A stretch of DNA of 64,000 nucleotides. Origin: a virus. Its lineage: Duplodnaviria > Heunggongvirae > Uroviricota > Caudoviricetes. The number at the start of each line of letters is the position of its first letter. The stretch's first letter is position 1. The notes under the pieces were generated by a model. The model had not been told where the DNA came from, ran no database searches, and saw only the letters and a list, made by a program, of their open reading frames with translations. The position numbers were made by a program, and so were the translations under genes. The stretch lies in the IMG/VR virus record IMGVR_UViG_2861079508_000001; one strand, written 5' to 3'. Of the stretch, positions 1-64,000 are shown in pieces.

Positions 1-367
1 TGTTACATAGGCTAATCCCAACGCCAGCTTTCGGATCTTTTAAGAGGAAACGACGGAAGACGTCCTGCCCATCGGCGCACATTGACGCCACGATAGACTC
101 AACAGCAACTATTGCTGCGTTCCCCGTCAGCTCGCGAGAGGCCAGCTTATTCAGTATATCAATGGCTTTTTCGTCACTTGGGACGGACTCACTAAGCGGC
201 TCTGCCACTTTGTATTTTTTTACCCCAAAACGGATGAAAGGGTTGAGCATCAATGAAACCATGCTTTGCTCGAAGTCATCCATGTTGGCCAATGCCTCTT
301 TTTTTGCATTGGTTCCCATAGCTTTCATTTCGTCCAGCTTATGCTTAAGTGCGATCAACTTTTTCAT
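1..367 (-). CDS. ATP-dependent DNA ligase, N-terminal ~122 codons only (gene runs off the window start)
   Basis: Minus-strand ORF from ATG at 365-367 (ATGA overlap with upstream stop) open to position 1; translation contains RELTGNAAI and DVFRRFLLKD...GVGIS, resembling the N-terminal region of T4-type ligases; KxDG adenylation motif would lie outside the window. Confidence 0.4.
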   Translation of the reverse strand, partial: MKKLIALKHKLDEMKAMGTNAKKEALANMDDFEQSMVSLMLNPFIRFGVKKYKVAEPLSESVPSDEKAIDILNKLASRELTGNAAIVAVESIVASMCADGQDVFRRFLLKDPKAGVGISLCN

Positions 368-834
368 TGTTGTTTTACCTCCATATGTTGATCGATTTGC
401 TCATGTGTTTCTTTTGTTGTTTCTTCAAGCAACGCCGCATACACGTCAGTGATCGCTGTTTGTGATGTGGTGCTCTTCTTAACCATGCTATTAATCGTTA
501 CACTGTCACGTTTTCGTTTTATAGTTCTGGCTTGTTTATTCCGTTCTTCAACCTCCTTAATGAGCGCGGTCATATCTTCGAAATACAGAGATTCTCCTTT
601 ACGAATCTCTTCAACCATCATTTTTAACGCCTTGCATTTGCCTGCTTTAATAGCGGTTGCGCACGACTGGAAAGAAGTTCGAGGAAGACGGTTTTCTTTG
701 AAGGCAAGAATGGTGTGCTGGCAAACGGAATAGCTGCAATATGTCGACTCACCGTTTATCTTTACTTCCTCACAACGAAGTGAATAACCGTTATTTCCTG
801 AAATAGAAGGGATTTTTGACAAATCAGCTTTCAC
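364..834 (-). CDS. hypothetical protein (Cys-rich N-terminus)
   Basis: 156-aa ORF in the same orientation as flanking replication genes; stop overlaps ligase start; no family recognised. Confidence 0.45.
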   Translation of the reverse strand: MKADLSKIPSISGNNGYSLRCEEVKINGESTYCSYSVCQHTILAFKENRLPRTSFQSCATAIKAGKCKALKMMVEEIRKGESLYFEDMTALIKEVEERNKQARTIKRKRDSVTINSMVKKSTTSQTAITDVYAALLEETTKETHEQIDQHMEVKQQ

Positions 835-900
835 AATTACCGCCAGAAATAATCTTGTGCTTACCTATCATTATTTGCGTAAAAACGACACACAGAGAGC

Positions 901-1677
901 TTACCAACTTCCCCAGCTAATCATCTTGCGCTGATCGCTTTCTAAGCGATAAGGGGCAAGAAGCTCTGTGACATGATTGGTGGCGTATGATTTAGCCTCT
1001 TGCTTAATCATCGGTAATTCGTTAGCAATCCTGACCATCTTCCCAGCAAATTCCGCCATTACGCCATCACAAGCCTTCCCCGCATCAACAACGATATGCA
1101 CAAGATCCAACTGGCTTTTGCACATATCCCAAAGAGACGCGTATTCACTCTCTCTGATTACATTTACGGCACTATTAGCCCCTTTATTAATCAAAACTTC
1201 CAACAGATTTTTCGGGGTAACGAAATCTGCTTTCAGAGATAATGTCTTTTCACCACTTATCGAACGCAAGTACTCTTCGTAGTTATTCTTCATCAAACCG
1301 CTGCTGCGCATTGCTAGAACTGCTTCTTGAATGGCCGCTTCAATAGTTTCGTCGTTTGAAAGACAAAAAACGGTATTTGTGTAGATCACTCTGCCATCAA
1401 GCCATGCTCCAACCTGCACTTTAAGACTGAGCGGGTTTTCTTTGCTAATAAAAACAACTAATGCAGAACGCCGTGCACAAGAAGGTTCGCCCCATACGTG
1501 TAACTCAACCTTCAGATAAGGCAACCCTGGTAGCGGGATCTCGTCCATACGAGCAGCGATATGATTCATTGCTGTATTGACGGCCTTTCCAATGATGTCT
1601 AGTCGACTGCCCTCGCTGATTTCTAAACCTGTTTTATCAATGATGTCACAGGCCAATTTCTGAATTTCGTCTTTCAT
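901..1677 (-). CDS. hypothetical protein
   Basis: 258-aa ORF; RBS-like AGGAG upstream of ATG; no recognisable motifs. Confidence 0.5.
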   Translation of the reverse strand: MKDEIQKLACDIIDKTGLEISEGSRLDIIGKAVNTAMNHIAARMDEIPLPGLPYLKVELHVWGEPSCARRSALVVFISKENPLSLKVQVGAWLDGRVIYTNTVFCLSNDETIEAAIQEAVLAMRSSGLMKNNYEEYLRSISGEKTLSLKADFVTPKNLLEVLINKGANSAVNVIRESEYASLWDMCKSQLDLVHIVVDAGKACDGVMAEFAGKMVRIANELPMIKQEAKSYATNHVTELLAPYRLESDQRKMISWGSW

Positions 1678-1718
1678 ACCAACTCCTAGCTAACAGATGA
1701 AAGTATTCTTACAAAAAA

Positions 1719-1744
1719 CTAAGTATGTATCTACTTATCATTTT
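1719..1744 (-). promoter_or_regulatory. motif 2 element (TACTTATCA family)
   Basis: CTAAGTATGTATCTACTTATCATTTT upstream of gene 901..1677. Confidence 0.45.
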
Positions 1745-1802
1745 AGGCGCAATAGTTCCCTATACGAAGATGCCGGGCTTATAGTCTGCCCGGCATTCAC
1801 CA

Positions 1803-2216
1803 TTAATGAGCTACAGCCTCACTGTTGCACATCTTTCTGTAGACCTGCTTATAACGCTGTAAGTCATGAGGATCATTAGGTGCCAACGACTTCGATAGGA
1901 TTTTGTATACCACCCCTTTCGAAAACATGCCCTTTGGCTTCATTTCGAGTTCAACAACATATGAGTGATAGCCCACGTATGCACCAAAGCCATTTTTGGC
2001 GTTCAATTCTCCGCACACAAAGCCTGTCACACTCCCATCGTCATGATCAGTCCTGACAAACTTATCTTTCCTAAACATCACCGACGTGGGATCTTTCATA
2101 TCATCCGCAATTGCTTGTTGGCCCAGAGCAATAGCCTTCTCGTCTGTAGGCTTACACCCCACTAAAGCAAACAAAGACAATAAAGCTCCTGTTAAAATCA
2201 GCTTATTTTTGCTCAT
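1803..2216 (-). CDS. putative lipoprotein
   Basis: N-terminal signal peptide with lipobox LVGC (MSKNKLILTGALLSLFALVGC). Confidence 0.55.
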   Translation of the reverse strand: MSKNKLILTGALLSLFALVGCKPTDEKAIALGQQAIADDMKDPTSVMFRKDKFVRTDHDDGSVTGFVCGELNAKNGFGAYVGYHSYVVELEMKPKGMFSKGVVYKILSKSLAPNDPHDLQRYKQVYRKMCNSEAVAH

Positions 2217-2449
2217 GTTGGCTTCCCTTTATTTATATTTATCGCAGGTATTAGTTAATCAAAACACGAGCAGTGCCACAATAATTAAATGGCGTACTAT
2301 TTCTTATGGTTATTAGTTTCCTAGTAACTTTACCGACCATAAACTAAATCAACAAAGCTGACATATTAACTAAATTTAAGTACCATTTTTCGCACACTTG
2401 ACACTTGCCGCGTCTAAACTGTTCATCCTATATCAACAGAACAAAAAAT

Positions 2450-3595
2450 ATGAAATACATAAAATCTTCATCGTTGCTGGCATTAACTTTGCTTTTTAGC
2501 TCTGGATTCGTTAACGCAGACAATAAACAAACGCTGATAGAAGCCGCTACCGCAGGGGATACCGCAGCACAAAGTGAGTTAGGGACAAATTATTTTGATG
2601 GTATCAATGGTTTTGATAAGGATGTAGTTGAGGCCAAGAAGTGGATTGATCTCGCTGCAGAAAAGGGAGACAAAGTAGCATATTATGCACTTGGGGTTAT
2701 GTACACATTTGGCGAGGGTGTAGATAAAGACTTAAATAAAGCAGTTGAGTACTACAAACTTGCGGGAGATGCTCGTGAAGGTAGAGCCTATAACAATCTT
2801 GGTGCTATTTATCAAAAGGGGATGCTTGGTAAAGTAGATCATGCGCTCGCCATTAAATACTTCAAACTAGCCTCTGATGCCGGGTATGTTAAAGCTAGCT
2901 ACCTTCTTGGTGCGTATTACCAATATGGTAAAGGTGTACAAAAGAGTTATAAAAAAGCTTTTACTTATTACAAAAAAGCGGCGGATCAAGGTAGTTCAGA
3001 TGGCATGTTCGCATTAGGCACCTTATACGATGACGGTTTAGGTGTTAAACGCAACGATGCCGAAGCAATTAAGTGGTATAAAAAAGCTGCTGAACTCGGA
3101 AACGCCGATGCCATGACAAATCTTGGCATTATGTATGAGTATGGTGAAGGGGTTAAAAAAGACTATAAAAAAGCAGCTGAGCTTTATCAGGCTGCTTGTG
3201 ATAAAGAAGATAAAAATGGCTGTGATTACATTGCAGAACTGAAAGAAAGCGGCAAATATCGAGCGCCGGCTTCCAAAGCCAAAACAAAATCCGCCACCCA
3301 GCGACTTATTGCTAAATCCATTGATAAGGGCGTTAACGCTACATTTACCTGGCAGGGTGATGATGCTACCTTCACCGCTAATGATGGCAAAGTTGACTGC
3401 ACCTTCCTGAAGGATTTTTCAGAGAAAGGAGGCAATCTGGCTACCTCGTTTGTTTGCACCGATAACGTTCAAATCATACTGAAGCAATTCAGAGATACCA
3501 AGAATGCCTACCTCGCGGTAATGACTGACAACTTCAACACAGAAGTTAAATCATTTTCGGTCAATGTGTACGTGACTAATACTGGTTCAAACTAA
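2450..3595 (+). CDS. secreted Sel1-like repeat (TPR-like) protein
   Basis: Start moved to internal ATG giving signal peptide MKYIKSSSLLALTLLFSSGFVNA; at least 6 tandem ~36-aa repeats with the Sel1 pattern (A..YY..A..QG...A...LG.MY..G.GV.KD...A..WYKKAA). Confidence 0.65.
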   Translation: MKYIKSSSLLALTLLFSSGFVNADNKQTLIEAATAGDTAAQSELGTNYFDGINGFDKDVVEAKKWIDLAAEKGDKVAYYALGVMYTFGEGVDKDLNKAVEYYKLAGDAREGRAYNNLGAIYQKGMLGKVDHALAIKYFKLASDAGYVKASYLLGAYYQYGKGVQKSYKKAFTYYKKAADQGSSDGMFALGTLYDDGLGVKRNDAEAIKWYKKAAELGNADAMTNLGIMYEYGEGVKKDYKKAAELYQAACDKEDKNGCDYIAELKESGKYRAPASKAKTKSATQRLIAKSIDKGVNATFTWQGDDATFTANDGKVDCTFLKDFSEKGGNLATSFVCTDNVQIILKQFRDTKNAYLAVMTDNFNTEVKSFSVNVYVTNTGSN

Positions 3596-4768
3596 TGCTG
3601 CTATGCCTTTTACCTTGCTTAAAAGTTCAAGCTGTCGTGAGTAAGGTTTTGCGCAATAGTAGGCTTTGATAATCTGCCCCGGGGTCGCATCGCCGGGGTC
3701 GAGTCCTTCCTCGCCCAAACATGCAATTTTCACATTAAGACCGATACTGGTCAGTCGCCTGGCTGCGGCCATAGTGTTTCGTATAGCTTGCTTTTCACTA
3801 TCCCACATCATGATCACATTACGTAATCCACGCGCCTTGAGCGTCAGGAACGCGCCCAACTGATCTTCTGCATCCTGAGTGGTGTTACCAGATAGATGCA
3901 TCCCGAACGTTCCTATTGGTTCCACGTAATCGCGTAATGTTTCTTCGTCAAAAATAGCTCGTTTGACCCCCATAACATCGAACGCCCCCTCACAGACAAC
4001 TACAGTCTGTTTGCCGACTGCATTGTGGCCGTTGTAGAGAAACTTACCTGAAGCTGGAAGCTGCATAGGAAAGAGGTAGCGGCGTTCTGCTGTACCGGTA
4101 ATGTCTCGTCCTTGAAATGTCTTCATTACCCCATCCAGATCGTAAACCGGTATCAGTATTCGCATATCGAAAATCTGTCCTTTAACCTGATCTGTATACG
4201 GATCTACATAAGCGTGCTTGCCTTCGACGCAGTATCGTAGGTCAAAATACTTTGCCATTTCAGGCGATATATTTCGTTCAACCAGATAGTCTGGAAGATG
4301 GCCATCTATAGGAAGATCGTAATGACGAGGGAGTGCAACTGGTCCCTCTAACTCGACTGTGCTTGCAAGCACTATCTCTTCTTTCTTTGGTGCCCACCCC
4401 TGGGAAAGAAGAGCGTTCTGCACATATTCCTCGAACTGTCGTCGTGATTTACCGCTGTAGTGCTTGAGGAAGACCAGCTTATTGAACTGAATCTCTTCGG
4501 GATGATCACCAGCGAAGCATTTACCGACGCCACTGGTCAGATTGAAATATACCTTCCAGTTGGAGCTGCCGCATACCGGACACTCCTTGATATTCACTTC
4601 ACGACCGCGAGTACTCACGCCTCCACGTCGATAAACGATACCTTCAGTATCCAACCATTGTTCAAAATCTAATTCGGTAATTAGCTCTTTCAGCTCGCTC
4701 ACGATAATTCCACTTTTAACAGGCAATATTGTGACCAACCTAAATGTTGATATAACATAAAGGCTCAT
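3587..4768 (-). CDS. DNA primase (zinc-ribbon + TOPRIM)
   Basis: CPVCGSS...C zinc-binding motif followed by TOPRIM-like VVVCEGAFD and MMWDSE acidic motifs; start uncertain (track start is GTG inside a hairpin; first ATG used here). Confidence 0.55.
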   Translation of the reverse strand: MSLYVISTFRLVTILPVKSGIIVSELKELITELDFEQWLDTEGIVYRRGGVSTRGREVNIKECPVCGSSNWKVYFNLTSGVGKCFAGDHPEEIQFNKLVFLKHYSGKSRRQFEEYVQNALLSQGWAPKKEEIVLASTVELEGPVALPRHYDLPIDGHLPDYLVERNISPEMAKYFDLRYCVEGKHAYVDPYTDQVKGQIFDMRILIPVYDLDGVMKTFQGRDITGTAERRYLFPMQLPASGKFLYNGHNAVGKQTVVVCEGAFDVMGVKRAIFDEETLRDYVEPIGTFGMHLSGNTTQDAEDQLGAFLTLKARGLRNVIMMWDSEKQAIRNTMAAARRLTSIGLNVKIACLGEEGLDPGDATPGQIIKAYYCAKPYSRQLELLSKVKGIAALV

Positions 4769-4849
4769 GTGTTTTTCTTTTGTGGTTTGGCAAAAGAAAA
4801 GTTGTTTCACCAATGAATCAAGCGTGGAGGTGTTCTCCACGCTTATTTT

Positions 4850-6190
4850 TTAGGTAACGTCTAAGATTCGCTCAATGAAGCGCATTTGTTCGAGGTTTTG
4901 TTTAACGCGAATGCTGATCCCTCCCTGCTGGTTACGCGAACCAGCAAAGTAGAGACGAGCCTCTCCTTTCGCTTCTTCTTCTTCGGTTTTGTTGATCGTT
5001 ATTACCAGGTCAGCAATACGTACTTTTTCGATGTTGTCGGCAGCGTGCATCATTGTGGCAACTTCTGACGCGCCACCTTCACGGTTTGTTTGCGACGCCG
5101 TGATACCAGCAACGTTATGCTTGTCATAAAGAGCACGTAAATCGGTGTAGATACTACGAATGTTGGCGCGATCATCACGAAGGTCATAACTGGCACGCAT
5201 CAAATCTGCGTAGTCGACAACAACCATGTCAGGCACCATGCCATTGGCTTTCATACTGTTAAGCATACGGTCCAGATCTGCCGGTGACATACTTCCTGAC
5301 GGACGCTCAACAACCCACAAACTACCAATCCCCTTCGTGGCTCCCAACTCTGCCAACTTGCGATGAACTTCATCGCGCCGTTCCACCAGCTTGGACATTT
5401 CCGTCTCCGACAATCTTGCATCAAAACGGTCGGACAAAATGGTGGTGTGAACCTCCAGCGAGAGATACAGAACATTGTAGCCAGCAAGCGTAGCGTTTAT
5501 GGAAAACTCACCCATTGCGGTCGATTTACCGGATTTAGCAAAACCCATGAAGAGCACCATTTCGCGCTTTGCCCAGCCTTTTTGGTACAGCAATCTATCA
5601 AGCAGAGGGAGTCCAGTTGTAATGCTGTTTGGCACATACTCCTCTGAAGCCTCATATTCACGCGCTTTCAATCGCTCACTTGCGGAGGTGTAGTAGTCAT
5701 AGATTCCGGTCGCTTCGTTCGAGCCTATCTGCTGAACCTTGGCCATGATTGCCATCGCCCCCTGAAAGTCGCCCTTCTCTTTCAGTTCAGCAGCTTTAAT
5801 CAGAGCATCATCAAACGCTACACTTTTTGCGAATGTGGATACCTGGTCAACCATGTACGAGGTATCAGACAATTTTTCTGCAAGGATGCGCTTAAACGCA
5901 GCAACAACATCCGGGAAGAGTTCCTCACGGATGGTCTTATCGCGTTTCGCACGCTTAAGCATATCCAGAATCGCAGATGAAGAAGGCGCGCTCTTGTACA
6001 TACGGTAATAGCCCGAAACCATATTAACCAATATGGCATTGGCCGCATTGGCAAATTGGCTAGGCACAACCAGATCTCCCGCACGAGTAAGAAACTCGTG
6101 ATCACGACAAAAATATGCCGTCAGTCTGTTCTGGAAATCTTCATCAAACTCTTCGGACAGCCCGCGTCCTGTATGGCAAAGTTCGGTCAT
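4850..6190 (-). CDS. DnaB-family replicative DNA helicase
   Basis: RecA-like core with Walker A GFAKSGKST and Walker B-like MVVVDYADLM; 446 aa; immediately upstream of primase. Confidence 0.75.
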   Translation of the reverse strand: MTELCHTGRGLSEEFDEDFQNRLTAYFCRDHEFLTRAGDLVVPSQFANAANAILVNMVSGYYRMYKSAPSSSAILDMLKRAKRDKTIREELFPDVVAAFKRILAEKLSDTSYMVDQVSTFAKSVAFDDALIKAAELKEKGDFQGAMAIMAKVQQIGSNEATGIYDYYTSASERLKAREYEASEEYVPNSITTGLPLLDRLLYQKGWAKREMVLFMGFAKSGKSTAMGEFSINATLAGYNVLYLSLEVHTTILSDRFDARLSETEMSKLVERRDEVHRKLAELGATKGIGSLWVVERPSGSMSPADLDRMLNSMKANGMVPDMVVVDYADLMRASYDLRDDRANIRSIYTDLRALYDKHNVAGITASQTNREGGASEVATMMHAADNIEKVRIADLVITINKTEEEEAKGEARLYFAGSRNQQGGISIRVKQNLEQMRFIERILDVT

Positions 6191-6209
6191 GTGCTTTCCT
6201 TTGTTTTTT

Positions 6210-6225
6210 AAACAAATTGTTTTCT
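6210..6225. promoter_or_regulatory. motif 1 operator-like palindrome (AAACAAATTGTTTTCT)
   Basis: In the 43-bp gap upstream of the helicase gene start. Confidence 0.5.
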
Positions 6226-6233
6226 AGTATTAG

Positions 6234-6983
6234 TTAATTAGATAGGGGATCAATAAACCGCCGTGCTTCTTCCAGTTCTTCTGGAAAGTGGGCGGAAATA
6301 AGGCGCTCTGGAACGATTTCCATTAGCCAGATAGCGGAGAAAATTGCGCGTATGCGCTTGCTGCGGGGGATGGTGCGTAAACGCTCCAGAATCCACTCAA
6401 AATAGCTTTCCTGGATCGGGTTGAACTGCATGTCTCCCATATGCTTAAAGCTAACTAGAGAGTCATCCAGACGGGTTGTTGCGCGTCTGGCTAATTTCTC
6501 TTCGAATATCTCAACCAGCTCTGGCTGCCATAAATGCTGTGGGCGCGGCAGCTTGTCCCACAGCCGTCGTGCAGCTGCGGAAAGAACGGTGGAGATAAAG
6601 TAGTCGTATGAGCAGCAATAGCGGTCAGCAAACTGGCGTGCTTTCCATAGAGACGTTTTATTGGCAGTCGACAACTCCTGATAAGGCAGGCGTTTTAACC
6701 CGGTGGTGAACGGAGCTGTTTCAAAGTGTTCGCGACCGTGCGTCAGCATGATATTTGAGTACTGACGTTTGTATGCCTCCGTAAAAAGACAGGTGGCCAT
6801 GAGAGGATGCATGTCGCGGTAATCAAACCACTTCGTCTCGAAGAGTTCAGCCTCGTCTTTACAGCGCGACAAACCAATGTTTTCAGCGACCCACTTGTCC
6901 ATAACAGCGGTATTCCACTCTGTCATGAAGTCGTACTGGTCGTTGTCGATGGTATCGAAAAAGATTTGGCTCATGTGGCTCAC
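6234..6983 (-). CDS. hypothetical protein
   Basis: 249-aa ORF; no family recognised; motif-2 element just upstream. Confidence 0.45.
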   Translation of the reverse strand: MSHMSQIFFDTIDNDQYDFMTEWNTAVMDKWVAENIGLSRCKDEAELFETKWFDYRDMHPLMATCLFTEAYKRQYSNIMLTHGREHFETAPFTTGLKRLPYQELSTANKTSLWKARQFADRYCCSYDYFISTVLSAAARRLWDKLPRPQHLWQPELVEIFEEKLARRATTRLDDSLVSFKHMGDMQFNPIQESYFEWILERLRTIPRSKRIRAIFSAIWLMEIVPERLISAHFPEELEEARRFIDPLSN

Positions 6984-6985
6984 CT

Positions 6986-7010
6986 GGTAGGTAGTTACTT
7001 ACTTATCACA
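6986..7010 (-). promoter_or_regulatory. motif 2 element
   Basis: GGTAGGTAGTTACTTACTTATCACA immediately upstream of gene 6234..6983. Confidence 0.45.
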
Positions 7011-7090
7011 ATGAGCGGATGATAGCGACTGGTGGCAGTTTTTGGAAGTGGAAACGGAAGGGAGTTGTTCTGGTGGTGTCTTTTAAAAGA

Positions 7091-7145
7091 CCTGCTTCCG
7101 TATATATTTAATAAGTTACTTATTATTTATATATACAGAAGCAGG
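7091..7145. repeat. 55-bp near-perfect palindrome, copy 1
   Basis: CCTGCTTCCGTATATATTTAATAAGTTACTTATTATTTATATATACAGAAGCAGG; identical copy at 41241-41295; centre AATAAGTTACTTATT is itself palindromic and motif-2-like. Confidence 0.6.
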
Positions 7146-7256
7146 CATAACTTGTCGTCTTAGACGCCCAGAAGCTCTACACTTTGAGCCTGTTAAATTG
7201 ATTAAAAACTTATGTGTAAAATAGAACGCATTAGTCAGTAGCAAAGAGATGCAATA

Positions 7257-8024
7257 ATGGACGATTTATCGGTATACGCGAGATCATTGGATAAGGCTAA
7301 ATACTATGTTTACTGTCTCTATGATACAGAAGACAAGATGAAAAGACCGTTTTACATAGGAAAAGGCAAATCGACTCGTTGTCTCGATCACATCAAGTAT
7401 CCCGATGACTCTCCCAAATCCATGCGGATCAAAGAACTTTTGGCTAATAAAAAATTAGGCATAGATATACTTCGTCATGGTATGGATGAAACCACAGCCA
7501 AACTTGTTGAGGCGACATGCATCGACCTTATGGGGGTCGGAGAGCTTACGAATAAGGTACGAGGAAGTGGTTCCATGATGGGCAGAATATCACTGGACGC
7601 CTACCATCACTTAGTGCTGCAAGAGGAAACTGAAATTGCTCCTGAGCACGCCGGTCTTGCCTTCCTGCTAAACAGCACCTACAAGTCAGGAATGTCCGCT
7701 CTGGCATTATATGAGGCTACGCGTGGCGTATGGGCAAAGGTTCCAAGAGACGAGAATCTCAAATATGCCTACGCTACATATGGTGGGCTGATAATGGAAG
7801 TTTATCAGATTGAATGCTGGGTCAAAGCCGGTTCTCAGCAGTACTTTACAAGGGATATAGCTCTTGGCCCCGACACAAAACGTTATGAATTTGTTGGCAG
7901 AATAGCCGATGAGCATATTAGAAAACTGTATGTAGGCAAATTAATCAAGAAGCCACCAAGCTACGGTAGCCCTTTTGTGAAGGTTGGGGTGGTTAGGACT
8001 GAACATAGTGTTAGCGCGGCATAA
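7257..8024 (+). CDS. GIY-YIG family nuclease (possible homing endonuclease)
   Basis: N-terminal VYCLYD-x9-YIGKG-x5-R...H matches the GIY-x(9-11)-YIG motif; gene is inverted relative to all neighbours and preceded by a large non-coding region. Confidence 0.5.
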   Translation: MDDLSVYARSLDKAKYYVYCLYDTEDKMKRPFYIGKGKSTRCLDHIKYPDDSPKSMRIKELLANKKLGIDILRHGMDETTAKLVEATCIDLMGVGELTNKVRGSGSMMGRISLDAYHHLVLQEETEIAPEHAGLAFLLNSTYKSGMSALALYEATRGVWAKVPRDENLKYAYATYGGLIMEVYQIECWVKAGSQQYFTRDIALGPDTKRYEFVGRIADEHIRKLYVGKLIKKPPSYGSPFVKVGVVRTEHSVSAA

Positions 8025-8076
8025 AGCTGACACTGTAGTTATGCATTGGCGCAATGTACGCGCCAATGCATGATTT

Positions 8077-8436
8077 TTAACCTTTCTTCATCAACTCTCG
8101 TTTGATTTCATCGGTACGCATCGTGACATCGGCAGCGGTGATCGCCTCATTCAATTTCACGATGTCCTCGATTTCCTGCGGTGACTTCTCTGCCAGATGG
8201 AAAATGGCTGCTCGAATCACGTCAGAACGAGTGAACTTCTCGAAGCGAGGGATGAACTTCATCATCTCCAGCAGTTCGAAGTATTCGTCCTCCAGTGACA
8301 TTGTGCGGCTTTTAATTTTCTCTTTGCCACGAGTCGGGCGTCCCTGTGGTCTGACTGGTTGGCGCAAAGGAGTTGTGTTCTTAGCCGGTGCATCAGGCTC
8401 TTTGCGCTTTGCTAGGTCACCCATTTTCATGGACAT
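8077..8436 (-). CDS. small partition partner protein (ParG/RHH-like), putative
   Basis: 119-aa protein with basic N-terminal tail and a C-terminal segment (FTRSDVIRAAIFHL) compatible with ribbon-helix-helix; directly downstream of ParA with start/stop overlap at 8436. Confidence 0.4.
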   Translation of the reverse strand: MSMKMGDLAKRKEPDAPAKNTTPLRQPVRPQGRPTRGKEKIKSRTMSLEDEYFELLEMMKFIPRFEKFTRSDVIRAAIFHLAEKSPQEIEDIVKLNEAITAADVTMRTDEIKRELMKKG

Positions 8437-9104
8437 TATTCTTCTTCCTCCAGACTCAACAGATAATCTACAAATTCTTCAAACTCGGCTTCCGCCTTTT
8501 TGTCGCGCTCGCTACCGGTCATTTCAAAGATAGAACGACCAGACTCTTCCGCATCATCATAGACGTTGCGGTTATATAGATTGACTGGCGCAGACTCGAT
8601 GCCAAACGTCTCAACAATCTCTTTAGCCGCCAGAATGCGAGACACTTGTGATGGCAAAGCCGGGCACTGGTTCATGACCGCGCGGACCTTCACTTTATCG
8701 TTTACATTACGAACATTGTCGATAATAGGATCGATGTCACGCAGAGATTTCAAATCACGACGCTTAGGACGAAGCGGGATAATGATAACGTCGGCCATCA
8801 GCATCGCTTGTCGCTGAATTTCGGAGTCAAAGCCACCAGCATCTACCACTACATACTCAGCTCTACCCTGAAGCGATTTTAGGTGCTTAATGATGTCATC
8901 CTGAACGTATGCAAAAGGAATCAGCTCAAGGTCTTCGTTCTGTCGACGGTCTTCACACCAGCTCGTTGTCGTGCGCTGAATATCTATATCGGTGATATAA
9001 ACCTTCTTCTTCTTTTTGACTTTCAGGCAAACGGCAATTTGCTGGGCAACGGTGGATTTGCCAGGCCCGCCCTTTGTGCCGCCAACCACAAAGATCTTGG
9101 TCAT
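8436..9104 (-). CDS. ParA/MinD-family partition ATPase
   Basis: Deviant Walker A GGTKGGPGKST at N-terminus; 222 aa. Confidence 0.7.
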   Translation of the reverse strand: MTKIFVVGGTKGGPGKSTVAQQIAVCLKVKKKKKVYITDIDIQRTTTSWCEDRRQNEDLELIPFAYVQDDIIKHLKSLQGRAEYVVVDAGGFDSEIQRQAMLMADVIIIPLRPKRRDLKSLRDIDPIIDNVRNVNDKVKVRAVMNQCPALPSQVSRILAAKEIVETFGIESAPVNLYNRNVYDDAEESGRSIFEMTGSERDKKAEAEFEEFVDYLLSLEEEE

Positions 9105-9138
9105 TGGAGAGTTCCCTTTGCGTATATAATTATCGTCT

Positions 9139-9155
9139 GAAACAACTTGTTTTCT
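9139..9155. promoter_or_regulatory. motif 1 operator-like palindrome (GAAACAACTTGTTTTCT)
   Basis: Upstream of parA, next to TATATAATTATCG. Confidence 0.5.
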
Positions 9156-9243
9156 TATATGTGATATAGCCTAAATGCCTACGGCTGTGGTGTAAAGGTT
9201 AAATGGTAGGTGCTGCCTTAGAATTTTTAGGCGAGAATCAATG

Positions 9244-9276
9244 GCTGTTAACAAAAAAGGCGACCAAAGTCGCCTG
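9244..9276 (-). terminator. rho-independent terminator after gene 9281..10033
   Basis: Minus-sense AGGCGAC-TTTG-GTCGCCT followed by TTTTTTGTT. Confidence 0.55.
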
Positions 9277-9280
9277 ATTT

Positions 9281-10033
9281 TTAATCTTTTAGGTATAAAC
9301 CTACTGGAGTTCTTGTTTTGCGGGAGATGATAAGTACGATAAATTTCTGAACGTTAACTTGCACTTTGTTTGGGAGCCAAGAGCTTAACTCTGCATCAAG
9401 CAACAATCCTCTGTTCCACGGCAAAAATCCGGTTTCTTTCCCCATCCCGTACTCGCCTAACACATCCTCGAACGTTTCTGTTTTGGCATTGTATATACGC
9501 ACATCGCCGGTTCGCATGAGAGGCCCTGCCCAGATCTTAGCACCAGGAATGGTTTGTGTATCGTCGCAGACTAAATGCTCATACCAATGAAGAAGAAAGA
9601 GATAGGTACGGTGACACAATCCTCGCTGACGACGCTCTCTGACAGTTTCGACACCGGCTACCTGGTAACATTCGATCTCATTACCGTCTTCAACAAAACT
9701 ATATTCACGCAGAGCTATCCTACCAGCGATCGTATTTTTGTTTTCGTCCAGAAGCCCGGACTGGAGCACCTCTTTGATAATCTCTTCTTCAGGGGCATCT
9801 TCATCCGCTCGATCTAAGATGAATTCGCTCAGGTCGCCTTGGTCGCGCGCACCTACAAGTTCCATAGAGACATACAGGCAAATGTCATCTTCTGGTTCAA
9901 TGATTTCAATTTCTGAGATTTTATAGAGGGAGGCTTCATTGATAAGAAAGCCAAAACGAACAACACGAGTCTCCCCTTTATGAGGAAACTCGCTTAGATC
10001 TTTTGAATATGCGCTATCTAGTGTAGGAGCCAT
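9281..10033 (-). CDS. hypothetical protein
   Basis: 250-aa ORF followed on the minus strand by a hairpin plus T-run. Confidence 0.45.
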   Translation of the reverse strand: MAPTLDSAYSKDLSEFPHKGETRVVRFGFLINEASLYKISEIEIIEPEDDICLYVSMELVGARDQGDLSEFILDRADEDAPEEEIIKEVLQSGLLDENKNTIAGRIALREYSFVEDGNEIECYQVAGVETVRERRQRGLCHRTYLFLLHWYEHLVCDDTQTIPGAKIWAGPLMRTGDVRIYNAKTETFEDVLGEYGMGKETGFLPWNRGLLLDAELSSWLPNKVQVNVQKFIVLIISRKTRTPVGLYLKD

Positions 10034-10401
10034 TTTGTAGCAGAATCATCAGCCTTAACCGTGCTGACAATGCTACCATGATTGCGTAAGAAGCGGCGAA
10101 TAGAATGTTCAATAACCTCCGAAAAAGCCTCGATAAAACGAGACAGCTCAGGGTACTGTTTAGCTGGCTTGACTACAAAACGAACACGACCATTCAGGTA
10201 AATTGCTTCAGCTAATGGCTTCACGCTTGCACCAGCGCGCTCAACATCGTCTTTGAAGGTAACGATGAAGCGTGAGTCTTCCGGTTCAATAGCGTCATTA
10301 TTGAGCTTACGTACTTCAAGCTTGTGCTGATTCAGCACATGAGTCTCGATAATACTCGTGCAATCGCGAATAGTTTGTATAGAACGTTTCTCGTTCAGCA
10401 T
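10018..10401 (-). CDS. hypothetical protein
   Basis: 127-aa ORF overlapping downstream gene start; no motifs recognised. Confidence 0.45.
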   Translation of the reverse strand: MLNEKRSIQTIRDCTSIIETHVLNQHKLEVRKLNNDAIEPEDSRFIVTFKDDVERAGASVKPLAEAIYLNGRVRFVVKPAKQYPELSRFIEAFSEVIEHSIRRFLRNHGSIVSTVKADDSATKWLLH

Positions 10402-10625
10402 GTGTCCACCTTAGCCGTTAACACAAGTGTCATTGCGGCACCCCTCTCGGGGTTGAAGGCTACGAGGATGCGTAGCCTGTATGTGCCCACTTACGTGGAT
10501 GCCTAATAAATCTACATCAAATTACTAAATGATTCAACATGAGCTTGAGTGAACAGGCGTGTATATGAGTGAAGATGCCATCTTTAGGATAAAAGGTAAA
10601 CTGAGACCACTCATCAATCATCGAC

Positions 10626-10862
10626 TCAGTTCAGGTGCCCCCACTCACACAGCCTTTCACCTATCGTATTGTGGATAAGCAACTGTCGCTCCGTTTCCTC
10701 AGTCATAAAATCCTCTCTACTCACATAAATAGGATTTGCAGCATCGCAGAATAGCACGCCTGGAGCCTGCGTCTTAATCACGCACCCATTTATCAAACAG
10801 CTCGCGATGAACACCAGAGGCATCTTTTTGCCGCACTTCATTAACCGTTTCATTTTTGACAT
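10626..10862 (-). CDS. candidate o-spanin (small outer-membrane lipoprotein), overlapped with i-spanin gene
   Basis: Internal start gives lipoprotein signal MSKMKRLMKCGKKMPLVFIAS|C (lipobox IASC); begins inside the upstream i-spanin ORF in another frame, as in Rz/Rz1-type pairs; start choice ambiguous. Confidence 0.3.
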   Translation of the reverse strand: MSKMKRLMKCGKKMPLVFIASCLINGCVIKTQAPGVLFCDAANPIYVSREDFMTEETERQLLIHNTIGERLCEWGHLN

Positions 10863-11025
10863 CCACTGTGCTTTGAAGTCGTTTTCTGTCTTCCTGTTTT
10901 GCCTTCTCTTCCATTGCTCGTCGCGCCGCATTTCCGCCCATCGTGTAAGCGCCGACAAGAACGAAAAGAACGGCAGCCAGCGTAATCAAAGCAACTTTTA
11001 GCTTTGTCATCAGGCTGCCTAGCAT
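10774..11025 (-). CDS. candidate i-spanin (N-terminal TM + periplasmic coiled coil)
   Basis: 83 aa with hydrophobic segment LKVALITLAAVLFVLVGAYT followed by charged helical region; located in lysis cluster. Confidence 0.45.
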   Translation of the reverse strand: MLGSLMTKLKVALITLAAVLFVLVGAYTMGGNAARRAMEEKAKQEDRKRLQSTVDVKNETVNEVRQKDASGVHRELFDKWVRD

Positions 11026-11026
11026 A

Positions 11027-11719
11027 TTAGACCATCCCTTTCTGGTGTTTTCTTACCTGCGACCAGGCAATGAATCCTGCCACAACAATAGTGGCAATAC
11101 CGAAGATGATGCGTACTGTATCCCCGCTAGAGATATGACCTTGTGCTTTATCCATAGCAGCGGAAACCTGCGGCATAACATCGGCAAGCTGCGCCAGACC
11201 AATACCTGCTGTGACAGTTGCGCCTGCGGTTTCTTTAGTTACAGGAACAGCCTTCACGGTTTTCACCGGCTTAACGACGCCGGCTCGACGCAGACCTTCC
11301 TCAATAACTTCTGCCGCATACCAGGTGTTCAGCGTTTTTAGTGGACCTCGACCATTCTCGTGGCGAATGATTGCCTCAACCAAAGGTCGAAGGATGTCGT
11401 AATCATGCAGATCGATGATCATGTCTGCGGTTACACCAACGGCTTTAGACACCTCATTAATGTAGGCGTCAGTGTTGTTTTCATTCGGCGGTGCCCAACG
11501 TTCAATAACTTCACGAATGGTATCGATACTTGAGCCGTCTTTTGCGCGACGTTTGTCGTGGTAGGTAATTAGAGTCACCGCCAGCGCACGAATCCCCCAA
11601 ACAGGGTCTTTAAACGTGCAAAAGCGCGGTTCGTCTGGATTCGCAACCAGACCTTGCCACGGTGATCCTTTATCAAGATTACCGGGGTTATTATTACGAA
11701 TGCCTCTCGGAGTCTTCAT
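11027..11719 (-). CDS. lysis-cluster protein with C-terminal membrane anchor (possible cell-wall hydrolase; family uncertain)
   Basis: Start set at second ATG preceded by AGGAGA; contains GIRNNNPGNL motif and C-terminal hydrophobic helix IIFGIATIVVAGFIAW; sits between holin-like and spanin-like genes. Confidence 0.4.
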   Translation of the reverse strand: MKTPRGIRNNNPGNLDKGSPWQGLVANPDEPRFCTFKDPVWGIRALAVTLITYHDKRRAKDGSSIDTIREVIERWAPPNENNTDAYINEVSKAVGVTADMIIDLHDYDILRPLVEAIIRHENGRGPLKTLNTWYAAEVIEEGLRRAGVVKPVKTVKAVPVTKETAGATVTAGIGLAQLADVMPQVSAAMDKAQGHISSGDTVRIIFGIATIVVAGFIAWSQVRKHQKGMV

Positions 11720-11732
11720 CCTTGATCTCCTG

Positions 11733-12068
11733 TTATTGCAGTCCATTTTTTACGCCATACGCGGCTAACCCCAAAAGCAGTGCAGTAATAATGAACGACG
11801 TTATTTTAGAAACAATGCCGCCAAAGAACCCACTGGAGATGGAATCTAACCGGTTAAGGAGTTTGTCCAGATTGGAGTGTTGAATACTATGTTGCGCCGG
11901 GGTCATATCACCAAAGTAGGTTTTCAGCTGATCATTGACCTCCTGGCCAATTTCTTCACGTAGCTCTTTACCTAATTTGCCAACAACCTCCCGAGCAACG
12001 ATCGCGGCAATACGCTCAACTTGCTCTGTTGTAACGCTCGCCATCTCGTTCGACATGTTTTCCTCCAT
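11733..12068 (-). CDS. holin-like small membrane protein
   Basis: 111 aa, C-terminal TM segment ITSFIITALLLGLAAYGV; first gene of lysis cluster. Confidence 0.4.
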   Translation of the reverse strand: MEENMSNEMASVTTEQVERIAAIVAREVVGKLGKELREEIGQEVNDQLKTYFGDMTPAQHSIQHSNLDKLLNRLDSISSGFFGGIVSKITSFIITALLLGLAAYGVKNGLQ

Positions 12069-12117
12069 GAAAAGTCAAATCGGGATGGCGGATTTATATC
12101 ACATTTCACCCTTTTAT

Positions 12118-12143
12118 TGTAGGTGTGTACCTACCTATCATTC
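12118..12143 (-). promoter_or_regulatory. motif 2 element
   Basis: GTGTACCTACCTATCATTC upstream of holin-like gene. Confidence 0.45.
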
Positions 12144-12371
12144 AGCATTGCAACGGACTGATGAGAAAGCACCTACTCCTACCCATCGCCAGTTATAGAT
12201 ACTACCCGCTTTGTATAAGGTATAGTCGTTCACTTTTTTAACAGCATATATGGGTATGACTGTCTCCTGTCCACCAATGATAGCCTCACCGTAACATATA
12301 GGTGTCGGCAATTTCTGGCAGCCAGTAAGAGAGAGAACAACAGCTATTATTAGAAATAATCTTTTCATCAT
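12138..12371 (-). CDS. small lipoprotein (candidate superinfection-exclusion/receptor-blocking lipoprotein)
   Basis: 77 aa with signal peptide and lipobox LTGC; located immediately downstream of tail-fibre-associated genes, the position occupied by Llp/Cor-type lipoproteins in other siphoviruses. Confidence 0.45.
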   Translation of the reverse strand: MMKRLFLIIAVVLSLTGCQKLPTPICYGEAIIGGQETVIPIYAVKKVNDYTLYKAGSIYNWRWVGVGAFSSVRCNAE

Positions 12372-12378
12372 TTACTCA

Positions 12379-12987
12379 TCAGTTATACAGATTTCTATTT
12401 ATTACCGGTACTCTGCCATTTACGCTAAAACTATGGCCGCCATTAAGTTGGTTTACGAATATCGAGCTAACAGTATTTCCATATGCCGCATATCCATAAA
12501 CCATTGTCATGGCTCCGCCCGGTACTGGAACAGCGAACACATTCGCATATGTTGGGATTATCGCTGGTGGGTAATCAAAAACATGCCCTCCAGAGCTGTT
12601 CCACTCCGTATTATTAAGAAAGGTAAATGAAAGTGGGATATTTGCCGTATTATAGATTTCCTCCCCTTGTGCATTGAAAAAACTCATGCCCCAAGTTTCT
12701 TTTTTGGCTATACCTTTCGAAAATACGTATATCGTGGCACTAGAGTCGCTACCCTGACCTCCGAAACTGTAAATCACCTGGTTGTTACGCACTATTCTGT
12801 TGGCTATTAATGAAACAGCTTTCGAATAGGCAACAAAAATCATCGGTGAACGATCTGGAGATATTTGGGTGTTAAACTCTGTCCCGCCGGACAAAGAAAC
12901 AACCTGCTTTCTCTGAAAAACGATAGGAGACAAAGAAGGAGACATCCAGACCTTCCCGTCAGATCGATATATCTTGCTTCCGTACAT
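12379..12987 (-). CDS. hypothetical tail-fibre-associated protein
   Basis: 202 aa; start overlaps stop of upstream gene (TAATG), suggesting co-translation with 12987..13241. Confidence 0.45.
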   Translation of the reverse strand: MYGSKIYRSDGKVWMSPSLSPIVFQRKQVVSLSGGTEFNTQISPDRSPMIFVAYSKAVSLIANRIVRNNQVIYSFGGQGSDSSATIYVFSKGIAKKETWGMSFFNAQGEEIYNTANIPLSFTFLNNTEWNSSGGHVFDYPPAIIPTYANVFAVPVPGGAMTMVYGYAAYGNTVSSIFVNQLNGGHSFSVNGRVPVINRNLYN

Positions 12988-13241
12988 TATTTTTGAAAAA
13001 CCAATATGTTTAAATTACCACTAGCTCCAGACCACGAAATGGTATTTCCAGAAACCGTAAGACTTGTGTATTTTCCATTGGTTACGTCCATTATGTAATA
13101 GTCGATTCCCAATCCCGCCTCAACCTCATATGTTCTACTTCCTGAACCAGAGGGAGTAAAATAATCGAGGTAATAAACAGGGGCCAACGCATCGACCATC
13201 TCCTGTCTTGATGGCGACCAAACCTGTGCACCATAGCTCAT
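12987..13241 (-). CDS. hypothetical tail-fibre-associated protein
   Basis: 84 aa; immediately downstream of long tail fibre gene. Confidence 0.4.
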   Translation of the reverse strand: MSYGAQVWSPSRQEMVDALAPVYYLDYFTPSGSGSRTYEVEAGLGIDYYIMDVTNGKYTSLTVSGNTISWSGASGNLNILVFQK

Positions 13242-13301
13242 AAATATATCCTTATACTTTTAAGCAGGGGCTGGTTTAGTTCCAGCCCCGATTGAAGTTG
13301 T

Positions 13302-16300
13302 TTATTCTTTAGGTGAATTTAACTTCGTTTCAAGCTCCTCAACCCTTTTGGTCAATTGCTGAATATGATGAATGAGTGGTACAACCAAACGCTCATACAT
13401 CACTCCTTCAGCGACCATACCATTTGAGGAAATATCTTCTGGAGAATCATTATTTGTTGGTTCACGCCAATGGACATATTGCGGGGCAATCTCACCAACC
13501 TCTTCAGCAATAAGGCCGTAATACCCCCAATCCTTTCGGTCACCTCGACAAATTGAACGATACCAAACAGGTCTTAATGACAAAAGTTCATCAGCATATC
13601 GATCTTGTAATGTTTCAATATCCTTTTTATAGCGCCTTGAAGAGGTTGAACGCCAAACTGTATTGATACCTGGGTTTGGATCAATGTACATATTGGCACC
13701 GCTAGTAGTTGTGCCAATATCCCATATAGCAAACCCTCCACTACCGCCTGATTTGACAACCAGTGTTTCAGCAATAATATCCAGGTTGCCACTATAGCCT
13801 GTCAGTGATGATCTGCTTGCATAGGAACTTAGAAGGTTTGTTACCTCTGTTTTCGTGTAAGCATTAAGGTTAGCCGCAGTCAAAGTTATATCGGCAGAGC
13901 CATCAAACGCCACACCAGCAATTTTCCTTGCTGTCTGCAATTTTGTGGCGGTTGCGGCATTACCAGTAGTGTTCTGATTACCAGTTGTATTCACACCAGG
14001 GATTGAATCCTTAGCGGTATATACCTGCGCCCACGCTGACCATGCCGCACCTGTGTTATCTCTTCGTGAGCGAATGAAAACTGGCGCATGTGCACCGCTC
14101 GTACCACTCCAGCCAATAAGCAACTCTCCCTCACCAGCAGCACTCGCACCTTTCATGTGCAATACGTTGCCATACATGGTCGGGTAGCTATTGTTGTACG
14201 CCTCGTACATTTGAATGCCAGCAGTGCCTTGAGTAGAGCCGCTTAACGCCGTAACTCGGCCACGAGATACCAATGTATTAATGTTGATATCGCCTGAGCC
14301 ATCAAACTTAACACCATTGATGTTTCTCGCTGTTTGCAACTTCGTAGCTGTTGAAGCATTACCGTTCAAACTACCATTTACGCCACCAGTCACATTTAGT
14401 CCATTACCAATTGATACAGCACCGCTGGTATTATTAATTGTAATAGGTCGCAAACCGTTCCATGAACCTAATGTGTCTCCTGATGCTGTTAGCATGAAAT
14501 ATGTGTTCGATCCATCATTACGGATAAAGAACCCAAAGCTACCGTAAGCAATGCGGAAACCATTTGCATATTTTGAAATGATCTCGCCAGAAGATGTCAA
14601 ACCTCCAGATAATGTACCACCGGTAAGAGGTAATGCACCGACATCAGAGGCTGTTGGTTTGTTTTTCGTGTTATATACTCTTCGCCATCCCGGAGAATAA
14701 TCTGTGCCATTAAATACATAGATAAACTCCGCATTAGTGAGAGCACCAGAGACACTCGTCGTTGTGGCCGTTGTTATACGGATCGTATAATTGTTTGAGC
14801 TACTACCGTTATTAAATACCTCTATAACAGCTCCTGCCAATGGAATAACGCCACAACCAGTTTCACTATTTGGTATGGTTGCACTATTGGCATAGGCCCA
14901 CGCACATCGAGCAATCCATGACTTTGTGTTAAATGCTCCATTATTTTGCAATAACGTCACTAACTGTGCTGTTGTTATTGCTCCGCCATTACTTCCTGTA
15001 GTTAACCAACCAGTAGGAGATGCCGGGCAACCTATATTTGCTGGCGACAAGGAAATATTTGCCGAGCCGTCAAACGACACCCCATTGATAGTACGCGCAG
15101 TCTGCAACTTCGTAGCAGTAGCCGCGTTGCCCGTTGTATTCTGATTACCAGTCGTATTAACACCTGGCAAATTAATATTCGCAGTACCATCAAAGCTCAC
15201 GCCGCCGATAGTTCTTGCCGTCTGAAGTTTTGTAGCAGTTGCAGCATTACCAGTGGTGTTCTGATTACCCGTAGTATTTACACCTGGAAGGTTGATATTT
15301 GCAGAACCGTCGAAACCAACTCCACCGATAGATCTTGCCGTCTGCAATTTCGTTGCTGTACTTGCATTACCATTTAATGTTCCGGTGATCCCACCAGTAA
15401 CAGACAACGGACCTGAAACTGTTCCTCCGGTTGTTGGCAGTGCTCCAATATCTAACGGCGTCGGTTTCTGATGTGTGCTATACATCGTATAAACAACACC
15501 ATCGGTAACGCTGGAAGGCTTACTAGCTGAATATGTTGGCGATGTATAAATAGAAACTGTCGCATTTGCAGTACAATCCCAATGGATATTTACACGAGTC
15601 GCATAATTGCCAATCTCAACGTAAATATCATATGTATCGCCGGATGTGTTGATCCAGGCGAAATTCGTTAATCCGACAGCTGTACGCTTCCACAAAGCAC
15701 CTGTAATCCCTTTGGGGTTTCCATTGCCTGCTCGTAGAACCAGTTCTGAAATGCCTGCCTGATGTGGGGAGCCGACGTTGTAACCAGCGCCACCAATCAA
15801 TGCGATGTAAACGATGGAACTCGCTTGTGGCATGGTAACCGTAGCCAGTTTGAACCACCCTGCCCCGCCAGAGAAAGACATCGTTACTGAATTTAAAGTA
15901 CCAATATCTTTCGGCGTTAATGTGATATCCGCAGTCAGTGCTTTACCGTTAACTTTTCGGTTAGATGGCACCCTGCTATTCGCATTGTCATTGGCTGCTT
16001 TAACTGCTTTTGGCGTTGCGGCCAGCGATTCACTGGTGCTGTCGACAGCACTGCTAAGTTTCACAACACCTTTAGTTGTAAGGCTTGCGTCTTCCATCGC
16101 AACTGCACCGGCAATCTCTTCAGCACGATCAGCAGCAGCTTCCGCACGGGTCGCAGCGGATTCAGCAGCAGTTTTGCTCTGAGATGCTGCCGTCGCACTG
16201 CCTGCCGCCTCTGTTGCTTTCGTGGATGCCGTCGTGGCGCTGCCCTTCGCTGCTGACGCCTGTCTGGTCGCCTCATCTTTTGAAGCAGACGCAGATGATG

Positions 16301-17459
16301 CCGATGACGCTGCCGAACTGGCGGACGATGCGGCTGCCGTTTTTGAGGATTCTGCACGGGTTTCCGACGCTTTCGCGTTCGTTTCGGATGTCTTCGCTGC
16401 GGAAGCAGACCTCGCTGCTGCGCTGGCCTGTTCAGTGGCTTCGCCAGCCTTCGTTGTGGCTGTTGAAGCAGACGATGCGGCACTTTCTGCCGATTTTCCG
16501 GCGGCTGTGGCACTGGCTGAGGCCTGCCCGGCACTTGTTGACGCGGCACTGGCAGACGACGCAGCCGCTGTTTTTGAGCCTGCTGCAGCCGAGGCGCTCT
16601 GTCCCGCTGCCGTTTCAGAAGACTTGGCGTTCGTCTCGGACGTTTTTGCCGCCTTCGCGGAATTTCCTGCCGCCGTTGCCGAGGAAGCTGCGCTACTGGC
16701 GCTCGAGGATGCGTTCGTTTCTGATGATTTCGCTGCCTCTTTTGAGGCCGCCGCATCCCGGGCTGAGGTGGCAGCTTCTGACGCTTTCGTGGTCGCGGTG
16801 GATGCAGAAGTGGCTGCTGATTGTTGTGACGCTGCGGCATTCGTTTCAGATTTTTTCGCAGCAGTTGCACTCGCACTTGCGGCACTTTGTGAGGATGCCG
16901 CAGCGGATGCACTTTGAGACGCTTGAGAGGCTTTTTCTCCAGCGGTATTGGCGCTTTCTGCTGCTGCGGCAGCACTGGCCGCCGCCTCACGAGCTTTGTC
17001 GCCAGCAGCATCAATCGCGTCAGTGTTATTTTTATACCACTCAACGTTTTCGTTGTGCTCGTTGACGATCTGCATTAGCGGCTTAACGGTTACTTCTGAA
17101 CCGTCTTCACGCTCGATTGTCACCTCATCCAGAGCAGTCAACCAACTGCGCATGGACTTGGAATCAGCCGACATACGCGACATTAGTGCTGTAAAGCGCG
17201 CGCTAAACTGTGTTAAGTCGCCTTCATAGGTCGTAATGATTCGGCACGGAACTTCAGACTGAGTTTCGCCGGTATAAGGTTCTGAGAGAACAATGTTCGT
17301 ATCACTGGTTACGCGCTTGATCTCATACAGCTTATTGTCGGGGCCAATGACGATCATCCCCGGCAACACACCATTAGCTGTTACGTTCCAGGCTGTCCCT
17401 GCCCCAACCAGAGTATTGCTGCCCTGTGTAAATGTGATAGTACCTTCCCTGTACCACAT
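13302..17459 (-). CDS. long tail fibre protein with C-terminal intramolecular chaperone (peptidase S74-type) domain
   Basis: 1385 aa; ~280-aa Ala/Ser/Thr-rich low-complexity region; tandem phage-fibre repeats (ASTATKLQTAR.IGGV.FDGSANINLPGVNTTGNQNTT x3-4); C-terminal YGLIAEEVGEIAPQYV-type chaperone motif. Confidence 0.75.
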   Translation of the reverse strand: MWYREGTITFTQGSNTLVGAGTAWNVTANGVLPGMIVIGPDNKLYEIKRVTSDTNIVLSEPYTGETQSEVPCRIITTYEGDLTQFSARFTALMSRMSADSKSMRSWLTALDEVTIEREDGSEVTVKPLMQIVNEHNENVEWYKNNTDAIDAAGDKAREAAASAAAAAESANTAGEKASQASQSASAAASSQSAASASATAAKKSETNAAASQQSAATSASTATTKASEAATSARDAAASKEAAKSSETNASSSASSAASSATAAGNSAKAAKTSETNAKSSETAAGQSASAAAGSKTAAASSASAASTSAGQASASATAAGKSAESAASSASTATTKAGEATEQASAAARSASAAKTSETNAKASETRAESSKTAAASSASSAASSASSASASKDEATRQASAAKGSATTASTKATEAAGSATAASQSKTAAESAATRAEAAADRAEEIAGAVAMEDASLTTKGVVKLSSAVDSTSESLAATPKAVKAANDNANSRVPSNRKVNGKALTADITLTPKDIGTLNSVTMSFSGGAGWFKLATVTMPQASSIVYIALIGGAGYNVGSPHQAGISELVLRAGNGNPKGITGALWKRTAVGLTNFAWINTSGDTYDIYVEIGNYATRVNIHWDCTANATVSIYTSPTYSASKPSSVTDGVVYTMYSTHQKPTPLDIGALPTTGGTVSGPLSVTGGITGTLNGNASTATKLQTARSIGGVGFDGSANINLPGVNTTGNQNTTGNAATATKLQTARTIGGVSFDGTANINLPGVNTTGNQNTTGNAATATKLQTARTINGVSFDGSANISLSPANIGCPASPTGWLTTGSNGGAITTAQLVTLLQNNGAFNTKSWIARCAWAYANSATIPNSETGCGVIPLAGAVIEVFNNGSSSNNYTIRITTATTTSVSGALTNAEFIYVFNGTDYSPGWRRVYNTKNKPTASDVGALPLTGGTLSGGLTSSGEIISKYANGFRIAYGSFGFFIRNDGSNTYFMLTASGDTLGSWNGLRPITINNTSGAVSIGNGLNVTGGVNGSLNGNASTATKLQTARNINGVKFDGSGDININTLVSRGRVTALSGSTQGTAGIQMYEAYNNSYPTMYGNVLHMKGASAAGEGELLIGWSGTSGAHAPVFIRSRRDNTGAAWSAWAQVYTAKDSIPGVNTTGNQNTTGNAATATKLQTARKIAGVAFDGSADITLTAANLNAYTKTEVTNLLSSYASRSSLTGYSGNLDIIAETLVVKSGGSGGFAIWDIGTTTSGANMYIDPNPGINTVWRSTSSRRYKKDIETLQDRYADELLSLRPVWYRSICRGDRKDWGYYGLIAEEVGEIAPQYVHWREPTNNDSPEDISSNGMVAEGVMYERLVVPLIHHIQQLTKRVEELETKLNSPKE
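15050..15420 (-). repeat. tandem ~110-bp coding repeats inside tail fibre gene
   Basis: Encode the repeated ATKLQTAR.IGGV.FDG fibre motif. Confidence 0.6.
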
Positions 17460-17501
17460 GTTGAATATGCTCCTTGATTTGGTGGGCTATCCTTGCCCAC
17501 C

Positions 17502-17529
17502 ATTAAGTATGTACCTACTTATTTTTACC
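17502..17529 (-). promoter_or_regulatory. motif 2 element
   Basis: ATTAAGTATGTACCTACTTATTTTTACC upstream of tail fibre gene. Confidence 0.45.
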
Positions 17530-17551
17530 GATATAAATATTTTTTTCTACA

Positions 17552-20500
17552 TTACAGAAGGCCAATTCTTACTCGTAGGACGTTGTTATCGTCATAAACG
17601 TCAATCCGCTGACCATTTATGACCAGTCGCCCATTACCCCCGCTATTACCGTTGATCTCAAGCGTTCCATTTTTGCCGAACCGCCATCCAGATCTACCGC
17701 TAACAAAATTGGTAGATTGCAGATCGCCTACTTTTGCATTGGTGATTGTGCCATCCTTGATATACGCACCATTCATATAGGCGATACTGTTTTCGATAAC
17801 AAATGGCGTGGTGATCTTCCCGTTAACAGAGTTGACCAAACCAAACCTGTCAGCCTGCACCAAAAACTGAGAAAGGCCAGTGGTGTCGATACCAAGCGCA
17901 ATACCAGCAACATACTTCTGCCCTCCGCTCGTTGAAGTTTCCATTTTCAACGTCCACGCGGTTGACACTTTTTTGTTGGTATCAGCAATAGCTGTTGCCT
18001 GCTGTTGAATTGTCGCGGTATTTCCATCCACCTCTGCTTTCAGAGTATCGATTCGCCCACTCAGAGCATTATCTGCCTGCGTTCTCGCTGTCGTTTCAGT
18101 TGTTACCGCCGCGGAAATGTTGGCTGCCGTTTGAGACTCTAAGTTTGTGATTTGAGTCGCCAATGCAGCATCTTGCTCTGTACGCGTTTTCGTTTCGGTT
18201 GCTACAGCCGCTTTAATATCCTCTTTGTATTGAGAGGTCAGCTTGGTGATCTGAGACGACAACGCCGAGTCAGCATCAGTTCGAGCCTGCGTTTCAACTG
18301 CAACGGCCGCACTAATATCTTTCGCTGTCTGTGCTTTTAAACTTGAAACCTCTTTTGTTAAAGCGGTATCACCATCAGCACGAGCCGTTGTTTCTCTGGC
18401 AAGAGATGCCTCGAGATCATTAGCTTTTGCTGTAAGAGACGAAATCTGAGTGGACAATGCACTATCGGCATCAGTCCTTGCCTTTGTCTCTACAGCAACC
18501 GCTGCGGCAATATCAGTTCCGGTTTGTGCTCGCAGGCTGTTAATTTCTCGTGAGAGCGCCTGGTCAGCACTTGCTCTGGCCTCCTGCTCCTGAGTGATGG
18601 CAGCGGATATATCACCGTCAACCTTTGACTGAAGCTGGTTTATTTGTTTGGCTAACGCAGAGTCCCCGCTTGCTCGGGCCTCCTGCTCACTACGTATTGC
18701 AGCAGAAATATCATCATCAACCTTTGCCTGAAGTTGGGTGATCTGGCTTGCCAGAGCCGAATCTTCCGTTGCTCGGGCTTCTTGCTCTTCCTTAATAGCT
18801 GCGACGATATCGTTGCTTACTTTCGACTCAAGCTGAGTGATCTGTGTCGTCAGAGCTTCATCGGCAGATGTGCGAGCCTCCTGCTCTGTACTAATCGCCG
18901 CGCTGATATCTCCTTCAAACTTAGATTGCAGCTGAGTGACACGCTTTGCCAACGCTTCATCGCCATCGGCACGAGCGGTGGACTCTTCCAGAATACTGGC
19001 CTTAATGTCTTCGCCAATTTCTACGCGAATTTCCTCAACCTTCGTGGCCATTGCAGACATATCATCAGCAAAGGTTTTCTGTGTTGTTGCGATCTTCGCG
19101 TTATTGACCATCTGCTTGTGCTGGTCTTCATCTTGACGAAGAGCTAGGTCAATATTTGTTTTGGCTAACGCCTCAATGTTCGTAGTCAGTTCTGCACTGG
19201 CACGATCGACCTCTGCAACCGTCTTTTTCATTTCTTCAACGGCAGCGGAGCTTTCCTCTACCGTTGACTGCAACACTTCCAGTTGTTTAGCGTTTGCAGC
19301 ATCGCCTTCAACACGAGCCTCGCTTTCCTTAGCAATAAGAGCCGCCGCTTCATCTCTTGCAGCCTTTATTGCCTCGACTGTATTAGCGAGAGCTTTATCG
19401 TGTTCAGATACGGTGTTTTCGATTTCAACAATTGCAGCATCAGTAGCATCAATTTTTTCAAACGCTTCATTGACCTTGTCGATCGTTGCCGAAACCTCAC
19501 CTTTAAGCTCGGTTTGTGCGTTCTCCAAAGCATCGCTACGCTCGTTGAATTTTATTTCAAAACCCGCGAGGTTATCGCTGAACTGCTTATCTAATTCAGC
19601 TATATCTTCCTTAACGTCGTTTACCGACCCCTCCAAAGATTCGACGCTCTGGTTGATATGCTCATTTAACTCGTCAACTGCTTCTTGAGAGGCTTTGCTG
19701 TTGATGTCCTCAAGCAGAGCCTGACCAAGCTCGGAAGATGTAATTTTGCCAGCCAGGAACGACAGTACATCGCGAGTTGTCGCCTCTGTACCCAAGTTTG
19801 AGTTCGGAGGGCTTAACATACCTCGCTTGTTCGATGCTCGAACCCAGTAATACCACGTTTCGCTATCCCCAAGACCAGCATGTGTAAAGGTGGTGCTTGC
19901 AGACTCTGCGATCAGTTTCGCCGTATCCAGATTGTTGGTCTGGGATGCGTAAACATTAATGTGATCAAGGTCTACCGAATCTGGATTAACCCAATTCAGT
20001 ATCACATTACGATAGTCTCCAACGGCCGTTAATGACGTTGGTGCATCCGGCGGTGTCATTGTGCCCAGCACCTGATAAACGGTACTGATAATTTCTGTTT
20101 TTTTACCGTTGAATGAAACCGCATACAGTTGGAAGTCGTAGCGTCCATTCTCCGCGACATTAACGATTTCGTATTGTTCTTCGGTTACACGCGCCGATTG
20201 CCAGTTCGATACATTGTTTTCATCAGAACGTCGCCAACTGATCCAATACTCTGGAGATTTCCCTTCCCATGTTGCAGTCAGTTTTACTGACAGGTTGCCC
20301 GGGCTTGAGAGGTAAGTCCCTTCAGTGATTTGCAAATTAGACGGCTTGGAGTAAGTCGGGTCCAATACCGTCGTATTCTGCGGGATAAGCGTTGCACCAT
20401 TGTCGATCGCCTCATATTTAGACGGATTGTTTTCAACAGCGGTGATGTCAAAGCTACCCGACGTTTCCCCCTGAGCGATGTTAACGATGCGAACGCGCAT

Positions 20501-22270
20501 AGGTTCGAGATCTGGTTCTGTAATTGTCCAGACACCGTTCAAAACAGGCGTTTCCGCTGACGACAGAGCTTTTGAAAACGTAACCTTTGTTATGTTTTCG
20601 CCAGTTTCAAGAACATCGCGCTCAACGATTTTGCCTTCCTGATTCAATATCCGAATAAAGCTGCCGCTTTTAGCTAACGACACAGGCGCATCGAGAGTGA
20701 TGCTGTTTTTGGTAAACTCCACAATTCGACCGGAGTTACGTTTACCTGCACGATATTTGTTCTGAATCAGAACGGTTTCACCGGGCATCAGAAATGAGGC
20801 GTCTAAGCCGGCAGTAAATGTAATTACATCCGACTCCATTCTGGCGGTATACAAAAGCCACAAACCAACTCGGTGAGCCTGGCCTCGGCTTGTACATCCA
20901 AATGCTACGACTTCTGTTTTACGCTCACCATAACGGCGCATTGCGTCCTGATCTTCAACGTACTCGATGTTTTGCTTATAACCGTCCTCCTTGTTGTTGT
21001 AGGTTACGAGCGCAACGGATGGGCGATCTTTACGCGCAGAACCTTTATAGGTAAACAGTCCATCTTTGACGTTGGAGTTGGTAAACATCATTACTGGATC
21101 TGATGGGCTATCCTGCATGATGTTAACCATGCCACCAGCCCAAAACACCATGCCGCGGAATGCACCGGCAATATCCTGAATTAATCGGTATGCGTCTTGT
21201 CGACTGGTGATCTGCGTATTGATTGCAAAGCGTTTCTCTTTACCCCCAAAGCCATCATCGACCTCTTCGTCACAATATCGACCAATCTGGTAGAGCTGGC
21301 CGAGGTCAATCATGGATTCCGACACAAATTGCCCAAGACCATACCGAGTATTGGTAAGCAAATCGTAGAGAATCCACGCAGGGTTTGAAGAAGACAACAG
21401 CTTAAAAGTACCGTCCCATACGCCGACATAAGTATTGGTGTATTCGTTGTCTCGGATTTTGATACCGCGCACCAAATACGAACGGGAAGGCATTGTGCTA
21501 CCAAACTGCTCTGAATTGACCTTCAAGCCAACAAGAGCAGAGTTAGGGTAGTTCATTGGCGTGTCGACAATCTCACCTATGGAATCAACCCATGTGTCGT
21601 TGTAGAGGTACTGGCTACTGTTATCATCTGTAAGACGAATCACCCTAACCTTGTATGCACGACCAGGCTTAGGTAGTTTCAGCTCATAGCTACGGTAATA
21701 CACGCCGGTTTTCTTTGCCGTTAGCGTGATATCAACGCTTTTCTCACCTTCTGCCACTACATCAGAAAATGTTGCGTCTCCGTTGGCGATCTGGAATTTG
21801 TACTTCACCGTAGTGCCATTTGTATCGCCAGAGCTTTTATCAACGCTACGTAAAGAGGGGAATTTCATGATGACACGAACGCGATCAGCTTCATCGTTAT
21901 CGATTGAAACCGTAACGTCGTGTGTTTTTTTAAGCTGAATATTTACGGACTTAGGCGTTTCGACAAAATCAAAACCAGCCATTGGCGTCTGGTCTTGTGA
22001 GCCGTCACGAAAATCCCATGTAATACCGCTGAAGTTGGAAGAGCCATCTTCATTCAAGATCGGTAAATCGTCGATGAAGATCGACTTTGCGCCATTTACC
22101 AGGCCACCGATAACCCCCTCGCCAAGAAGGTCGAGGATGGCTGCCATAGCACGAGAATTGACAGTATCATCAGCTTCAACCGGGGTACGGCTGGAGCTTT
22201 TACTTTTCTTGCCACCAGCACCGGCAATAAGAAGCGGTAATTTTTTCTTCTTGAACTGTTCCATGTCCAA
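17552..22270 (-). CDS. tail tip / host-specificity protein (lambda gpJ-like) with tandem coiled-coil repeat insertion
   Basis: 1572 aa; AFGCTSRGQAHRVGLWLL and KYVAGIALG...SQFLVQADRF match conserved gpJ blocks; ~12 tandem ~30-aa repeats (D.SAA...EQEARA..D.AL..QI..L..KV). Confidence 0.75.
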   Translation of the reverse strand: MDMEQFKKKKLPLLIAGAGGKKSKSSSRTPVEADDTVNSRAMAAILDLLGEGVIGGLVNGAKSIFIDDLPILNEDGSSNFSGITWDFRDGSQDQTPMAGFDFVETPKSVNIQLKKTHDVTVSIDNDEADRVRVIMKFPSLRSVDKSSGDTNGTTVKYKFQIANGDATFSDVVAEGEKSVDITLTAKKTGVYYRSYELKLPKPGRAYKVRVIRLTDDNSSQYLYNDTWVDSIGEIVDTPMNYPNSALVGLKVNSEQFGSTMPSRSYLVRGIKIRDNEYTNTYVGVWDGTFKLLSSSNPAWILYDLLTNTRYGLGQFVSESMIDLGQLYQIGRYCDEEVDDGFGGKEKRFAINTQITSRQDAYRLIQDIAGAFRGMVFWAGGMVNIMQDSPSDPVMMFTNSNVKDGLFTYKGSARKDRPSVALVTYNNKEDGYKQNIEYVEDQDAMRRYGERKTEVVAFGCTSRGQAHRVGLWLLYTARMESDVITFTAGLDASFLMPGETVLIQNKYRAGKRNSGRIVEFTKNSITLDAPVSLAKSGSFIRILNQEGKIVERDVLETGENITKVTFSKALSSAETPVLNGVWTITEPDLEPMRVRIVNIAQGETSGSFDITAVENNPSKYEAIDNGATLIPQNTTVLDPTYSKPSNLQITEGTYLSSPGNLSVKLTATWEGKSPEYWISWRRSDENNVSNWQSARVTEEQYEIVNVAENGRYDFQLYAVSFNGKKTEIISTVYQVLGTMTPPDAPTSLTAVGDYRNVILNWVNPDSVDLDHINVYASQTNNLDTAKLIAESASTTFTHAGLGDSETWYYWVRASNKRGMLSPPNSNLGTEATTRDVLSFLAGKITSSELGQALLEDINSKASQEAVDELNEHINQSVESLEGSVNDVKEDIAELDKQFSDNLAGFEIKFNERSDALENAQTELKGEVSATIDKVNEAFEKIDATDAAIVEIENTVSEHDKALANTVEAIKAARDEAAALIAKESEARVEGDAANAKQLEVLQSTVEESSAAVEEMKKTVAEVDRASAELTTNIEALAKTNIDLALRQDEDQHKQMVNNAKIATTQKTFADDMSAMATKVEEIRVEIGEDIKASILEESTARADGDEALAKRVTQLQSKFEGDISAAISTEQEARTSADEALTTQITQLESKVSNDIVAAIKEEQEARATEDSALASQITQLQAKVDDDISAAIRSEQEARASGDSALAKQINQLQSKVDGDISAAITQEQEARASADQALSREINSLRAQTGTDIAAAVAVETKARTDADSALSTQISSLTAKANDLEASLARETTARADGDTALTKEVSSLKAQTAKDISAAVAVETQARTDADSALSSQITKLTSQYKEDIKAAVATETKTRTEQDAALATQITNLESQTAANISAAVTTETTARTQADNALSGRIDTLKAEVDGNTATIQQQATAIADTNKKVSTAWTLKMETSTSGGQKYVAGIALGIDTTGLSQFLVQADRFGLVNSVNGKITTPFVIENSIAYMNGAYIKDGTITNAKVGDLQSTNFVSGRSGWRFGKNGTLEINGNSGGNGRLVINGQRIDVYDDNNVLRVRIGLL
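18000..18960 (-). repeat. tandem ~90-bp coding repeats inside gpJ-like gene
   Basis: Encode ~12 copies of a 30-aa coiled-coil unit. Confidence 0.6.
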
Positions 22271-22281
22271 AAAATCCTTGA

Positions 22282-22872
22282 TTACATAAGCTGGTCGATG
22301 GTGATAGAAGAACTCACGACCTGTGAGCCAACTAAAATTTCCTCGCCATAGATAAGCTGTACAGGGTTCCCCTGGTTTGTTGTGTTTTGAGGTCCATCAA
22401 AGTAATAAGAGTTCGAGTTATCCGCCTGCCTCACACTTTCGTTAGTGGCTTGCGGAGATATGATTTGCGCTATACCGCCCATCATCAGTGACAAACCGAG
22501 AGGCGCAAGAGCGGGCACCCATATCGAGGCAACCATTAATACTGCTCCAACAACCGTCTGAAACCATCCAAAAGCAGATCCACCACTTCCTCGCGGAACA
22601 GGGGTAATGCGGATTTTTGCAATATTGTCAGACTGCCCCATCATCTGATATTCACTCTCGTCCACAGACCACTTGTGGCCCTGTTTATTGGTGATCTGGA
22701 TGTGGTATCTGTCATAGGTTTTGATATTGCGCTTCATCCATGCTTTAAACCCAGGCTTGTTGGCCTCAATTAAATCCAGAGCCTGTTTTGTATTACGCAC
22801 CTTTAGATGCCAGTGGCGGCCAAAATGTTTGGCCATAGGGCCGCCAAGCTGCACATGAACTAACTCAGACAC
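22282..22872 (-). CDS. tail assembly protein (gpI-like)
   Basis: 196 aa with C-terminal hydrophobic region; position between K-like and J-like genes. Confidence 0.5.
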   Translation of the reverse strand: MSELVHVQLGGPMAKHFGRHWHLKVRNTKQALDLIEANKPGFKAWMKRNIKTYDRYHIQITNKQGHKWSVDESEYQMMGQSDNIAKIRITPVPRGSGGSAFGWFQTVVGAVLMVASIWVPALAPLGLSLMMGGIAQIISPQATNESVRQADNSNSYYFDGPQNTTNQGNPVQLIYGEEILVGSQVVSSSITIDQLM

Positions 22873-23684
22873 GTCTCATCTCCCTTGAGCAAGTCTCTGT
22901 GACGCAAGTGATGCGTCGTATGTTTCTGATACATTCCGCCGTAATAAGCACGACAACTTAGGCGGTCGATCTGGTGATGAAGAATCATTCCATCGCCGAT
23001 ATAAACCGCGCAGTGGTCAGGCATTTTCCCGTATTGGATAAAGAATACGTCCCCACGTTGAGGCTCTGTTCCGGGCGCAAGACGCACCAATCCCTCGTTA
23101 CGGTAGTTCTGATCGAGAATGTCGTTATCGCCGGTGTACCACGATGGAATATGCAGGTGTGCGTTCGGGTTTAGTTCGACGTTAAACTCACGCTTCAAAT
23201 AGTCCCGACACAACATCCAGCAATCAAATACGCCAAATACATACGGTCTGCCCAGGTATGGCATTTCGAAACCATCAGGTGTGATCACATTCATCTCGCT
23301 AAAATGGAAAGGGGCATCTCCCTCAACATTCTTGCGAATAGCCAGAATCATCCACGGAACTTCCGTCGCTTCGCAGCCTGCACGATCGGCATCAGATGCT
23401 TCTGCTGATTCATCAGTATGTGAATGCCAGATTGCGATAACATCACCCGCATCCTCTGCCGCCATAATGTCGTCAACGTGCATTACAAAAGTGTTCTGCG
23501 GGTTCTCCGAAACATTCCGCGCTTCCATAAAGCGATATTTGTCGCCATTAGTTCTAACCAGAAAGCCACACGCTTCATTAGGGTAGCGATTTATGGCGCA
23601 GAGATAGATTTGCTGCATAACGTCAGAGCCAAGCTCAGGGATTGCTTTATTACCCATACCGCGTAGCTCCAATAAATCCGCCAA
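22860..23684 (-). CDS. tail assembly protein (gpK-like; MPN/JAMM + NlpC/P60-like)
   Basis: JAMM motif HSHTDESAEASDAD (H-x-H-x7-S-x2-D) followed by Cys-containing C-terminal domain; gene order M-L-K-I-J. Confidence 0.65.
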   Translation of the reverse strand: MADLLELRGMGNKAIPELGSDVMQQIYLCAINRYPNEACGFLVRTNGDKYRFMEARNVSENPQNTFVMHVDDIMAAEDAGDVIAIWHSHTDESAEASDADRAGCEATEVPWMILAIRKNVEGDAPFHFSEMNVITPDGFEMPYLGRPYVFGVFDCWMLCRDYLKREFNVELNPNAHLHIPSWYTGDNDILDQNYRNEGLVRLAPGTEPQRGDVFFIQYGKMPDHCAVYIGDGMILHHQIDRLSCRAYYGGMYQKHTTHHLRHRDLLKGDETCLS

Positions 23685-24381
23685 AATGGATCACACCGTC
23701 GGCAAAATAATTCCGACGCGCATTACAGGCGTCATAACGTTTTGTGCAGTAATCCGCACCAGACATAGACGTCTGCTGGTTATTTTTGTCGAAATATGGA
23801 CCGGTATAGCCGCATTCTGGCCCTCGGTATTTCCACGGGCAGGTGTTTTTAATGATCTGACGATACGGCAGTTGCACCCCCATCAAATCGAACACACTGG
23901 ACAATTCAAACTCGACAACCTGATGAGTTTCGAGAGTTTTCTGTTCGATAAACCACATTTCATCCGGGAAATGTTGGTTTGGATCTGCTGTTGGGTTGCC
24001 GTCTTTAAAATTAACGGCATCGAGGAAGCGAGCCAGCGTCATCTTGCGAATAATGCGGCAGCCAACAAGATCGTCGTTCGCCTGAACTTCCGCAGAGACG
24101 GTTCCGGCAAAGTTCGATACCTGAATTTTTGGACGTGGCAACGTTCCCTGGCCCGTTTTGTCAAAGCCTGATGCTTTTATTGGCCACGGCTCGTATGTCA
24201 CTCCTTGCCAGACGACCGGTTGCATCAGTTCGTTTGTTCCGGCGTGGAAGAATAGCTTCCCCCCTGAAGTTGTGTTCGACATATCCAGTACGAACAACTC
24301 AATGAGTGCAGAGGGAGATAAGCTCTGAATATCAGCTTTAATTCCCATTGTTTCATCCTTGAAATAAGTAGGCGCTAACAT
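23650..24381 (-). CDS. minor tail protein (gpL-like)
   Basis: 243 aa; position and size in conserved tail-tip gene order; Cys cluster near C-terminus. Confidence 0.5.
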   Translation of the reverse strand: MLAPTYFKDETMGIKADIQSLSPSALIELFVLDMSNTTSGGKLFFHAGTNELMQPVVWQGVTYEPWPIKASGFDKTGQGTLPRPKIQVSNFAGTVSAEVQANDDLVGCRIIRKMTLARFLDAVNFKDGNPTADPNQHFPDEMWFIEQKTLETHQVVEFELSSVFDLMGVQLPYRQIIKNTCPWKYRGPECGYTGPYFDKNNQQTSMSGADYCTKRYDACNARRNYFADGVIHFGGFIGATRYG

Positions 24382-24398
24382 CCTGTCAGCGCCACAAT

Positions 24399-24424
24399 GA
24401 TAGTAAATCAGTACTTACTTATCC
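24399..24424 (-). promoter_or_regulatory. motif 2 element
   Basis: GATAGTAAATCAGTACTTACTTATCC upstream of gpL-like gene. Confidence 0.45.
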
Positions 24425-24430
24425 AGATGC

Positions 24431-24766
24431 TTAAGCCTCAAATACTTGTCTGAATGTAGCAGTTAAGACACAGTACCCCTGATATCGCTTGACCGTATGA
24501 CTGTCACATACAACTACAATCTGCTTGCCTCTTGGATTAACCCAATAGAACGATTCAACGCCTGATCGCTCAGTCAGGAAGTCATCGATTGCATTAATTT
24601 CGTTGTATGATCTGGTAAAGGTTAACGACCATTCTTCTTTAATACGATTAAGACCTTGAGCCTGTCGCTGCTCGTAGTCATCACCAAAATTAAGTACCGT
24701 TACATTCGGTTTTACGCTTTTTTCAGATTCGTAATCTGGATACCAATTAAACGTTTGTCTTTCCAT
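24431..24766 (-). CDS. minor tail protein (gpM-like)
   Basis: 111 aa; position directly downstream of tape measure gene. Confidence 0.45.
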   Translation of the reverse strand: MERQTFNWYPDYESEKSVKPNVTVLNFGDDYEQRQAQGLNRIKEEWSLTFTRSYNEINAIDDFLTERSGVESFYWVNPRGKQIVVVCDSHTVKRYQGYCVLTATFRQVFEA

Positions 24767-24808
24767 CTCACATCCTTGTGAGACTGCCCCGGTCGGGGCA
24801 GTCGATAG

Positions 24809-27800
24809 TTAGTTACGTTGAGTGTTTGGGTTGAGAGATCCGCCAGGGCGTTTCTCTTGAGCGATAGTCTCAAGCGCGATTGCTTTCATCCGTTGAGCGG
24901 CATTGTTCCATATGCTTTCTGTATCGCCGGATTCAGTTGTGCTACCGTCACTATGGACGTTGATCTCAATTGATACCGGAGAAAGAACATTTCCTCCTCC
25001 ACTCATACCATCGGTACTGAGCGTTACAGGGATTGTTCGACCATCAGGCAATGGAACATACGCCTCATTCATATCGCCTTCCCCAAACAACGCCAATTGA
25101 GGTGAGTTGGCGATACCGCCTTTCTGGTATGCCCGGAGCGGGATCACGCCGTCTTTTCCGAATATGCCACCATTTGCAAACTTCGGAATTGCAGGAATAC
25201 CATTCGTGCCATCGGCAGCAGAACTGGTCAGATTGTTGAACCCGGAAGTTGAGCCAGAAGAACCGGACATCAATCCATCGAATCCACCACCAGCCCATAC
25301 TGAAACCAAACCAGATGCAACTGTCGCGCCGAAATTCAACCACTTATTACCAGAGCCGGAAGCATTAGCTCCAAGCATTGCAAACGCGGCAGACAGAGCG
25401 CCGGTAACAGAGCTGAGGTTCTGCATCGAGAAGATGGAGTCCTTCACTGCTTTTGTCTCAGCATCTTTGGCTTCGGTGCTATCAAATAGCCCCGATACCC
25501 AGCTACCAATCGCATTTGTTGCTGTGCCAATTGCGCTGGTGGTCTGCTGTGTTGTTTGCCCCAATCCAGTTACCGAACTGGACGTCTCCTTCGTGGCTTC
25601 TCCTACCGACTTGTCGCCATTAACAGTGTTGCCCATTCGTACACCTTGATTGGCAACGGCAGAAGCAACTCCAGTGAGCAAATTGCCACTCTGTGAACTA
25701 CCAGCTGCGGTGGTTCCCATCCCCAACATGTTCATTAGAGGCAGCGTGATTTGCGACTTCACGACCATATTGGTGATATCTTTCAAAATGGACTGAGATA
25801 GGCTGGAGAAGCTCATCTTCCCGTTAATAACGAAATCAGTCAGGACATCAGTTAAGCCACTAAACAAATCAGTCCAGGTGCTTTCGATCTGCTCTGCCAA
25901 GTTTTCGTATTCCAGTGCCAACTTCTGCGTCGCAGTCCCCGTCTCTTTAATAAGCGCGGTATTGCCAGCAGCAATCAGTTGATTGATTTTCTTTGTATAA
26001 AGCGCCACAACTTTAGGATCAGACGCCTTATCACGAAGTTCTATCAACGCTTTGAGATTGCGGTTGTAGGTGTCTTCGAAATCGGCAACTTTCTCTTCGC
26101 GAGACGGCGTATAGCCAGCACTAATAATGGAATCCGCCTCCGGTGCCCAAGTGGAGATCATCTGCTCAACATTGCGGCGATTAAACATCTCACGATATTC
26201 AGGTGTCGCATTTTTGAGGTCTTCAAGACGTTTTTTCGCCTTGTCGATCATCTCTTGAGTGATGAACTCGTTAGGAACCGCATTAGCCAAATCTGTCAGC
26301 GATTTCGTTGTATCGCGAAGAGACTGATCAAACGATACCGTAGCCTTAGAGCTTTCACCCATTTGCCCCATAAGCTGATCGGCTTTGTCCAGAGCCTTCT
26401 GGTATCCGGCTGCCAGTTTCTGTTGCGCTGCCTGTTCCTTCTTGGCCGCACGCTGCGAGGCGTTAGCTGATCGTTGGGCTGCTTTCTCGGCAGCTGCTGC
26501 ATCCTGTTCACGAGCTTTAGTTAGTGCAGCAATGGCTGCGGCACGCTCTTCATCGCTCATTTTCTCCAGAGAGCTGGCGCTGGATGCTTTCTGCAAATTA
26601 AGCTGCGTCTTGAGTTGTTTAGGCCCAATAATCGGCTTACCTTCGAAGTCCATCATCGGAGTGCCGTCAGGCAAAGTACGCTGATAAGTCGCAGAATTCA
26701 TCTGGTTTCGCATATATTGCGCCAACGCCTTCTGAGCAGCTTTATCAGTTGTACCTAACCCAAGAACAGTCCCCTGGTTTGACATTACGCCCTTACCAGT
26801 TTTGGCCGCGTTATCTCTCTCGAACTCTGCCTGAGTAAGTTCCTGAGCAACGGCTTCCAAATGCTCCTGATAACCACGAATACTGCCTTGCAGTTTCTGG
26901 ATTTGCTCGGTATTGCCATCCTTTTTGGCTTTTTCAAGCTGATCATTAAGAGTCGCGATTTGCTTCTCGGTCGCATTCTTACGAGAAGAAAGTGAATCAA
27001 CCAGTTTTTGCGCAGGCTCCAGATAGCTTTTGTTTACCGTTTCACGTAACGGTGCCAATAGCTTGTTCTTTTCGTCATCTGAAAGTGAACCGTCATCATT
27101 GATTTTCTGGATCTTATCCAGAGCCTCCTGCCGGGCTTTCACGAATGTTGCCGCGAAAATCTGGTTTTCCGCTCGAATTTTCTCAATCTGAGATTCGGCA
27201 GCCTCTTTAGCCAAACGCTTTGCTACAGCGCCGTCACCAAGAGCTATCGTGCCGGTTATCTTTTGATACTCTTCCTGATTTTTTTTCAGGCGTGCTTCGA
27301 TGTCAGCCTTCGACTCTTTGTGAGTAATAACACCGGCAGAGTTAGATACGTAATTAACACCCTCACCAGTTTTTAATGCTCGTTGATCAGCAAGAATCTG
27401 CTTTTCGAGCTTTTCTGCGCGGTCGGCCATTTGTGCACGTTTGGCCGCCGTCATCGCCTCTGGTATTTTCCTAATCTCGTCAACGACCTTTGAAGTTTCG
27501 CTGCGGAGCATGGTCATGTACGTGATTAGGCCAGCAACAGCTACAGTGGCAACTGTAAATGCTGCCCCTATAGGGTTTGCTGCAATGAACGCCGTTAATC
27601 CAGCAAAAGCGCCTTTAAGCCCCGTAATCGCCCCACGGATGGCGAAAATAAGAGAGGGGATCGGAGCCAGCCCCATACGTGCCGCACGATTGAATCGGGT
27701 TACTGCTGTAGCGCCGAGGTTAAATGGAGTCTGTATGGCGGTCGCCATCGTGGCAAAGGTGCTAACCATCTGGCTGCCTGCGCCAACTACCCCCATGATC

Positions 27801-28547
27801 CCTGCTCGCATCAGTTTGAACGCAACCATCGCGGCCACGACCTTACCGAGATTAATTACCAGCTCTTGGTTCTTTGCTAACCATTGAGCAAGCTGACGCA
27901 ACCCATCAATTGCCGTCGTTAACCCCGAGCCTAAAGAATTGGCAAACGAAATCCCTTCGGCGCTATTCATGATTGAAGCCAGTTCTTTCATCCCCTTCGA
28001 TAGAGAATCCAGATATCCGGCCTGACCAACCCGATCAGCAAATAACGTGAATGACGTCTGAAGTTGCGCCAGCGCACCTGTGTAGGTTTGCATCATGTCT
28101 TTCGCTGCGTTCTCATTCTCCGCACGCAGACCAACAAACATCAGAGACAACGCCTGTTTTGCCTCAACCGTACCGCTGGCAACGGCTTTAGTCAGTTCCC
28201 CCATAGTGATGCCTGCGGCGTCTGCCATTGCCTGCATCGCGTTAGGAACGGCTTCACCTAATTGCTGACGTAGCTCTTCCATTGACACAACGCCCTTACC
28301 GGACATCTGCTGAACGGCCACAGCCGCACGTTTCAACAGCTCACTATCACCACCAAAACGAGCAACGGAGTCCACCAGCGCCTTCAGAGAACCATCGGTT
28401 GGATCTAAGCCAGCAGAACGAAACTTCACGAAGGAATCTGTTAACGCCTGCATCGCGAACGGCGCATTTTGCGCCATGTCTACGATGTACTTCATATCAT
28501 CAGCGGCAGCCTGGCCAGGGTTGGACTTCTCCTTATTCAACCCTCGA
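24809..28547 (-). pseudogene. tape measure protein, 3' portion (gene interrupted by IS insertion)
   Basis: Long mostly helical ORF (1243 aa from an internal TTG) downstream of chaperone genes; reading frame is continuous with the 29858..30714 fragment once the IS and one TSD copy are removed. Confidence 0.7.
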
Positions 28548-28601
28548 TGAACCGCCCCGGGAATCCTGGAGACTAAACTCCCTGAGAAAGAGGTAAACAG
28601 G

Positions 28602-28928
28602 ATGACTAAAAATACTCGTTTTTCCCCCGAAGTCCGTCAGAGGGCGATTCGTATGGTTCTGGAAAGTCAGGGCGAATATGACTCACAGTGGGCGGCAATT
28701 TGTTCCATTGCCCCAAAGATTGGCTGTACACCGGAGACTCTGCGTGTCTGGGTACGCCAGCATGAGCGGGATACCGGAGGCGGTGATGGCGGGCTCACCA
28801 CCGCTGAACGTCAGCGTCTGAAAGAGCTGGAACGTGAAAATCGTGAACTGCGCCGCAGTAACGATATCCTTCGCCAGGCTTCCGCTTATTTTGCGAAGGC
28901 GGAGTTCGACCGCCTCTGGAAAAAATGA
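28602..28928 (+). CDS. IS3-family transposase OrfA (HTH/leucine-zipper part)
   Basis: 108 aa [23 protein letters not shown]...; I recognise this as the IS629/IS3-group OrfA; ends at an A-run slippery site. Confidence 0.8.
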
Positions 28929-29815
28929 TGCCACTGCTGGATAAGCTGCGTGAGCAGTACGGGGTCGGACCGCTATGCAGCGAACTGCATATTGCCCCGT
29001 CAACGTATTACCACTGTCAGCAACAGCGACATCATCCGGATAAACGCAGTGCCCGTGCGCAGCGCGATGACTGGCTGAAGAAAGAGATACAGCGCGTATA
29101 CGATGAAAATCATCAGGTGTACGGTGTGCGTAAAGTCTGGCGTCAGTTGTTACGGGAAGGTATCAGAGTGGCCAGATGCACTGTGGCACGTCTCATGGCG
29201 GTTATGGGACTTGCCGGTGTTCTCCGGGGTAAAAAGGTCCGTACGACCATCAGCCGGAAAGCCGTTGCCGCAGGCGACCGCGTAAACCGTCAGTTCGTGG
29301 CAGAACGACCTGACCAGCTGTGGGTGGCTGATTTTACTTACGTCAGCACATGGCGGGGCTTCGTCTATGTGGCGTTCATCATTGATGTGTTTGCCGGATA
29401 CATCGTGGGGTGGCGGGTCTCATCGTCTATGGAAACGACATTCGTGCTGGATGCTCTGGAGCAGGCGTTATGGGCCCGTCAACCGTCCGGCACAGTCCAT
29501 CACAGTGATAAAGGTTCTCAGTATGTATCGCTGGCCTACACACAGCGGCTTAAGGAAGCCGGATTACTGGCATCAACAGGAAGTACTGGTGACTCGTATG
29601 ACAACGCGATGGCGGAGAGCATCAATGGCCTTTACAAAGCGGAGGTAATACACCGTAAGAGCTGGAAAAACCGGACAGAAGTGGAGCTGGCCACACTCAC
29701 GTGGGTGGACTGGTATAACAATCGACGATTGCTGGAAAGGCTGGGCCATATCCCACCGGCAGAAGCAGAAAAAGCTTATTATGCTTCCATCGGAAACGAT
29801 GATCTGGCAGCCTGA
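28925..29815 (+). CDS. IS3-family transposase OrfB (DDE catalytic part)
   Basis: 296 aa overlapping orfA in the -1 frame at AAAAAATGA; integrase-type DDE core (e.g. [16 protein letters not shown]). Confidence 0.8.
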
Positions 29816-29857
29816 GTTCACAGATAAAACACTCTCCAGGAAACCCGGGGCGGTTCA

Positions 29858-30714
29858 CGAAGCATCACCCGCATACGTTCCATTTCGGCCGCAGCTTCAA
29901 CAATAGGCTTCTGCCACCCAAACATGATGTCAGTAACCGTTCTGGCTGCATCTCCGATCTCGCCAAGCAGGAAAATGTTGCCACGAAGGCCAGAGAACAT
30001 ACCTCCTTCGTTACTTTTACCGCTATGGCCAGAAGCGCCGCTACGCCGCCCGCTACCACCATCGCCACTTCCAGATGTACGAACGCGTACCGGCTTGCTA
30101 ATCAGTTGCTGACGTCCGATAACTTCGTCCATCTGCTCACGAACCTTTTTCAGTCCCTCGGCAGCCTGACTCGTTGTGACACCCCAATTACTGAGTCGCT
30201 TCGTCGTGGTATTAAGGCGCGTATTCATGCCACTCACGGACGCAGAGGCTTCTTTGACCTCCGTACCAAAGCGGCTTGCGCTTTTGCTTGCATAGGTCGC
30301 CCAATCAGAGAAATCATTTAGCTCTGATTGCACTTTACGTAATGACGCGGTGAGTTTATCTACTGAAGAAGTTGTCGTATCGACGCGCTCAATCAGGGCT
30401 TTAAGACCAGAATTGAGGCTGGTGATGTTGCCACGCATTTTACGCGTAGCATCTGAAGCAAGCTCAAAACCGGCAGCTACATCCTGTAGTTTATCTGCTG
30501 TAGAATCGAGCTTGCTTTCCAGAACGCCAATGATACGGGCGACCGAACCCAAAGAGCGTTCAAAGGTTTGGATTTTTTGAGCAGGCTTTGTTACCTGCTC
30601 ACCAAATCGAGTAAGCAGTTTCCCCGCACGATCGATTGACGCTGTAAACTGTTTGTCTTCCAGCGACAGGATAAACTCTACGTTTTGTGACATTCCCTTG
30701 TCATCCTCTGCCAA
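29858..30714 (-). pseudogene. tape measure protein, 5' portion (truncated by IS; last 13 codons of ORF are IS-derived)
   Basis: ORF 29818..30714 reads from TMP start into the IS right end; codon 285 ends in the CGA target duplication. Confidence 0.7.
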
Positions 30715-30970
30715 ATATTTGCATCAGTTGCTCTTTGGCGTCAGGGTCTGCCTTATCCTGGCTTGGATCGTAGACTTTATCTGTTACGACTGGTCTTCCA
30801 ATCCTGAGTTGCAAACCCTCCATGAACGCCTTCACAGCCTCGCCATCCGCCTGGGACGCACGAGCGACTTGTAAGTTGCGGACATCCTCTTCCGCACGCA
30901 GACGGTCTATATTGCGACTGAGCATCCAGAACATCGTGAGAGGAACGTTCAGTAGCTCTAATGGCGACAC
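30701..30970 (-). CDS. possible tail assembly chaperone (gpT-like frame)
   Basis: 89-aa ORF between G-like gene and TMP; may be expressed by frameshift from upstream gene as in lambda G/GT; not verified. Confidence 0.3.
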   Translation of the reverse strand: MSPLELLNVPLTMFWMLSRNIDRLRAEEDVRNLQVARASQADGEAVKAFMEGLQLRIGRPVVTDKVYDPSQDKADPDAKEQLMQIFGRG

Positions 30971-31050
30971 GGCGTAGTGAGCAACTACACGACTGAAATA
31001 GAATCCGAGATCTATTGAGACGGTCCTTGTCCCGGATTCATCGCGGGAAA

Positions 31051-31368
31051 TTACTTTGCCCCTTCGCCAGCCGCTTTTTCGTTTTCTTCATCAATCACTT
31101 CCATAGCGAAGGTGAAGATCTGCTGGAGTTGCGGAACAGTCAGTTTTTCAAGAACTTCATCAGGCACTGAAGGGATAACCTTACGAACCAGATCTGCATA
31201 AGCTGTCACTTGCTCAACAGGAGACATGTTCATGAGATCTTTGCCTTCCATCTGCTTGATGGAAACGAACAAACCTACCGTCATTTCAACGATGGGATAT
31301 TCCTGACCGCCAAATTTGATGCTTTTCTTCGGAGGCAGAATGGAATCGAGATCGAGTAATTTGGTCAT
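31051..31368 (-). CDS. tail assembly chaperone (gpG-like)
   Basis: 105-aa acidic protein immediately downstream of major tail protein gene. Confidence 0.45.
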   Translation of the reverse strand: MTKLLDLDSILPPKKSIKFGGQEYPIVEMTVGLFVSIKQMEGKDLMNMSPVEQVTAYADLVRKVIPSVPDEVLEKLTVPQLQQIFTFAMEVIDEENEKAAGEGAK

Positions 31369-31423
31369 TGGTTTAAATCCTTTTAAAAGAGAGGCTCATC
31401 CTGAGCCTCTGCTTAGTTACTGA

Positions 31424-32170
31424 TTAATCTGCGGAGTTAATCGTTACTGACTTAGTAGCCTTCTTAGAACCGCTATTGCTGGTGAAGGAGATGTTTGCAG
31501 TACCCTGCGCCACACCGCGCACAAGACCCGTTTGATCTACCGTGGCCTTTTCCTGGTCTTCGGATTCCCAAACACCGGTTTTGTCTGCGGCATCAGCTGG
31601 AGTGATTTCGGCTGTCAGTTGCACAGTTTCTCCAGCTTTTACGGTTGGAGATTCCGGTTTGATCGACACGGTTTTTACCGGTTTAGGGCCGCTCATTCTT
31701 CCCAGAACGCCTTCGTCATCAGGGTACGCACTGAACTGAACAGAGAACACACGAACATCATCAGACTGGTAAGTCATGGTGAAGTTACCTGCGGTCGCAG
31801 CTTTCGGGATGGTCAGAACGTAGTCGGTAGTGTCCTGCGGAGTCAGAACCAGCTCTTTGGCTACGTCGATCAGGTTGACACCCTGTGCGGAAGTGATGGT
31901 CACAGCGTTGTCGTCTTCGTTCAGAGTAGACCCCGGCATCAGATCGACCATATTTTTCAACACAGACTCGGCCAGCGGCGCAGTAATGGTAATGTTACGA
32001 CCCTGCACCAGCTCGGACATAATTGTCTGCCCGTGCTGGTCGACAGTGACTTTCAGCGTTTCAGTGGCTACTTCAACCTGAACACCACCTTTGGTGTAAC
32101 CCAAATCCACACCACCAAACGACACCTTACAGGCACCAAGTTTGATGTTTTTTACATGGGTATTAGACAT
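31424..32170 (-). CDS. major tail protein with C-terminal Ig-like (Big_2) domain
   Basis: Start set at ATG preceded by AAGGAG; C-terminal segment VKAGETVQLTAEITPADAADKTGVWESEDQEKATVDQTGLVRGVAQGTANISFTS matches Big_2 pattern. Confidence 0.6.
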   Translation of the reverse strand: MSNTHVKNIKLGACKVSFGGVDLGYTKGGVQVEVATETLKVTVDQHGQTIMSELVQGRNITITAPLAESVLKNMVDLMPGSTLNEDDNAVTITSAQGVNLIDVAKELVLTPQDTTDYVLTIPKAATAGNFTMTYQSDDVRVFSVQFSAYPDDEGVLGRMSGPKPVKTVSIKPESPTVKAGETVQLTAEITPADAADKTGVWESEDQEKATVDQTGLVRGVAQGTANISFTSNSGSKKATKSVTINSAD

Positions 32171-32206
32171 TGATGGAAAACTCCTTTTTCCGTTAATTCT
32201 ACGCAT

Positions 32207-32234
32207 TCATTGCGCTAATAGTAAGTATATACTT
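32207..32234 (-). promoter_or_regulatory. motif 2 element (contains perfect palindrome GTAAGTATATACTTAC)
   Basis: Upstream of major tail protein gene. Confidence 0.45.
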
Positions 32235-32244
32235 ACCGATTAAC

Positions 32245-32601
32245 TTAATTCAATAAATAGCCAGCAAATTCAACAGGAATGCCTGCTTCTATTAATGCTC
32301 CATCATTTTTGGGATAAATGATTGGCATCGCAATCGGTCGTACCAGTCGAAAATAAACACCACCAGATTCCGTTTCCTCTACTGGAAACATCTCAATGAT
32401 TTTATTGGCTTTCTCAACCGTCGTAGTAATTGACGAACCACGCACAATGATTGTGAATGATTCGTGATAAAAGCCCTGTAGCTCATGATCGATGCTGATA
32501 CCGGTATTTGGGTTAATAAGCAGGACGCCAGATTTCACATTGGCAGGCAAGTAGTGACAGAAAATGTCAGTCCCGACCGTGCCAATCTTTGCCTTCTGCA
32601 T
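32245..32601 (-). CDS. hypothetical head-tail joining / tail completion protein
   Basis: Start trimmed to internal ATG to avoid 120-nt overlap with upstream gene; position between head and tail genes. Confidence 0.35.
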   Translation of the reverse strand: MQKAKIGTVGTDIFCHYLPANVKSGVLLINPNTGISIDHELQGFYHESFTIIVRGSSITTTVEKANKIIEMFPVEETESGGVYFRLVRPIAMPIIYPKNDGALIEAGIPVEFAGYLLN

Positions 32602-32629
32602 CAAACTTGCAAACGCTTCAATAAACACA

Positions 32630-33103
32630 TTAACCTCTCGTAAATCCGGCTTTTCTGGCAGCCTCAAGAATCGCTTCTGAGAACTGCTTCTCGCTAATTT
32701 CCACCGCTCTTTCCAGAAAGTGTGGCCCAACACGGGGTTTAACACCGGCAATTGGTGGGTTTGTCACGTTCTTCATTCGAGAAAGATAACCGAGTCGGTA
32801 TTTACCCAGCTCCATGTACTTAGCATAGTCACCTACTTCTACGCCCGGATGCCCCTGACGTGGTTTTGCTCCAGACACAGAAAGCTCAATACGCAGCCCT
32901 GAATAACCTTCTTTAATCACCCTGGCAAAGATGGCTGTCTCCAGAGATCCGGTTTCCAGCGGGGCCATTGCACGGCTGAGGCGCTCAACCAAACGCGCCA
33001 GCTTTTCCATGTCCCGAATAAGATATCGCTTAAATGCTTTCTGGCTGTTGTTGAGTCTATTCCCCGCACGTTTGAACTGATGCGCATCGTATTTCAGACC
33101 CAT
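32630..33103 (-). CDS. hypothetical head-tail joining protein
   Basis: 157 aa; position in morphogenesis operon. Confidence 0.4.
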   Translation of the reverse strand: MGLKYDAHQFKRAGNRLNNSQKAFKRYLIRDMEKLARLVERLSRAMAPLETGSLETAIFARVIKEGYSGLRIELSVSGAKPRQGHPGVEVGDYAKYMELGKYRLGYLSRMKNVTNPPIAGVKPRVGPHFLERAVEISEKQFSEAILEAARKAGFTRG

Positions 33104-33534
33104 ATATTCGCCCCTACTTCAAGATGCCCAGGTCTTCCTCGTAGCCCCCAGCGGCGATGAACACTGGACACCTTTAATTTTTGACCTTCAAGGATCAGTA
33201 CATCATCAAGTTGTACAGCCGCTTCTAAAGGGACAACTAACACAGCATCAAACAGCTCCAGACTCGCCTTACCACGACTACCAGAGCTATCAGCACGAAC
33301 TGACGATTTCTCATTACTCTGTTCGAACTTAACCACGCCGACATTCGTCTTCCTGACGAATTGTAATTGCGCCTCACCGTAAACGTTCTTTGCGCCAAAG
33401 CGGTAGATCGCAATTTCTGTTTGCCATGAAATATTCATGCTCTCTCCCTGTTGTTGTCGGTCGCTCTCATTACTGGCCAAAAAACCTTTCGACCAAAAGT
33501 AAATAATGCGACTGGCGTTACGCACGGCGAACAA
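33094..33534 (-). CDS. hypothetical head-tail joining protein
   Basis: 146 aa; overlapping start/stop with neighbours. Confidence 0.4.
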   Translation of the reverse strand: MFAVRNASRIIYFWSKGFLASNESDRQQQGESMNISWQTEIAIYRFGAKNVYGEAQLQFVRKTNVGVVKFEQSNEKSSVRADSSGSRGKASLELFDAVLVVPLEAAVQLDDVLILEGQKLKVSSVHRRWGLRGRPGHLEVGANIWV

Positions 33535-34351
33535 TCATACGGTTGTTGATGTAACTGACCAGCAAGCGCCAGGTACTACGAGCCACATGCACGTTTGCAG
33601 CTTTACCGGTACGGTACATGTTGGTTGTTTCACCGATGGACTCTGACAAAATGCCATCCTCTCGTGCTGCGGCTACATCATTGCCATTTGCGATCTCACA
33701 CGCTTCGTTGACAACGGCAAGCATCAACGCTTCTTTGAAGTAGTCAGGGAACTCTTCAAACTTCTCCTGCGTCATCTTTTCCCAATCGACTAAATCATGC
33801 CGGTACGCTCCATCTGCTTCCCACGGAATGTCATACACATTCAGCATATTTTGAGGGCGATCGTATCGGTCAAAGTCGATACGTAGAATTTTGCGGATTG
33901 AGAACGGTAAAGTTTTAATTCGTCTGGTAGCCTCAATGAGACGCTTGCGCATTAAGCCTTCACCATCCGACAGCAAAGTGTCCCCATTCAGCATATCGAT
34001 CGCCTGCATTTGAGCATCAGCGACAGTTGCAAACGACTGTTCTGGTATCGACAGTTCAAAACTATTCAGCAGAACATACATTTGCCGCTCTTCATGCGTC
34101 AGACCCGATGCAACAGCCTTCACAATGACGTACCGCAGATCTCGCTCTTTCTCAGAGAGCTGGTTATATTCAGCCGACACGACAACCGGAATCGACATTT
34201 GACCGCTGGTAATTTCTAGCGGCTCGCCATCAACGAGAATAGCCCCGGTGCTGTCCTTTACTGTGTAGGTGGCAGATTCGATATCCAGCACGTTGAAGGC
34301 AAATGAAAGAGAAACAGCTTCACCGCTACGATACGAGTCGATCTGCGCCAT
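33518..34351 (-). CDS. hypothetical morphogenesis protein
   Basis: 277 aa; within operon, ATGA-type overlap with upstream gene. Confidence 0.4.
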   Translation of the reverse strand: MAQIDSYRSGEAVSLSFAFNVLDIESATYTVKDSTGAILVDGEPLEITSGQMSIPVVVSAEYNQLSEKERDLRYVIVKAVASGLTHEERQMYVLLNSFELSIPEQSFATVADAQMQAIDMLNGDTLLSDGEGLMRKRLIEATRRIKTLPFSIRKILRIDFDRYDRPQNMLNVYDIPWEADGAYRHDLVDWEKMTQEKFEEFPDYFKEALMLAVVNEACEIANGNDVAAAREDGILSESIGETTNMYRTGKAANVHVARSTWRLLVSYINNRMIVRRA

Positions 34352-34785
34352 TACTCACCGCCTTGTGCTTTCAGGATGCCGTCAATCATTTCGACAATTC
34401 CTTTCGCTTTGACACCAACCTGATTACCAATAACTCGTAGACCGGCAATACCTTCGTTGTCTGCAATTGACTCCAGCTCTTCTCGTGTGAAAGTCTGGAT
34501 CTGTTTGGCCGGTTCATCTGGTGTCCCACGTTTCATTGGCACAATGTCAGGCGCTGCTGGCTCGGTAATCAGGTCTGCTGTCAATTCACCACGATCACTG
34601 TATGCGGCAGACGGAGAAACATTTTTGCCCTCTACTGTTGACGCTCGCATTGAAGCACAAATCCTCTGCTGATCGATAAAAGGCAACTCCGCTACGGATA
34701 CCCCGTTCTCGAACTGAACGCCACACAGCATTCCCGAATAACCGGAAAATTGCGGTTCTAATAAAACAATTTTTGCTGGTTTCAT
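34351..34785 (-). CDS. hypothetical morphogenesis protein
   Basis: 144 aa; downstream of decoration-like gene. Confidence 0.4.
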   Translation of the reverse strand: MKPAKIVLLEPQFSGYSGMLCGVQFENGVSVAELPFIDQQRICASMRASTVEGKNVSPSAAYSDRGELTADLITEPAAPDIVPMKRGTPDEPAKQIQTFTREELESIADNEGIAGLRVIGNQVGVKAKGIVEMIDGILKAQGGE

Positions 34786-34829
34786 AACGCTTTCTCTCCA
34801 CTTGGGCGGCGAAAGCCGCCCAATATCGG

Positions 34830-35750
34830 TTATTCCTGTGCGGCAGTAACTTCTACAGTTGCTGTCGCTTTGTGGCTACCATCTTGGGTAGTAACCTCGA
34901 TTGTGGCAGTACCAGCCGCAACACCAGTTACAACACCGGTTTCGCTGTCAACCGTTGCAAACTCGGTATTTTTGGATTCCCAAGTAACGGTTTTATTTGT
35001 GGCTCCTGCCGGCTCGACATTTGCTGTCAGCTGAACAGTTTTGTTTGCCTCAACGGTTGTGCTATTTGGGTCGATTTCGACGCCGGTAACAGCCACAACA
35101 GGCGCAGTTACTTCCACCGTTGCAGTTGCCTTTTTGCTGCCATCTTGGGAAACGATCTCAATCGTCGCAGTGCCAACTTCTACACCAGTAACGTTCCCGC
35201 TCTGGTCTACCGTTGCCTTATCTTCATTTTTGGAAGACCAGGTAACAGCCTTATTCGTCGCATTTGACGGCTGAACATTCGCTTTCAGACTGACTGATTT
35301 CCCTTTCTCAACAGACGTTGATTCTGGCGTTACCGTTACGGATTGAACGGCTACCGGATTTACGGTGACTTCCACTGAAGCGGAAAGCTGGGTTTCCTGA
35401 TCAGTTGCAGTAATTTTTACTTTGCCTGGTGCTACGCCAGTTACTAATCCAGTGCCGTTAACGGTTGCAATTTGGTCATTGGCTGACTTCCAGGTGAATG
35501 AACTGGCACTCTTACCCATACTAATACCTGCACTAAGTTGAACAGTTTTCCCAACCAAAACTGACGGTGAAGCCGGGGTTATGTTTACGGATTGGGAGAG
35601 GGGAACCGCCTGCAAACAAGCAGATAGCTGACTTTGTTGCCGCTCGGTTAAAGGTTCATCGGAGATAGAATTGGTAAATCCGGCACGGCACATATGCCCC
35701 GTAAAATCCGAAAATGCCTCTTCCGTAATCTTCATCTTTTGTTCTGGCAT
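34830..35750 (-). CDS. Ig-like (Big_2) repeat protein, probable head decoration protein
   Basis: Three tandem Big_2-like repeats (e.g. VTWSSKNEDKATVDQSGNVTGVEVGTATIEIVSQDGSKKATATVEV); immediately after capsid gene and its terminator. Confidence 0.5.
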   Translation of the reverse strand: MPEQKMKITEEAFSDFTGHMCRAGFTNSISDEPLTERQQSQLSACLQAVPLSQSVNITPASPSVLVGKTVQLSAGISMGKSASSFTWKSANDQIATVNGTGLVTGVAPGKVKITATDQETQLSASVEVTVNPVAVQSVTVTPESTSVEKGKSVSLKANVQPSNATNKAVTWSSKNEDKATVDQSGNVTGVEVGTATIEIVSQDGSKKATATVEVTAPVVAVTGVEIDPNSTTVEANKTVQLTANVEPAGATNKTVTWESKNTEFATVDSETGVVTGVAAGTATIEVTTQDGSHKATATVEVTAAQE

Positions 35751-35763
35751 TTCTCGCTCCTAC

Positions 35764-35794
35764 AAAAAGGGTGGGCGTATAGCCCACCCTTTAA
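35764..35794 (-). terminator. rho-independent terminator between capsid and decoration genes
   Basis: Minus-sense GGGTGGGC-TATAC-GCCCACCC followed by TTTTTGT, 13 nt before the next RBS. Confidence 0.65.
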
Positions 35795-35820
35795 CATAGA
35801 TAACTACTTATCTACTACAC
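35795..35820 (-). promoter_or_regulatory. motif 2 element
   Basis: CATAGATAACTACTTATCTACTACAC between capsid stop codon and terminator hairpin. Confidence 0.45.
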
Positions 35821-35823
35821 TGA

Positions 35824-36699
35824 TTAAATTTTTACATTGGTCAGTGCAGCGATAGCCTTATCGTGCTTATTCGCCAGAGAGCAGTACCACTTCACACGGG
35901 TACGTACTGCGTCTTTGTTCTGTACAGTACCAATGTTTTCAACAACGATACCTGCGTTATCGCCGCCATACAGACCAGTAACGCCGTTCTCTTCTGACAG
36001 ATGCAAGCAGTAGATGCTTGCTTTGCCAGAATCAGTCGGGATGAAGTCGTTGATGATGAACGGAACACCGTTATGACACAGCATCGGACGACCGAAGTTC
36101 TCCATCATGATTTCAGACGGACCTACGTTTACTGTACGCAGCAGCGCACGGTAAGCACGAAGGTGCTCTGAACGCATCATGATGCAGTCAGCACCAAGAT
36201 CTTTCACCGCATCGACCAGTTCGTCGAACATAGAGAAAGTCATAGATGCACCGGCGATATCGATCTTCTGATCTGCGTGCATCAGGCGTGGAATGCCGTC
36301 AAACGCTTTGTTGTTGGTGCTGGAGTCACCCAAAATCAGATTGCGACGGAACGCACGAGCCAGACCTTTAACTTTCTGACGAACCTGAATAGCCAACTGG
36401 TTATTGGTGTCGGCCATAGTGGTTGCCAGGAATTTATCAACGTCTACGTCACCAGCCAGAATACGCAGTTTCGCAACGCATTCTTCGAAGGTTGCTGCAC
36501 CTTCCGGGATGGTGTCGTTAACGTCGATGAAGGTAGCCTCACTCAGCGTTTTTTCACGGTTGTACAGATATGCCTTTGAAGTAATTTTCATAAAAGGCAG
36601 GATGGCAAACAGGTCATCGCGATCGATGATGGTTTCAATCACGCCCTGTTCAAGTTCGTTGTTAGACAGCTTTTCAGCTTCTTCACGCAGTAATGGCAT
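35824..36699 (-). CDS. major capsid protein (putative)
   Basis: 291 aa following scaffold-like gene and followed by a strong terminator; assignment by order, not by motif. Confidence 0.5.
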   Translation of the reverse strand: MPLLREEAEKLSNNELEQGVIETIIDRDDLFAILPFMKITSKAYLYNREKTLSEATFIDVNDTIPEGAATFEECVAKLRILAGDVDVDKFLATTMADTNNQLAIQVRQKVKGLARAFRRNLILGDSSTNNKAFDGIPRLMHADQKIDIAGASMTFSMFDELVDAVKDLGADCIMMRSEHLRAYRALLRTVNVGPSEIMMENFGRPMLCHNGVPFIINDFIPTDSGKASIYCLHLSEENGVTGLYGGDNAGIVVENIGTVQNKDAVRTRVKWYCSLANKHDKAIAALTNVKI

Positions 36700-36724
36700 C
36701 TATCAATTCCCTTTGATTTAGATG

Positions 36725-37612
36725 TTACTTAAGTCCAATTTTCCCCAGACCGGAGGCCAACTTATCCATAGTCGACTTGTTCTTCGGTTGGGATATTGTG
36801 TAGGTCGATTTGGAATGTGAGCCTACACCCTGCTTGGCTTCGCTACGCATCAATGCGTCAGCTTCCGGATCTGCCCGCACAATGCGTTCAATCGCGGATT
36901 CAAACGGCAACGGCTTACCTTCACCGTCAACCAGAACAGCTCGTTCTTTATGACCTGCCGGTTTGTCATAACCCACTACGCTACCGTCTTCACCCACTTC
37001 AAAATGAGAACCGTAGATCACGCGGGCTTTTGCCGGAGTCATCAGAACTTTGTCACGTAGGAAGAGAGAGTTACTGAAGGAAGCGCCCACGGTCATCTCG
37101 ACTAATTGAGATTTCAGTGATGCGTTTTCACTTTCCAGTGCTGCATAACGTTCGTCACGCTGTGCCAGCTCTGCCTGGTGTGCTTCGATCATCTGTTTTT
37201 TAACAGCATCGAACTCACCACGACGCTCCAGTTCAGCTTGCTCCGCCTCACGACGTGCGTTTTCTGCGGCCTGTTCAGCTTCTAAAAGCTGGCGAGCACG
37301 CGCCGGGTCGATTTCACCGTACTGAGCAAGCTGATCGGCCAATGTGCGCTCTTTCTCTTTGCGCTTCATGTTCTCTTTCAGCAGTTCAGCACCAGCTTTC
37401 TTGGTTTTGCGAAGTTCGGCCAGTAACTCTTCATGAGTCATGCCAGCGTATTCGTCATCACCCTTCGGCTGCTCTTTTTGTTCACCCTGCTTGTCAGGAT
37501 CTTGTGTACTCTGCTCATTATCAGCAGCTACACCGCCAGCGCCCCCACGCTCATGCGCTTCAGCAACATCCATCAGACCACGACGGGCCAAAAGCATTTG
37601 CCACAGTTTCAT
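36725..37612 (-). CDS. scaffolding protein (putative)
   Basis: 295 aa, highly charged Glu/Ala/Arg-rich helical sequence between portal and capsid genes. Confidence 0.45.
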   Translation of the reverse strand: MKLWQMLLARRGLMDVAEAHERGGAGGVAADNEQSTQDPDKQGEQKEQPKGDDEYAGMTHEELLAELRKTKKAGAELLKENMKRKEKERTLADQLAQYGEIDPARARQLLEAEQAAENARREAEQAELERRGEFDAVKKQMIEAHQAELAQRDERYAALESENASLKSQLVEMTVGASFSNSLFLRDKVLMTPAKARVIYGSHFEVGEDGSVVGYDKPAGHKERAVLVDGEGKPLPFESAIERIVRADPEADALMRSEAKQGVGSHSKSTYTISQPKNKSTMDKLASGLGKIGLK

Positions 37613-37633
37613 AAAAATTCCCTTTGTTACTTA

Positions 37634-39208
37634 TCACTCGTTCTCTTGAGTAGATGAGTCCCCATTCCCTCGGGGTTGATCTTGCCCGCTTTCTTGGGCT
37701 GCACCACGATCATAAGTAAGTACTGACTTATTTTCAAGGGTATTTAGATCATTTTTTGGCGGAAAATTCAAGAGATCTTTATCAAATTCCTTTTTCATCG
37801 CCTCAGTAATGTTCGGGAAAATCTTCTCAATAAGCATTTCCATCTGGTGACGACGTACAGAGTCCGGTGCCTGAAGTAATGACAGTTTCTCGGCAACAGA
37901 AAATTCATCTGTAAGGCCACGAATATCGAAACTTTCTGGATACGCAATTAAAGAGTGGTCTTCGTCCAGATCTACCCCCATCCATTTCGCAACCAGTAGC
38001 ATGATTTGGCGTTCAGCCCTTTCCAGACGCTCTGCTTTTGTGACAAGCAAGCTATTTACACGCTGGAAGTCATACATTTTTGCGGCACCAGATGAGTTAT
38101 CAATTCCCTGTGCGTTGTCCTGCTTCGTTCGCTCACCAGCGACACCAACTGAATGGTAGATTTCGTTAATCACCGTCTTAATCGTAGTGATGATCATCTG
38201 AGCTTGTTTCGGGTCTGGTGACAAATAAAACGGCTGGTTTCCACCTTCAGAATCGTAGGTGAAGACTCGCTTTGTGCCCATTTCAAGCACTTTAGTGTGG
38301 TTTTCATCACCAGGTAAAAGCGACTGTACTGGTATAGCCAACTGGCTAAATGTCTGATCCTGAATAATGGCATCAAGGTTTGACAGATAGTTTGCAACCG
38401 CACGATCAAGATAAGCGATATCATCGATCAACGATGGGCTGAAATACGGTGATTCACTTTCTCCAATACAATCAACAGGAAACACAGGAACTACGCTGAG
38501 ATTATGCTCACCGCTATCCTCTAAAATAACTTTTGCCTGACGGCGACCTGCTCCACCAGCGCCCTTCTTCACTTCCTCACGGAACAGATACCACTCGTTT
38601 TGTGTCCACAGACGATAACGTTGGTATTCCTGACCTGTAGAAGTAAAAGGATCTGCGTCATCACGAGCGACTTCCACAATTAACGCCCACAACATATTCC
38701 CGTCGTCGTCCCATGCCACATCCAGCATTTGCTGAGGTGAAATCCAGTAGGCGTAGGCGCGAGCATCTTTCTTTTTCTCGTCAGCTACTGACTCAACATC
38801 ACCACTCATCGTGCTATCGACAACAACCCATATGCGACCGTAAATAGACGACTGCAAATCAATAGCGGCCATAAATGAGTCAATAGAGGCATTCTGGCGA
38901 GTCGCACGTTTCCAGAAATTGCGGATCTGCTCTGGTGCCTCTTCGATATTTCTATGAATGTCTTCTTTAAAGAGATATTTGTTGATGAGGTTTACCACCT
39001 CACGAGTGTGGTTGAAGCGATAAGCACGCTCAACTCGCTCCTTAAACTCCTGATCTCCCTCTTTAAAGTAACGAAAGATATTGTCTGTAAACCAACCACG
39101 CCCGCCAGCGTAAGTGCTGGCGAGGAAGTCCCAATGTTCTTTTTTCTTTTCGTATTCCGGGTGGCGTCGCGCCACCAGATCCTTAATTTGTTTGTCGTTC
39201 AATTCCAT
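37634..39208 (-). CDS. portal protein
   Basis: 524 aa directly downstream of terminase large subunit; acidic C-terminus. Confidence 0.6.
   Translation of the reverse strand: MELNDKQIKDLVARRHPEYEKKKEHWDFLASTYAGGRGWFTDNIFRYFKEGDQEFKERVERAYRFNHTREVVNLINKYLFKEDIHRNIEEAPEQIRNFWKRATRQNASIDSFMAAIDLQSSIYGRIWVVVDSTMSGDVESVADEKKKDARAYAYWISPQQMLDVAWDDDGNMLWALIVEVARDDADPFTSTGQEYQRYRLWTQNEWYLFREEVKKGAGGAGRRQAKVILEDSGEHNLSVVPVFPVDCIGESESPYFSPSLIDDIAYLDRAVANYLSNLDAIIQDQTFSQLAIPVQSLLPGDENHTKVLEMGTKRVFTYDSEGGNQPFYLSPDPKQAQMIITTIKTVINEIYHSVGVAGERTKQDNAQGIDNSSGAAKMYDFQRVNSLLVTKAERLERAERQIMLLVAKWMGVDLDEDHSLIAYPESFDIRGLTDEFSVAEKLSLLQAPDSVRRHQMEMLIEKIFPNITEAMKKEFDKDLLNFPPKNDLNTLENKSVLTYDRGAAQESGQDQPRGNGDSSTQENE
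37711..37735 (-). promoter_or_regulatory. motif 2 element (inside 3' end of portal ORF)
   Basis: CATAAGTAAGTACTGACTTATTTTC upstream of scaffold gene. Confidence 0.4.
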
Positions 39209-39220
39209 TTGAATAACCTT

Positions 39221-39242
39221 AGATAATTACCTACCTATCGAG
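39221..39242 (-). promoter_or_regulatory. motif 2 element
   Basis: AGATAATTACCTACCTATCGAG between terminase and portal genes. Confidence 0.4.
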
Positions 39243-40491
39243 AACCACCAAGAATAACACGGTTTTTGACTGGATACCTACGATGTACTGGATAGCCCAA
39301 TGCGTCTGCACTATGCTCAATGCCACCTGTCTTATCCATATCTCGTGTTCCAGGCTTGTAGATGACTTTTTCCAGTGAATCAATCAAATGCTTGCACTTC
39401 GGATCGATATACAACCGGATATCTCCAGATGCGGTCATCAGCATTCGGTTAACAGCATTAACACGATCCGCAATTGGCGGGTGCTTTTTCGAATAATCGA
39501 CACGTAAGAATCCCTTCTCTTTGAATATGTCGACGTCAGACTCCCCGCGAGCATGTTGGCGATAAGCACCTGCCGGATCTGGAAATACCGTTATCTGTGA
39601 TTTCCAGCGCCAGAAGCGTCTCTCAAGCTCATCACAAACCTCTGCCGTGTTAGAGGAAAAGAGCACCAATTCATCAATTGCCCATAGCTCACCATTTGGC
39701 TGAGGTTGCAAAATTACTGAAGACATCGGGTCAATGTTGAAGTCCTGCCCTACCCATATAGGCAACCGAGGGTTGAACTGAAGCGGTTTTACATGCACGT
39801 TACGATCGAACGGGTAGTAAACGCGCCCGGACATGTTCTCAAAGCTCGCCAGGTACTCCTGAGCGAACGATTTCGGGTCCATATCGTTCTTAGCAGCTTC
39901 AATTTCCGCCGTAGGCACAAACGGAGAATCGGCAGTTACAAACTGCCAGCTCTTCCACTGTCCCTTTCTTTGCAGCTCTACGTTCTGGCCTATAGTCCAC
40001 AGTTTGTGAAATTCCGAGAAACCTTTTGGCGTACCAATGATAAGTGCACCGCCGCGTGTCGATGAAAGAGTAGGTCGTAACACCTTGTACCAGGTGTCAG
40101 CCTTCATATCCTGAAATTCATCAAGCACTACAAAATGCAACGCTACGCCGCGCAGAGTGTCAGGCTTATCAGCACCTTTGAGGGCGATCTCCGAACCGTT
40201 CTTCAACACGATTGTCATCGTGGTGTCGTTCTTTTTCCTAACCCACTTACGAGGCAGAACTTCCTGTAGATCGTCCCACAAAATCTGGCGAGCCATCTGG
40301 TAAGTAGGAGCGACATACCAGACCCTTTGCTTTTTTTCCTTTGCCGCCGCACGAATAATAGTGGAGATCGACAACCGGGATTTTCCCCAGCGTCGACCAG
40401 CACAAACAACTTTAAATCGATGCGGAGACTGGAAGACTTTCATCTGTCCAGAATGCAGTTGCACAAGACTGAGCGAGGACGGGATTGCCAT
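39235..40491 (-). CDS. terminase large subunit
   Basis: Walker A VVCAGRRWGKS and Walker B FVVLDEFQD in N-terminal ATPase domain; C-terminal nuclease-like half. Confidence 0.8.
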   Translation of the reverse strand: MAIPSSLSLVQLHSGQMKVFQSPHRFKVVCAGRRWGKSRLSISTIIRAAAKEKKQRVWYVAPTYQMARQILWDDLQEVLPRKWVRKKNDTTMTIVLKNGSEIALKGADKPDTLRGVALHFVVLDEFQDMKADTWYKVLRPTLSSTRGGALIIGTPKGFSEFHKLWTIGQNVELQRKGQWKSWQFVTADSPFVPTAEIEAAKNDMDPKSFAQEYLASFENMSGRVYYPFDRNVHVKPLQFNPRLPIWVGQDFNIDPMSSVILQPQPNGELWAIDELVLFSSNTAEVCDELERRFWRWKSQITVFPDPAGAYRQHARGESDVDIFKEKGFLRVDYSKKHPPIADRVNAVNRMLMTASGDIRLYIDPKCKHLIDSLEKVIYKPGTRDMDKTGGIEHSADALGYPVHRRYPVKNRVILGGSR

Positions 40492-41123
40492 TATTCGTCC
40501 TCCCCTTCACTTCCATCATCTGTCGCATCAAATTCGCTTAGAGCTTCTTCTTCCAACGTCTCAAGCAATTCGTCATCGATGATTTCAGGCTCGTCGTCTT
40601 CCTGACGTAATTTCGCCACCTGGGAAGGCGTAAGCTCACCAAATACCAGGTTCGGAATTTCTTCCTCGTCATTTTCCGCATGATCCATGCCCAATGCTTT
40701 GGACGAAACTTCAAAGCATTTTGCAAGGGTATTACTGGCTCTCTGTAAGCTCTTGAGAGAATCCTCAATCGCCCCTAAAGGCTTACCCTCACGTTTGGCC
40801 GTAGTGACTTCGACCATCACCATCTGCCCCAACGCATACGCCCAGCCGTCATAACGTGTACGACGTTCTTCTATCTTTTCCGCACGGGCTTTAGCGCGAA
40901 GCTCTGCGTCAGATTTAAGAGACTCACGAACCATCTTCCCAACAGAGTCCGCGCCTTTCTCTAATCCTCGCTTTTTGAAATGTCTGGAGAGTGTTTCACG
41001 ACGAATGCCGTACTCTTCCTCCAGCTTTGAGAGTGTATATTCGCCTGACGTCCATTTGGCTTCAGCTTCGGCCCACTCCGCTGGTGTCAGGCGAGTTTTT
41101 ACCTCGTCTTTTTCGACCGTCAT
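40491..41123 (-). CDS. terminase small subunit (putative)
   Basis: 210 aa with N-terminal HTH-like YTLSKLEEEYGIRRETLSRHFKKRG and acidic C-terminal tail; stop overlaps TerL start. Confidence 0.5.
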   Translation of the reverse strand: MTVEKDEVKTRLTPAEWAEAEAKWTSGEYTLSKLEEEYGIRRETLSRHFKKRGLEKGADSVGKMVRESLKSDAELRAKARAEKIEERRTRYDGWAYALGQMVMVEVTTAKREGKPLGAIEDSLKSLQRASNTLAKCFEVSSKALGMDHAENDEEEIPNLVFGELTPSQVAKLRQEDDEPEIIDDELLETLEEEALSEFDATDDGSEGEDE

Positions 41124-41163
41124 AGATCCCTCTAAAACACACAGAGCGCGTCCATGCGCTCTA

Positions 41164-41204
41164 AAACAACTTGTTTACTGCATTTTCTAACCAACTTGTT
41201 TTCT
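41164..41204. promoter_or_regulatory. two motif 1 copies (AAACAACTTGTTTA; CCAACTTGTTTTCT)
   Basis: In the intergenic region upstream of the small terminase gene and downstream of the wHTH gene. Confidence 0.45.
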
Positions 41205-41240
41205 GGGTTGTTTAATTAGGTCTGGGCATGTCTTATTAAG

Positions 41241-41295
41241 CCTGCTTCCGTATATATTTAATAAGTTACTTATTATTTATATATACAGAAGCAGG
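41241..41295. repeat. 55-bp near-perfect palindrome, copy 2
   Basis: Identical to 7091-7145; lies in the non-coding region just upstream of the small terminase gene. Confidence 0.6.
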
Positions 41296-41319
41296 TCTTT
41301 AAATAAGCTCCCAGACCGA

Positions 41320-41586
41320 TTACATCACCAGTAACTTCGCTTTGGCTCGACCTAAAGTGGTTAACCCAAGAGTTCGGCGGTGATAGCGATTGTCACTGCG
41401 TTGGCGCGTATGCCCTTTCTCCACAAGCCCCTTTTTTATCAGAGCGCGAATTGAGAACTGGATACTTTGCTTGGTTGTCTTGTACGGCAAAACTTCAAGC
41501 AATTCGTCCAGATCAAGTAGATAACCTCGCTCATAACCGAGATTGAGCGTTTTGATGATGTCCTTTTGTTTATCGGTTAACGTCAT
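41320..41586 (-). CDS. small winged-helix DNA-binding protein
   Basis: 88 aa; wHTH-like segment (QSIQFSIRALIKKGLVEK); adjacent to two operator-like motif-1 copies. Confidence 0.4.
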   Translation of the reverse strand: MTLTDKQKDIIKTLNLGYERGYLLDLDELLEVLPYKTTKQSIQFSIRALIKKGLVEKGHTRQRSDNRYHRRTLGLTTLGRAKAKLLVM

Positions 41587-41595
41587 GGCAAATCC

Positions 41596-42486
41596 TTATG
41601 CCGGTAAAGCAATTTCTAACGGTTTATCCAAAGGTTGTTTGTCGAATGCCAGCAGTGGCAGCGTGTCAGGCAGTCGACGACCAAAGTCAGGGTTTCGATA
41701 CACCCCATACAACGGAGACGTAAAGCTCAGGTTGTGAATGTCCTTGAGCAACTTCACAATGCAGGCCTCGTCCACCAGACTGTCGGCAATGTCCTGAATC
41801 GTCGTGCCACGATTCCGCCCAGCTTTTGCCAGGGAACTGTTCTTGTGGTAGTCCGCCACCAGATCACGCAGTGCACGGCGACGACGAGACTCGCTCATTG
41901 CGAACAACTCTTTGACGATCGCCTCGTTATCACCCGGGTCGGAACGGAAATGGCGCTGGAATACACGCAGTGCACTTTCATAGCTCTTCGGTCGCTCAGG
42001 GCGGATGAACTTAAACCCTGCTTTCATGGCGAAGGGATTGTATTTGCTCATCGAGGACTGGATCTCAATGATTGGCCGGTCATGCATCCTGCTAACCAGG
42101 TTAATCATTCGATAAGAGACGCCTACGCCACGATACTGAGTATCCACAACTGAGCGACTGATCACCGCAAAGTTGTTATTCACGTACCGACCCCAGTACT
42201 GGTTAGCCACGGTGGTATTAGTGGTTGGTTTCAACTTAGGAAACATGCGGTGGCGAGGTGCCAACAGTAGTTTCGGGTAAGCCATAACCACGACGCCCAC
42301 CAGACGGTCATCAAGTTCGCAGCGATAGTAAGTTGGCGCGAAAGGTTTGCCGTCTGTTTTGTAGTGAAGCGACTTAAGAGCGTGCCAGTCCTCTACAGTT
42401 CCCTTTGTAACAGTCATTCGCTCCAGAAAGTCCAGATGACGCGGAAACTCTTCAGGGCGGTAGCGTTTAATGATGATGTCCGTCAT
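41596..42486 (-). CDS. GNAT-like acyltransferase-fold protein (function unknown)
   Basis: Segment VVDTQYRGVGVSYRMINLV...NPFAMKAGFKF resembles GNAT acetyl-CoA binding motifs A/B; 296 aa with long extensions; 4-bp overlap with upstream gene. Confidence 0.4.
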   Translation of the reverse strand: MTDIIIKRYRPEEFPRHLDFLERMTVTKGTVEDWHALKSLHYKTDGKPFAPTYYRCELDDRLVGVVVMAYPKLLLAPRHRMFPKLKPTTNTTVANQYWGRYVNNNFAVISRSVVDTQYRGVGVSYRMINLVSRMHDRPIIEIQSSMSKYNPFAMKAGFKFIRPERPKSYESALRVFQRHFRSDPGDNEAIVKELFAMSESRRRRALRDLVADYHKNSSLAKAGRNRGTTIQDIADSLVDEACIVKLLKDIHNLSFTSPLYGVYRNPDFGRRLPDTLPLLAFDKQPLDKPLEIALPA

Positions 42487-43148
42487 GAATGGACCTCATC
42501 GTGACTACCATTGTGATATTCCACCTTCACGCGTTCTTTGTAGTGCTTGGTGATCTGCATATCCGGGCGCAGCGCGTTCTTCAGGTCTTCGTGAGTCGTC
42601 GCCACCATTACCGTCGCACCAACCTTTCGAGCGGCACGCTGGAGGTTAGACGCCACAACCTGAGCGGTTACACGGTCGAGAACAGCGCCGAACTCGTCAG
42701 CAGCCCACACTTTAGCGCCTGACTCAATCAGTTTGGCAATCTTGAGACGATATTTCTGGCCGTCTGACATTTCAGAAGGCTTGCGAACAAACAGATATGC
42801 ATCGTTCAGACCAGCCATAGATAACAACCCAAGCGCATCACTGGTCGTTTTGCCCAACTGATCGATGACGTTAACCTCATTATCGAAGGTAAAATCATCG
42901 ATGGAGGCTACAGACAGCCCTTCATCCTTCATCTGTCGTTGCAACTCGCGCAGCACAACGGATTTGCCGGAACCGGATTGGCCGGTGATGTACACCACAT
43001 CGCCCTGCTTCACTTCCAGCTCCAGATTGTCGTAAAGCGTCCACTCTTTTTCGTCCAGGCCAAGCCCGAACGACTCAGCGATTTCCAACGTGCGCGTGGT
43101 TTTATTTACGCGTGTCTGAAACGATACGTTGATGATGTATTTGCTCAT
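42483..43148 (-). CDS. soluble ABC-type ATPase
   Basis: Walker A GQSGSGKS, ABC signature MSDGQKYRL, Walker B VWAADEF, H-loop TTHED; no transmembrane domain. Confidence 0.6.
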   Translation of the reverse strand: MSKYIINVSFQTRVNKTTRTLEIAESFGLGLDEKEWTLYDNLELEVKQGDVVYITGQSGSGKSVVLRELQRQMKDEGLSVASIDDFTFDNEVNVIDQLGKTTSDALGLLSMAGLNDAYLFVRKPSEMSDGQKYRLKIAKLIESGAKVWAADEFGAVLDRVTAQVVASNLQRAARKVGATVMVATTHEDLKNALRPDMQITKHYKERVKVEYHNGSHDEVHS

Positions 43149-43813
43149 GCAGCCATCTCCCCGGAAGAGATCTTCTCCGCATATGCCACAAATGCGTCTA
43201 CCCCGCTTTCTCCCGTCATTTCTTCCATGTGGGCAAGCAAATCACCAACAACAATGGCAGAGCCAGCAGGGAGCGTTTTAAAGCCCAATACGTCGACAAC
43301 ACGTACTTCTTCCGCTGCAACTTCACGACTGATCTCGGTGTGTTCATCCTTCTGTCGTTTAGTTTCTTCGCCAAGATCGATAACTAGCGAGTCGGTGTCC
43401 ATTTCTTCTGTCATACTGCCAACGAGAACATTCAACTCACGCTCTTCAAAGCCGAAAACCTCGATATCGTCCAGAACAAGCGACTCAAGCTCTTTCTGTA
43501 GCTTAATTGCATCGTAATCAATGCTGGCAAGTCGGTTATCTTCAAGGCGCTTCGCACGAACCTCGTCATCACTGAGATCATCGCGAACAATAACCGGTAC
43601 GCGCTCAAGTCCAGCAAAAATTGCAGCCTCACGGCGGCCGTGGCCAGTAATAATTACGTCGTTCTTATCGACCGTAATTGGCTGGTCAAATCCGCGCTTT
43701 TTAATGGCTGCGGCTAGATCTCGGATCTGCTGTTCATCATGCTTTTTGGCATTCATCTCATAGGGAATAAGATCTGCCGGGTCGCGATATACGATTTCAA
43801 ACTTTTTGGTCAT
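43145..43813 (-). CDS. ParB-like nuclease-domain protein
   Basis: ITGHGRREAA motif (ParB/Srx box); start set at ATG overlapping upstream stop (TAATG). Confidence 0.55.
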   Translation of the reverse strand: MTKKFEIVYRDPADLIPYEMNAKKHDEQQIRDLAAAIKKRGFDQPITVDKNDVIITGHGRREAAIFAGLERVPVIVRDDLSDDEVRAKRLEDNRLASIDYDAIKLQKELESLVLDDIEVFGFEERELNVLVGSMTEEMDTDSLVIDLGEETKRQKDEHTEISREVAAEEVRVVDVLGFKTLPAGSAIVVGDLLAHMEEMTGESGVDAFVAYAEKISSGEMAA

Positions 43814-44493
43814 TACATACGCTCCTTGTAGTAGTCGACCAGCCACACCAGAGCCTCACCAGCGTTCTCCATTTCATTACCGGTGTTAATAGCCTGCTCT
43901 TTGATGATGTTTTTTATGGTTTCTGCAACACGATCTGACGCATCGAAAGTTACTTTGAAGCGCATGGTCTGATGTTCCGCACCCACACGTTCGGTTTTCT
44001 CTCGTTTGTCGGTATCGACAGGCTCATCACTACCACGAGACAACGCCTCCAGTGCTTCAAGGTCGATTGCCGCCTCTTTTGCTAAAACCATCGAGATTTC
44101 GTCGTCATACGGGGCGATTTCAGACAGTTGATAGTCAAGTTCTGACTGAATTTCTTCAATGAAGCGTTGCAATGCGATTTGGTCGTCTTCACCGTATCGC
44201 TCGTTGTCCACCAGTGACATCTGTTTAGCTACGACATCGCTAATTTTGCCCACAGAAAGCACCGGAACCGTTGAAATTCCTTGCTCAATAGCAGCACGCC
44301 AGCGATGTTCGCCGCCGAGGATTTCAAAAAATCCATCTTCAAGTTCACGAGCCAAAATTGGCTTAAAAAAGCCCAATTTTTCGATAGAACCTTTCAGTTT
44401 TTCAAAATTCTGCGCACCAACCGAATTGGTGTTCCAGGTATTCGGGCGAAGGTTGGCAACATCAACCTGCAAAATCGTGATTTTTACATCCAT
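43813..44493 (-). CDS. ParB-like nuclease-domain protein
   Basis: LRPNTWNTN and ILGGEHRWRAA motifs (ParB N-terminal domain boxes); start set at first ATG. Confidence 0.6.
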   Translation of the reverse strand: MDVKITILQVDVANLRPNTWNTNSVGAQNFEKLKGSIEKLGFFKPILARELEDGFFEILGGEHRWRAAIEQGISTVPVLSVGKISDVVAKQMSLVDNERYGEDDQIALQRFIEEIQSELDYQLSEIAPYDDEISMVLAKEAAIDLEALEALSRGSDEPVDTDKREKTERVGAEHQTMRFKVTFDASDRVAETIKNIIKEQAINTGNEMENAGEALVWLVDYYKERM

Positions 44494-44507
44494 TTTATTG
44501 CTACAAT

Positions 44508-44536
44508 ACACTAAGTAACCACTTACTTATTATAAT
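44508..44536. promoter_or_regulatory. motif 2 element in divergent intergenic region
   Basis: ACACTAAGTAACCACTTACTTATTATAAT between ParB-like gene start and helicase gene. Confidence 0.45.
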
Positions 44537-44575
44537 AGCCAAATAACATACAAAAGGCACTAAGGAAAGAGGTTT

Positions 44576-46135
44576 ATGACTGTTCGGATTGTATCTAACG
44601 CAGTAAATGCGCTTATTTCTGGCGCAGATGACAAGGTAAAGCAACTGGTGCAGCAAATGTTGAGCTACGAAGTCGAGACTGGCGACTGGAAGGGCACAAG
44701 CACGATGTTCAACTGGAGTAAAAACTCGTTCCCTGCTGGCTTTGCCAAGCCTGTAGCGGCGAACTTGAACAAGGCGGGCATCAAATGTGTTCATATCCGC
44801 AAAGACAAAGCCCCGGCGCTTGGTAAACCAAATCCGGCGGTTAACCCATTCCCATACAATCCTGATTATGCGTATCAGGATCAGACTGTGGAAACACTGG
44901 TTCGAGAGGGAATGATGATTGCGCAGATCGCTACTGGTGGCGGGAAATCTAACGTTGCCTGCAAAGCAGCTGCACGTATCGGTCGAATGACATTATTTTT
45001 AACAACCCGCTCTGTTCTGATGTTTCAAATGGCCGAAAACTTCCAGAGATCCATCGACTACCGCGCCGAAAATGGCGAACCGTGGTTAAAAGACCAAAAG
45101 GTTGGAGTCATTGGCTCGGGTGAGTTCCAGGTATCACGACATATCAACGTCGCTACAGTTCAAACTCTTGCAAGTTTCCTCGAAGAACCACCACGCGATG
45201 CAACACCAGATAAGAAAAGCTACCACCTCAAACGTCGGGAGTTGGTGAAACGCTTCCTTTCAAGTGTCTCTCTTCTTATTCTGGAAGAGGCGCATGAGTC
45301 TTCAGGCTCAAATTTCTATGACATCGCCAGATTATGTGTGAACGCAGACTATCGTCTGGCGCTTACAGCCACGCCGTTCATGAAGGATTCGACGGAAGCC
45401 AACATGCGCCTGATGGCGGTGGCCGGGCGAATTGAAATTAAAGTCACAGAAAAGTACCTGATTGATCGAGGCATTCTGGCAAAGCCGTACTTCCTTTATC
45501 ATAAAGTTGCCTACAAGCCAGACGAGGCCAGAATCAAGGCCGAACTTGCCAACAAACACCTCAATTTTAGAGTTGGTATGAGCACCGCCTACCAAAAGGC
45601 TTATCAGTTGGGGATCGTGTATAATTTGGGACGTAACGAGGCCATTGTTCGCGAAGCATTGCTCTATAAGCAACATTCTCTCAATTGTATGACTCTGGTT
45701 CGTCTTAAACGCCACGGGCAAATCCTGATGGAAATGATGAAAGAGTCCGGCCTTAGAGTTGACTTCATCTATGGGGAATCTAACCAGGCGACAAGGCAAG
45801 CAAAGCTGAACAGTTTAGCGTCTGGAGAAATAGATGTTTTAATAGGCTCGACTATTCTGGATGTCGGTGTTGATGTGCCAAGCGTTGGTGCGGTCATTCT
45901 TGCTGGTGGTGGGAAAGCAGAAGTTGAAATGAGGCAGCGTGTCGGTCGTGGCTTACGAGCCAAAAAAAATCAGGCAAACGTGTGTTTTATCACTGATTTC
46001 ATTGACATTAGCAACAAATACCTGTTGTCTCACTCTTATGAGCGAAAACACATCATCGACACCACACCTGGCTTTGCAGAAGGTGTATTGCCTATTGATG
46101 GAGCATTCGATTTTGGAGTTCTGAAACGAGATTAG
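44576..46135 (+). CDS. superfamily-2 DNA/RNA helicase
   Basis: Motif I ATGGGKS, motif II LEEAHE, motif III LTATP, motif VI QRVGRGLR; 519 aa; RBS AAGGAAAGAGG upstream. Confidence 0.7.
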   Translation: MTVRIVSNAVNALISGADDKVKQLVQQMLSYEVETGDWKGTSTMFNWSKNSFPAGFAKPVAANLNKAGIKCVHIRKDKAPALGKPNPAVNPFPYNPDYAYQDQTVETLVREGMMIAQIATGGGKSNVACKAAARIGRMTLFLTTRSVLMFQMAENFQRSIDYRAENGEPWLKDQKVGVIGSGEFQVSRHINVATVQTLASFLEEPPRDATPDKKSYHLKRRELVKRFLSSVSLLILEEAHESSGSNFYDIARLCVNADYRLALTATPFMKDSTEANMRLMAVAGRIEIKVTEKYLIDRGILAKPYFLYHKVAYKPDEARIKAELANKHLNFRVGMSTAYQKAYQLGIVYNLGRNEAIVREALLYKQHSLNCMTLVRLKRHGQILMEMMKESGLRVDFIYGESNQATRQAKLNSLASGEIDVLIGSTILDVGVDVPSVGAVILAGGGKAEVEMRQRVGRGLRAKKNQANVCFITDFIDISNKYLLSHSYERKHIIDTTPGFAEGVLPIDGAFDFGVLKRD

Positions 46136-46137
46136 TT

Positions 46138-46416
46138 ATGAGCGAAAAGAAAACAACTTATTGTCAGGTAGCATTGTCTGATAAGGCCAATGACAAACTT
46201 GGAAAGTTTCAAGTGAAACTAAAAGAAAAAAATATCAAAATGTCTAAGGCTGAAGTCATAAATACCATTCTGGAACAATTGACAATGGCCGACTTTGACA
46301 AGGTTATATCTTCTGTCGGGGCTTCCGCTAAGACTCGTGAGAAAATCATGCGTATCTATGAGAACTCTAATATGACAAAGGAAGATCTCGAAACGCTATT
46401 AAGCAGATTAAAATAA
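46138..46416 (+). CDS. hypothetical small protein
   Basis: 92 aa starting 3 nt after helicase stop; charged helical; possible DNA-binding. Confidence 0.4.
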   Translation: MSEKKTTYCQVALSDKANDKLGKFQVKLKEKNIKMSKAEVINTILEQLTMADFDKVISSVGASAKTREKIMRIYENSNMTKEDLETLLSRLK

Positions 46417-46484
46417 TCACGCTATCAATTAGGGAGACAAAGATGAAGTCTCCCATACTGTTCACTTTCTGTTCTAAAACTATC

Positions 46485-46907
46485 ATGAAATACTCGCTTC
46501 TCCCTCTACTAACGTTACCAGTGTTGATGCTTACCGCGTGCCAATCACGCCCAATATCAATCCATGACGCCAAACCAGCACCGCAGGCCAAAGTGTTCAA
46601 GTATCAAAGCGCAGCGCCAGCTACGTTGGTGGTAATGAGAGACACAGGTTTTGTAGGAGCTGGATGTGATGCTTCCATTTTCATCAACGGCGAAACTGTC
46701 GCAAAACTGGCTACAGGCGAAAAAGCGACTTTCCATTTAAATGCCGGAGAATTAATTGTGGGTGCATCTCTTGAAGGTGCAGGTTTATGTGCTCTAAACC
46801 CCGCTCGTCAAGAGCGAGAAACGACTCTGAAGAATGGAGACACAAAAGCGTTCAGGGTGTTCACCAGCAATTCTGGTGACATCGACATTCTGCCAACAAC
46901 TCTGTGA
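46485..46907 (+). CDS. putative lipoprotein
   Basis: Internal start gives signal peptide MKYSLLPLLTLPVLMLTAC with lipobox LTAC. Confidence 0.5.
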   Translation: MKYSLLPLLTLPVLMLTACQSRPISIHDAKPAPQAKVFKYQSAAPATLVVMRDTGFVGAGCDASIFINGETVAKLATGEKATFHLNAGELIVGASLEGAGLCALNPARQERETTLKNGDTKAFRVFTSNSGDIDILPTTL

Positions 46908-46911
46908 TGAC

Positions 46912-47436
46912 ATGACAACCAAAGATATTACCTACGGTATCCAAGCTGAACTCTGGCCGCGAGATTACACTAACGTTGAAAAACTACTGATGTTCTGGCG
47001 CAGAGAACAAATTCCTGTAAGGGTCACTCTCGAAGATGGCCAGGCGTTTTGCATGTACGTTTATGGCCTCATGCCATCTCGTAACAAAGTTGACCTTTGC
47101 CCAGCCCCTTTTGACAAAGAAAATCGTATAAGGCTCCCACTTGAACGCATTAGTACAATTGAATCAGGTGTGGTTGACAGTATCGCTCACGATTTCAAAG
47201 GTCGACTAACAGTTCACCCTGATTATGTCGATAATCGGCCATCACGCCGCGATTTTTTTGCAATTTGCAACCAAGCCTACAAAGCAAACAAATCTATAAG
47301 GGTGTACATGGCGGATGGCCGTGAAATTGAGGGGGTGTCAGCAGGCGCAGATGCTTGTCAGGTTACACTACGTGTCGAGAACGGTAGAAAAATAGTTGTT
47401 TTGTTCGATTGGGTTGAACGAATTTTGCCTTTTTGA
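46912..47436 (+). CDS. hypothetical protein
   Basis: Start trimmed to first ATG after upstream stop; ~175 aa. Confidence 0.4.
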   Translation: MTTKDITYGIQAELWPRDYTNVEKLLMFWRREQIPVRVTLEDGQAFCMYVYGLMPSRNKVDLCPAPFDKENRIRLPLERISTIESGVVDSIAHDFKGRLTVHPDYVDNRPSRRDFFAICNQAYKANKSIRVYMADGREIEGVSAGADACQVTLRVENGRKIVVLFDWVERILPF

Positions 47437-47439
47437 GTT

Positions 47440-47748
47440 ATGAAATCGATATTGTTACCACCATTATTTTTACTTTGCTCAGTTACGGCAAATGCAATGG
47501 ACTATAAGCCTGTCATTCAGTCGCTGATGAATGACGTGTGCTCAACGTCTCAGAATGTATCAGTTTGCATGTATCAATTTTCGGCAGCCGTAAAAGCAGG
47601 AAAAGCGATAGGTGAGAATGTGGAACTGTGTAAGAAAGTGGCAAATGAAGAAAGGGCAATGTTGGATTGCGAATCTAGCGAGTCATCGGCACAGTTCGTT
47701 GATGCGCTATTTGACACCAATCGTAAGGCTGTAGAGTCTGTTCAATAA
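47440..47748 (+). CDS. small secreted Cys-containing protein
   Basis: Signal peptide MKSILLPPLFLLCSVTANA; 4 further Cys; followed by hairpin terminator. Confidence 0.5.
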   Translation: MKSILLPPLFLLCSVTANAMDYKPVIQSLMNDVCSTSQNVSVCMYQFSAAVKAGKAIGENVELCKKVANEERAMLDCESSESSAQFVDALFDTNRKAVESVQ

Positions 47749-47760
47749 ATCTATAAGGTT

Positions 47761-47790
47761 AATAACCGGCTAAGTCCGGTTATTATTTTT
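47761..47790 (+). terminator. rho-independent terminator after gene 47440..47748
   Basis: AATAACCGG-CTAAGT-CCGGTTATT followed by ATTTTT. Confidence 0.55.
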
Positions 47791-48030
47791 CACATCACTT
47801 CTTTATATCTACAAATCAAATAACCTAAATATATATAAGGTCTAAAGCCGCAATCGATTATTTATTTAGGGAACACCTTCGACGATCTCGCTTTTATTTC
47901 TAGGACTTTCATCCCTGCAAAAAATTTTAAAAAACACTTGCAATCTATTTTCGCGTATCGATAATTGAGCTCGTCGAAAGCGAAGACGCTAACGACAATA
48001 AATTTTAAATTTACATAAGGAAAAATTATC

Positions 48031-48681
48031 ATGGCTAACATTATCATTTCTAAAAAATCCATCATTGAAGCTGCTTCCATTGTATCCGATGAACTGCGCG
48101 AAAAAGCAGATCTGGCAACTCAAACATATAACGAACATTATAAAAATGGTACGCACACTAAAGCAGACAAAGCAAATATGCAAGCTGCGACCACTAAACT
48201 TGCTTACTTCATCAACAACGTCGTAAACGCAGTAGAAGACGAAAAATTATGCTCTGTTTTCTACTATGCGATTAAAGCAAGCAAACAAGCGCCAGAAGTA
48301 TTTTTCCGTGATGCAATGACTAATAGTTATTCTCTGGAAAAACTGGTTTATCTGGTTAAATCAATTAAATCTGGTAAATGCGTTTATTCCATCGCTGATA
48401 TGTCAGGATCTCGTGTATTCGCTTTAATCGATATGATTAACGACGAGATCGACACGTTCACCAATGGCGCTGTTTTCGATTTAATGAATGAAGCTAAAAA
48501 AGCGTGCGAAATTAAATTGGACGCTGGCTATACTCAAGCCAACCAGTTGATCAATCTTTGCGAACGTCTTGGACTTGTTGAGAAAGTCAAAGGAATGGGA
48601 AGCGCAAAAGCTGGTACACAGCAATATCGCTTTATCAAGAATGATTTCTACAATTATTTAGCTGATGCTTTTAAAGCGTAA
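48031..48681 (+). CDS. hypothetical protein
   Basis: 216 aa; preceded by TTGCAA-N16-GATAAT promoter-like sequence and followed by GCGCCCACTATGGGCGC hairpin. Confidence 0.5.
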   Translation: MANIIISKKSIIEAASIVSDELREKADLATQTYNEHYKNGTHTKADKANMQAATTKLAYFINNVVNAVEDEKLCSVFYYAIKASKQAPEVFFRDAMTNSYSLEKLVYLVKSIKSGKCVYSIADMSGSRVFALIDMINDEIDTFTNGAVFDLMNEAKKACEIKLDAGYTQANQLINLCERLGLVEKVKGMGSAKAGTQQYRFIKNDFYNYLADAFKA

Positions 48682-48692
48682 TTAATGGAATC

Positions 48693-48713
48693 AAGCGCCC
48701 ACTATGGGCGCTT
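48693..48713 (+). terminator. hairpin terminator (GCGCCCACTATGGGCGC) after gene 48031..48681
   Basis: Same hairpin reused at 49192-49217; short T-run. Confidence 0.45.
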
Positions 48714-48731
48714 TAAAGGAGCTTTAAAAAA

Positions 48732-48935
48732 ATGGTCAGCTATGACAAGATCCGCGCAAAGTATCGCGCAAAGTATCGCGCTTATAAACTGGAATTAATC
48801 GATGATTTGATCGCGCAACGCGACCAATTAAATTTTACGTTTTCTGATTTGCTTAACAGCAAGCGAGATTGCAAGCGCAAACGTGAATACTTACGTTTAA
48901 GCGCATTAATCGGAAAACTTCAAAATTCTATTTAA
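48732..48935 (+). CDS. hypothetical small basic protein
   Basis: 67 aa; contains direct DNA repeat CGCGCAAAGTAT x2 near its 5' end. Confidence 0.35.
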   Translation: MVSYDKIRAKYRAKYRAYKLELIDDLIAQRDQLNFTFSDLLNSKRDCKRKREYLRLSALIGKLQNSI

Positions 48936-48956
48936 TTTTTTTTAAGGAGCTTAATC

Positions 48957-49187
48957 ATGTTTGTTCTTATCGCTGGCGTTAACGTCCATAATGAATATTA
49001 TGTTAATCGCATCGCTGGGATCGCTGGTTACGCTGGGCGCGCAGTCGAGCTTATAGATGAAACGACGCGCAAAATTGACTTATTGAGCGACCAGGAGCGA
49101 AAAAAAGCAGACGTGAACGACGCTGATATATTTTTAATGTTAAAAGCGTTTGTAGAAATGGGATTTAAAATCAGTTTACACAAATAA
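48957..49187 (+). CDS. hypothetical small protein
   Basis: 76 aa; RBS AAGGAG upstream; strong terminator downstream. Confidence 0.4.
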   Translation: MFVLIAGVNVHNEYYVNRIAGIAGYAGRAVELIDETTRKIDLLSDQERKKADVNDADIFLMLKAFVEMGFKISLHK

Positions 49188-49191
49188 AATC

Positions 49192-49217
49192 GAGCGCCCA
49201 CTATGGGCGCTTTTTTT
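49192..49217 (+). terminator. rho-independent terminator after gene 48957..49187
   Basis: GCGCCCACTATGGGCGC followed by TTTTTTT. Confidence 0.65.
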
Positions 49218-49238
49218 CGTTTCCAATACACCTACCAT

Positions 49239-49266
49239 AACGCGCCATCATTGGCGCGTTTTTATT
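49239..49266 (+). terminator. second tandem terminator
   Basis: ACGCGCCA-TCAT-TGGCGCGT followed by TTTTTATT. Confidence 0.55.
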
Positions 49267-49659
49267 GTCTTTAACTCACTCCAACAACATAAAAATAAGC
49301 GCCAAAATAACGCCATAGACGCGCTTTTATATCCTTACCAGTACATGCCCATTACTTAACACATTAACGCGCTTAAAACGCATTATATTGCGCTATAGAG
49401 TATGGTTAATCATTGGCTTTTAGTCTTGCTATGTGATCCGCGTTTATTTGTCGGTGCGGATCGGCATTTTGTTTTGTTCTGTATCCGCTCGCGTATTATG
49501 TGCGCGTAATTTTTCACATAATCACACCACTTAATCACGTATGTGATTATGCTACGAAAGAAATCTGGATGTCTCAGGCGACGAAAGTCATCATAATTTC
49601 CCCCGCTCACCTGTCCGACAACCGCTGGTTGGATTCCACCAGCTTCCCGATGTTTTTTC

Positions 49660-49800
49660 TACACAAAGGCGAATGCAGCCGTTTCCCGAAAAAATCCTGG
49701 CCGTTCCCCGTCGGCTCATGAATACGTTCCTCGCCGTTTCTGAAAATTTCCCTGCGGCAGCTGGTGGCTATAGAGAAAGGGCCGTTTCTGGCCCTCTTCT
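49660..49800 (+). repeat. iteron-like direct repeat array A (unit ~CCGTTTCCCGAAAA)
   Basis: At least 4 degenerate copies (AGCCGTTTCCCGAAAAAA, GCCGTTCCCCG, CGCCGTTTCTGAAAATTTCCC, GCCGTTTCTGG) in a region without convincing ORFs. Confidence 0.5.
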
Positions 49801-49803
49801 CAG

Positions 49804-50286
49804 TTACACGCCATCAAGGATGTGGATGCGGTTGCTTGCGTATACATTCAGCATAAAGTTAGCGCAAAACAGTTTCCATGTATCAACGCCAGCGGTATAC
49901 GTAATGTTTTTGCATTTAATTGCATTGTTGGCGATCCGCATCCCCTGCGATACTGCTTCATCGTCGGAAAATTTGAACGACGATTGAGTTTTAATCCAGA
50001 CAGAAATCTGCGTAGCGAACTCAATCAGCTTGGACTGGCAGAATCGCCCGGAGCGCACCGGAAGGACGAACGTTCCGAATCCAGAATTTACCACATATGC
50101 TTTCTCAAATACCCGCGAGTAACGACGATTGCCAATGATGTCGCGTGCAATAATGCATTTTTCTTGTGCTGACAGTTCTACCGTCTCATTGTCGCGCCAT
50201 GCACCAAGTACTCGTTTTTCAATGTCAGAGAACGTTACAGCGATATTGCCATGTGCGGGTGCGTTTACAGTAGCGATAAAATTCAT
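49804..50286 (-). CDS. hypothetical protein
   Basis: 160 aa; own promoter with motif-1 operator between GATAAT and RBS. Confidence 0.45.
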   Translation of the reverse strand: MNFIATVNAPAHGNIAVTFSDIEKRVLGAWRDNETVELSAQEKCIIARDIIGNRRYSRVFEKAYVVNSGFGTFVLPVRSGRFCQSKLIEFATQISVWIKTQSSFKFSDDEAVSQGMRIANNAIKCKNITYTAGVDTWKLFCANFMLNVYASNRIHILDGV

Positions 50287-50307
50287 GATTAATTCCTTAT
50301 CGTAAAT

Positions 50308-50322
50308 AACAAATTGTTTTCT
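50308..50322. promoter_or_regulatory. motif 1 operator-like palindrome
   Basis: Minus-sense layout GATAAT - 8 nt - AGAAAACAATTTGTT - RBS - ATG of gene 49804..50286. Confidence 0.55.
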
Positions 50323-50636
50323 TGTTGGTGTTAATTATCGTTGTACGAATAAGGCGTCAAAGTGGAAAGTTGCGGTAGCCGGACGGGAACAGGTGGGTTT
50401 GTCGGTTGCCTGGAGGTAAGAGGTTGGTGTTATTAGCCTGAGGGAAACAGGATGGTCATTTAAGACCACCAATGCTGGTGGCCTTAATAATTATCGCCCG
50501 ATTACGCTAAGGATCTTTTCCTCAACTGATTTGTTGTTGCGACTAAACTGCCTTGCGTATCTGATGACAGAAGAGGCGTTTTGCTTTCTGACCATCTCGG
50601 CTCTTTCCTTCAGGCGTTTCTTGAAATCGCCCATAT

Positions 50637-51011
50637 TTACCACCAGGCGCAGAAGGTCAGTCTGTTATTGTGAAAGTCGTGGTTCTTAATCAGATCTTCC
50701 ACAAGCTCTTTCAACTGCCCCACATCATGCCAGTAACCTTCGTCGTACTCCTGACTGCCGAAGAAAAAACCTTCCCGAGTAGGCAAGTACTCTTCGCAAT
50801 TGCTTTCGTTTATGTGCATCAAATGAGCTTTCAGAAGACAAATGTCATTCATCGTTAATTCTAAAAGCTCACAATTTTCGACTTCACCTACGTTGCGCTC
50901 CATCCACCCAACGAGCGCATTGAACTTACGGAAGTAAGCAACCTGCTTTCTGGATGCCTCGTTATTCAGATCGTTTTTAGGCTGTGTCTCGATATAGATA
51001 TCAAGTCCCAT
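50637..51011 (-). CDS. hypothetical acidic protein
   Basis: Start set at ATG preceded by GGAA; highly acidic; motif-1 variant upstream. Confidence 0.45.
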   Translation of the reverse strand: MGLDIYIETQPKNDLNNEASRKQVAYFRKFNALVGWMERNVGEVENCELLELTMNDICLLKAHLMHINESNCEEYLPTREGFFFGSQEYDEGYWHDVGQLKELVEDLIKNHDFHNNRLTFCAWW

Positions 51012-51067
51012 GATGGTTTCCTTATTAACTTGCTTCAGTAAAATCATTTTCACAAATCAGATAAGGC

Positions 51068-51083
51068 AGAAAACAAATTGTTA
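51068..51083. promoter_or_regulatory. motif 1 variant (AGAAAACAAATTGTTA)
   Basis: Upstream of gene 50637..51011. Confidence 0.45.
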
Positions 51084-51095
51084 TCTGGCTTAATA

Positions 51096-51120
51096 AAATG
51101 GCGCGGTTTACGCGCCATTT
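51096..51120 (-). terminator. rho-independent terminator after amber-interrupted gene
   Basis: Minus-sense AAATGGCGCG-TAAA-CCGCGCCATTT followed by TATT. Confidence 0.6.
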
Positions 51121-51128
51121 AAAGAGGA

Positions 51129-51524
51129 TTAAGCGAATACGCTTTCAGGGATTAAGGTGTCGGCAGGAATGCCAGAGGTAATGCGCAGGCCGTACTGACC
51201 AATCCAGGTAGTGTTGGTATTCAGGCTGGAGGCGAATACGGTGTTAACCATATTCATCATGGTTTCAAACACCTCTTCATCAACCTAGCGGAAGTAGTTC
51301 TCGATTTTCAGCAGCAGCGGGTCAGTTGCATCGAGAATGGACTGGTATTGAGTCGCGTACTCGCCGCCGGAGGCATCACCTTTACGCACGATCGTACTGG
51401 CCTGGACTTCGGCACCAGTTTCGGTGTTGTACGTAACAACGGTAATTTTTGCCACATTCTTACCTTCGGCGGTTTCAGAGGCATAGTAAACATCAACTGT
51501 CAGTTTTTCGCGTTTAACGGTCAT
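51129..51524 (-). pseudogene. hypothetical gene interrupted by in-frame amber (TAG) codon at 51285-51287
   Basis: 79-codon ORF ends at TAG but the same frame continues for 52 protein-like codons to TAA at 51129-51131, which is immediately followed by a hairpin+T-run terminator. Confidence 0.5.
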
Positions 51525-51562
51525 TTCACTCTCCGTAGTGTATTGGTTATTTTTATATTCTA

Positions 51563-51587
51563 TAATCGTAAGTATTTACTTACAATA
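51563..51587 (-). promoter_or_regulatory. motif 2 element
   Basis: AATCGTAAGTATTTACTTACAATAC upstream of amber-interrupted gene. Confidence 0.4.
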
Positions 51588-51649
51588 CAAAAAGCCCCGT
51601 AAGGATGGCGGGGCTGTCGTACTGTCGACTAATTGCCACTTGCACATTA

Positions 51650-51961
51650 TCAGGCTATTGCCATCACTGATGCTCTCTGAATTTCTTGCTGGGCCACGCG
51701 GTTAACTTCCATCAAGGCCAGTTCGAGCTGATGTTCCGGCCACATTCTTTGAAACGCCATCCAGCCTTTTCCACGCTGGCGACGAACATTCATTACATAA
51801 CGAGTAAAGGTGTTTTTATCGAAAGACACCGCTGTTTCACGGAACAGACGAATAGAGGTTCCATTGGCAACGATGTCCAGCAAAGTTAATTGAGCAACCA
51901 GCGCAGGCTTCTCTTTTCTCTTCTGGTCTTTGTCCAGACCAAGAACCAATGATTTTTTCAT
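51650..51961 (-). CDS. hypothetical basic protein
   Basis: Start set at internal ATG (MKKSLVLGLD...) because the motif-1 operator overlaps the longer ORF. Confidence 0.45.
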   Translation of the reverse strand: MKKSLVLGLDKDQKRKEKPALVAQLTLLDIVANGTSIRLFRETAVSFDKNTFTRYVMNVRRQRGKGWMAFQRMWPEHQLELALMEVNRVAQQEIQRASVMAIA

Positions 51962-51972
51962 CACAACTCCGT

Positions 51973-51988
51973 AAACAACTTGTTTTCT
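51973..51988. promoter_or_regulatory. motif 1 operator-like palindrome
   Basis: Between TATTATTTA (-10-like) and ATG of gene 51650..51961. Confidence 0.55.
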
Positions 51989-52115
51989 CAATGGCGTAAA
52001 TAATACCAATAAGAAAACGGCTACAAAGCATAATGATCAGGTGCATGAGCGATATGCAGGTTCTTCCCTGCGGCTACAGATTAAGTTAAGCCAGCAATGC
52101 TGGCTTTGGTTGGGA

Positions 52116-52445
52116 TTACGCGAATACCTCAAGAAACTCCTGAACGTCCCAATGCTGGACGAGGTGAAGATAGACCTTAGAAATCACGTCATTTTCGCTA
52201 TCGCATGTGAAGTAGTACTTCTGGCTGCGGTTGTATGTGTCCACACAAAATTCGCTCATATCCATAAAGTCAGCATCATCACCCAGGTCGCTAATCATCA
52301 AAGCAGGTGCATCATCACGAGTCATCAGCTCCAGCACCCATCTTGAATTAATCAGAGTGGAAGACCAACCTTCCAGCTCATAAAACTGGTCAAACTCTTT
52401 TTGAGTCAATTTCTTAATTTGGTTGATGTCGATATTTGCAAACAT
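52116..52445 (-). CDS. hypothetical small acidic protein (candidate DNA-mimic/anti-restriction-like)
   Basis: Start at ATG preceded by AAGGA; ~110 aa with many Asp/Glu; GATAAT + motif-1 operator upstream. Confidence 0.45.
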   Translation of the reverse strand: MFANIDINQIKKLTQKEFDQFYELEGWSSTLINSRWVLELMTRDDAPALMISDLGDDADFMDMSEFCVDTYNRSQKYYFTCDSENDVISKVYLHLVQHWDVQEFLEVFA

Positions 52446-52458
52446 AAAGCAATCCTTA

Positions 52459-52474
52459 AACAAGATGTTTTCTT
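52459..52474. promoter_or_regulatory. motif 1 variant (AGAAAACATCTTGTTT)
   Basis: Between GATAAT and RBS AAGGA of gene 52116..52445. Confidence 0.5.
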
Positions 52475-52789
52475 AATGGTGTTATTATCGCAATAACGCA
52501 CAGGCGAAAAAGGATTTTATTCCGGTGAATGTGGTTTTGGCAGTGAGTTTTCAGGTTCAGTACAGAGTACACTTTTTACATTATTCTGATTTAGTGGCCG
52601 AAGATGGCTGGTGGGCAGAATAATCATCTCCCCGAAAACCTACTGAAATCGATTGTGACCCGTTGGCTGTCTGGCACAATTACGCTGTAACTGGGCATTC
52701 AGAGGGAATCCAGCGGTAAGTAGGTTCGCCTTCACGTGAGCGCCTCTCTTCTTCCCGCACATTACAGGTGGGTAGCCGCAACTCTCCCT

Positions 52790-52950
52790 CTCGCTATGCC
52801 GGTACGCCGCCGTTCCTGAACCGGCATCGAGCCTTTTCCCGAAATCCACACAGGCAACTCGACCGTTTCCCTGAAAACCTCCAGCCGTTCCCCGAAGGCA
52901 ACCCAGCCGTTTCTGTAGCGGGATGCAACCTTTTCCCTGTATGGACCGAA
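52790..52950 (+). repeat. iteron-like direct repeat array B (same unit family)
   Basis: ~6 tandem ~22-bp units (CCGTTCCTGAACC, CCTTTTCCCGAAATCC, CCGTTTCCCTGAAAACC, CCGTTCCCCGAAGGC, CCGTTTCTGTAGC, CCTTTTCCCTGTATGG). Confidence 0.5.
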
Positions 52951-53049
52951 GGCTGACCGTAGGGGTGTTACGGGGGATAAAATCAGGAGTTGAATAAATA
53001 CGAAAAAGGAGGCGACACCCCTCCTTCCCTCCCCACTTATACATACCTG

Positions 53050-53900
53050 GCTTCTTCGCTATACATGTTGTGTTTTATCTGTCTCAACCTCTCTATAGGC
53101 GTTAATGCTCACTCCTTCCAGAATGTTCTATACGGCAACTATTTCTGTTGGTGAATTGGGTGTGTTGTTCTCTCTGTCGGTGTATGTGGTTTCGTTCGTT
53201 TTGCGGTGGTTCTTCTATGGGGTGTTCTCGTCGTTTTGGTGATTGTTCTTCTCCGTGTATGGAGTAATGGCAGGTGGGCGATTCCTTTCGTTGTTGTGTT
53301 TGAGTTGTTTGTCTGGAGTGTGTGAAAGGCTTTTGCAGTTATTCGTGTATTGGGTAATGGCATTTCCCGTGATTGTTGTGTTTCGTGTCTTTTGGGATTG
53401 AGAGAAACCTTGCGGTTACAGGCTTCGTTGGGGTTTCAGTGATTCTGGTGTTCTTCGCTGTTTGGGGAATGGCGTGTCGTGGGTATCGCGCGTATGAATG
53501 TTTTCGGATTGCCTGTGAAAGTTAGGTTGGTTGTCCGGTAGCCTGGGGAGAAGAGGTGGGTCTTTTCGGTAGCCTGCCATAAAGAGGTTGGTTGTTTTTG
53601 GAAATGGCATTTGTGTTATTTAGTTGTTTTGTTATGCCTGAAAATAAGTTGTTTATATGGTTGTGTAACGCAACGGGAGCGATTTTGAGCGTGTGTTTTT
53701 GTTGGTAGTGTGTTGGGTCGTCTGTGGTGAAAATTGGACGCTGTGGCGCTGTCTGCTGCGTAGAGTTACGGGTATAAGCAGTGATGTGTGAAAACGTCAA
53801 TTTTTTAGACCAAATCGGGTGAAAGCGTTGATGTTTCGTTGATCTGTTATTCAGTTGTTTTCTTGATTGTATAAACAACTATAACTTATTGATATTTAAG
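53050..53900 (+). repeat. GT-skewed non-coding region with periodic GGnTAATGGCA-type repeats
   Basis: Plus strand almost exclusively G/T-rich; recurring TGGAGTAATGGCAGG, TTGGGTAATGGCATTT, GGGGAATGGCGTG, TGGAAATGGCATTTG at ~85-130-bp spacing; also CGGTAGCCTGGGGAGAAGAGGTGGGT duplicated and related to 50400-50430. Confidence 0.5.
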
Positions 53901-54009
53901 GATGTGATTGCGGGTATGGAAGAAGAGTAGTGGCGATCAACGGATTCTTATAGAAAAGAATCAAATTGTGACCGCCATTATCAACTGATTGATTTGTTTA
54001 CTTGTGTAG

Positions 54010-54408
54010 TCAGTTCTCGAAATGAATAGGGTCAACGTAATGCCGCTCACCGCTTTTACCATTACACAGCACTGTAACTTTCGCCTTTTCACTCCAGGCT
54101 GAGTATAGAAAGTTCCCATCAGGTTGAACATGGTAACGAGAGAAGTAAACATCGCCGACTGAGGCGTCGAACATGTTCCTATCTTTTTCACTTTGGGCAA
54201 GCGAGATGGATATCACCGAATTCCCATTTGGGGAAACGATTTTAAATTTATTCCCTATATCCATAACAATATTGTAACCAGGTAATTGCTTGTGTGTTTC
54301 CGGATCTATTTTCATGCATCGTGGGTACACGATAGTGTTAGGCTCTTCAACTGGCGTGGCATTAGCAGAAAGCACAAAAAATATTAGTGCCAATGGTGCA
54401 TATTTCAT
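54010..54408 (-). CDS. secreted protein of unknown function
   Basis: Signal peptide MKYAPLALIFFVLSANA; 132 aa. Confidence 0.5.
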   Translation of the reverse strand: MKYAPLALIFFVLSANATPVEEPNTIVYPRCMKIDPETHKQLPGYNIVMDIGNKFKIVSPNGNSVISISLAQSEKDRNMFDASVGDVYFSRYHVQPDGNFLYSAWSEKAKVTVLCNGKSGERHYVDPIHFEN

Positions 54409-54702
54409 TTATCCCTCACAATTTCCAATTTTCCAGACCATCGTCTATTTCAGCGTCAGGGTGGAATTGTACCGCATCAAATCCTACATCGAGCACCTTT
54501 CGAATGTTCTTGATGGTTTGCTATGTGACACCGTAATCACGCAGCTTTTCTTCCCTCCCCTGACTCCCCCATACTCCGTTTCTGTACCCAATTGAGTCCG
54601 AGATTGTATGGTGCTCGAAACAGATATTTGGTAGACACTCAGAGTCATGCTGTGTAACGAGGGTAGGGCTACTAACTGTCGTCTTATACAATTTGGTGAG
54701 TT

Positions 54703-54951
54703 TCAGCATTTTACCACCCCGTTCGGAAACAACTCATTCGCCGTAGTTGATATAACCTCCCAATTAACGCCGACATCAGCGTTATGGCATTGTCTGATTT
54801 TTTGCATCACCTGTACGCATTGTTCATCAGTGAGATCTGTCCTTACTTCAGCAATATCTTCTTTGTGCCACATAACCATGAGTAAGGGTTCGTCTTCTGG
54901 ATAGTTTTTCAGTTTCTCGATGATTTCTTTTGCTGTTCCAAACATCTTCAT
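54703..54951 (-). CDS. hypothetical small protein
   Basis: 82 aa; RBS GGAG; two motif-1 copies bracketing a GATAAT upstream, abutting the metG terminator. Confidence 0.5.
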   Translation of the reverse strand: MKMFGTAKEIIEKLKNYPEDEPLLMVMWHKEDIAEVRTDLTDEQCVQVMQKIRQCHNADVGVNWEVISTTANELFPNGVVKC

Positions 54952-54956
54952 CTCCT

Positions 54957-55021
54957 AAACAATTTGTTTTCTTATATGACTTATTATCTCAATCAACAAA
55001 AGGTAGAAAACAAATTGTTTT
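54957..55021. promoter_or_regulatory. promoter region with two motif 1 copies bracketing GATAAT
   Basis: AAACAATTTGTTTTCT (54957-54972) and AGAAAACAAATTGTTTT (55005-55021) upstream of gene 54703..54951; ~35 bp from metG terminator. Confidence 0.55.
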
Positions 55022-55058
55022 AGAGTTTGTTAAAGTCAGAAGGGGTTGTGTCTATATG

Positions 55059-55085
55059 AAAATGCCCGGCGTGTTGCCGGGCATT
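55059..55085 (-). terminator. metG rho-independent terminator
   Basis: Minus-sense AATGCCCGGC-AACAC-GCCGGGCATTTT directly after metG stop. Confidence 0.7.
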
Positions 55086-55104
55086 GCGAAGAGAGGTTGT
55101 TTAA

Positions 55105-57138
55105 TTACTTAACCTGGTGGCCAGGTTTAGCACCAGCATCCGGGCTTAACAGGAAGATATCTTTCCCGCCGGGGCCAGCAGCCATCACCATGCCTTCAGA
55201 GATACCGAAGCGCATTTTACGTGGTGCCAGGTTAGCCACCATAATGGTGTGACGACCAATCAGTGCCTGTGGATCTGGATAAGCGGAACGGATGCCTGAG
55301 AAGACATTACGCTTTTCACCACCGAGATCCAGCGTCAGGCGAAGCAGTTTGTCAGAACCTTCTACAAACTCTGCGTTTTCAATCAGCGCCACGCGCAGGT
55401 CAACTTTGGCGAAGTCGTCAAAGGTGATAGTTTCCTGAATCGGGTCGTCAGCCAGTGGGCCAGTTACCGGTGCGGCTGTGGCTTTCACTTCTTCTTTGGA
55501 TGCTTCCACCAGTGCTTCAACCTGCTTCATATCGATGCGGTTATACAGTGCCTTGAACGGATTCACTTTATGGCCCAGCAGCGGTTGCTGGATACCATCC
55601 CAGGTCAGTTCTGTATTCAGGAATGCTTCTGCACGTTCAGTCAGTTTCGGCAGTACCGGTTTCAGGTACGTCATCAGCACGCGGAACAGGTTAATGCCCA
55701 TAGAGCAAATCGCCTGCAGATCGGCATCGCGTCCTTCCTGCTTTGCCACCACCCACGGAGCCTGTTCATCAACATAGCGGTTAGCCAGGTCAGCCAGTGC
55801 CATGATTTCACGGATAGCTTTGCCAAATTCGCGGCTTTCCCATGCTTCGCCAATCACTTCAGCGGCATCAGTAAAGGTTTTGTACAGTTGCGGGTCAGCC
55901 AGTTCGCTTGCCAGCACGCCGTCAAAACGCTTGTTGATAAAGCCTGCATTACGGGAGGCCAGGTTAACCACTTTGTTAACGATATCGGCATTCACACGCT
56001 GAACGAAATCTTCCAGGTTGAGATCGATATCATCAATGCGCGAAGAGAGTTTCGCAGTGTAGTAGTAACGCAGGCTGTCGGCGTCAAAATGATTCAGCCA
56101 GGTGCTGGCTTTAATAAAGGTGCCGCGAGACTTGGACATCTTCGCGCCGTTCACCGTCACATAGCCGTGAACAAACAGGTTGGTCGGCTTGCGGAAGTTG
56201 CTGCCTTCCAGCATGGCAGGCCAGAACAGGCTGTGGAAGTAAACGATATCTTTGCCGATGAAGTGGTACAGCTCGGCGGTGGAGTCTTTCTTCCAGTATT
56301 CGTCGAAGCTGGTAGTGTCGCCGCGTTTGTCGCACAGATTCTTGAAGGAACCCATGTAGCCAATCGGCGCGTCCAGCCAGACGTAGAAGTATTTGCCCGG
56401 TGCGTTCGGAATTTCAAAACCGAAGTAAGGTGCGTCACGGGAGATATCCCACTGTTGCAGGCCAGATTCAAACCACTCCTGCATTTTGTTTGCCACCTGC
56501 TCCTGCAACGCACCGCTGCGGGTCCATGCCTGCAACATTTCGCTGAAAGAAGGCAGATCAAAGAAGAAGTGTTCGGAATCACGCATTACCGGTGTAGCGC
56601 CAGAAACCACTGATTTCGGCTCGATCAGTTCCGTCGGGCTGTATGTCGCGCCGCAGACTTCACAGTTATCGCCGTATTGATCCGGCGCTTTACATTTCGG
56701 GCATGTGCCTTTTACAAAACGGTCCGGCAGGAACATGCCTTTTTCCGGGTCGTACAGCTGAGAGATGGTGCGGTTTTTAATAAAACCGTTCTCTTTCAGG
56801 CGAGTATAGATAAGCTCGGACAACTGACGGTTCTCTTCGCTGTGCGTCGAGTGATAGTTGTCATAGCTGATGTTAAAGCCTGCGAAATCAGTCTGATGTT
56901 CCTGACTCATTTCGCCAATCATCTGTTCCGGTGTGATACCAAGCTGCTGTGCTTTCAGCATGATTGGCGTACCGTGGGCATCGTCGGCACAGATGAAATT
57001 AACCTCGTGGCCGCGCATTCGCTGGTAACGAACCCAGACATCAGCCTGGATGTGCTCCAGCATATGGCCGAGGTGGATTGAGCCGTTAGCGTACGGCAGC
57101 GCGCACGTCACCAGAATTTTCTTCGCGACTTGGGTCAT
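55105..57138 (-). CDS. metG: methionine--tRNA ligase
   Basis: 677-aa product from the ATG at 57136-57138 (track ORF is 43 codons longer from an upstream alternative start); HLGH and KMSKS class-I motifs; sequence I recognise as Escherichia-type MetG. Confidence 0.95.
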
Positions 57139-57295
57139 AGTAGGCATTACTTCTTTGTAGTGAAAAGGGGCTTGATAGTAACAAAATGGCCTTATGTCTG
57201 CCATGTGATAACAGCATTTCTCATAAATGATTAAATGTCGTAGCTGGAGTACACTACAAGGCGACAATTGCGCAAATTAAAATAAAGGAGACGGG

Positions 57296-58396
57296 ATGAG
57301 CGAGTCCAAATCGCCGGATGCCCTGAGAGCAATGGTAGCCGGTACGCTGGCTAATTTTCAGCACCCAACCCTGAAACACAACCTGACTACGCTTAAAGCG
57401 TTACACCATGTTGCGTTGATGGATGACACACTGCATGTCGAACTAATCATGCCTTTCGTGTGGAATAAGCCTTTTGAAGACCTGAAAGAGCAATGTAGTG
57501 GTGATCTGCTCCGTATCACTGGCGCAAAGGCTATTGACTGGAAGCTGTCGTACAACATTGCCACGCTTAAGCGCGTCAAAAACCAACCAGGCATTAATGG
57601 CGTTAAGAACATTATCGCCGTCAGCTCAGGCAAGGGCGGCGTGGGTAAATCCTCCACGGCGGTAAACCTGGCACTGGCGTTGGCTGCTGAAGGTGCGAAA
57701 GTTGGTATTTTGGATGCCGATATCTATGGTCCATCAATTCCAACCATGCTGGGCGCGGAAAACCAACGTCCAACCTCACCGGACGGTACTCACATGGCAC
57801 CTATCATGTCTCATGGCCTGGCAACCAACTCTATTGGTTATCTGGTCACCGACGACAATGCAATGGTGTGGCGTGGACCGATGGCCAGCAAGGCGCTGAT
57901 GCAGATGTTGCAGGAAACACTGTGGCCTGATCTGGACTATCTCGTTCTCGATATGCCACCGGGCACTGGTGATATTCAATTGACGCTGGCGCAGAACATT
58001 CCTGTAACTGGTGCGGTTGTGGTAACTACGCCGCAAGACATCGCGCTGATCGATGCGAAGAAAGGCATTGTGATGTTCGAAAAAGTCGAAGTGCCGGTAC
58101 TGGGTATCGTTGAAAACATGAGTGTGCATATTTGCAGTAACTGCGGTCATCACGAGCCAATTTTTGGCACCGGTGGCGCACAGAAACTGGCCGAGAAATA
58201 CAACACGCAGTTGTTAGGCCAAATGCCACTTCATATCTCTCTTCGTGAAGATCTGGATAACGGAACACCAACCGTTATTAGTCGTCCAGATAGTGAATTT
58301 ACGGCTATTTATCGTGACCTCGCAGATCGCGTTGCTGCCCAAATGTATTGGCAAGGTGAAGTAATACCTGGCGAAATCGCATTCCGCGCAGTGTGA
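57296..58396 (+). CDS. apbC: iron-sulfur cluster carrier ATPase ApbC/Mrp
   Basis: P-loop [10 protein letters not shown], CxxC (CSNCGH); divergent from metG as in the Escherichia chromosome. Confidence 0.95.
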
Positions 58397-58583
58397 TAAA
58401 AAGGTGGTGCTTTTGCCGTTACGCACCACCCCGTCAGTAGCTGAACAGGAGGGACAGCTGATAGAAACAGAAGCCACTGGAGCACCTCAAAAACACCATC
58501 ATACACTAAATCAGTAAGTTGGCAGCATCACCGAGCGCCAGCGGCGAACATATGAGCTTCGGAAATACTAGACATTCTTAACT

Positions 58584-58642
58584 CCGTTGTTTTCTAGTTG
58601 TGGTTATTTTCACAAATAAGAAAAGATAGAAAACAATTTATT
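58584..58642. promoter_or_regulatory. motif 1 half-sites (TTGTTTTCT ... AGAAAACAA) separated by ~32 bp
   Basis: Downstream of apbC; no obvious gene served; possibly degenerate. Confidence 0.3.
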
Positions 58643-58694
58643 TAAGGCCACAACTTATGGCCTTTATTTATTCATGCCGAAGGATTTGTAGCGT

Positions 58695-59075
58695 CTAATT
58701 GCCGGATAAAATGGGGTGAGGTGCTTGCCAGTAGGCTCCACCGTTCCATGTGAACCCCATGCGAATAAGAGTGTTTATTGCGGCTTTGGTAGACTCCGAT
58801 TCGACACTGGCTTTACGAAACTCTTGAACCTCTTTCGCCAACTTGTATGTAATTGTGCAGGGGACGATTGCAGCCCAGCCTTTCTCATGACTGTTAATGA
58901 CCATCTGGATGTGACCATCCAGAATAGGTTGATTAGGCATGTTATTGAAAATGTCTGCCTGTTTTTGAATGTGAAGAAAAAGCCTTGCCAGCGCCATTTG
59001 CTCACTACGAGACAAGGGATTATCAAGAGGGCTTTTTGCAAAAGCTGCTATACGCTGTGCATCAATGCCAAACAT
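58695..59075 (-). CDS. hypothetical protein
   Basis: 126 aa; start overlaps stop of upstream 234-aa gene. Confidence 0.45.
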   Translation of the reverse strand: MFGIDAQRIAAFAKSPLDNPLSRSEQMALARLFLHIQKQADIFNNMPNQPILDGHIQMVINSHEKGWAAIVPCTITYKLAKEVQEFRKASVESESTKAAINTLIRMGFTWNGGAYWQAPHPILSGN

Positions 59076-59779
59076 CAGCGCACCTCACCATCTTTATGGC
59101 TGGAGTTAACTTCCGTCATTAAATGTCTGACGTAATCGACAAGAGAGCCGCCTGGTGGAATCTGGCATTCCTCAACTAACTGGAAGTAGATATCCGCTGC
59201 ATTACGTGTATTGCTACCCGCGCATATTCTTTCTTCCCGAAGTGCATGAAGCTCGTTGATCAAACGGTCACACTCTCCGTTACGCTGATCCACAACGGCC
59301 TCAAGCTCTGCGACGCGTTCACCTGGCGTCTTACCTTCTTTGCGTTGGATGGTAACGACGAAATCGCCAATTGCAGGGACGTTGTAATCCAGCTCAAGGT
59401 AGTTTTTGGCACCGCTGCGGACGAACTCACCCGCGAACATGGTGGCGAACATCGCAGAGGCCACTTCTCCGTTGAAAAGTGACTCCAGATCTAACGGAGT
59501 CCCGGCAGCAAGAGCCTCTTTTGCTGTATCCATTGCATCCATGAACCGATCAAACTCACTAGCGCGCTTTTCCAGGTCTTTCCATTGCTCGCTCCAACGT
59601 TTGGCAACGAAGTCTATGAATGTTTTCGCGGATTCATCAAAATTCCCCTCAAACTTAACGATGCCTTTATCAATAATGATCTGGCCTACCGCATCCTCTG
59701 CATAACCTTTCAATGTAAACTTGAAAGGAAAATCGGAATGGCCTGTGACGTTAAAATGCTCTAACTGGAGGTTGCTCAT
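59075..59779 (-). CDS. hypothetical protein
   Basis: 234 aa; motif-2 element upstream. Confidence 0.45.
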   Translation of the reverse strand: MSNLQLEHFNVTGHSDFPFKFTLKGYAEDAVGQIIIDKGIVKFEGNFDESAKTFIDFVAKRWSEQWKDLEKRASEFDRFMDAMDTAKEALAAGTPLDLESLFNGEVASAMFATMFAGEFVRSGAKNYLELDYNVPAIGDFVVTIQRKEGKTPGERVAELEAVVDQRNGECDRLINELHALREERICAGSNTRNAADIYFQLVEECQIPPGGSLVDYVRHLMTEVNSSHKDGEVR

Positions 59780-59820
59780 GTGTTTTTCTCTTATCGTTTA
59801 GTAACTACATTCTTACATAA

Positions 59821-59849
59821 ATTAAGTAAGCATTTACCTATCATTTAAC
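59821..59849 (-). promoter_or_regulatory. motif 2 element
   Basis: ATTAAGTAAGCATTTACCTATCATTTAAC upstream of gene 59075..59779. Confidence 0.4.
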
Positions 59850-61526
59850 GCGTTTGAAAACGTATACGCTGACTGTGATCCCTGTGTCTTCAAACTCGTT
59901 GGTAAACGACTTCCCTCTGGCATAAACGTAATTATCCATCGTCATCCAGTCCAGTATTGGCGCAGTGCCCGGCAATACTGCTACAAGACGCCCGCCGACT
60001 TTCAGATGCCCCAGCGCAGCCAGCGTGTGCTCTCTATGACGACCAAGCGAGTACGGCGGGTTCATAACGATTTTGTCGAACTGATAACCTGCGTTGTCCT
60101 CAGACCACTTTATGAAGTCGCAGCAAATCGTGTTCGTATACCCTTTTCCACGCAGGATATCAGCGAAGAGAGGTGCGATTTCTATGCAGGTAACATCTTC
60201 CAGATCGGCGTCAATATAGGCCAGAAGATCCCCACGTCCGGCTTGAGGCTCCAACAGCTTCTCACCAGGCTTCAATTCAGTGGCTCTTGCAACGTACTCA
60301 GCAATCAAGCGTGGGGTAGGGTAGAACTGGTGTGATTTTGTATCCGGTATTAAACCGGTAGCCACAATCGTATTTAGCGTATGGCCGATGTCATACGGGA
60401 ACTGCCAGTGCTTTTTCTCCTGCACGCCGCCAATGAAGCTCAGTGTGCGCTCAAGCTCTTCCACCTGCGACTTCTGGAGAGCTGAATCAGAGAAGTACCA
60501 TACACCTTTGTCTTTGCTCAATCGCCCGTCACGAAGCGCAGTGCGAACCGGCACGGAGATCGTCTTCTGGATTAAACCGAACTGCTTTGGTGCCCGTGTT
60601 TTTGGCGCAGTTCGGCATGGCGCGGGGATTGCAGCAGGCATACTGTAAGCCAGCACCTCATTCAACTTCCAGGCCACGTCAGGATGTATTTCAAAGTGAA
60701 CGTTGCCGTTCTTGAACATCTTCACGCGCATCAGATTTCCATCGACGTTCATCCAGTCACCGGTCTGGCAGTCGTTTGCCCGATACGCAGCTGATAGCAC
60801 CTCAGCAGTGCGGTTGATGGTAATAAATTCTTTGTGCGCGAAGAAATGAAGCAAGACACGCAGATCGTCGATGTAGTCCTCTTTGCGATAGTTCACGCTA
60901 ACGCTGTCCCGCCAGAAATCAGAAATGCAGTCAGCGATTATCAGCCGCTCGCTGAAACCATTTGTCTTATTTGTCTTGTGCACAGGACTCAGCGCCTTAA
61001 ACAAGCCATACACGCGCTCAGAGAGATATTTGTGCCTGTCATTCAGCAAATTAAGCATCGTGGGTATGACCGTTTCTGCTTTGAACTCCGGTACACCAAC
61101 GAACTCTTTAACCTTCATCTGGTAGCCGGTTCTGTCAGTTTTGATGACTTCCTGTTTGCCCTCTATAAACTGCTCGCGCCACTCATCTCGACGGGAAGCT
61201 GGCATGATCAGCAAAACGTTAGTCATGTCCGTGACCTTCCTCCAGTACTCGGCCCAAATATTCTGTTTCACCCATTCCAGATCGACTTTATCCAACCAAC
61301 CTCGATTTAAACGCGAGCGATCTTCATCTGGTCGATGGTTTAGTTTCAGCAGGCGATTAATCATGTTGTGGCGTTCGTCGCCATAAACGAAGTTGTGAAC
61401 CTGATACATGAAGGCGATCTCTTTCTCGCACTCGGCCACAATTTCGTGGATAACGTTCATTTCCTGACGATAATCGATAGCAGTGTTTGAGCTGGCATCG
61501 TCGATGATGGAAAGGGCTGTATTCAT
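59841..61526 (-). CDS. N6-adenine DNA methyltransferase with large N-terminal domain of unknown function (no adjacent restriction gene seen)
   Basis: C-terminal region has FYPTP...LEPQAGRGDLL (SAM-binding motif I region) and IVMNPPY (motif IV NPPY); 561 aa. Confidence 0.65.
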   Translation of the reverse strand: MNTALSIIDDASSNTAIDYRQEMNVIHEIVAECEKEIAFMYQVHNFVYGDERHNMINRLLKLNHRPDEDRSRLNRGWLDKVDLEWVKQNIWAEYWRKVTDMTNVLLIMPASRRDEWREQFIEGKQEVIKTDRTGYQMKVKEFVGVPEFKAETVIPTMLNLLNDRHKYLSERVYGLFKALSPVHKTNKTNGFSERLIIADCISDFWRDSVSVNYRKEDYIDDLRVLLHFFAHKEFITINRTAEVLSAAYRANDCQTGDWMNVDGNLMRVKMFKNGNVHFEIHPDVAWKLNEVLAYSMPAAIPAPCRTAPKTRAPKQFGLIQKTISVPVRTALRDGRLSKDKGVWYFSDSALQKSQVEELERTLSFIGGVQEKKHWQFPYDIGHTLNTIVATGLIPDTKSHQFYPTPRLIAEYVARATELKPGEKLLEPQAGRGDLLAYIDADLEDVTCIEIAPLFADILRGKGYTNTICCDFIKWSEDNAGYQFDKIVMNPPYSLGRHREHTLAALGHLKVGGRLVAVLPGTAPILDWMTMDNYVYARGKSFTNEFEDTGITVSVYVFKRVK

Positions 61527-61538
61527 AATTACACCATT

Positions 61539-61554
61539 AAATAATTTGTTTTCT
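61539..61554. promoter_or_regulatory. motif 1 operator-like palindrome
   Basis: Upstream of methyltransferase gene, followed by GGTGTAATTATCG as at 50323-50340. Confidence 0.55.
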
Positions 61555-61667
61555 GATTGGTGTAATTATCGCAAACTTGAAAAGGCATAAAAGCTGCATT
61601 CATAGGCGTTACAGCAGATTTAAGGCGTAAAAATGGGGGCTGTCGCCCCCTGTCGACTGGTGCTGTA

Positions 61668-62234
61668 TTAGAGTGCGTATTGCGTTTTGTGCGGCTGCTT
61701 ATTCAAGTCATGGCGATGCGTGAGCTCCCGCATCATGTCTTCAAGGCGACTCTTTGTGTCGTCGAGCTGGTCGGCCATTGCACCTAAAAGCTGGCGAACG
61801 GCCATCGGATCGTCGCTGTTTAGTGATGGCATTTTAGAACCTGCTTTAGAAGACATAAGGTTGATTGCAGACATCAACATCGTTAGAGAGGATTTAAGCC
61901 CGGCAATTTCACGATCTTTGCTGGCAATAATCGTCTCACTTTTGTTACCGTCATCAGTTTCTTGAGTCTCGCTCACCATATCCAAAGTCGCTTGCAACTT
62001 ATCAGCTCTCTCTTTTTCAGCAAGGTAATGAACACCGAAATGGTGTGCCAAAGCTACAATCTGAGTTGGCTCTTCAAAGGTGGAATTAAAATTAAGTATT
62101 GTAAACAGTCTCTCAAATATGGAAACGTCTTCTATTCCTCGAAGAATGGCTAACATTTTGACCAGTTCATTAGCATCCATTTCTTCGAATAAGGCGTTTT
62201 GTTCATCAGCTATCGCTTTGCATTTCTTGCACAT
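61668..62234 (-). CDS. hypothetical protein
   Basis: 188 aa; N-terminal CxxC; motif-1 operator upstream. Confidence 0.45.
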   Translation of the reverse strand: MCKKCKAIADEQNALFEEMDANELVKMLAILRGIEDVSIFERLFTILNFNSTFEEPTQIVALAHHFGVHYLAEKERADKLQATLDMVSETQETDDGNKSETIIASKDREIAGLKSSLTMLMSAINLMSSKAGSKMPSLNSDDPMAVRQLLGAMADQLDDTKSRLEDMMRELTHRHDLNKQPHKTQYAL

Positions 62235-62252
62235 GTGTTTTTCCTAATGCTT

Positions 62253-62268
62253 AAACAAGTTGTTTTCT
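62253..62268. promoter_or_regulatory. motif 1 operator-like palindrome (AAACAAGTTGTTTTCT)
   Basis: Upstream of gene 61668..62234. Confidence 0.55.
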
Positions 62269-62531
62269 TATTGTCTTTATTGTGATGTGGCATAAAAGGG
62301 GAGCAAGCTAAACGTAAAGGTGCAAACTCTCTATTTCGGTCAACGAAACACAAGGGCCATTTGGCCCTTGTCATTAACACTTTGCTTTACGAACTAACGG
62401 ATAAGCGAAGTAGATCGCCAAACCAATGAGGACGCCATCAGAAATGACAGACATCATCTTTCCCGTAAAATCCACCAACACCGCCATCACCAGAAGAGCA
62501 ATGACGATCACAAGCCGGAATCTCTCAAGCA

Positions 62532-62957
62532 TTAGAGATAAGCATCCAGTGACAACTGAAGCGCCTGGGCGATCTTTTTCAGTGCCTGCTCTTCTTGTTC
62601 ACCAATGCCGTCCTGATCGGCAATATCAAGGCACAGACACAGAACATCGACCGCCTCTGGAGTACCCGCAATATCAGACAGCTCACGAATAGCCTGTGCA
62701 TTAGCAGAACGAGGGGACGCTTCGTAACGAGCACGGATATTGGCGCTCATTTGGGCAATTTCACCAGCAAACGGAGAAAACGCAGGCAGAGCTGCAATTG
62801 TCTTCTCAAGAATGGCAATTTCTTTTGCGTCACATGTGCCGTCGGCATAGGAGATCATGTACGCGCCCCACACGGTGGCCTCAACCGCATCACGGTTCTC
62901 CATTTTTTTGACTTCGATAACAGCTTTACGAGTTTTCTTTTTGAAGAAACCTAACAT
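62532..62957 (-). CDS. TerB-like domain protein (tentative)
   Basis: 141 aa helical protein with pattern reminiscent of TerB/DjlA-N domains (ISYADG...EIAILEK...DIADQDG...EEQALKKIA); family call from pattern only. Confidence 0.35.
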   Translation of the reverse strand: MLGFFKKKTRKAVIEVKKMENRDAVEATVWGAYMISYADGTCDAKEIAILEKTIAALPAFSPFAGEIAQMSANIRARYEASPRSANAQAIRELSDIAGTPEAVDVLCLCLDIADQDGIGEQEEQALKKIAQALQLSLDAYL

Positions 62958-62980
62958 GTGCTTTCCTTTTATTATTTGTC

Positions 62981-62997
62981 AAAACAAGTTGTTTTCT
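62981..62997. promoter_or_regulatory. motif 1 operator-like palindrome (AAAACAAGTTGTTTTCT)
   Basis: Upstream of TerB-like gene. Confidence 0.55.
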
Positions 62998-63050
62998 AAT
63001 TACATAAATTGCTTACGCAGAGATGGTCAATGCATATGCACTAACAGCCG

Positions 63051-63239
63051 TCAGAAATAACCAAGTACCGAACCAACTGGAAAAACAAAAATCCCAACTA
63101 CACGAGCCAAGGTCATGCCAGCCTGAAACTGGAGATCGCCAGAGCAAACAAGTTTTATAATGTTCGATACCCAACCGGCGGCCATAAGGGCAAGAATTGC
63201 CAGCCAAATTTTTCCAAAGTGATTTGAAAACCAGTTCAT
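63051..63239 (-). CDS. small membrane protein
   Basis: 62 aa with two hydrophobic helices. Confidence 0.4.
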   Translation of the reverse strand: MNWFSNHFGKIWLAILALMAAGWVSNIIKLVCSGDLQFQAGMTLARVVGIFVFPVGSVLGYF

Positions 63240-63248
63240 ACAACCGCC

Positions 63249-63743
63249 TTAGTCACAGCATGATCCTGAGTAACTGGATGAACTTGAGGTATCGCATCCA
63301 CCGCCATCCCATCCAGAGTGACAGGACGCTCCACTGGAGTGGTGGTAATTGTCGTCGACGAAGGTGTGGTGATGGATGAATCCGGCATCAAAAGGCTCTG
63401 ACCGGCTGGAACGGCTACCGTCGCCAGTGAAACTATAATGAGAACGTAGGCCATTGGTTTCAGCCTCTTTCTTTGAAAATTTTCCATTCGAACTGTCCTT
63501 GTTGTTTTTCTCCTTCACTAAAGGCCGTGCATTTTTCGCTTCGCGTGAAGAACCAGAGGCAACAATCGCCCCCACGTTCGCAACAACTGACGCTTGATTA
63601 TCTAAACGTTCATTCAGCAACCGAACGGTAGTCTCTAGTTCATCAAGGCGTGACATAACACGACCGCTAAATAATTCGGCCAAAATTTGACGTAAAGAAC
63701 GAGGACGTTTAGTTACAGAAGTGAAATAGGTTTGACGTGCCAT
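63249..63743 (-). CDS. hypothetical protein (Ser/Gly/Cys-rich C-terminus)
   Basis: 164 aa; stop overlaps next gene start. Confidence 0.4.
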   Translation of the reverse strand: MARQTYFTSVTKRPRSLRQILAELFSGRVMSRLDELETTVRLLNERLDNQASVVANVGAIVASGSSREAKNARPLVKEKNNKDSSNGKFSKKEAETNGLRSHYSFTGDGSRSSRSEPFDAGFIHHHTFVDDNYHHSSGASCHSGWDGGGCDTSSSSSYSGSCCD

Positions 63744-63871
63744 GTGGACTCCATCCAGTGTCAGAAAGAGTTGCGGCTGGCGATTGCCAGCCGCCTTTCT
63801 CGTTCCATCCTGGAACTGTGTCTTACCGACACATTGTCATCCTGACGCCGATAAGATACATGATTTAAAAT

Positions 63872-63900
63872 GATAGGTAAAAACTTACTTACTATTTATT
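63872..63900 (-). promoter_or_regulatory. motif 2 element
   Basis: GATAGGTAAAAACTTACTTACTATTTATT upstream of gene 63249..63743. Confidence 0.4.
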
Positions 63901-64000
63901 ATAAACAAAACCAATATCTTTCTTGTGAGGCATATCTGCTGCTGAAAAAGCTGCGATCTTCGCGAGTCGATCACATATTTCATTTTCACGATGCCCGGCG

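Follow-up and report, generated by a model that had tools for sequence, protein, structure and literature searches.

Centromeres bound by ribbon-helix-helix proteins typically take the form of two clusters of phased direct repeats, as in R1 parC, pB171 parC1/parC2 and TP228 parH, and the centromere-binding proteins of type Ib systems are usually autoregulatory, acting on the promoter of their operon via repeats that resemble the centromere. In the phage-plasmid N15, the centromeres lie far from the sop genes. Repeat arrays kilobases apart also have precedents in replication, at P4 (ori and crr), SPP1 (oriL and oriR) and R6K. The two arrays of short direct repeats analyzed here, in an SSU5-type phage-plasmid, are most plausibly its partition sites, which are not known to have been described before.

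Two helically phased repeat arrays in an SSU5-like phage-plasmid

The stretch of DNA that we analyzed (the window, 64,000 nucleotides) is an SSU5-like phage-plasmid with 99.7% identity to E. coli pSJC33-2. E. coli matches to the region were plasmid-borne in 246 of 246 cases and chromosomal in none, which bears out the suggestion of an earlier, sequence-only reading that the element is maintained autonomously like a plasmid. That reading had also described two same-orientation arrays of degenerate repeats, and we found both where it had placed them, 3.1 kb apart and identically oriented, with three copies plus one in a hairpin on the left and six copies on the right (Table 1). The core shared by both arrays is GCC(G/T)TT(T/C)CC(C) on the plus strand. 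The consensus of the units is better written GCC(G/T)TT(T/C)CC(C)(T)G; the GAAAA tail that had been included occurs in only some of them. The fourth core-like copy on the left, at 49781, makes up the stem-loop of the p160 intrinsic-terminator hairpin, whose stem changes on both sides together in relatives (GGGCC/GGCCC versus GGGGC/GCCCC), and is probably not a separate binding unit.

Table 1 Features of the array locus and of the partition genes (positions in the window).
Feature	Coordinates	Strand	Details
ParG-like partner, 119 aa	8077..8436	-	Basic tail, then putative ribbon-helix-helix fold; candidate array binder
ParA-type partition ATPase, 222 aa	8436..9104	-	Pfam AAA_31, MipZ, CbiA, ParA; phrog_164 'ParA-like partition protein'
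Two strong intrinsic terminators	49192..49260	+	-31.2 kcal/mol, z -6.7; in all relatives
Left array, three phased units	49678..49754	+	Starts 49678, 49700, 49733; spacing 22, 33 bp; units in order GCCGTTTCCCGAAAA / GCCGTTCCCCGTCGG / GCCGTTTCTGAAAAT
p160 intrinsic-terminator hairpin	49767..49795	-	-17.7 kcal/mol, z -3.9; holds core-like copy 49781
p160 gene, 160 aa	49804..50286	-	phrog_1641, pI 9.2
p124 gene	50637..51011	-	phrog_7971; variable cargo, with other small genes in its place in relatives
p131 gene	51129..51524	-	phrog_2473; ORF interrupted in the window by in-frame TAG at 51285-51287
p103 gene	51650..51961	-	Small basic protein, pI 10.5
p109 gene	52116..52445	-	phrog_7645, acidic; variable cargo
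Right array, six phased units	52809..52949	+	Starts 52809, 52831, 52862, 52884, 52906, 52928; spacing 22, 31, 22, 22, 22 bp
Conserved non-coding box adjoining right array	52950..53002		GTTACGGGGGAT...TTGAAT...ACG
Terminator-like hairpin and T-run	53003..53029	-	Just upstream (minus-strand sense) of right array
Gene-free tract, ~850 bp	53030..53900		Plus strand G+T-rich; extreme strand asymmetry

Both arrays are real, and chance would not produce clustering of this degree. The pattern RCCKTTYCYB matched the plus strand of the 64 kb 12 times, with 10 of the 12 matches inside the two arrays; up to six matches fell within 130 bp, compared with at most two in 300 shuffles, and the left array alone has a chance of ~4e-9 by a Poisson estimate corrected for the number of windows. 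Tandem Repeats Finder, the check that had been proposed, detected neither array because just ~10-11 of each 22 bp are conserved, and the information content per unit is limited to about positions -4 to +10. Successive cores stand two helical turns (22 bp) or three (31-34 bp) apart, which places all of them on one face of the helix, and the GC content of the arrays is 55-60%. In line with the view that the arrays lack credible ORFs, RefSeq annotates nothing over them in pSJC33-2. No annotated feature lies under the right-array match in the 40 records listed, of the 716 plasmids that match this region, and indels in the cross-relative alignment have lengths that are not multiples of three, which fits non-coding DNA. 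Judged by these patterns, the arrays are best explained as helically phased double-stranded-DNA sites for a putative sequence-specific protein. The proposal of iteron-like arrays of the protein-binding type is likewise supported by their spacing (22 or 31-34 bp), which is kept in relatives.

Loss of the repeats from relatives would have argued against a function, and they are clearly conserved. Position, orientation and spacing are kept in all relatives examined, including SSU5, pHCM2 and Klebsiella, Enterobacter, Citrobacter and Cronobacter elements. All SSU5-like loci show spacings of 22, 31, 22, 22, 22 or 22, 22, 22 on the right and 22, 33/34 on the left, and the first left-array unit is invariant in 11 of 11 aligned relatives. 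Spacers drift in sequence while core and spacing stay constant; the 31-bp spacer, for example, has the same length and a different sequence in the E. coli and Salmonella groups. The core CCGTTTCCCGAAA is kept in K. ozaenae CP027615, which has a different replicon and a p160 that is 33% identical, and in Moellerella pW18-2-b, whose proteins are 28-50% identical (ParA 50%, p216 36%). Phased arrays of the core were found in SSU5-like DNA only. Few non-coding features of the family are as well conserved as the arrays, which belong to the conserved SSU5-type phage-plasmid backbone rather than to the exchangeable plasmid replicon.

The surroundings of the arrays are conserved as well. On the left, the terminators at 49192..49260 end the helicase/FljA-like/p216 operon and are predicted to shield the left array from rightward transcription. 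On the right, the box is almost invariant across the family and recognizable in K. ozaenae, Serratia and Moellerella too, while the hairpin that follows it is weak (z -1.7) and conserved only in part. The G+T-skewed tract is present beside the right array in all relatives as a compositional feature, such that the conserved box and 800-1000 bp with a GC skew of +0.3 to +0.5 always follow the right array; its transcription was not above the floor in a Cyrano lysogen. Five ORFs (p160, p124, p131, p103 and p109), and not the four genes counted previously, sit between the arrays. The p160 gene is always immediately inside the left array, and p160 and p103 are the minimal gene set of the interval.

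A candidate partition function

The reading that we rank first, and hold tentatively, is that the arrays are centromere-like sites for an orphan ParA and its ParG-like partner. This pair is the only partition system of the element. In no relative does a repeat array adjoin either of its two genes, so the centromere of the pair must be elsewhere. In the proposed model, dimers of the ParG-like protein would cover both arrays, which may come together, by pairing or looping, in a single partition complex, and ParA would then move this complex over the nucleoid. Consistent with a centromere, both arrays are nearly silent in a lysogen, with terminators shielding both from transcription.

The distribution and conservation of the ParG-like protein also fit this reading. 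Its gene is found on 796 plasmids, nearly equal to the 716-801 that carry the arrays or p160, and 735 of the 796 records have a protein of at least 90% identity. Its putative DNA-reading strand (I-K-S-R-T-x-S) and second helix (RSDVxRAA) show no change as far out as Moellerella, where overall identity is 28%. The invariance of this strand parallels that of the DNA core; the signature motif of p103, in contrast, is lost in Moellerella. The pattern IKSRTxS...RSDVxRAA fits a strand-helix-helix layout. Ribbon-helix-helix matches were sub-threshold only (aCcr1, E 2.3e-4; RHH_1, E 0.035, with the Moellerella homologue), and in an hhalign comparison with a ParG sequence the expected strand was aligned, with a probability of 0.1%.

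The earlier proposal of a centromere array remains plausible. Phased arrays, the presence of ParA and co-conservation speak for it; against it, the arrays lie 40 kb from the par genes (8077-9104), and the par promoter lacks the motif, with no core found upstream of parA in the window, Klebsiella, pHCM2, Serratia or Moellerella. Furthermore, a ribbon-helix-helix dimer would be expected to have a shorter unit than one of 22 bp with half of it conserved, the matches behind the ribbon-helix-helix assignment are all sub-threshold, the constant bracketing of p160 and p103 suggests a local function, and the joint conservation of arrays and ParG-like protein is correlation rather than binding. Two relatives also count against a centromere: Y. 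pestis pMT1 has an intact left array and no ParG-like gene, although this array could be a recent relic, and a Serratia fragment carries ParA and the ParG-like gene with just 1-2 degenerate units in the 18.5 kb examined.

Alternative readings of the arrays

Bracketing of p160 and p103 by the arrays in every relative is one argument for a possible but unlikely alternative, namely that a protein encoded between the arrays, most likely p103 and possibly with p160, binds the repeats as local operators, with the arrays looping the 3-kb segment and autoregulating or insulating the p160-p103 module and its cargo genes. The shortest version of the locus (L093, arrays 1.5 kb apart) holds p160 and p103 alone; p103, modeled as a four-stranded sheet and a long helix, is basic; and one further core copy lies at 51764, within the p103 gene. 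This copy, however, encodes the conserved residues G-K-G-W and may reflect coding constraint only, and no promoter of the block comes closer than ~290 bp to the right array. The DNA core is also invariant although both proteins diverge fast: p103 is ~60% identical between the E. coli and the Salmonella/Klebsiella groups and 18% identical or undetectable in Moellerella, and p160 has fallen to the low identity given above for K. ozaenae.

We consider it improbable that the arrays are cis elements of phage-mode (lytic) replication, at which a phage initiator would bind two sites a few kilobases apart, with an R-loop or an unwinding and priming zone in the adjacent G+T-skewed tract. The 22-bp phasing is typical of iterons, the P4, SPP1 and R6K precedents count for such a role, and the box and skewed tract by the right array would favor R-loops if transcribed rightward. 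The element also encodes its own replication genes (DnaB-like helicase, primase, DnaE, ligase, RNase HI and SF2 helicase), the SF2 helicase operon terminates beside the left array, and the region is silent in lysogeny. On the other hand, the arrays are GC-rich, neither is adjoined by an AT-rich unwinding element or DnaA box, no initiator gene and no convincing rightward promoter were found, and the plasmid's cumulative GC skew changes monotonically, without indicating an origin. A broader version, which we regard as equally speculative, joins both arrays, the box and the 850-bp tract into one previously undescribed cis-acting module of SSU5-type elements, either an R-loop lytic origin, firing via a protein-nucleated R-loop, or a combined partition/replication-control locus that would be bound by p103 as a new fold of DNA-binding protein. 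If this is true, dependence of the whole family on the module would explain why it has been kept from Enterobacteriaceae to Morganellaceae.

Another conserved factor, such as an Enterobacterales host protein, the two ParB-N-domain proteins (43145-44511) or the small terminase at a packaging site, is a rather improbable binder. A conserved host factor would explain a core that is invariant from Escherichia to Moellerella, and the ParB-like genes and adjacent ATPase, 5 kb away, are well conserved (65-87% identical to K. ozaenae; ParB2 68% identical to Moellerella). However, we know of no host binding-site consensus that matches, phased arrays of the core were found in no other than SSU5-like DNA, a distance of 8.5 kb separates the arrays from the terminase genes, and no deposited virion genome has them at its ends.

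It is very improbable that the arrays act as a structured or protein-sponging RNA made from one strand. The minus-strand reading contains GGA-rich words (GGGAAACGG) and a FljA-like RNA-binding protein is encoded 2.3 kb away, but the arrays are without RNA structure: none that is conserved was found on either strand, the RNAalifold covariation term was positive (penalizing) on both (+3.09 and +2.55 kcal/mol), only 3-4 out of 43-45 pairs were compensatory, and Rfam gave no match. Terminators also precede the arrays, which show hardly any transcription in a lysogen, and the 22-bp spacing fits DNA helical phasing.

A role of the arrays as RepB-bound iterons, or as a site of copy control in the plasmid replicon, is hardly credible and is already contradicted by sequence comparison. 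Tandem repeats at 22-bp spacing do recall iteron plasmids, and the sequence-only reading had offered both a binding array for a replication initiator and a dedicated origin. Neither suggestion is supported. The only Rep gene (RepB family, 84319-85533 of pSJC33-2) lies ~30 kb from the arrays, outside the window, and is flanked by at least 17 copies of its own iteron TATGCTGTCAGCGGT, which shares no similarity with the array unit GCCGTTTCCC; the arrays are independent of this gene, as the same core persists unchanged in carriers of three replicon types (IncFIB, rep_cluster_763 and rep_cluster_2469); and no DnaA box or 40-mer of at least 80% A+T was found within ~450 bp of either array. The arrays may be regarded as very deeply conserved, putative docking sites for a protein and not as the replication-origin repeats of the plasmid. 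Ends of a transposable phage or transposon, such as the 22-bp sites of MuA, which we take the arrays to resemble in GTTTCnnTGAAAA, were rejected: the arrays have the same orientation instead of being inverted, and no transposase is annotated in the backbone of the element.

Comparison with known systems

RepFIB/Rep_3-type iterons, including the RepB iterons of the element itself, likewise form two clusters of direct repeats 21-22 bp apart. The arrays differ from them in their unrelated sequence, in having no adjacent rep gene and no DnaA box or AT-rich region, and in being conserved across relatives with differing replicons. P4 ori/crr and SPP1 oriL/oriR share with this locus two clusters of one short repeat, a few kilobases apart in a phage genome; unlike at those origins, no initiator was found here, the AT-rich element is absent and a replication role is putative. 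Lambda OL/OR resemble the arrays in having sites 22-24 bp apart that flank a 2-3-kb gene block (cI-rexAB in lambda), with the candidate binder p103 encoded inside the block here. The lambda operators, however, are palindromes overlapping divergent promoters, whereas the arrays consist of directional units that point the same way and overlap no recognizable promoter.

Closest to our preferred partition reading are TP228 parH/ParG, pB171 parC1/parC2 and R1 parC/ParR, which share helically phased short direct repeats in two separate arrays. The likeness to type Ib/II systems extends to a small ParA ATPase with a small basic partner, which has a basic tail that is flexible and, in this element, a putative ribbon-helix-helix fold, and to a large low-copy replicon that needs active partition. 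Type Ib/II centromeres, in contrast, adjoin the par genes and have contiguous units of 4-11 bp; the arrays are 40 kb off, flank the unrelated p160 and p103 and have 22-bp units with 10-11 bp conserved, the par promoter is without a copy of the motif, and binding is putative. In its layout the element resembles N15 (sopAB, four remote sites), also a phage-plasmid, with candidate partition sites in the phage part and far from the partition genes. The N15 sites are single inverted repeats for the ParB-type SopB, whereas those described here are direct-repeat arrays with a candidate ribbon-helix-helix binder.

Phased repeat arrays of the phage-plasmid backbone

Scanning the window with the pattern RCCKTTYCYB, which describes a degenerate 10-bp core, revealed 12 plus-strand matches, 10 of which fall within two clusters. 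All core copies of both arrays lie in the same orientation; from start to start, the left ones are 22, 33 and 48 bp apart and the right ones 22, 31, 22, 22 and 22 bp apart. Such spacings amount to two or three helical turns and bring the cores to the same face of the double helix. The densest cluster holds six copies within 130 bp, compared with at most two in 300 shuffles, which bears out the sequence-only reading that same-orientation repeat arrays occupy both sites. That reading had counted about six units on the right, where we found six, and at least four on the left, where we count three because the copy at 49781 sits in a terminator hairpin (i.e., it forms the loop and 3' stem of the strong hairpin that terminates the 160-aa gene). 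Within each unit, information is confined to ~10-11 bp and the remainder is spacer. Tandem Repeats Finder (minimum score 30), the kind of check proposed earlier, reported neither array, since the spacers are too divergent and so little of each unit is informative. Our own scan for further repeat clusters had a noisy threshold and could miss weaker arrays elsewhere.

Features in and around the repeat arrays (window coordinates)
Feature	Position	Strand	Remarks
Left cluster, core matches	49678, 49700, 49733, 49781	+	
Right cluster, core matches	52809, 52831, 52862, 52884, 52906, 52928	+	
p160, p124, p131, p103, p109	between arrays	-	each with its own promoter-like sequence
p131 gene (phrog_2473)	51129-51524	-	split in the window by in-frame TAG, 51285-51287
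Skewed tract	53030-53900		~850 bp, gene-free, G+T-rich plus strand; directly beside right array
Hairpin-dense non-coding stretch	49190-49660		~470 bp; between helicase operon and left array; conserved in relatives
FljA-like protein	46912-47433	+	
ParB-N-domain operon	41596-44511	-	
Chi sites GCTGGTGG	49760, 50474, 52607	+	
Promoter-leader module	6225, 9155, 50322, 51086, 51988, 52473, 54972, 55023, 61554, 62268, 62997, others	-	
metG and apbC	55105-58396		

The right-array region recurs in plasmids from Klebsiella, Escherichia, Enterobacter, Salmonella, Citrobacter, Cronobacter and others, 716 in all, and among the 40 records listed no annotated feature underlies the match, in agreement with the earlier view that the array DNA lacks credible ORFs. 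We compared phage SSU5, pHCM2, Cyrano, PhiR41_1 and one Klebsiella phage, together with Citrobacter, Enterobacter, Cronobacter, K. variicola and E. fergusonii plasmids and three divergent contigs. All of these relatives keep the location and orientation of both arrays and their spacing (right, 22, 31, 22, 22, 22 or 22, 22, 22; left, 22, 33/34), while the spacer sequences vary. Conservation in relatives, whose lack would have counted against the first reading, is thus found in position, orientation and spacing in every SSU5-type element compared. An exact-pattern scan of IMG/VR detected 22-bp-phased arrays in SSU5-like contigs only, where 1.5-4.2 kb separate the two arrays; in the shortest locus, p160 and p103 (genes named by protein length) are the only genes between them. 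Y. pestis pMT1 retains the left array, and its right side is interrupted by IS1541. The core CCGTTTCCCG(AAA) is unaltered in two very distant carriers: a K. ozaenae plasmid of a different replicon type, in which p160 is 33% identical, and a Moellerella plasmid, in which identity is 50% for ParA and 36% for p216 and tblastn detects neither p160 nor p103. Three conclusions are secure: the arrays are phased DNA-protein recognition arrays under strong selection, they form part of the family backbone, and they do not depend on the plasmid's Rep.

The 3.9 kb around the arrays matched 242 E. coli records, always on ~110-kb plasmids and never on a chromosome, which upholds the proposed plasmid-like autonomous maintenance. 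These carriers represent 242 of 5,426 complete E. coli genomes, and ~800 plasmid-collection records also carry the element. The best match, pSJC33-2 (99.7% identity; the window corresponds to about 4.3-67 kb), is annotated as an SSU5-type phage-plasmid with virion genes (tail, capsid, portal, terminase) and its own replication enzymes (DnaB-like helicase, primase, DnaE, ligase, RNase HI); it further encodes a tyrosine recombinase, a RepB-family initiator, a ParA-type ATPase and the resistance gene dfrA51. SSU5-type phage-plasmids are frequent in clinical Enterobacterales, and resistance genes are part of their load. The phage-plasmid also has two near-native host genes as cargo, metG (methionyl-tRNA synthetase) and apbC, which adjoin an IS1 remnant in pSJC33-2 and also occur in Cyrano and PhiR41_1; this stretch is host-derived plasmid cargo, and a chromosomal junction is excluded.

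Genes and regulatory sequences around the arrays

The supposed four-gene block between the arrays proved to contain five minus-strand ORFs, all members of phage families of unknown function. Searches of Pfam, NCBIfam, PHROGs and PDB sequences with these five proteins and p216, a product of the helicase operon to the left, returned function-unknown families only. Relatives including pSJC33-2 have an intact p131 gene (131 aa); the split copy in the window is either a pseudogene or a sequencing error. Three Chi sites in the same orientation lie within 2.9 kb here, out of six on the plus strand of the 64-kb window. The site at 49760 borders the left array but lacks conservation in SSU5 and PhiR41_1.

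Convergent on the left array is a plus-strand operon encoding an SF2 helicase, an FljA-like protein, p216 and small ORFs, which ends in two strong terminators. In the hairpin-dense stretch that follows, a 10-bp inverted repeat (CATAATCACA/TGTGATTATG) and recurring WAACGCG words accompany several terminator-like stems; the stretch may harbor a small RNA or additional protein sites. The FljA-like protein matches Pfam Flag1_repress (E 1.5e-84), and its second half has a weak Hfq/Sm-like match and looks like two Sm-like repeats. FljA is a translational repressor of flagellin that binds mRNA; the phage-plasmid protein could target host flagellin or a promoter-plus-leader module shared by many genes of the element. 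This module consists of GATAAT or CTATAT, 8-9 nt and (T)AAGAAAACAANTTGTTT, ending 15-35 nt before the start codon. With up to two mismatches allowed, there are 14 loose matches on the window's minus strand and 33 in pSJC33-2, both strands counted; some of them precede start codons, including that of parA, where the module is kept in Klebsiella, pHCM2, Serratia and Moellerella. It has the look of a global repressor's dispersed operator or of a shared 5' leader on which a post-transcriptional regulator would act. Immediately upstream of the terminase genes lies a further conserved operon, which codes for a pair of ParB-N-domain proteins, an ABC-type ATPase and a 296-aa protein and is 65-87% identical in the distant K. 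ozaenae relative; possible roles are partition, packaging and anti-defence.

Candidate functions of the arrays

Judging from sequence, we tentatively favor the arrays as candidate centromere-like sites for the ParA/ParG-like system, a reading that we hold at somewhat less than probable. They are the best centromere candidate because the ParG-like protein is deeply conserved, because the par pair lacks an array of its own (none adjoins the ParA/ParG-like genes in any relative examined), and because a 110-kb replicon at ~5.5 copies per cell (PMC9928086) would need a centromere, which the arrays would supply. Of 796 plasmids, 735 have a ParG-like protein of at least 90% identity, and the protein's segment IKSRT(M/V)S(L/M)EDE...RSDV(I/F)RAA is invariant even in Moellerella, where overall identity is 28%. 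This pattern is what one would expect of the DNA-reading strand and two helices of a ribbon-helix-helix protein. However, matches to that fold are statistically weak: a profile built from the ParG-like alignment matched no PDB sequence, and hhalign against an approximate ParG query was insignificant. The repeat unit is also long for a ribbon-helix-helix dimer, pMT1 has the left array and no ParG-like gene, and the arrays share only part of the traits that define type Ib centromeres. The earlier proposal of an array for centromere-binding proteins remains plausible, with phased arrays and a ParA/ParG-like pair on the element, but the par genes lie 40 kb away and the par promoter lacks the core motif.

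Operators or loop anchors for p103 or p160 are a less likely function, though one that the neighborhood suggests, since the arrays always enclose both genes. The p103 protein is very basic (pI 10.5) and has a confident predicted model of a four-stranded sheet and a long helix; the AlphaFold model of p160 is poor (pLDDT 58.7). Yet the family shares one invariant core, whereas the sequences of p103 and p160 drift apart to the detection limit. We rejected p216 as the binder: it is present in a Serratia element without an adjoining array and is only 36-49% identical in distant carriers.

We think it unlikely that the arrays are cis elements of lytic replication working with the skewed tract, to which a nearly invariant ~50-bp box and a weak hairpin with a T-run lead rightward from the right array. 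On its plus strand the tract has 39% T, 29% G, 18% A and 14% C (68% G+T), and its GC skew reaches +0.5. The tract stands beside the right array in each of the relatives profiled, a set without Moellerella that includes very distant ones, and is weaker in a Serratia fragment. Candidate explanations for the tract itself are an R-loop-prone zone, a long C+A-rich lytic-phase RNA, and a recombination or packaging feature; interest would rise if the tract and the arrays act together. Less probable again is recognition by another conserved factor (a host protein, the ParB-like proteins or terminase).

An RNA element is very improbable: RNAalifold penalized rather than rewarded covariation on both strands and found no conserved structure, and Rfam at permissive E-values gave chance-level matches only. 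In LF82/Cyrano transcriptomes, an ORF drawn over the right array is at about background and one over the skewed tract at the floor (PMC9928086 supplement). We give least credence to RepB iterons. At least 17 iterons TATGCTGTCAGCGGT, spaced 21 bp apart, surround the repB gene on both sides (pSJC33-2 84.0-86.2 kb; locus L003 18298-20086, outside the window), and this is the true plasmid origin region, a classical iteron replicon. Apart from their phased direct repeats, the arrays lack the defining traits of Rep iterons, lie ~30 kb from RepB, differ from its iterons on direct comparison, and are kept across carriers typed IncFIB, rep_cluster_763 and rep_cluster_2469; no DnaA box or AT-rich element was found adjoining them. 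The suggestion of replication-initiator binding or a dedicated origin is thus unsupported. For the plasmid as a whole, the cumulative GC skew curve is monotonic and indicates no origin. Transposon ends, including a resemblance to Mu ends, were rejected on the identical orientation of both arrays and the absence of a transposase.

Relation to known repeat arrays

To our knowledge, maintenance of SSU5-type phage-plasmids is essentially unstudied, and their centromere and lytic origin are unmapped; within the library searched, no paper was found that mentions the motif, or a centromere, lytic origin or termini of these elements. The arrays are the best candidates for a cis-acting maintenance site, and offer an experimental handle on maintenance, a compact sequence signature for finding the family and a test case for a partition system whose centromere is remote from its genes. 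Should they instead prove to be a lytic origin or a looped module bound by p103, they would represent a new regulatory element of a large phage family. The arrays resemble repeat arrays such as ribbon-helix-helix-bound centromeres, iterons and operator clusters, and we therefore class them as an undescribed representative of this established type of element.

Follow-up and report, generated by a model that had tools for sequence, protein, structure and literature searches.

The locus analysed here has its closest described counterparts among anti-defence proteins, among nucleic-acid mimics and in the regulon of another phage-plasmid. ArdA, ArdB (KlcA) and ArdC are small, mostly acidic proteins that are expressed first on entry, and anti-defence islands of this type have been described in plasmid leading regions (Samuel et al, 2024; PMC11541004). 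The DNA mimics that phages express early, such as Ocr (T7 gp0.3), are likewise small and acidic. DMP12, a DNA mimic from Neisseria (PDB 3W1O), binds HU (PMC3643605), and E. coli YfbM (DUF1877, PDB 1RYL) is a further structural comparison, for which a search of the literature found nothing relevant. The anti-CRISPR AcrIIA13/AcrIIA13b (PDB 7ENI), which mimics the PAM duplex, is also among the closest known systems. Only 11 DNA-mimic anti-defence proteins appear in a curated database. For regulation, the counterpart is the C1 regulon of phage P1, in which one operator recurs at many promoters of a phage-plasmid, those of small accessory genes included.

We analysed positions 49804-52474 of a 64,000-nt window (the whole stretch of DNA under study). 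An initial annotation of this interval had proposed a cluster of separately promoted small acidic proteins as candidate anti-restriction or DNA-mimic genes, and the observation behind that proposal is partly confirmed. We assign a probability of roughly 45% to the reading that the interval is a block of repressor-controlled early genes in which two acidic products, B and E, act as inhibitors at nucleic-acid-binding surfaces of the host, B being aimed at DNA-directed defence.

Five small genes in an SSU5/pHCM2-type phage-plasmid

The window represents an E. coli phage-plasmid of the SSU5/pHCM2 type. It matches 241 E. coli plasmids and no chromosomes, as well as the phages Cyrano, CMS-2020a and PhiR41_1, the last of which forms plaques on MG1655. 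Upstream of the interval are genes for tail, portal and terminase; the interval itself holds five small minus-strand genes (A to E) and one 47-codon ORF:

49804..50286, minus strand: gene A, 160 aa, basic (pI 9.2), phrog_1641
50491..50634, minus strand: 47-codon ORF, basic (pI 11), starting 2 nt past the B stop
50637..51011, minus strand: gene B, 124 aa, pI 4.75, net charge -11, phrog_7971
51129..51524, minus strand: gene C, phrog_2473, 131 aa in relatives, mildly acidic
51650..51961, minus strand: gene D, 103 aa, basic (pI 10.5), phrog_5125
52116..52445, minus strand: gene E, 109 aa, pI 4.17, net charge -13, phrog_7645

B and E are strongly acidic, as initially described, but the cluster as a whole is not, considering that A, D and the 47-codon ORF encode basic proteins and C a mildly acidic one. 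By net charge per residue, E (-0.119) is the most acidic of the 75 non-overlapping ORF products in the window and is on par with the ArdA encoded beside one B homologue (locus L003, -0.118); B (-0.089) ranks about fourth in its 124-aa form. Both are well below the ArdAs of two other such loci (L080 and L090; net -29 to -33, about -0.15 to -0.18 per residue), and B carries only about half the net charge of a typical ArdA. Acidity is conserved through the E family, which is confined to SSU5-like phage-plasmids. As all E homologues are syntenic, they provide no independent genomic context. In the structural model of E (pLDDT 83.6), the elements run beta3-alpha-beta-alpha2.

When all cluster proteins were searched by sequence against Pfam, NCBIfam and the PDB, no meaningful match came up, and PHROGs returned families of unknown function only. 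At E<=1, the Pfam scan of these proteins had no match to ArdA (PF07275), and none of them matched the profiles for ArdB/KlcA (PF03230) or ArdC (PF08401 and PF18818). No known anti-defence gene was found in the window itself (Pfam, PHROGs and related searches), no known anti-defence family among the variable small genes in the syntenic slots of relatives (Pfam), and no RNA family in Rfam over 48500-55200.

Both B and E are under purifying selection (dN/dS of 0.11-0.14 for B, and of 0.05 for E from 14 synonymous and 4 nonsynonymous changes). Gene A, which is a core gene of the cluster throughout the relatives examined, gives 0.15-0.17 in the two comparisons that have over 2 substitutions, and 0.30 against one relative (L025) on 2 substitutions. 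Where more than a handful of substitutions were usable, dN/dS was 0.05-0.17 for A, B, D and E, the region is retained in 208 of the 241 matching plasmids, and its promoter cassettes are conserved; it is therefore very improbable that these genes are decaying, dispensable cargo with no present function in the element. What speaks for decay is that C is broken here by an in-frame amber codon (CAG to TAG at codon 80, 51285-51287), that the closest relative, pSJC33-2 (99.7% identical), has indels in B and D, and that the C-D-E part is replaced in Klebsiella relatives. Given the indels and the amber codon, individual genes may be dispensable, though the indels occur in a single assembly and may be sequencing errors.

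A genome-wide operator, with a variant arrangement at gene B

The following promoter and terminator features were identified in the interval:

50294..50339, minus strand: promoter cassette of A, with GATAAT (50334-50339), operator GAAAACAATTTGTTATT (50305-50321) and RBS AAGGA (50294-50298)
51046..51085, minus strand: putative promoter region of B, with operator GATAACAATTTGTTTTC (51069-51085), in the opposite orientation to that of the other cassettes, and then TGTGAAAAT (51046-51054)
51557..51585, minus strand: promoter of C, TTGTAA-17-TAGAAT, overlapping the perfect palindrome GTAAGTAAATACTTAC (51568-51583) and unlike the other cassettes
51967..52005, minus strand: promoter cassette of D, with TATTAT (52000-52005), operator GAAAACAAGTTGTTTAC (51971-51987) and RBS GGAG
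52453..52489, minus strand: promoter cassette of E, with GATAAT (52484-52489), 11 nt, operator GAAAACATCTTGTTTAA (52456-52472) and RBS AAGGA (52453-52457)
49778-49796: terminator hairpin of A, overlapped by the left GCCGTTYCY array (below)
51097..51119, minus strand: terminator-like hairpin 3' of C
51593..51615, minus strand: terminator-like hairpin 3' of D

The promoters of A, D and E have in common an operator of 17 bp, the palindrome GAAAACAAnTTGTTTTC, placed at about +1 within a cassette that reads CGATAAT, 11-12 nt, GAAAACAAnTTGTTTAA, a short leader and ATG; A, C and D are set apart by hairpin terminators. The initial annotation had given each acidic gene its own -10 element, operator and RBS. 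Separate transcription signals are borne out for both. E has the full cassette; for B the operator is inverted and lies upstream of the putative promoter, covering the -35 position about 57 nt before the ATG, and the element downstream of it, TGTGAAAAT, resembles an extended -10. The same variant stands ahead of a truncated gene near 58575.

Across the 64-kb window, the operator motif has 29 strand matches, compared with 3.6 +/- 1.9 in shuffled sequence. These represent about 17 sites whose placement is constant with respect to both the -10 element and the start codon, and the palindrome precedes at least 15 further transcription units, structural operons included. The operator is thus a genome-wide motif and no mark of regulation specific to the genes of the interval, contrary to the individual regulation first proposed for them. 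One operator at many promoters across the element is the pattern of the C1 regulon of P1, a phage to which SSU5-type elements are otherwise unrelated. The P1 operator is asymmetric, whereas that of the present element is a 17-bp palindrome. The cassette is retained before orthologous and non-orthologous small genes alike, in E. coli and Klebsiella as well as in more distant relatives, and 51 bp upstream there is frequently a second operator in inverted orientation. A literature search on an SSU5 operator or repressor found nothing relevant. In Cyrano, CYRAN_45 is annotated as a putative repressor, with no link to the operator motif.

Expression data come from near-identical Cyrano. In RNA-seq of LF82(Cyrano) grown overnight in LB, B and E had 5.7 and 12.8 normalised counts against a background of 9.8 (PMC9928086 S1 Table), which supports near silence of both genes in the lysogen. 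CYRAN_109, the counterpart of the 47-codon ORF, was about 6x over background in the lysogen, and E rose by approximately 3-5 log2 units in macrophage samples of LF82(Cyrano) (PMC9928086 S1 Table).

Three groups of repeats lie in or around the interval:

49678..49789, plus strand: four GCCGTTYCY repeats (left array), which overlap the terminator hairpin of A
50369..50456, plus strand: three direct repeats of about 30 nt (family D1), with two further copies at 53532-53592
52809..52914, plus strand: right array of three exact GCCGTTYCY repeats and one ACCGTTTCC, oriented like the left array

The two GCCGTTYCY arrays bracket the cluster, in agreement with the initial annotation, and contain 7 of the window's 8 exact copies (8 of 10 if G or A is allowed first). 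Both arrays, which are putative iterons, are conserved in relatives, the left one at the same place in L001, L002, L025-L027, L015 and L017.

Proximity to a methyltransferase gene had been offered as context for an anti-defence role:

59841..61526, minus strand: DUF4942 protein with N6-adenine methyltransferase motifs (LEPQAGRGDL, NPPY), the 'orphan methyltransferase' of the initial annotation

This gene is not adjacent to the cluster, as it lies 7.4 kb away, on the far side of 1.5 kb of non-coding DNA and of an IS1-associated metG-apbC insertion. It carries the same promoter-operator cassette (61537-61553); an orphan-type methyltransferase gene in the same regulon is a likeness to Ard islands.

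The B family and its genomic neighbours

Gene B belongs to a large, unannotated family spanning about 80 diverse genome loci, phages and ICEs included. Its members share an invariant N-terminal MGLD, followed by YFRKxN, LPTxEGFFFGxxEYDxxY and a C-terminal WW, and M1, G2, D4, N31, G81 and F84 are invariant. Residues 74-96 of B form a conserved acidic-aromatic loop. The sharply conserved MGLD and GFFFG motifs would fit an enzyme or a specific ligand site equally well. The confident alpha/beta model of B (pLDDT 93.8) resembles YfbM and the DNA mimic DMP12, the latter being its closest small-protein fold match, and a fold search in BFVD matched only uncharacterised phage proteins. A profile comparison of B with YfbM by hhalign was negative. 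In addition, no sequence or profile similarity of B to DMP12 or YfbM was detected, YFRKxN, GFFFG and the C-terminal WW are B's own motifs, and a Pfam scan of all 54 family members gave scattered noise only.

The same fold could make B a YfbM/DUF1877-like immunity protein, and no DNA mimic, that counters a nuclease or other toxin, either an incoming effector or one encoded by the element. This is quite improbable considering the negative YfbM comparison, the failure of the Pfam DUF1877 model to match any of the 54 members and the lack of a conserved partner gene adjoining B. A two-gene module of B and the small basic ORF was tried as a candidate and rejected, because the downstream gene varies by lineage and the ORF following B in ICEs has no similarity to the one here.

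Known anti-defence genes co-localise with the B family, though not at the present locus. At 11 loci, a B homologue has a co-directional Ard gene within about 2 kb: ArdA at L003, L080, L082 and L090, ArdB/KlcA at L007 and L029, and ArdC (ArdcN with MPTase-PolyVal) at L030, L032, L033, L072 and L101. These loci belong to proteobacterial ICEs, one Proteobacteria MAG, and Gastranaerophilales and rumen elements. An iterated ArdA HMM matched only the neighbours of B homologues, not B, and the ArdB/KlcA and ArdC profiles likewise matched adjoining genes. Just 9 of the 80 genome loci have an Ard neighbour.

The B homologues of lytic phages are found among DNA-metabolism genes and not among anti-defence genes, recurrently beside those for ATP-dependent DNA ligase, dUTPase, helicase and RNR in phage contigs. 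Together with the invariant residues and the LPTxEGFFFG block, this would suit a DNA replication or repair accessory factor, or a small enzyme, whose acidity is incidental, E then being an unrelated lineage-specific early protein. We regard this as improbable. The family also occurs in ICEs and plasmids that lack those replication genes, negative charge is kept in 52 of the 54 members, and a 124-aa protein without a match to a known catalytic fold is unlikely to be an enzyme.

Discussion

An anti-defence or DNA-mimic role is a candidate function, partly supported for B and weakly for E. In the reading that we favour, the interval would be a block of monocistronic early genes of an SSU5/pHCM2-type phage-plasmid. 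One dimeric repressor encoded by the element would hold all operator units off in the plasmid-prophage state, and infection or induction would release them together, in the manner of the dispersed C1 operators of P1. B and E may then act as stoichiometric inhibitors by taking up the surface with which a host protein binds nucleic acid, the mode of action known from Ocr and other early phage mimics. Since conjugative elements place the B family beside ArdA, ArdB or ArdC, the likeliest target of B would be a restriction or other DNA-directed defence enzyme met by incoming DNA, and E could be a lineage-specific analogue of the same kind.

The target could instead be a housekeeping DNA-binding protein, with B and E serving early host takeover and not the inhibition of immune systems. 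Candidates would be the nucleoid proteins, HU among them (compare DMP12 and phage Gp46), RecBCD, RecA/SOS (as for PsiB), UDG or RNA polymerase. The HU binding of DMP12 (PMC3643605) and the replication and nucleotide-metabolism neighbours of B in lytic phages argue for this, and conserved acidity suits any nucleic-acid mimic; we judge it unlikely, though less so than the other alternatives.

A bolder form of the favoured reading is possible but doubtful: the B family would be a new and very widespread anti-restriction or anti-defence class, a mimic with the YfbM/DMP12 fold, E would be a second, lineage-specific one, and an early regulon under a single repressor would fire both. The range of B in this case would take in phages (jumbo phages included), phage-plasmids, ICEs and plasmids, from most bacterial phyla and some archaeal viruses.

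Genes of the B family are embedded in Ard islands elsewhere, but the present locus differs from such islands in several respects. B and E match no Ard family by sequence, the element lacks an oriT and a leading strand, and a dsDNA operator at +1 takes the place of ssDNA promoters in its control. Because this phage-plasmid is non-conjugative, a literal reading of the locus as a plasmid leading region was rejected.

Resistance genes are carried by phage-plasmids of the SSU5/pHCM2 type, which are common among E. coli, Shigella, Klebsiella and Salmonella Typhi. A DefenseFinder anti-defence screen found almost nothing in the SSU5 group (bioRxiv 10.1101/2025.09.12.675607). If B and E are indeed mimics, they would explain how SSU5-type elements establish themselves without any recognised anti-defence gene. 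If it acts against defence, the widespread B family would be a useful addition to the catalogue of such proteins and could serve to predict the host range of mobile elements. With the conserved promoter-operator cassette, the early regulon of SSU5/pHCM2-type elements can be listed in a simple manner.

Acidic genes of the cluster and their host element

The interval 49804-52474 contains five small genes (A-E) and a short ORF, all on the minus strand:

49804-50286 (-), gene A, 160 aa, pI 9.2
50491-50634 (-), unannotated basic ORF of 47 codons, pI 11, starting 2 nt past the stop of B
50637-51011 (-), gene B, 124 aa, pI 4.75, net charge -11
51129-51524 (-), gene C (phrog_2473), with CAG changed to TAG at codon 80 (51285-51287)
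51650-51961 (-), gene D, 103 aa, pI 10.5
52116-52445 (-), gene E, 109 aa, pI 4.17, net charge -13

B and E are strongly acidic, as first described, with E ranking first and B about fourth among the products of the 75 non-overlapping ORFs of the window. E has the same charge density as a genuine ArdA (an anti-restriction protein of conjugative elements) found among the neighbours of B homologues. As judged by pI and charge, the remaining four of the six products are not strongly acidic, so "a cluster of acidic proteins" was an overstatement. Every cluster gene belongs to a PHROG family of unknown function, and sequence searches of Pfam, NCBIfam and PDB with the cluster proteins gave no match. 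In relatives, slots near B and E hold different small proteins that are also strongly acidic, belong to unknown families and are in some cases paralogous (L027:4378-4659; L026:4711-4992; L017:6497-6862, 7035-7394 and 8569-8898, in loci of related phage-plasmids), and the region therefore behaves like a cassette site whose acidic proteins vary.

In comparisons with more than a handful of countable substitutions, B had a dN/dS of 0.11-0.14, E one of 0.05, and A and D values of 0.07-0.17; these four are therefore real genes under purifying selection. Gene C, amber in the window, is intact in relatives, including the plasmid pSJC33-2 and the phage Cyrano; B and D have indels in pSJC33-2. Either the genes are truly inactivated or the assemblies contain errors; such lesions speak for the rival explanation of dispensable cargo, and the low dN/dS of A, B, D and E speaks against it.

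A sequence search with the 3.2 kb around the cluster matched 241 E. coli plasmids (~95-115 kb; top match pSJC33-2, 99.7%) and no chromosomes, as well as the phages Cyrano, CMS-2020a and PhiR41_1. Upstream are genes for portal, terminase, tape-measure and tail proteins, and the adjoining region has ParB-like and helicase genes. Taken together, these features identify the window as an SSU5/pHCM2-type phage-plasmid. Among its other genes is one for a full-length homologue of the phase-1 flagellin repressor FljA (46834-47436 (+); Pfam Flag1_repress, E 2.5e-84), a family also present in the related loci L015 and L017, which suggests that the phage-plasmid may alter host flagellin expression.

A shared operator and expression in the lysogen

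The genes are arranged as monocistronic units with a common operator. The promoters of A, D and E are alike, consisting of (C)GATAAT or TATTAT, 11-12 nt, GAAAACAAnTTGTTTAA, 8-20 nt with a Shine-Dalgarno sequence, and ATG. At B the palindrome is inverted, lies ~57 nt 5' of the ATG and precedes an extended -10-like element, TGTGAAAAT; the same variant occurs at a gene starting near 58575, which was apparently truncated by a metG-apbC insertion. The C promoter is σ70-like and overlaps a perfect palindrome of its own, GTAAGTAAATACTTAC (51568-51583), so C is controlled unlike its neighbours. A, C and D are each followed by a hairpin terminator.

The initial annotation regarded these genes as individually regulated by a "motif-1 operator". 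The operator is real, as the GAAAACAAnTTGTT palindrome occurs 29 times over the two strands together, compared with 3.6 +/- 1.9 in shuffles, but individual regulation was overstated. The window has 17 sites of the 17-mer at <=3 mismatches (6208, 9138, 41162, 41187, 46149, 47387, 50305, 51069, 51971, 52456, 53640, 54955, 55006, 58629, 61537, 62251 and 62980), of which 6208, 9138, 41162 and 41187 precede structural and packaging operons, making this a genome-wide regulon and not gene-specific control. The 17-bp palindrome GAAAACAAnTTGTTTTC lies at about +1 of many promoters and is conserved across SSU5-like phage-plasmids; this position implies that a dimeric DNA-binding repressor probably acts there. 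Relatives in E. coli and Klebsiella, and more remote ones, retain the cassette, whether the small gene behind it is orthologous or a different one, and 51 bp upstream there is often a second operator in inverted orientation. No description of the GAAAACAAnTTGTTTTC regulon was found in the literature searched. Downstream of another operator cassette lie a TerB-domain gene (62532-62957 (-)) and, beside it, a DUF3927 mini-protein gene (62374-62532 (-)), a pair annotated in Cyrano as P1 TciA/TciB-like.

For expression we relied on published RNA-seq of Cyrano, which is 98% identical to the window. In overnight LB cultures of LF82 carrying it as a prophage-plasmid, B and E were silent, with 5.7 and 12.8 normalised counts where the background was 9.8, and E rose by roughly 3-5 log2 units in macrophage samples (PMC9928086 S1 Table). 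CYRAN_109, the counterpart of the 47-codon ORF, reached 58, ~6x background (PMC9928086 S1 Table) and ~10-fold above B, which implies that the ORF has either an internal promoter or its own transcript. These data fit repression in the lysogen and early expression, and the units would be co-expressed early under one repressor.

Flanking repeats and the methyltransferase-like gene

The proposed position of the cluster between two repeat arrays was borne out. Two directly oriented GCCGTTYCY arrays (49678-49789 and 52809-52914) bracket it and hold 7 of the 8 exact copies in the window (8/10 when the first base is relaxed to G or A), an arrangement kept in all relatives examined (L001, L002, L025-L027, L015 and L017). 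Iterons, a centromere or a cassette boundary are possible identities of the arrays. The stretch at 52500-54000 comprises 1.5 kb with no convincing ORF, a G-/T-rich plus strand with strong strand asymmetry, TGTATnGnGTAATGGCA repeats spaced about 90 bp, 30-nt D1 repeats at 53532-53592 (recurring at 50369-50456) and one operator copy. An Rfam search of this stretch, a possible origin or other cis-acting region, gave no match.

The "orphan methyltransferase" gene (59841-61526; DUF4942 domain with EPQAGRG and NPPY motifs) shares the operator cassette with the cluster (site 61537). It had been placed next to the acidic genes and is in fact 7.4 kb away, separated by the 1.5-kb non-coding region and the metG-apbC insertion by an IS1 remnant. 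This insertion (55105-58500) carries host-like metG (methionyl-tRNA synthetase) and apbC/mrp adjoining the transposase remnant.

Gene B homologues and their neighbours

The search for B homologues yielded 78 clusters at 29-98% identity. M1, G2, D4, N31, G81 and F84 are invariant, the family motifs are YFRKxN, ENC, LPTxEGFFFGxxEYDxxY and a C-terminal WW, and residues 74-96 form a conserved acidic-aromatic patch. Acidity is conserved as well (median pI 4.57, median net charge -11.5; pI <5.5 in 52/54 members).

Genomic context provides the strongest evidence on B, as its family is physically associated with anti-restriction genes. ArdA lies two genes downstream of the E. coli homologue P0040 (37% identity), and an ArdB/KlcA gene directly follows P0029 (47% identity) in an ICE. 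A scan of one genome per species gave 80 loci in Proteobacteria, Firmicutes, Actinobacteria, Bacteroidota, Melainabacteria and archaeal MAGs, and all their neighbours were then clustered and annotated. B is followed by ArdC (ArdcN + MPTase-PolyVal) in three Xenorhabdus genomes, Providencia and a Proteobacteria MAG, and by ArdB in Salmonella diarizonae; in a rumen bacterium and two Gastranaerophilales MAGs, ArdA lies ~1.2-1.5 kb 5' of B and points the same way. Ard neighbours thus occur at 9 of the 80 genome loci, in addition to those of P0040 and P0029, and in several kinds of mobile element. Homologues in lytic phages lie in DNA-metabolism clusters (ligase, dUTPase, sigma factor, RNR, helicase), a context that fits the rival of an accessory role in DNA metabolism; those of Gram-positive plasmids lie near RadC or PolC, and mobilisable Eggerthellaceae elements with a relaxase are another context. 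An immunity-type role is a further rival reading for B.

Given these neighbours and the conserved acidity, B would act as an acidic inhibitor or nucleic-acid mimic against DNA-directed host defence proteins, and E may act likewise, less securely. The same acidity would also suit inhibitors of housekeeping DNA-binding proteins in host takeover; it is the Ard neighbours that point to defence for B. The initial observation was thus largely correct, and its anti-defence or mimic reading is partly supported overall, moderately for B and weakly for E. A DefenseFinder anti-defence screen found almost nothing in SSU5-group elements (bioRxiv 10.1101/2025.09.12.675607) and a curated database has just 11 entries for DNA-mimic anti-defence proteins, so a positive assay would be worthwhile.

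Follow-up and report, generated by a model that had tools for sequence, protein, structure and literature searches.

The 64-kb stretch of DNA analysed here (64,000 nucleotides, referred to as the window) carries an in-frame amber codon which, with a probability of about 0.88, is a naturally occurring nonsense allele of a small accessory gene (phrog_2473 family, 131 amino acids) on an SSU5-type Escherichia coli phage-plasmid. The premature TAG is seen as cta on the plus strand at positions 51285-51287 and interrupts a 131-codon gene (51524..51129, minus strand) at codon 80.

Structure of the interrupted gene

Translation of 51129-51524 on the minus strand gives 79 sense codons, the TAG, 51 further sense codons and a TAA, 132 codons in total, and the frame reads MTVKREKL...KIENYFR, TAG, VDEEVFETMM...PESVFA, TAA. 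A preliminary description of this DNA had reported the same amber-split gene with the same coordinates. It gave no strand, and its coordinates fit a minus-strand reading; the peptide it quoted for the downstream part is the exact translation found after the TAG. The remaining open reading frame (codons 1-79, 51288..51524, minus strand) encodes a product of 79 amino acids, and a Shine-Dalgarno sequence, GGAG, can be read six nucleotides before the ATG (51531..51534, minus strand). Further upstream there is a promoter-like sigma-70 site, TTGTAA-17 nt-TAGAAT (51557..51585, minus strand), with nine of 12 consensus positions matched; it is a consensus match alone, and such matches are no more frequent in the region than in shuffled sequences. 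This site sits downstream of a hairpin, at about 51590-51625, that ends the preceding gene.

The original stop codon, TAA (51129..51131, minus strand), identified from the sequence and the alignment, is followed by an intrinsic-terminator-like hairpin, AAAUGGCGCG-UAAAC-CGCGCCAUUU, with a UUUUAUU tract (51092..51120, minus strand), which is kept in the relatives. The hairpin has 10 base pairs with a GC-rich core and a predicted folding energy of -19.3 kcal/mol (z = -5.74), and none of 200 shuffled sequences folds as well, so the strong terminator reported earlier right after the TAA holds up. A simple terminator scan omitted it because the U-tract lies partly within the stem. With these elements the gene looks like a self-contained promoter-gene-terminator unit, and from this anatomy it is plausible that the transcript reaches past the TAG. 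Codons 81-131 (51132..51284, minus strand) form the best-conserved part of the family in the alignment (TTWxGQYGLRI...PESVFA) and are identical across all TAG-bearing contigs examined; in the window allele they would now be untranslated or weakly translated. Within them there is an in-frame ATG at codon 89 (51260-51258, minus strand), preceded by GAGG. The gene is one of several small genes of unassigned role on the minus strand between 49800 and 52500 (phrog_1641, phrog_7971, phrog_2473, phrog_5125 and phrog_7645), in a moron-like organisation.

Orthologues and the derived state of the stop codon

An open continuation of 51 codons has a probability of about 9% by chance ((61/64)^51), and for this reason it is not decisive on its own. 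What is decisive is the uninterrupted coding sequence (CDS) of 396 nt, annotated as "hypothetical protein", that pSJC33-2, pCUVET20-PYO4.2 and p09EL50 carry at the corresponding position, within an identical gene order, between the phrog_5125 and phrog_7971 genes. The orthologue in pSJC33-2 and pCUVET20-PYO4.2 is WP_000216801.1, and about 200 other complete E. coli plasmids carry the intact gene. Within the gene the window and pSJC33-2 differ at one base, position 51287 of the plus strand, which is A in the window and G in the relatives. In the alignment, codon 80 is accordingly TAG for the window, CAG (Gln) for pSJC33-2 and pCUVET20-PYO4.2, and AAG (Lys) for the more distant p09EL50.

The same picture is obtained with diverged homologues. 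In a search of 5.8 billion proteins the full-length homologues were all of 131 amino acids, and the residue at position 80 was Q, K, S, T or R. The intact orthologue, identical but for Q80, matches phrog_2473 with an E-value of 3.6e-56, over residues 1-131 of the 139-position profile. Using tblastn, single-piece matches covering residues 1-130 were found in SSU5 (JQ965645, 93223-93612), in Klebsiella phage-plasmids (pJN2-26, ST13-OXA48phi12.3 and others) and in a Proteus phage, and Gp62 of phiKO2 (50103-50492) also matched in a single piece, over residues 5-130. The protein is thus common to the SSU5-type circular and the N15-like linear (phiKO2) phage-plasmids, with 32% identity over 96% of the length, which may point to a function linked with life as a plasmid-prophage.

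As the orthologues, near and distant, are uninterrupted, with CAG in the nearest relatives, the comparison shows that the TAG is a derived CAG to TAG nonsense mutation. Members of the family have an uninterrupted frame of about 131 codons, and the window, with its TAG at codon 80, by this alignment carries a disrupted allele of a family member. Two explanations had been put forward in the preliminary description, a recent nonsense mutation (pseudogene) and a site of readthrough or suppression, and the sense codon in the relatives argues for the first. Orthologues that also stop here ahead of a separate downstream gene, which that description named as a refutation, were not found, the relatives having a single CDS. 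Two short family entries, P0010 and P0011, were considered as further truncated alleles and rejected, being frameshift-scrambled and not amber; they come from public assemblies of related plasmids (ENA contigs of about 111 kb), have products of 78 and 76 amino acids, and look like indel errors of long-read assembly.

The downstream frame shows no secondary lesions, as would be expected of a recent mutation and equally of a frame still in use. Functional readthrough or suppression would mean that the TAG is decoded usefully, either as Gln by a supE-like glnV suppressor of the host or by a suppressor tRNA of the phage-plasmid, giving the full-length protein, perhaps at a lower, regulated level. 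A suppressor inserting Gln would restore the exact ancestral protein. The 51 downstream codons, intact in every TAG-bearing contig, and the persistence of the allele in many samples are compatible with this possibility, and the tRNA cluster of the relatives lies outside the window. Against it, only one shallow lineage has the stop: none of more than 380 complete plasmids (201 + 180) and none of the diverged homologues carries it, and at 0.1% divergence an intact downstream frame would be expected in any case. No tRNA gene was found in the 64-kb window, and the four tRNAs of pSJC33-2, Ser(UGA), Thr(UGU), Tyr(GUA) and Asn(GUU), include no suppressor. Moreover, TAG is the terminator of seven of the 67 other long, non-overlapping open reading frames of the window, including those matching the terminase large subunit and the DEAD-box helicase of pSJC33-2, so that efficient suppression would be costly. 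We consider useful decoding of this TAG very unlikely.

Predicted effect of the truncation

The intact protein was modelled with AlphaFold from an alignment of six sequences (pLDDT 79, pTM 0.74). The model has a four-stranded beta-meander (residues 8-63), two helices (69-79 and 83-100) and a fifth strand (113-120). In the model the stop falls directly after the helix 69-79, and the helix 83-100 and the strand 113-120 are lost. The most conserved motif of the family (T106-W107, G109-I115, P126-E127 and V129-F130) is lost as well. The 79-residue fragment is predicted to be unlikely to fold or function, and from the conservation and the predicted structure the TAG allele is most likely a null allele. 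Regarding function, phrog_2473 is a family without an assigned function. For the intact protein, Pfam gave sub-threshold noise alone and NCBIfam gave nothing, while a Foldseek comparison of the model with the PDB and a viral library returned no match at E <= 0.001.

A second way for the allele to remain active would be as a split gene, in which translation stops at the TAG and re-initiates at the ATG of codon 89, giving pieces of 79 and 43 amino acids that reassemble into a working protein. The ATG, 24 nt after the TAG, has GAGG about 11 nt upstream, the break in the model lies between two helices and not inside a secondary-structure element, and gene callers annotated the 43-amino-acid open reading frame in most other assemblies. 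The presence of GAGG-ATG at codon 89 explains these calls, and gene-caller output is no evidence of translation. The same GAGG-ATG is found in identical form in the intact orthologues, so it has not been selected for re-initiation after a split, and its spacing is at the upper limit for a Shine-Dalgarno sequence. Re-initiation would also leave out residues 81-88, with the start of the helix 83-100, and no diverged relative has a two-gene arrangement. Together these points make a working split gene highly improbable, and a null allele remains the preferred reading of the truncation. For annotation, the locus is better described as a pseudogene or a disrupted allele of WP_000216801.1 than as two genes (79 and 43 amino acids), as automated callers have done elsewhere.

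The replicon carrying the gene

A 651-bp query around the gene had matches in 238 of 5,426 complete E. coli genomes, only on plasmids of about 95-125 kb and never on chromosomes. Four Escherichia phage records (Cyrano, two CMS-2020a records and PhiR41_1) gave matches with this query as well. The plasmid pSJC33-2 (NZ_CP080257.1, from chicken faeces) is 99.9% identical to the 64-kb window, apart from an insertion of 1,310 bp. The annotation of pSJC33-2 lists the structural genes of a siphovirus module (terminase, portal, major capsid, tape measure and tail fibres), together with RepB, ParB, DnaB-like helicase, primase, DnaE, NrdAB, thymidylate synthase and dfrA51. The dfrA51 gene is the dihydrofolate reductase gene of the Salmonella phage-plasmid SSU5 (PMC12217456). 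The studied gene itself has a homologue in SSU5 with 54.6% identity (tblastn).

The gene content of pSJC33-2, the presence of dfrA51 and the 54.6%-identical SSU5 homologue place the window, on the evidence of its sequence, as part of an SSU5-type E. coli phage-plasmid. Through the annotation of pSJC33-2, the replicon shows the features that define this type: a siphovirus module combined with replication and partition genes, a circular form of about 100-115 kb, and homologues in SSU5.

The insertion of 1,310 bp is an IS3-family element (28548-29857) with 25-bp inverted repeats (28548-28572 and 29833-29857), orfA (28602-28928) and orfB (28925-29815). It splits the tape-measure gene into pieces of 298 and 1,243 amino acids (ORFs 29818-30714 and 24809-28540, minus strand), and pSJC33-2 lacks the element. 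As the tape-measure gene is split, the copy of the phage-plasmid bearing this element is probably unable to make tails. The exact N-terminal tape-measure fragment product is not on record elsewhere, which is uninformative about the sharing of the insertion, since gene callers may choose another start. Another difference is an in-frame deletion of 12 bp at window position 21451, relative to pSJC33-2 25737-25748, in a gene annotated as phage tail tip fiber protein. Beside an IS1 remnant, metG (methionine-tRNA ligase) and apbC, both of chromosomal type, are found at about 55100-58400 of the window, based on the pSJC33-2 annotation of the matching region.

The upstream neighbour of the studied gene also differs between the two replicons. 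The phrog_5125 gene (103 amino acids, 51650-51961, minus strand) is intact in the window and annotated as "frameshifted" in pSJC33-2 (54635-54944), and a 2-bp difference at window positions 51774-51775 accounts for the frameshift. Each of the two near-identical replicons has thus lost a different small gene of the cluster. Evidently, sporadic inactivation of single genes is common in this group of phage-plasmids.

Probable origin of the mutation at a Dcm site

On the coding strand the relatives read CGC-CAG-GTT, which contains CCAGG, and the window reads CGC-TAG-GTT, which contains CTAGG; the changed base is the internal C, replaced by T. The former Dcm site occupies positions 51284..51288 on both strands, with CCTGG on the plus strand of the relatives (CCAGG in the coding sense) and CCTAG in the window (CTAGG). 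A change of the internal C of an ancestral CCWGG to T is the signature of a Dcm hotspot, and this is what is found, as G to A, at plus-strand position 51287. The Dcm enzyme of E. coli methylates the second C of CCWGG. When this 5-methylcytosine is deaminated, a T:G mismatch results, which Vsr very-short-patch repair normally corrects, and Dcm sites are recognised hotspots of G:C to A:T mutation (PMC2715241, PMC3527292, PMC13250602).

How often such a position would be hit by chance was estimated from the 29 substitutions between the window and pSJC33-2 and from about 194 methylatable positions in about 62.7 kb. Of the 29, one falls on a methylatable position, where about 0.09 would be expected (P(>=1) ~0.09). 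The origin by Dcm deamination rests on this one event, for which the context is suggestive and falls short of proof. Most E. coli carry dcm-vsr.

CCWGG motifs have also been a source of systematic consensus errors in nanopore sequencing. The changed base being within such a motif, an artefact of sequencing or assembly, such as a basecalling error related to methylation, could in principle produce a false TAG. None of the other 96 CCWGG motifs of the window has changed, and every other difference from pSJC33-2 lies outside such motifs. Assemblies from 10 sample accessions, one of them with a contig at 52x coverage, show the same TAG. A systematic basecalling error at the Dcm motif was ruled out by the 96 intact sites together with the agreement of independent assemblies, and the chance that the TAG is an artefact of any kind is close to nil.

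Frequency and lineage of the TAG allele

Among complete plasmids the allele was not seen: none of 201 E. coli plasmid records and none of 180 from PLSDB contains an exact match to a 61-mer centred on the TAG, each being one mismatch away. In exact searches, a TAG-containing 33-mer was absent from IMG/VR, from the GTDB representative genomes and from the JGI metagenomes. The allele surfaced only through an exact-protein index of ENA metagenome assemblies and Logan assemblies of public runs, which returned the exact 79-amino-acid product on 20 contigs and the intact ancestral protein on at least 1,000. The TAG is present at the DNA level in contigs from all 10 sample accessions examined, one of these contigs being of 66.6 kb with 52x coverage. 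The TAG allele is therefore real, natural and rare, and its occurrence in assemblies from 10 sample accessions excludes both the sequencing error that the preliminary description had considered and a laboratory origin.

With respect to the latter, the preliminary description had compared the codon to a laboratory-style amber allele, that is, a conditional mutant of an engineered phage. The chemistry of the comparison stands, CAG to TAG being the classic amber change, and the provenance does not. Metagenome assemblies and public read sets contain the allele, the replicon is wild-type-like, 99.9% identical to a plasmid of a chicken-faeces isolate, and an IS insertion in the tape-measure gene is no feature of a laboratory phage stock. 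A laboratory-made allele has a negligible probability.

The TAG-bearing contigs, most of which have the haplotype of the window, fall into groups according to their similarity with it. L014, L016 and L017 are 100% identical to it over 6-14 kb, as are L007 and L009 (4-14 kb for the whole set); L007 and L009 are shorter extracts of the L015 and L016 contigs, and L008 is an extract of the L019 contig. L011, L018 and L019 differ from the window at 2-5 bases. The differences of L013 and L015 are limited to a block at 55261-57031, where most fall on every third base; position 41763 in L013 is the one exception. The block lies in the captured metG gene, which suggests either gene conversion with the chromosomal metG of the host or a chimeric assembly of the plasmid and chromosomal copies.

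The remaining contigs, L010 and L012, are mosaics with about 98% identity to the window. In L010 the TAG is still linked to the base at 51086 that is specific to the window lineage. In L012 the segment around it is of the window/pSJC33-2 type, yet 51086 has the ancestral base, and 51029, 51040 and 51090 carry foreign alleles. Complete plasmids differing from L010 or L012 at the TAG alone were sought, and the best matches, with about 98% identity, were too distant to inform. Recurrent mutation of the hotspot on different backgrounds was considered as an explanation for these mosaics, and the marker-by-marker comparison favoured one origin, with L012 ambiguous. For this contig a second independent origin of the TAG, recombination and a chimeric metagenome scaffold are indistinguishable. 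Overall, the most parsimonious account of the contig sequences is a single origin of the TAG followed by recombination or by chimeric metagenome scaffolds.

The distribution also bears on the possibility of an adaptive loss of function, in which the truncation would have been positively selected, the intact protein being costly or recognised by host or phage defence, and the allele would have spread because of the mutation. Its presence in many samples, on partly recombinant backgrounds (L010 and L012), and the self-contained promoter-gene-terminator unit, typical of accessory cargo, are in line with such selection. However, the allele is rare in comparison with the intact ancestor (20 contigs against at least 1,000), and a single truncating allele, at codon 80, was found, the other short family entries being partial or frameshift-scrambled. 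The spread could just as well be due to hitch-hiking with a successful clone. Selection for the loss is unlikely, and we favour a nonsense allele carried along with its lineage.

Proposed history of the allele

The events can be reconstructed from an ancestor almost identical to pSJC33-2, with CAG at codon 80 inside a CCAGG Dcm site. The internal C, methylated by the Dcm of the host, would most likely have been deaminated to T, and the resulting T:G mismatch would have escaped very-short-patch repair and become fixed as CTAGG, creating the TAG. Translation would now end after 79 residues with a product that is most likely non-functional, and the mRNA presumably still runs to the terminator. 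Under the most parsimonious account the allele arose once and spread with the phage-plasmid lineage into many samples. From this spread we infer that the gene is dispensable for the maintenance of the element.

For the most part this is an ordinary nonsense polymorphism in cargo of unassigned function, and as such it matters little. It does provide a clean natural example of the textbook change at a Dcm site, in which CCAGG becomes CTAGG and an amber codon arises, here on a mobile element and in a form that can be followed through public metagenomes. It also represents a natural knock-out of a phrog_2473 gene, which is present from the SSU5-type elements of E. coli and Salmonella to phiKO2. 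It is improbable that the allele is anything other than simply dead, whether partly suppressed or read through, split into a protein of 79 + 43 amino acids, or selected for the loss itself. If it were, a mutation at a Dcm hotspot would serve as a switch, circulating in nature, by which a conserved accessory protein of SSU5-type and N15-type elements is tuned or removed.

Comparison with known systems

With the intact orthologues (WP_000216801.1, SSU5, phiKO2 Gp62 and phrog_2473) the window allele shares the same gene, position, neighbours, promoter-like region and terminator. WP_000216801.1 is 100% identical to the window product except at codon 80, where the window stops and all the listed relatives are uninterrupted.

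Among systems of readthrough and suppression, the A1 protein of Q-beta and the supE/supF suppressor hosts are well-known examples. The window resembles them in having an in-frame stop followed by an open, protein-like continuation. Unlike in these systems, the relatives do not share the stop, neither the window nor the tRNA set of pSJC33-2 contains a suppressor tRNA, and TAG is a normal terminator of genes elsewhere in the replicon.

A closer likeness is seen with the classic Dcm hotspots. Coulondre and Miller are said to have described in 1978 the lacI amber hotspots at CCAGG, and an amber site of the phage lambda cI gene was reportedly studied by Lieb (cited in PMC2715241). The ancestral CCAGG, the change of the internal C to T giving CTAGG, and the replacement of Gln (CAG) by an amber codon are common to these hotspots and to the window. 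Unlike them, the window case is a single natural event on a phage-plasmid, with a probability of about 9% of having this location by chance.

Lastly, the allele is much like the ordinary nonsense pseudogenes of decaying prophages and plasmids, in which a single-base change creates a stop in non-essential cargo and the downstream frame is still intact because the event is recent. The window allele differs from these in being shared by many samples rather than private to one genome, and there is otherwise no substantive difference between them.

Follow-up and report, generated by a model that had tools for sequence, protein, structure and literature searches.

What function is served by some 850 bp of strongly strand-asymmetric DNA in a phage-plasmid is the question raised by this locus. 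The window, i.e. the whole 64-kb stretch analysed, is an SSU5/pHCM2-like phage-plasmid. On the plus strand, positions 53050-53900 contain 16.8% A, 13.7% C, 29.6% G and 39.8% T, compared with 25.3% A, 24.7% C, 22.2% G and 27.9% T for the window. In 200-nt windows, a G+T fraction of at least 0.64 is observed solely at 53041-53900, with a peak of 0.785, against a mean of 0.498 (sd 0.041, maximum 0.635) elsewhere in the 64 kb. The strong GT skew claimed by a previous sequence-only reading is therefore real and forms the unique run of this kind, although the description of the plus strand as "almost devoid of A and C" was overstated, as the most extreme 100-nt window still holds 5% A and 13% C. At ~53050 the GC skew jumps from -0.16 to between +0.34 and +0.48, and the G runs, by reading the sequence, are nearly confined to the plus strand. 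The GC content is 42-48% throughout the skewed region, and TT dinucleotides show a periodicity of 11.4 bp that exceeds that of shuffled sequences. Read as minus-sense RNA, the C/G ratio is ~2.2 (2.15 over 850 nt), with a peak in 300-nt windows of 2.94, which is the maximum of the 64 kb; it is 1.6-2.0 in four relatives of other lineages.

The skewed segment lies inside a 1.55-kb gap (52464-54009) in which PGAP calls no genes in the E. coli and Citrobacter relatives, and in all annotated relatives the genes on both flanks run along the minus strand. The skew is retained across six genera of relatives at just 61-76% identity, and the relatives retaining it include Klebsiella, Salmonella, Citrobacter, Enterobacter and Cronobacter. 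In the annotated relatives, the conserved block starts ~10-55 nt past the stop codon of the upstream gene, regardless of which gene this is. Backbone homology stops at 53984-53999, which places the element exactly at the cargo junction, and in all lineages examined the element is located at the boundary between variable cargo and conserved backbone. Phage-plasmids of the SSU5/pHCM2 type occur widely in E. coli, Klebsiella, Salmonella and Enterobacter; 838 plasmid records were matched, some with resistance genes, e.g. CTX-M-15. The flanking proteins matched only PHROG families of unknown function, Pfam gave no matches for the neighbouring proteins, and a search with the flanking proteins returned close relatives only. 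A match in a Klebsiella IncFIB(K) megaplasmid was rejected as an independent context, being a remnant of the Klebsiella version of the phage-plasmid. A 15-nt motif scan of viral contigs and a 16-nt gapped-pattern scan of genome contigs produced chance matches, and no description of the skewed region was found in the literature searched.

The region is non-coding, as had been proposed; it is conserved and under selection, and is not degraded coding sequence. For every open reading frame (ORF) in the gap, the ratio of third- to first/second-position diversity is 0.6-1.8, compared with 3.5-4.5 in the flanking genes; small indels are frequent among close relatives (54 of one nucleotide and 10 of two), and a period-3 signal is absent from the skewed region. 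The body has a nucleotide diversity (pi) of 0.055-0.064 and the motifs have 0.038-0.044, compared with values of 0.08-0.115 for the third codon positions nearby. Thus, the stretch is under purifying selection, with about half the diversity of those positions, and comparison with relatives reveals a conserved skew and no conserved protein-coding gene across the region. That the region nevertheless encodes Pro/Thr/His-rich proteins on the minus strand, or small hydrophobic peptides on the plus strand starting from the GGAG-TA-ATG-GC motif, is hardly credible. ORFs of 50-134 aa are present on either strand, some were annotated by depositors, the motif resembles a Shine-Dalgarno sequence with a stop/start overlap, and one 18-aa ORF has equal length in the E. 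coli and Salmonella lineages; however, the rarity of stop codons is produced by the skew itself. Minus-strand coding was rejected on the absent codon signature and the many frameshifting indels. On the minus strand, most relatives have ACG in place of the ATG. Plus-strand hydrophobic peptides and coupled (TAATG overlap) mini-ORFs were rejected because the ORF after the motif ranges from 7 to 100 aa among relatives and the coupled upstream ORF is not consistent.

Several kinds of repeats are superimposed on the skew (Table 1). Of the recurrent GGnGTAATGGCA motif, four copies were found as claimed, of which two are good and two degenerate; the measured spacing is 90, 113 and 135 nt, and relatives have up to six copies at 40-140 nt. 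Copy 1 is nearly invariant in 11 lineages (local pi 0.038). The tandem duplication noticed previously also exists, but with a period of 31 bp and not 27 bp: two copies of this array B occupy 53536-53566 and 53567-53597, and a degenerate third copy occupies 53505-53535. The sequence GTAGCCTG is invariant in two of the copies in all lineages (array B local pi 0.044), and the copy number is higher by one in pSJC33-2, L136 and L144 and lower by one in L145. An echo of the unit suggested at 50400-50430 proved to be genuine and longer, with 5 pattern matches against 0.05 expected and a direct similarity to array B of z = 13.7. Single 22-bp units of array A, which lies just outside the skew, are deleted in L135 and L152. 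RNAalifold suggested that arrays A and B are inverted repeats or form a long plus-sense duplex; their Watson-Crick complementarity is at the level of shuffled sequences (z = 1.0-1.4), and base composition accounts for the apparent pairing. The skewed part has no tblastx similarity to the 160-aa gene located between the other copies of A and B, and its descent from a paralogue of that gene by decay was rejected. A CRISPR array or type III toxin-antitoxin repeats were also rejected, as the 31-bp units are ~74% alike and the proteins encoded next to the element match nothing beyond PHROG families of unknown function.

Table 1. Coordinates of the skewed element and of the surrounding features in the 64-kb window.
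Feature	Position	Strand	Description
Core skewed segment	53041-53900	-	Plus strand G+T-rich; minus-sense RNA would be C/A-rich, G/U-poor, nearly structure-free, untranslated
GTAATGGC motif copy 1	53261-53272		GGAGTAATGGCA; within best-conserved block TTCTTCTCCGTGTATGGAGTAATGGCAGGTG of the skewed region
GTAATGGC motif copy 2	53351-53362		TGGGTAATGGCA
Motif copy 3	53464-53474		Degenerate GGGGAATGGCG; relatives have GGGTAATGGC
Motif copy 4	53599-53609		Degenerate TGGAAATGGCA; relatives have GGGTAATGGC
Array B	53505-53597		Three tandem 31-bp units, core GTAGCCTG-N6-AGAGGTGGGT
Second array B copy	50375-50456		Lies upstream of the 160-aa gene promoter (gene 50286->49804)
Array A	52804-52940		Five or six CCGTTTCCC-type repeats, period ~22 bp
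Second array A copy	49670-49760		Downstream of the 160-aa gene; z = 10.5; flanked by two opposed Chi sites
Two-tier hairpin	53931-53977	-	Conserved; 9-bp outer stem GGCGGUCA / UGAUCGCC, internal loop, 6-7-bp inner stem
Terminator-like hairpin	52993-53029	-	GGGAAGGAGG-loop-CCUCCUUUUU and U-rich tail; purine/pyrimidine arms; left edge of skew
Helix H1, 5' strand	53924-53930	-	Partner strand 53028-53034, immediately upstream of the terminator hairpin (RNAalifold)
Helix H2, 5' strand	53771-53778	-	CUUAUACC; pairs with 53036-53043, GGUAUAAG
H1 and H2, 3' strands	53028-53043	-	Mutually adjacent, stacked on the terminator hairpin
Promoter-like site overlapping two-tier hairpin	53957-53984	-	TTGATA-16-GATTCT
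Operator-like sites	53614-53660		Half-site GTTGTTTTGTT and palindrome AAATAAGTTGTTT; relatives have AAACAAnTTGTTT
Operator-like half-site	53845-53885		GTTGTTTTCTT; adjoins conserved plus-strand promoter-like TTGAC(T/A)-16-TTTATT
Promoter-like site	52653-52680	+	TTGTGA-16-TGgCACAAT, extended -10; faces array A and the skewed region
Chi site	52607-52614	+	GCTGGTGG; conserved in most lineages
Left border	52464-52520	-	Extended -10 promoter TGcGATAAT and operator of the small-gene operon 52445->49804

As minus-sense RNA, the body has a folding energy of -0.143 kcal/mol per nt, against -0.301 +/- 0.031 in 49 other 850-nt windows (z = +5.1); the plus-sense energy is ordinary (-0.260 kcal/mol per nt). 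When 901 nt were folded against shuffled sequences, z was -1.2 for the minus sense and +1.1 for the plus sense, and neither strand folded better. The sequence-only reading had described a structured locus; this does not hold, as the body is the least structured 850 nt of the 64 kb in the minus sense and gains nothing over shuffles. No evidence was found for a cluster of separate small RNAs, and the suggested covariance-model search (Rfam 15) gave no match in the region at gathering thresholds and two chance-level matches at E-values up to 10. The region as a whole does not qualify as a structured non-coding RNA, some support being limited to the hairpins at its ends and two closing helices.

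Both boundary hairpins were assessed by per-variant folding. The two-tier hairpin starts 33 nt past the stop codon (54010) of the minus-strand gene that lies upstream, and it has a minus-sense z of -4.7 in this phage-plasmid and -2.2 in Salmonella, where the plus-sense form is unstable (z = +1.0) because G.U pairs turn into A.C. It is stabler as minus-sense RNA in 7 of 8 variants, and its inner arms differ among the E. coli, Salmonella and Klebsiella types with pairing kept in each. At the other end, the hairpin at 53029-53003 together with UUUUUCGUAUUUAUU has the form of an intrinsic terminator, and terminator scans also detect the homologous hairpin in Klebsiella. This end hairpin is present in all 29 sequence variants and is stabler in the minus sense in 26 of 26 (mean -13.2 kcal/mol, plus-sense -7.9); fixed-column covariation is impossible for the end hairpins because purine/pyrimidine arms pair in lineage-specific registers. 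For the long-range helix H1, both partners have changed in 3 of the 7 pairs, pairing is seen in 88% of cells, and many U.G pairs are valid in the minus sense only; for H2, 94.8% of cells are paired, and one C-G pair becomes U-A in 6 of 31 sequences. Over the four helices tested, 86.9% of cells pair and 32 show double-sided changes, compared with 35-54% and 1-9 when the partner is slid, although support is modest, as the helices were derived from the alignment used to test them and the sequences are related; H3 and H4 are broken in the E. coli lineage. Of the three options offered previously (an origin, a single-strand signal or a minus-strand transcript), the last fits best, with boundary hairpins stabler in the minus sense and flanking genes all on that strand.

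Promoter-like and operator-like sites surround the element. The site overlapping the two-tier hairpin reads TTGACA-16-GAGGAT in 8 other lineages and is conserved in 11 of 11 by a position-weight-matrix scan, with a weak -10; the same inverted repeat might alternatively be read as a promoter with an operator. The site TTGAC(T/A)-16-TTTATT is weak in this phage-plasmid. The plus-strand site at 52653-52680, a possible antisense or convergent promoter, is found in 8 of 11 lineages (7.1-10.9 bits), and the other three have a plus-strand 80-aa ORF there. The left-border promoter is conserved in 11 of 11 lineages, and its architecture is common to other operator-bearing promoters; the operator family has 15 sites in the 64 kb against 2.4 expected.

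Herein, we tentatively propose that the element may be an untranslated insulator that loads Rho and terminates transcription between the cargo genes and the early operon, an explanation that we favour over its rivals although it is by no means assured. The G+T skew would be the DNA image of a ~0.95-kb untranslated minus-strand RNA, co-oriented with all the neighbouring genes. Transcripts leaving the upstream cargo gene would pass its stop codon and form the two-tier hairpin, and the next ~850 nt would be C/A-rich, G/U-poor RNA, unable to fold and free of ribosomes, which could permit Rho to load. Untranslated, unstructured C-rich RNA is a textbook substrate for Rho loading. Transcripts escaping Rho would then reach the purine/pyrimidine end hairpin, which is terminator-like in the E. 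coli and Klebsiella versions. In other words, the module would act as a one-way transcriptional stop at the cargo/backbone junction, and read-through would be kept out of the repressor-controlled early operon starting at 52500. That the minus strand is the transcribed one, that Rho acts on its RNA and that the module insulates are what we infer from these features. In rut regions, at least ~80 nt of RNA with C well above G is expected, and this composition extends over 850 nt of the minus-sense RNA, which is also unstructured and untranslated (5 sd above the mean folding energy; no coding signature). The gene order and strand in all annotated relatives are compatible with a predicted rut region downstream of a gene, and the terminator scan found no terminator-like site between the upstream gene and the element. 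Rut sites such as lambda tR1 and trp t' likewise have untranslated, C-rich, G-poor, unstructured RNA right after a stop codon, with a hairpin first (as boxB separates rutA from rutB) and, after the RNA, a hairpin for pausing or termination. Unlike them, the element is ~10 times longer, conserved in sequence across genera, and equipped with tandem and dispersed repeats and operator-like sites, and its Rho dependence is putative. If true, a dedicated insulator would explain how arbitrary promoter-bearing cargo can be inserted without upsetting the lysogeny/lysis circuitry, and it would represent a design rule for how SSU5/pHCM2-type phage-plasmids stay evolvable.

Several observations weaken the insulator reading. 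For a Rho terminator, ~80-100 nt of C-rich RNA would suffice, and neither 850 nt nor conserved motifs or tandem repeats are required. The model does not account for the conserved sequence of the GTAATGGC and 31-bp repeats, and these may be protein-binding DNA or RNA sites overlaid on the element. The conserved plus-strand promoter-like site at 52653-52680 faces the region, and plus-sense RNA would be C-poor and therefore Rho-resistant. In the Salmonella type, the end hairpin has no U tract. Moreover, a copy of array B precedes an ordinary promoter, which argues for a DNA-level site, and the conserved end hairpin with H1 and H2 suggests a full-length folded RNA, which matches a trans-acting RNA better than an insulator. 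Such an RNA, a rather unlikely alternative in our estimate, would be a stable minus-sense non-coding RNA of ~0.95 kb with ends protected by the 5' two-tier and 3' terminator hairpins and clamped by H1 and H2. It would expose a single-stranded C/A-rich loop of ~730 nt in which the GCCAUUAC motif occurs four to six times and ACCCACCUCUU, an anti-Shine-Dalgarno-like motif, three times. As a sponge or scaffold, it might bind G/U-rich RNAs or an RNA-binding protein, with Rho itself as a candidate. Both end hairpins are conserved and favour the minus sense, the nested long-range helices pair well above the slid controls, the repeated motifs are conserved above background, and the extreme lack of structure leaves them accessible. 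However, no convincing promoter of its own is seen upstream of the 5' hairpin, Rho should truncate an untranslated C-rich RNA, and the modest helix support, the failure of H3 and H4 in the E. coli lineage and the absence of an Rfam match also count against it. ARN runs, which served as a stand-in for Hfq distal-face sites, do not exceed the shuffle level, so that an Hfq sponge was rejected; apparent complementarity to GcvB is limited to the E. coli lineage, and a GcvB sponge or mimic was set aside. Like the CsrB/CsrC, RsmY/Z and CrcZ sponges, this would be a non-coding RNA with several accessible copies of a short motif and a terminator hairpin at its end, but those RNAs are 100-400 nt long with GGA in hairpin loops or A-rich CA motifs, whereas the predicted RNA has a different motif, GCCAUUAC, and a GGA count of 6-11 per 850-890 nt, below what a CsrB/CrcZ-type sponge should have. 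That the long RNA is specifically a decoy, titrating Rho, another single-strand RNA-binding factor or a G/U-rich small RNA, seems decidedly unlikely; if true, termination or post-transcriptional control would be relaxed host-wide, and a trans-acting C-rich RNA would in any case be a new kind of phage regulatory RNA.

Readings at the DNA level must also be weighed. The suggestion of an origin fails for the plasmid origin, because the RepFIB initiator and its iterons are ~28 kb away and unrelated, and no DnaA boxes are present. In pSJC33-2, the RepB-family gene of this RepFIB origin/copy-control locus is at 84.3-85.5 kb and the element at 55.6-57.0 kb, and the gene is flanked by at least 13 GTATGCTGTCAGCGGT iterons unrelated to the repeats of the element. 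An origin used in the lytic phase, working by an R-loop or by strand displacement, is unlikely in our view. A G-rich plus-sense RNA from 52653-52680 would hybridise to the C-rich template and displace the G+T-rich strand, an initiator would bind arrays A and B and the GTAATGGC repeats, and the G+T richness would result in part from deamination of an often single-stranded strand. The GC skew switch has origin-type polarity, and the G runs on the plus strand, the three kinds of direct repeats with variable copy number, the conserved plus-strand promoter-like site and the periodic TT dinucleotides would fit, as would the RNase HI, DnaB-like helicase, primase and Pol III alpha encoded by the phage-plasmid itself. 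Nevertheless, no DnaA box is present even with one mismatch allowed, nor a clear AT-rich unwinding element; the replication genes lie across the circle, the cumulative skew of the whole plasmid has no turning point at the element, an unwinding region of 850 bp would be very long, the boundary hairpins are stabler as minus-sense RNA, and arrays A and B are not significant inverted repeats. R-loop and transcription-primed origins (ColE1 RNA II, T4 oriF/oriG, the mitochondrial D-loop) similarly have a promoter directed into a strongly G-rich non-template strand, the mitochondrial heavy strand is likewise G+T-rich and strand-asymmetric, and the element-encoded RNase H is another likeness. In the ColE1 and T4 origins, however, the hybrid-forming tracts are far shorter, the conserved hairpins here favour the minus sense, and initiation here is putative. 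Iteron origins (RepFIB, P1 oriR/incA) likewise have direct-repeat arrays that vary in copy number and are spaced by helical turns, as with the 22 and 31 bp here, but the repeats here have neither an adjacent initiator gene nor a DnaA box. If true, an R-loop origin would be the missing lytic origin of the SSU5/pHCM2-type family. A cis-regulatory region, in which operators and repeated sites for phage regulators leave the composition as a by-product of the motifs, is more doubtful still and appears improbable. The operator palindrome and half-sites at 52464, 53614-53660 and 53845-53885, the over-represented operator family, the occurrence of array B upstream of another promoter and the conserved promoter-like sites on both strands are consistent with it, but the motifs are a minority of the 850 bp with uniform skew in between, the GTAATGGC spacing is irregular, and the composition is retained despite 33-39% divergence from other genera.

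A match to the RfaH ops element (GGCGGTAGnnTG, located in the leader of a long operon, on its non-template strand) was also considered and is not above chance, with 45 hits of up to 2 mismatches in the 64 kb against 36.7 expected, and none of the annotated relatives has a plus-strand operon immediately downstream. The array B core CGGTAGCCTG corresponds to ops positions 3-12 on the plus strand.

The window is an SSU5/pHCM2-like phage-plasmid of E. coli, and positions 52600-54000 share 99.7% identity with plasmid pSJC33-2 and 96% with phage Cyrano. Among 5426 complete E. coli genomes, 242 matched this segment, in each case on a ~110-kb plasmid, and a distant-mode search matched 838 plasmid records (Klebsiella, Escherichia, Enterobacter, Salmonella, Citrobacter, Cronobacter) along with 12 phage records; every matched record examined was of the SSU5 type. 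The skewed stretch lies in a 1.55-kb gap (52464-54009) between minus-strand genes, which flank it on both sides in all annotated relatives. The strong GT skew described in the sequence-only reading was borne out, as 53041-53900 is the only run in the window with G+T of at least 0.64 (maximum 0.785 in 200-nt windows; mean 0.498, sd 0.041 in the remainder), and the skew was found at the homologous place in all relatives fetched. The wording "almost devoid of A and C" was too strong for a plus strand with 16.8% A, 13.7% C, 29.6% G and 39.8% T (53050-53900). The GTAATGGC repeats exist, as does the tandem repeat, although its period is 31 bp instead of the 27 bp proposed, and its echo near 50400 is a paralogous array; the rest of that description was accurate.

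Features of the skewed element, which comprises the G+T-rich tract and its boundary hairpins, and of its surroundings
Feature	Position	Strand	Remark
Two-tier hairpin	53977-53931	-	First conserved feature in the minus-strand direction
End hairpin	53029-53003	-	Far edge of the skew; purine-rich 5' arm, pyrimidine-rich 3' arm
Helix H1	53924-53930 with 53028-53034		Long-range, minus-sense RNA
Helix H2	53771-53778 with 53036-53043		Long-range, minus-sense RNA
GTAATGGC copies	53261, 53351, 53464, 53599		Two good, two degenerate
First module	array A copy 49670-49760, array B copy 50375-50456		Surrounds a 160-aa gene with operator-bearing promoter
Second module	array A 52804-52940, array B 53505-53597		Surrounds the 3' half of the skewed region and the end hairpin
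AGAAAACAAnTTGTTTTCT sites (including)	9146, 46147, 50313, 52464, 53623, 53854, 54963, 58586, 62259, 62988
Chi sites (examples)	49636(-), 49760(+), 50474(+), 52607(+)
Small-gene operon	extended -10 promoter 52500-52486	-	Downstream of the element
metG	55105-57267	-	Full-length methionyl-tRNA synthetase gene; cargo just right of the element

The claim that this region is non-coding held, and a protein-coding sequence can be given almost no weight. The gap contains eight candidate ORFs, counting both strands, and in each of them third-position diversity was 0.6-1.8 times that of positions 1 and 2, compared with 3.5 and 4.5 times in two control genes; indels among close relatives were mostly short (54 of 1 nt and 10 of 2 nt), about one third of the cross-genus gaps were multiples of three, and cross-genus conservation contained no period-3 signal. 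PGAP (NCBI) places no annotation in 52464-54009 in records of E. coli and Citrobacter; one short ORF is present in a few records, and some depositors have called ORFs. The motif GGAG-TA-ATG-GC resembles a ribosome-binding site with a stop/start overlap, but peptides starting there vary in length between 7 and 100 aa across relatives, in which no consistent upstream ORF ending at the TAA of the motif was found. Nucleotide identity to the window is 61-67% in relatives from other genera and 76% in a divergent E. coli plasmid, and base composition is stationary across lineages. In an alignment of the window with 28 E. coli-lineage loci, diversity was 0.055-0.064 in the skewed body, with lower values (0.038-0.044) in the 31-bp array and the best motif block, whereas third codon positions of two neighbouring genes reached 0.082-0.115; thus the sequence pattern indicates that the skewed stretch is under purifying selection, roughly at the level of average coding sequence.

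Evidence of several independent kinds favours the minus strand as the probable sense strand, namely the flanking genes, the asymmetry of the hairpins, the C/G ratio and the low structure, in agreement with the minus-strand transcript suggested from the sequence; the word "structured" did not stand, as 52995-53895 folded no better than shuffled sequences in either sense (z = -1.2 for minus-sense and +1.1 for plus-sense RNA). As minus-sense RNA, the two-tier hairpin has a folding z of -4.7 for the window and -2.2 for Salmonella; the Salmonella version remains unfolded in the plus sense (z = +1.0), since its G.U pairs are then A.C. Of 8 variants, 7 are more stable in the minus sense. The end hairpin forms in 29 of 29 variants, is more stable in the minus sense in all 26 compared (-13.2 versus -7.9 kcal/mol), and is terminator-like by scan in the window and in Klebsiella. 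The minus-sense RNA between the hairpins has less structure than any other 850-nt segment of the window (-0.143 versus -0.301 +/- 0.031 kcal/mol per nt, z = +5.1) and the highest C/G ratio in the window (2.2 to 2.9), whereas the plus-sense RNA is ordinary (-0.260 kcal/mol per nt). Nested long-range helices predicted by RNAalifold, best supported for H1 and H2, link the region after the 5' hairpin to that before the 3' hairpin; in 31 sequences, 86.9% of cells were paired and 32 cells had changes on both sides, compared with 35-54% and 1-9 with the partner slid. These helices were derived from the same sequences and are therefore supporting evidence only.

C-rich, G-poor, structure-free untranslated RNA immediately after a stop codon is the classic substrate for Rho loading, as in rut sites such as lambda tR1. 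The conserved block starts ~10-55 nt past the stop codon of the upstream gene, though this gene varies by lineage, backbone similarity stops at 53984-53999, and the terminator scan found no terminator-like site between the upstream gene and the element. Since the RNA fits Rho loading, the likeliest of the readings, though a tentative one, is that the element is a one-way transcriptional stop or insulator between cargo and backbone. Rho would load onto the untranslated C-rich RNA past the upstream stop codon, the end hairpin with its U tract would act as a back-stop, and the stop, placed exactly at the junction of variable cargo and backbone, would shield the next unit, the small-gene operon, from read-through. 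The insulator reading leaves unexplained why the tract is so long and why the GTAATGGC copies and the 31-bp array are conserved in sequence, and all functional statements on the element are drawn from sequence. A Rho-dependent terminator region with an intrinsic back-stop is the closest likeness in working; however, the element is about ten times longer, is conserved across six genera, and bears repeats and operator-like sites. No description of the region was found in the literature searched.

The end hairpins and closing helices also suggest that a full-length RNA is made and important, and the repeated C-rich motifs, held in an obligatorily single-stranded loop, resemble binding sites, as expected of a long RNA acting in trans. 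Such an RNA is somewhat unlikely, as it has no convincing promoter of its own upstream of the 5' hairpin, would be expected to be truncated by Rho, and has neither enriched ARN runs nor a known partner. A pure protein-binding control region is quite improbable, since the uniform skew between the motifs would be left unexplained. An R-loop or lytic origin would draw on a well-conserved plus-strand promoter-like site, TTGTGA-16-TGgCACAAT (52653-52680), which faces a tract with a strongly G-rich non-template strand and is present in 8 of 11 lineages, with a plus-strand ORF in its place in the remaining three; the GC skew flips at ~53050 with origin-like polarity, direct repeats of three kinds are present, and the phage-plasmid encodes RNase HI and its own replisome. 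Nevertheless, this origin is unlikely, because origin hallmarks are absent and the hairpin asymmetry favours the opposite strand; the promoter, if real, may instead make an antisense RNA converging on the minus-sense transcript. The trans-acting RNA or the origin, if true, would be of higher interest. The origin offered in the sequence-only reading fails as a plasmid (RepFIB) origin: the RepB-family initiator of pSJC33-2 is ~28 kb distant and flanked by at least 13 GTATGCTGTCAGCGGT iterons unlike any repeat of the element, the region contains no DnaA boxes, and the whole-plasmid cumulative skew has no turning point at the element.

The covariance-model search suggested for this locus was null for Rfam at gathering thresholds and gave chance-level matches only, at E-values up to 10. 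The element failed the defining tests of a CsrB/CrcZ-type sponge and of type III antitoxin or CRISPR repeats. Matches to the RfaH ops element, which array B resembles, did not clearly exceed chance.

Array A (CCGTTTCCC-type, 22-bp period) and array B (31-bp period) are each present twice, colinear and ~680 bp apart, with direct similarity between copies of z = 10.5 and 13.7; their apparent pairing with each other in plus-sense RNA (RNAalifold) was an effect of composition (z = 1.0-1.4). Where the first module has a gene (phrog_1641, function unknown), the second has the skewed RNA, which fits a minus-sense transcription unit. By eye, a purine/pyrimidine hairpin past the stop codon of this gene is similar in style to the end hairpin. 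The palindromic motif AGAAAACAAnTTGTTTTCT (core AAACAAnTTGTTT) has 15 matches in the window versus 2.4 expected; the operator with this core on the small-gene operon promoter is common to ~15 promoter-proximal sites, usually between a GATAAT-type -10 and the ribosome-binding site of small minus-strand genes and sometimes paired, flanking the promoter. On pSJC33-2, 10 of 18 core sites lie within 53-66 kb. Together, these sites look like operators of a master repressor. The 64 kb contain 14 copies of Chi (GCTGGTGG) versus 1.6 expected; two opposed sites enclose the first-module copy of array A, three plus-strand copies lie in intergenic repeat arrays beside the element, and that at 52607 is kept in most other lineages. 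The strand preference of the 24 copies on pSJC33-2 changes along the map, the minus strand prevailing at 3.6-41.5 kb and the plus strand at both 48.9-55.6 kb and 86-105 kb.

Among close relatives, whole units are gained or lost in both tandem arrays: the 31-bp array has one more unit in pSJC33-2, L136 and L144 and one fewer in L145, while L135 and L152 have each lost one 22-bp unit. Such changes among E. coli relatives, including locus L001, map to 53536-53597 and 52869-52911, and the additional 31-bp unit is the sole difference between pSJC33-2 and the window over 1.4 kb. In five relatives (L149, L150, L160, L162, L168), the BLAST match to the window ends at ~53276-53292 and the right half is more divergent beyond, which places recombination breakpoints inside the element, at its best-conserved block. 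In ten relatives (L143, L144, L151-L155, L161, L163, L164), a 378-nt insertion after 52471 separates the left-border promoter from the operon's first gene. Plus-strand G/U runs at 53288-53299 (minus-sense AAACACAACAAC) and 53369-53387, found in the E. coli lineage only and not conserved in Salmonella or Klebsiella versions, appear to resemble the R1 seed of GcvB, a small RNA of the host; the minus-sense RNA would thus be complementary to GcvB over 12 nt. On pSJC33-2, apbC adjoins metG. The ALIL pseudoknot (Rfam RF01497), a frameshift signal of IS3-family transposases, matches at 28883-28999 (+) with 120 bits, which indicates an IS3-type element in the window. Finally, the right half of the element (the equivalent of 53536-53997) is also present, as a remnant, on large Klebsiella plasmids other than phage-plasmids; that at 4900-5560 of the IncFIB/IncU plasmid NZ_CP029739.1 (L003) is almost identical to the version in the Klebsiella phage-plasmid and adjoins a DUF262 gene and a type I restriction-modification system.
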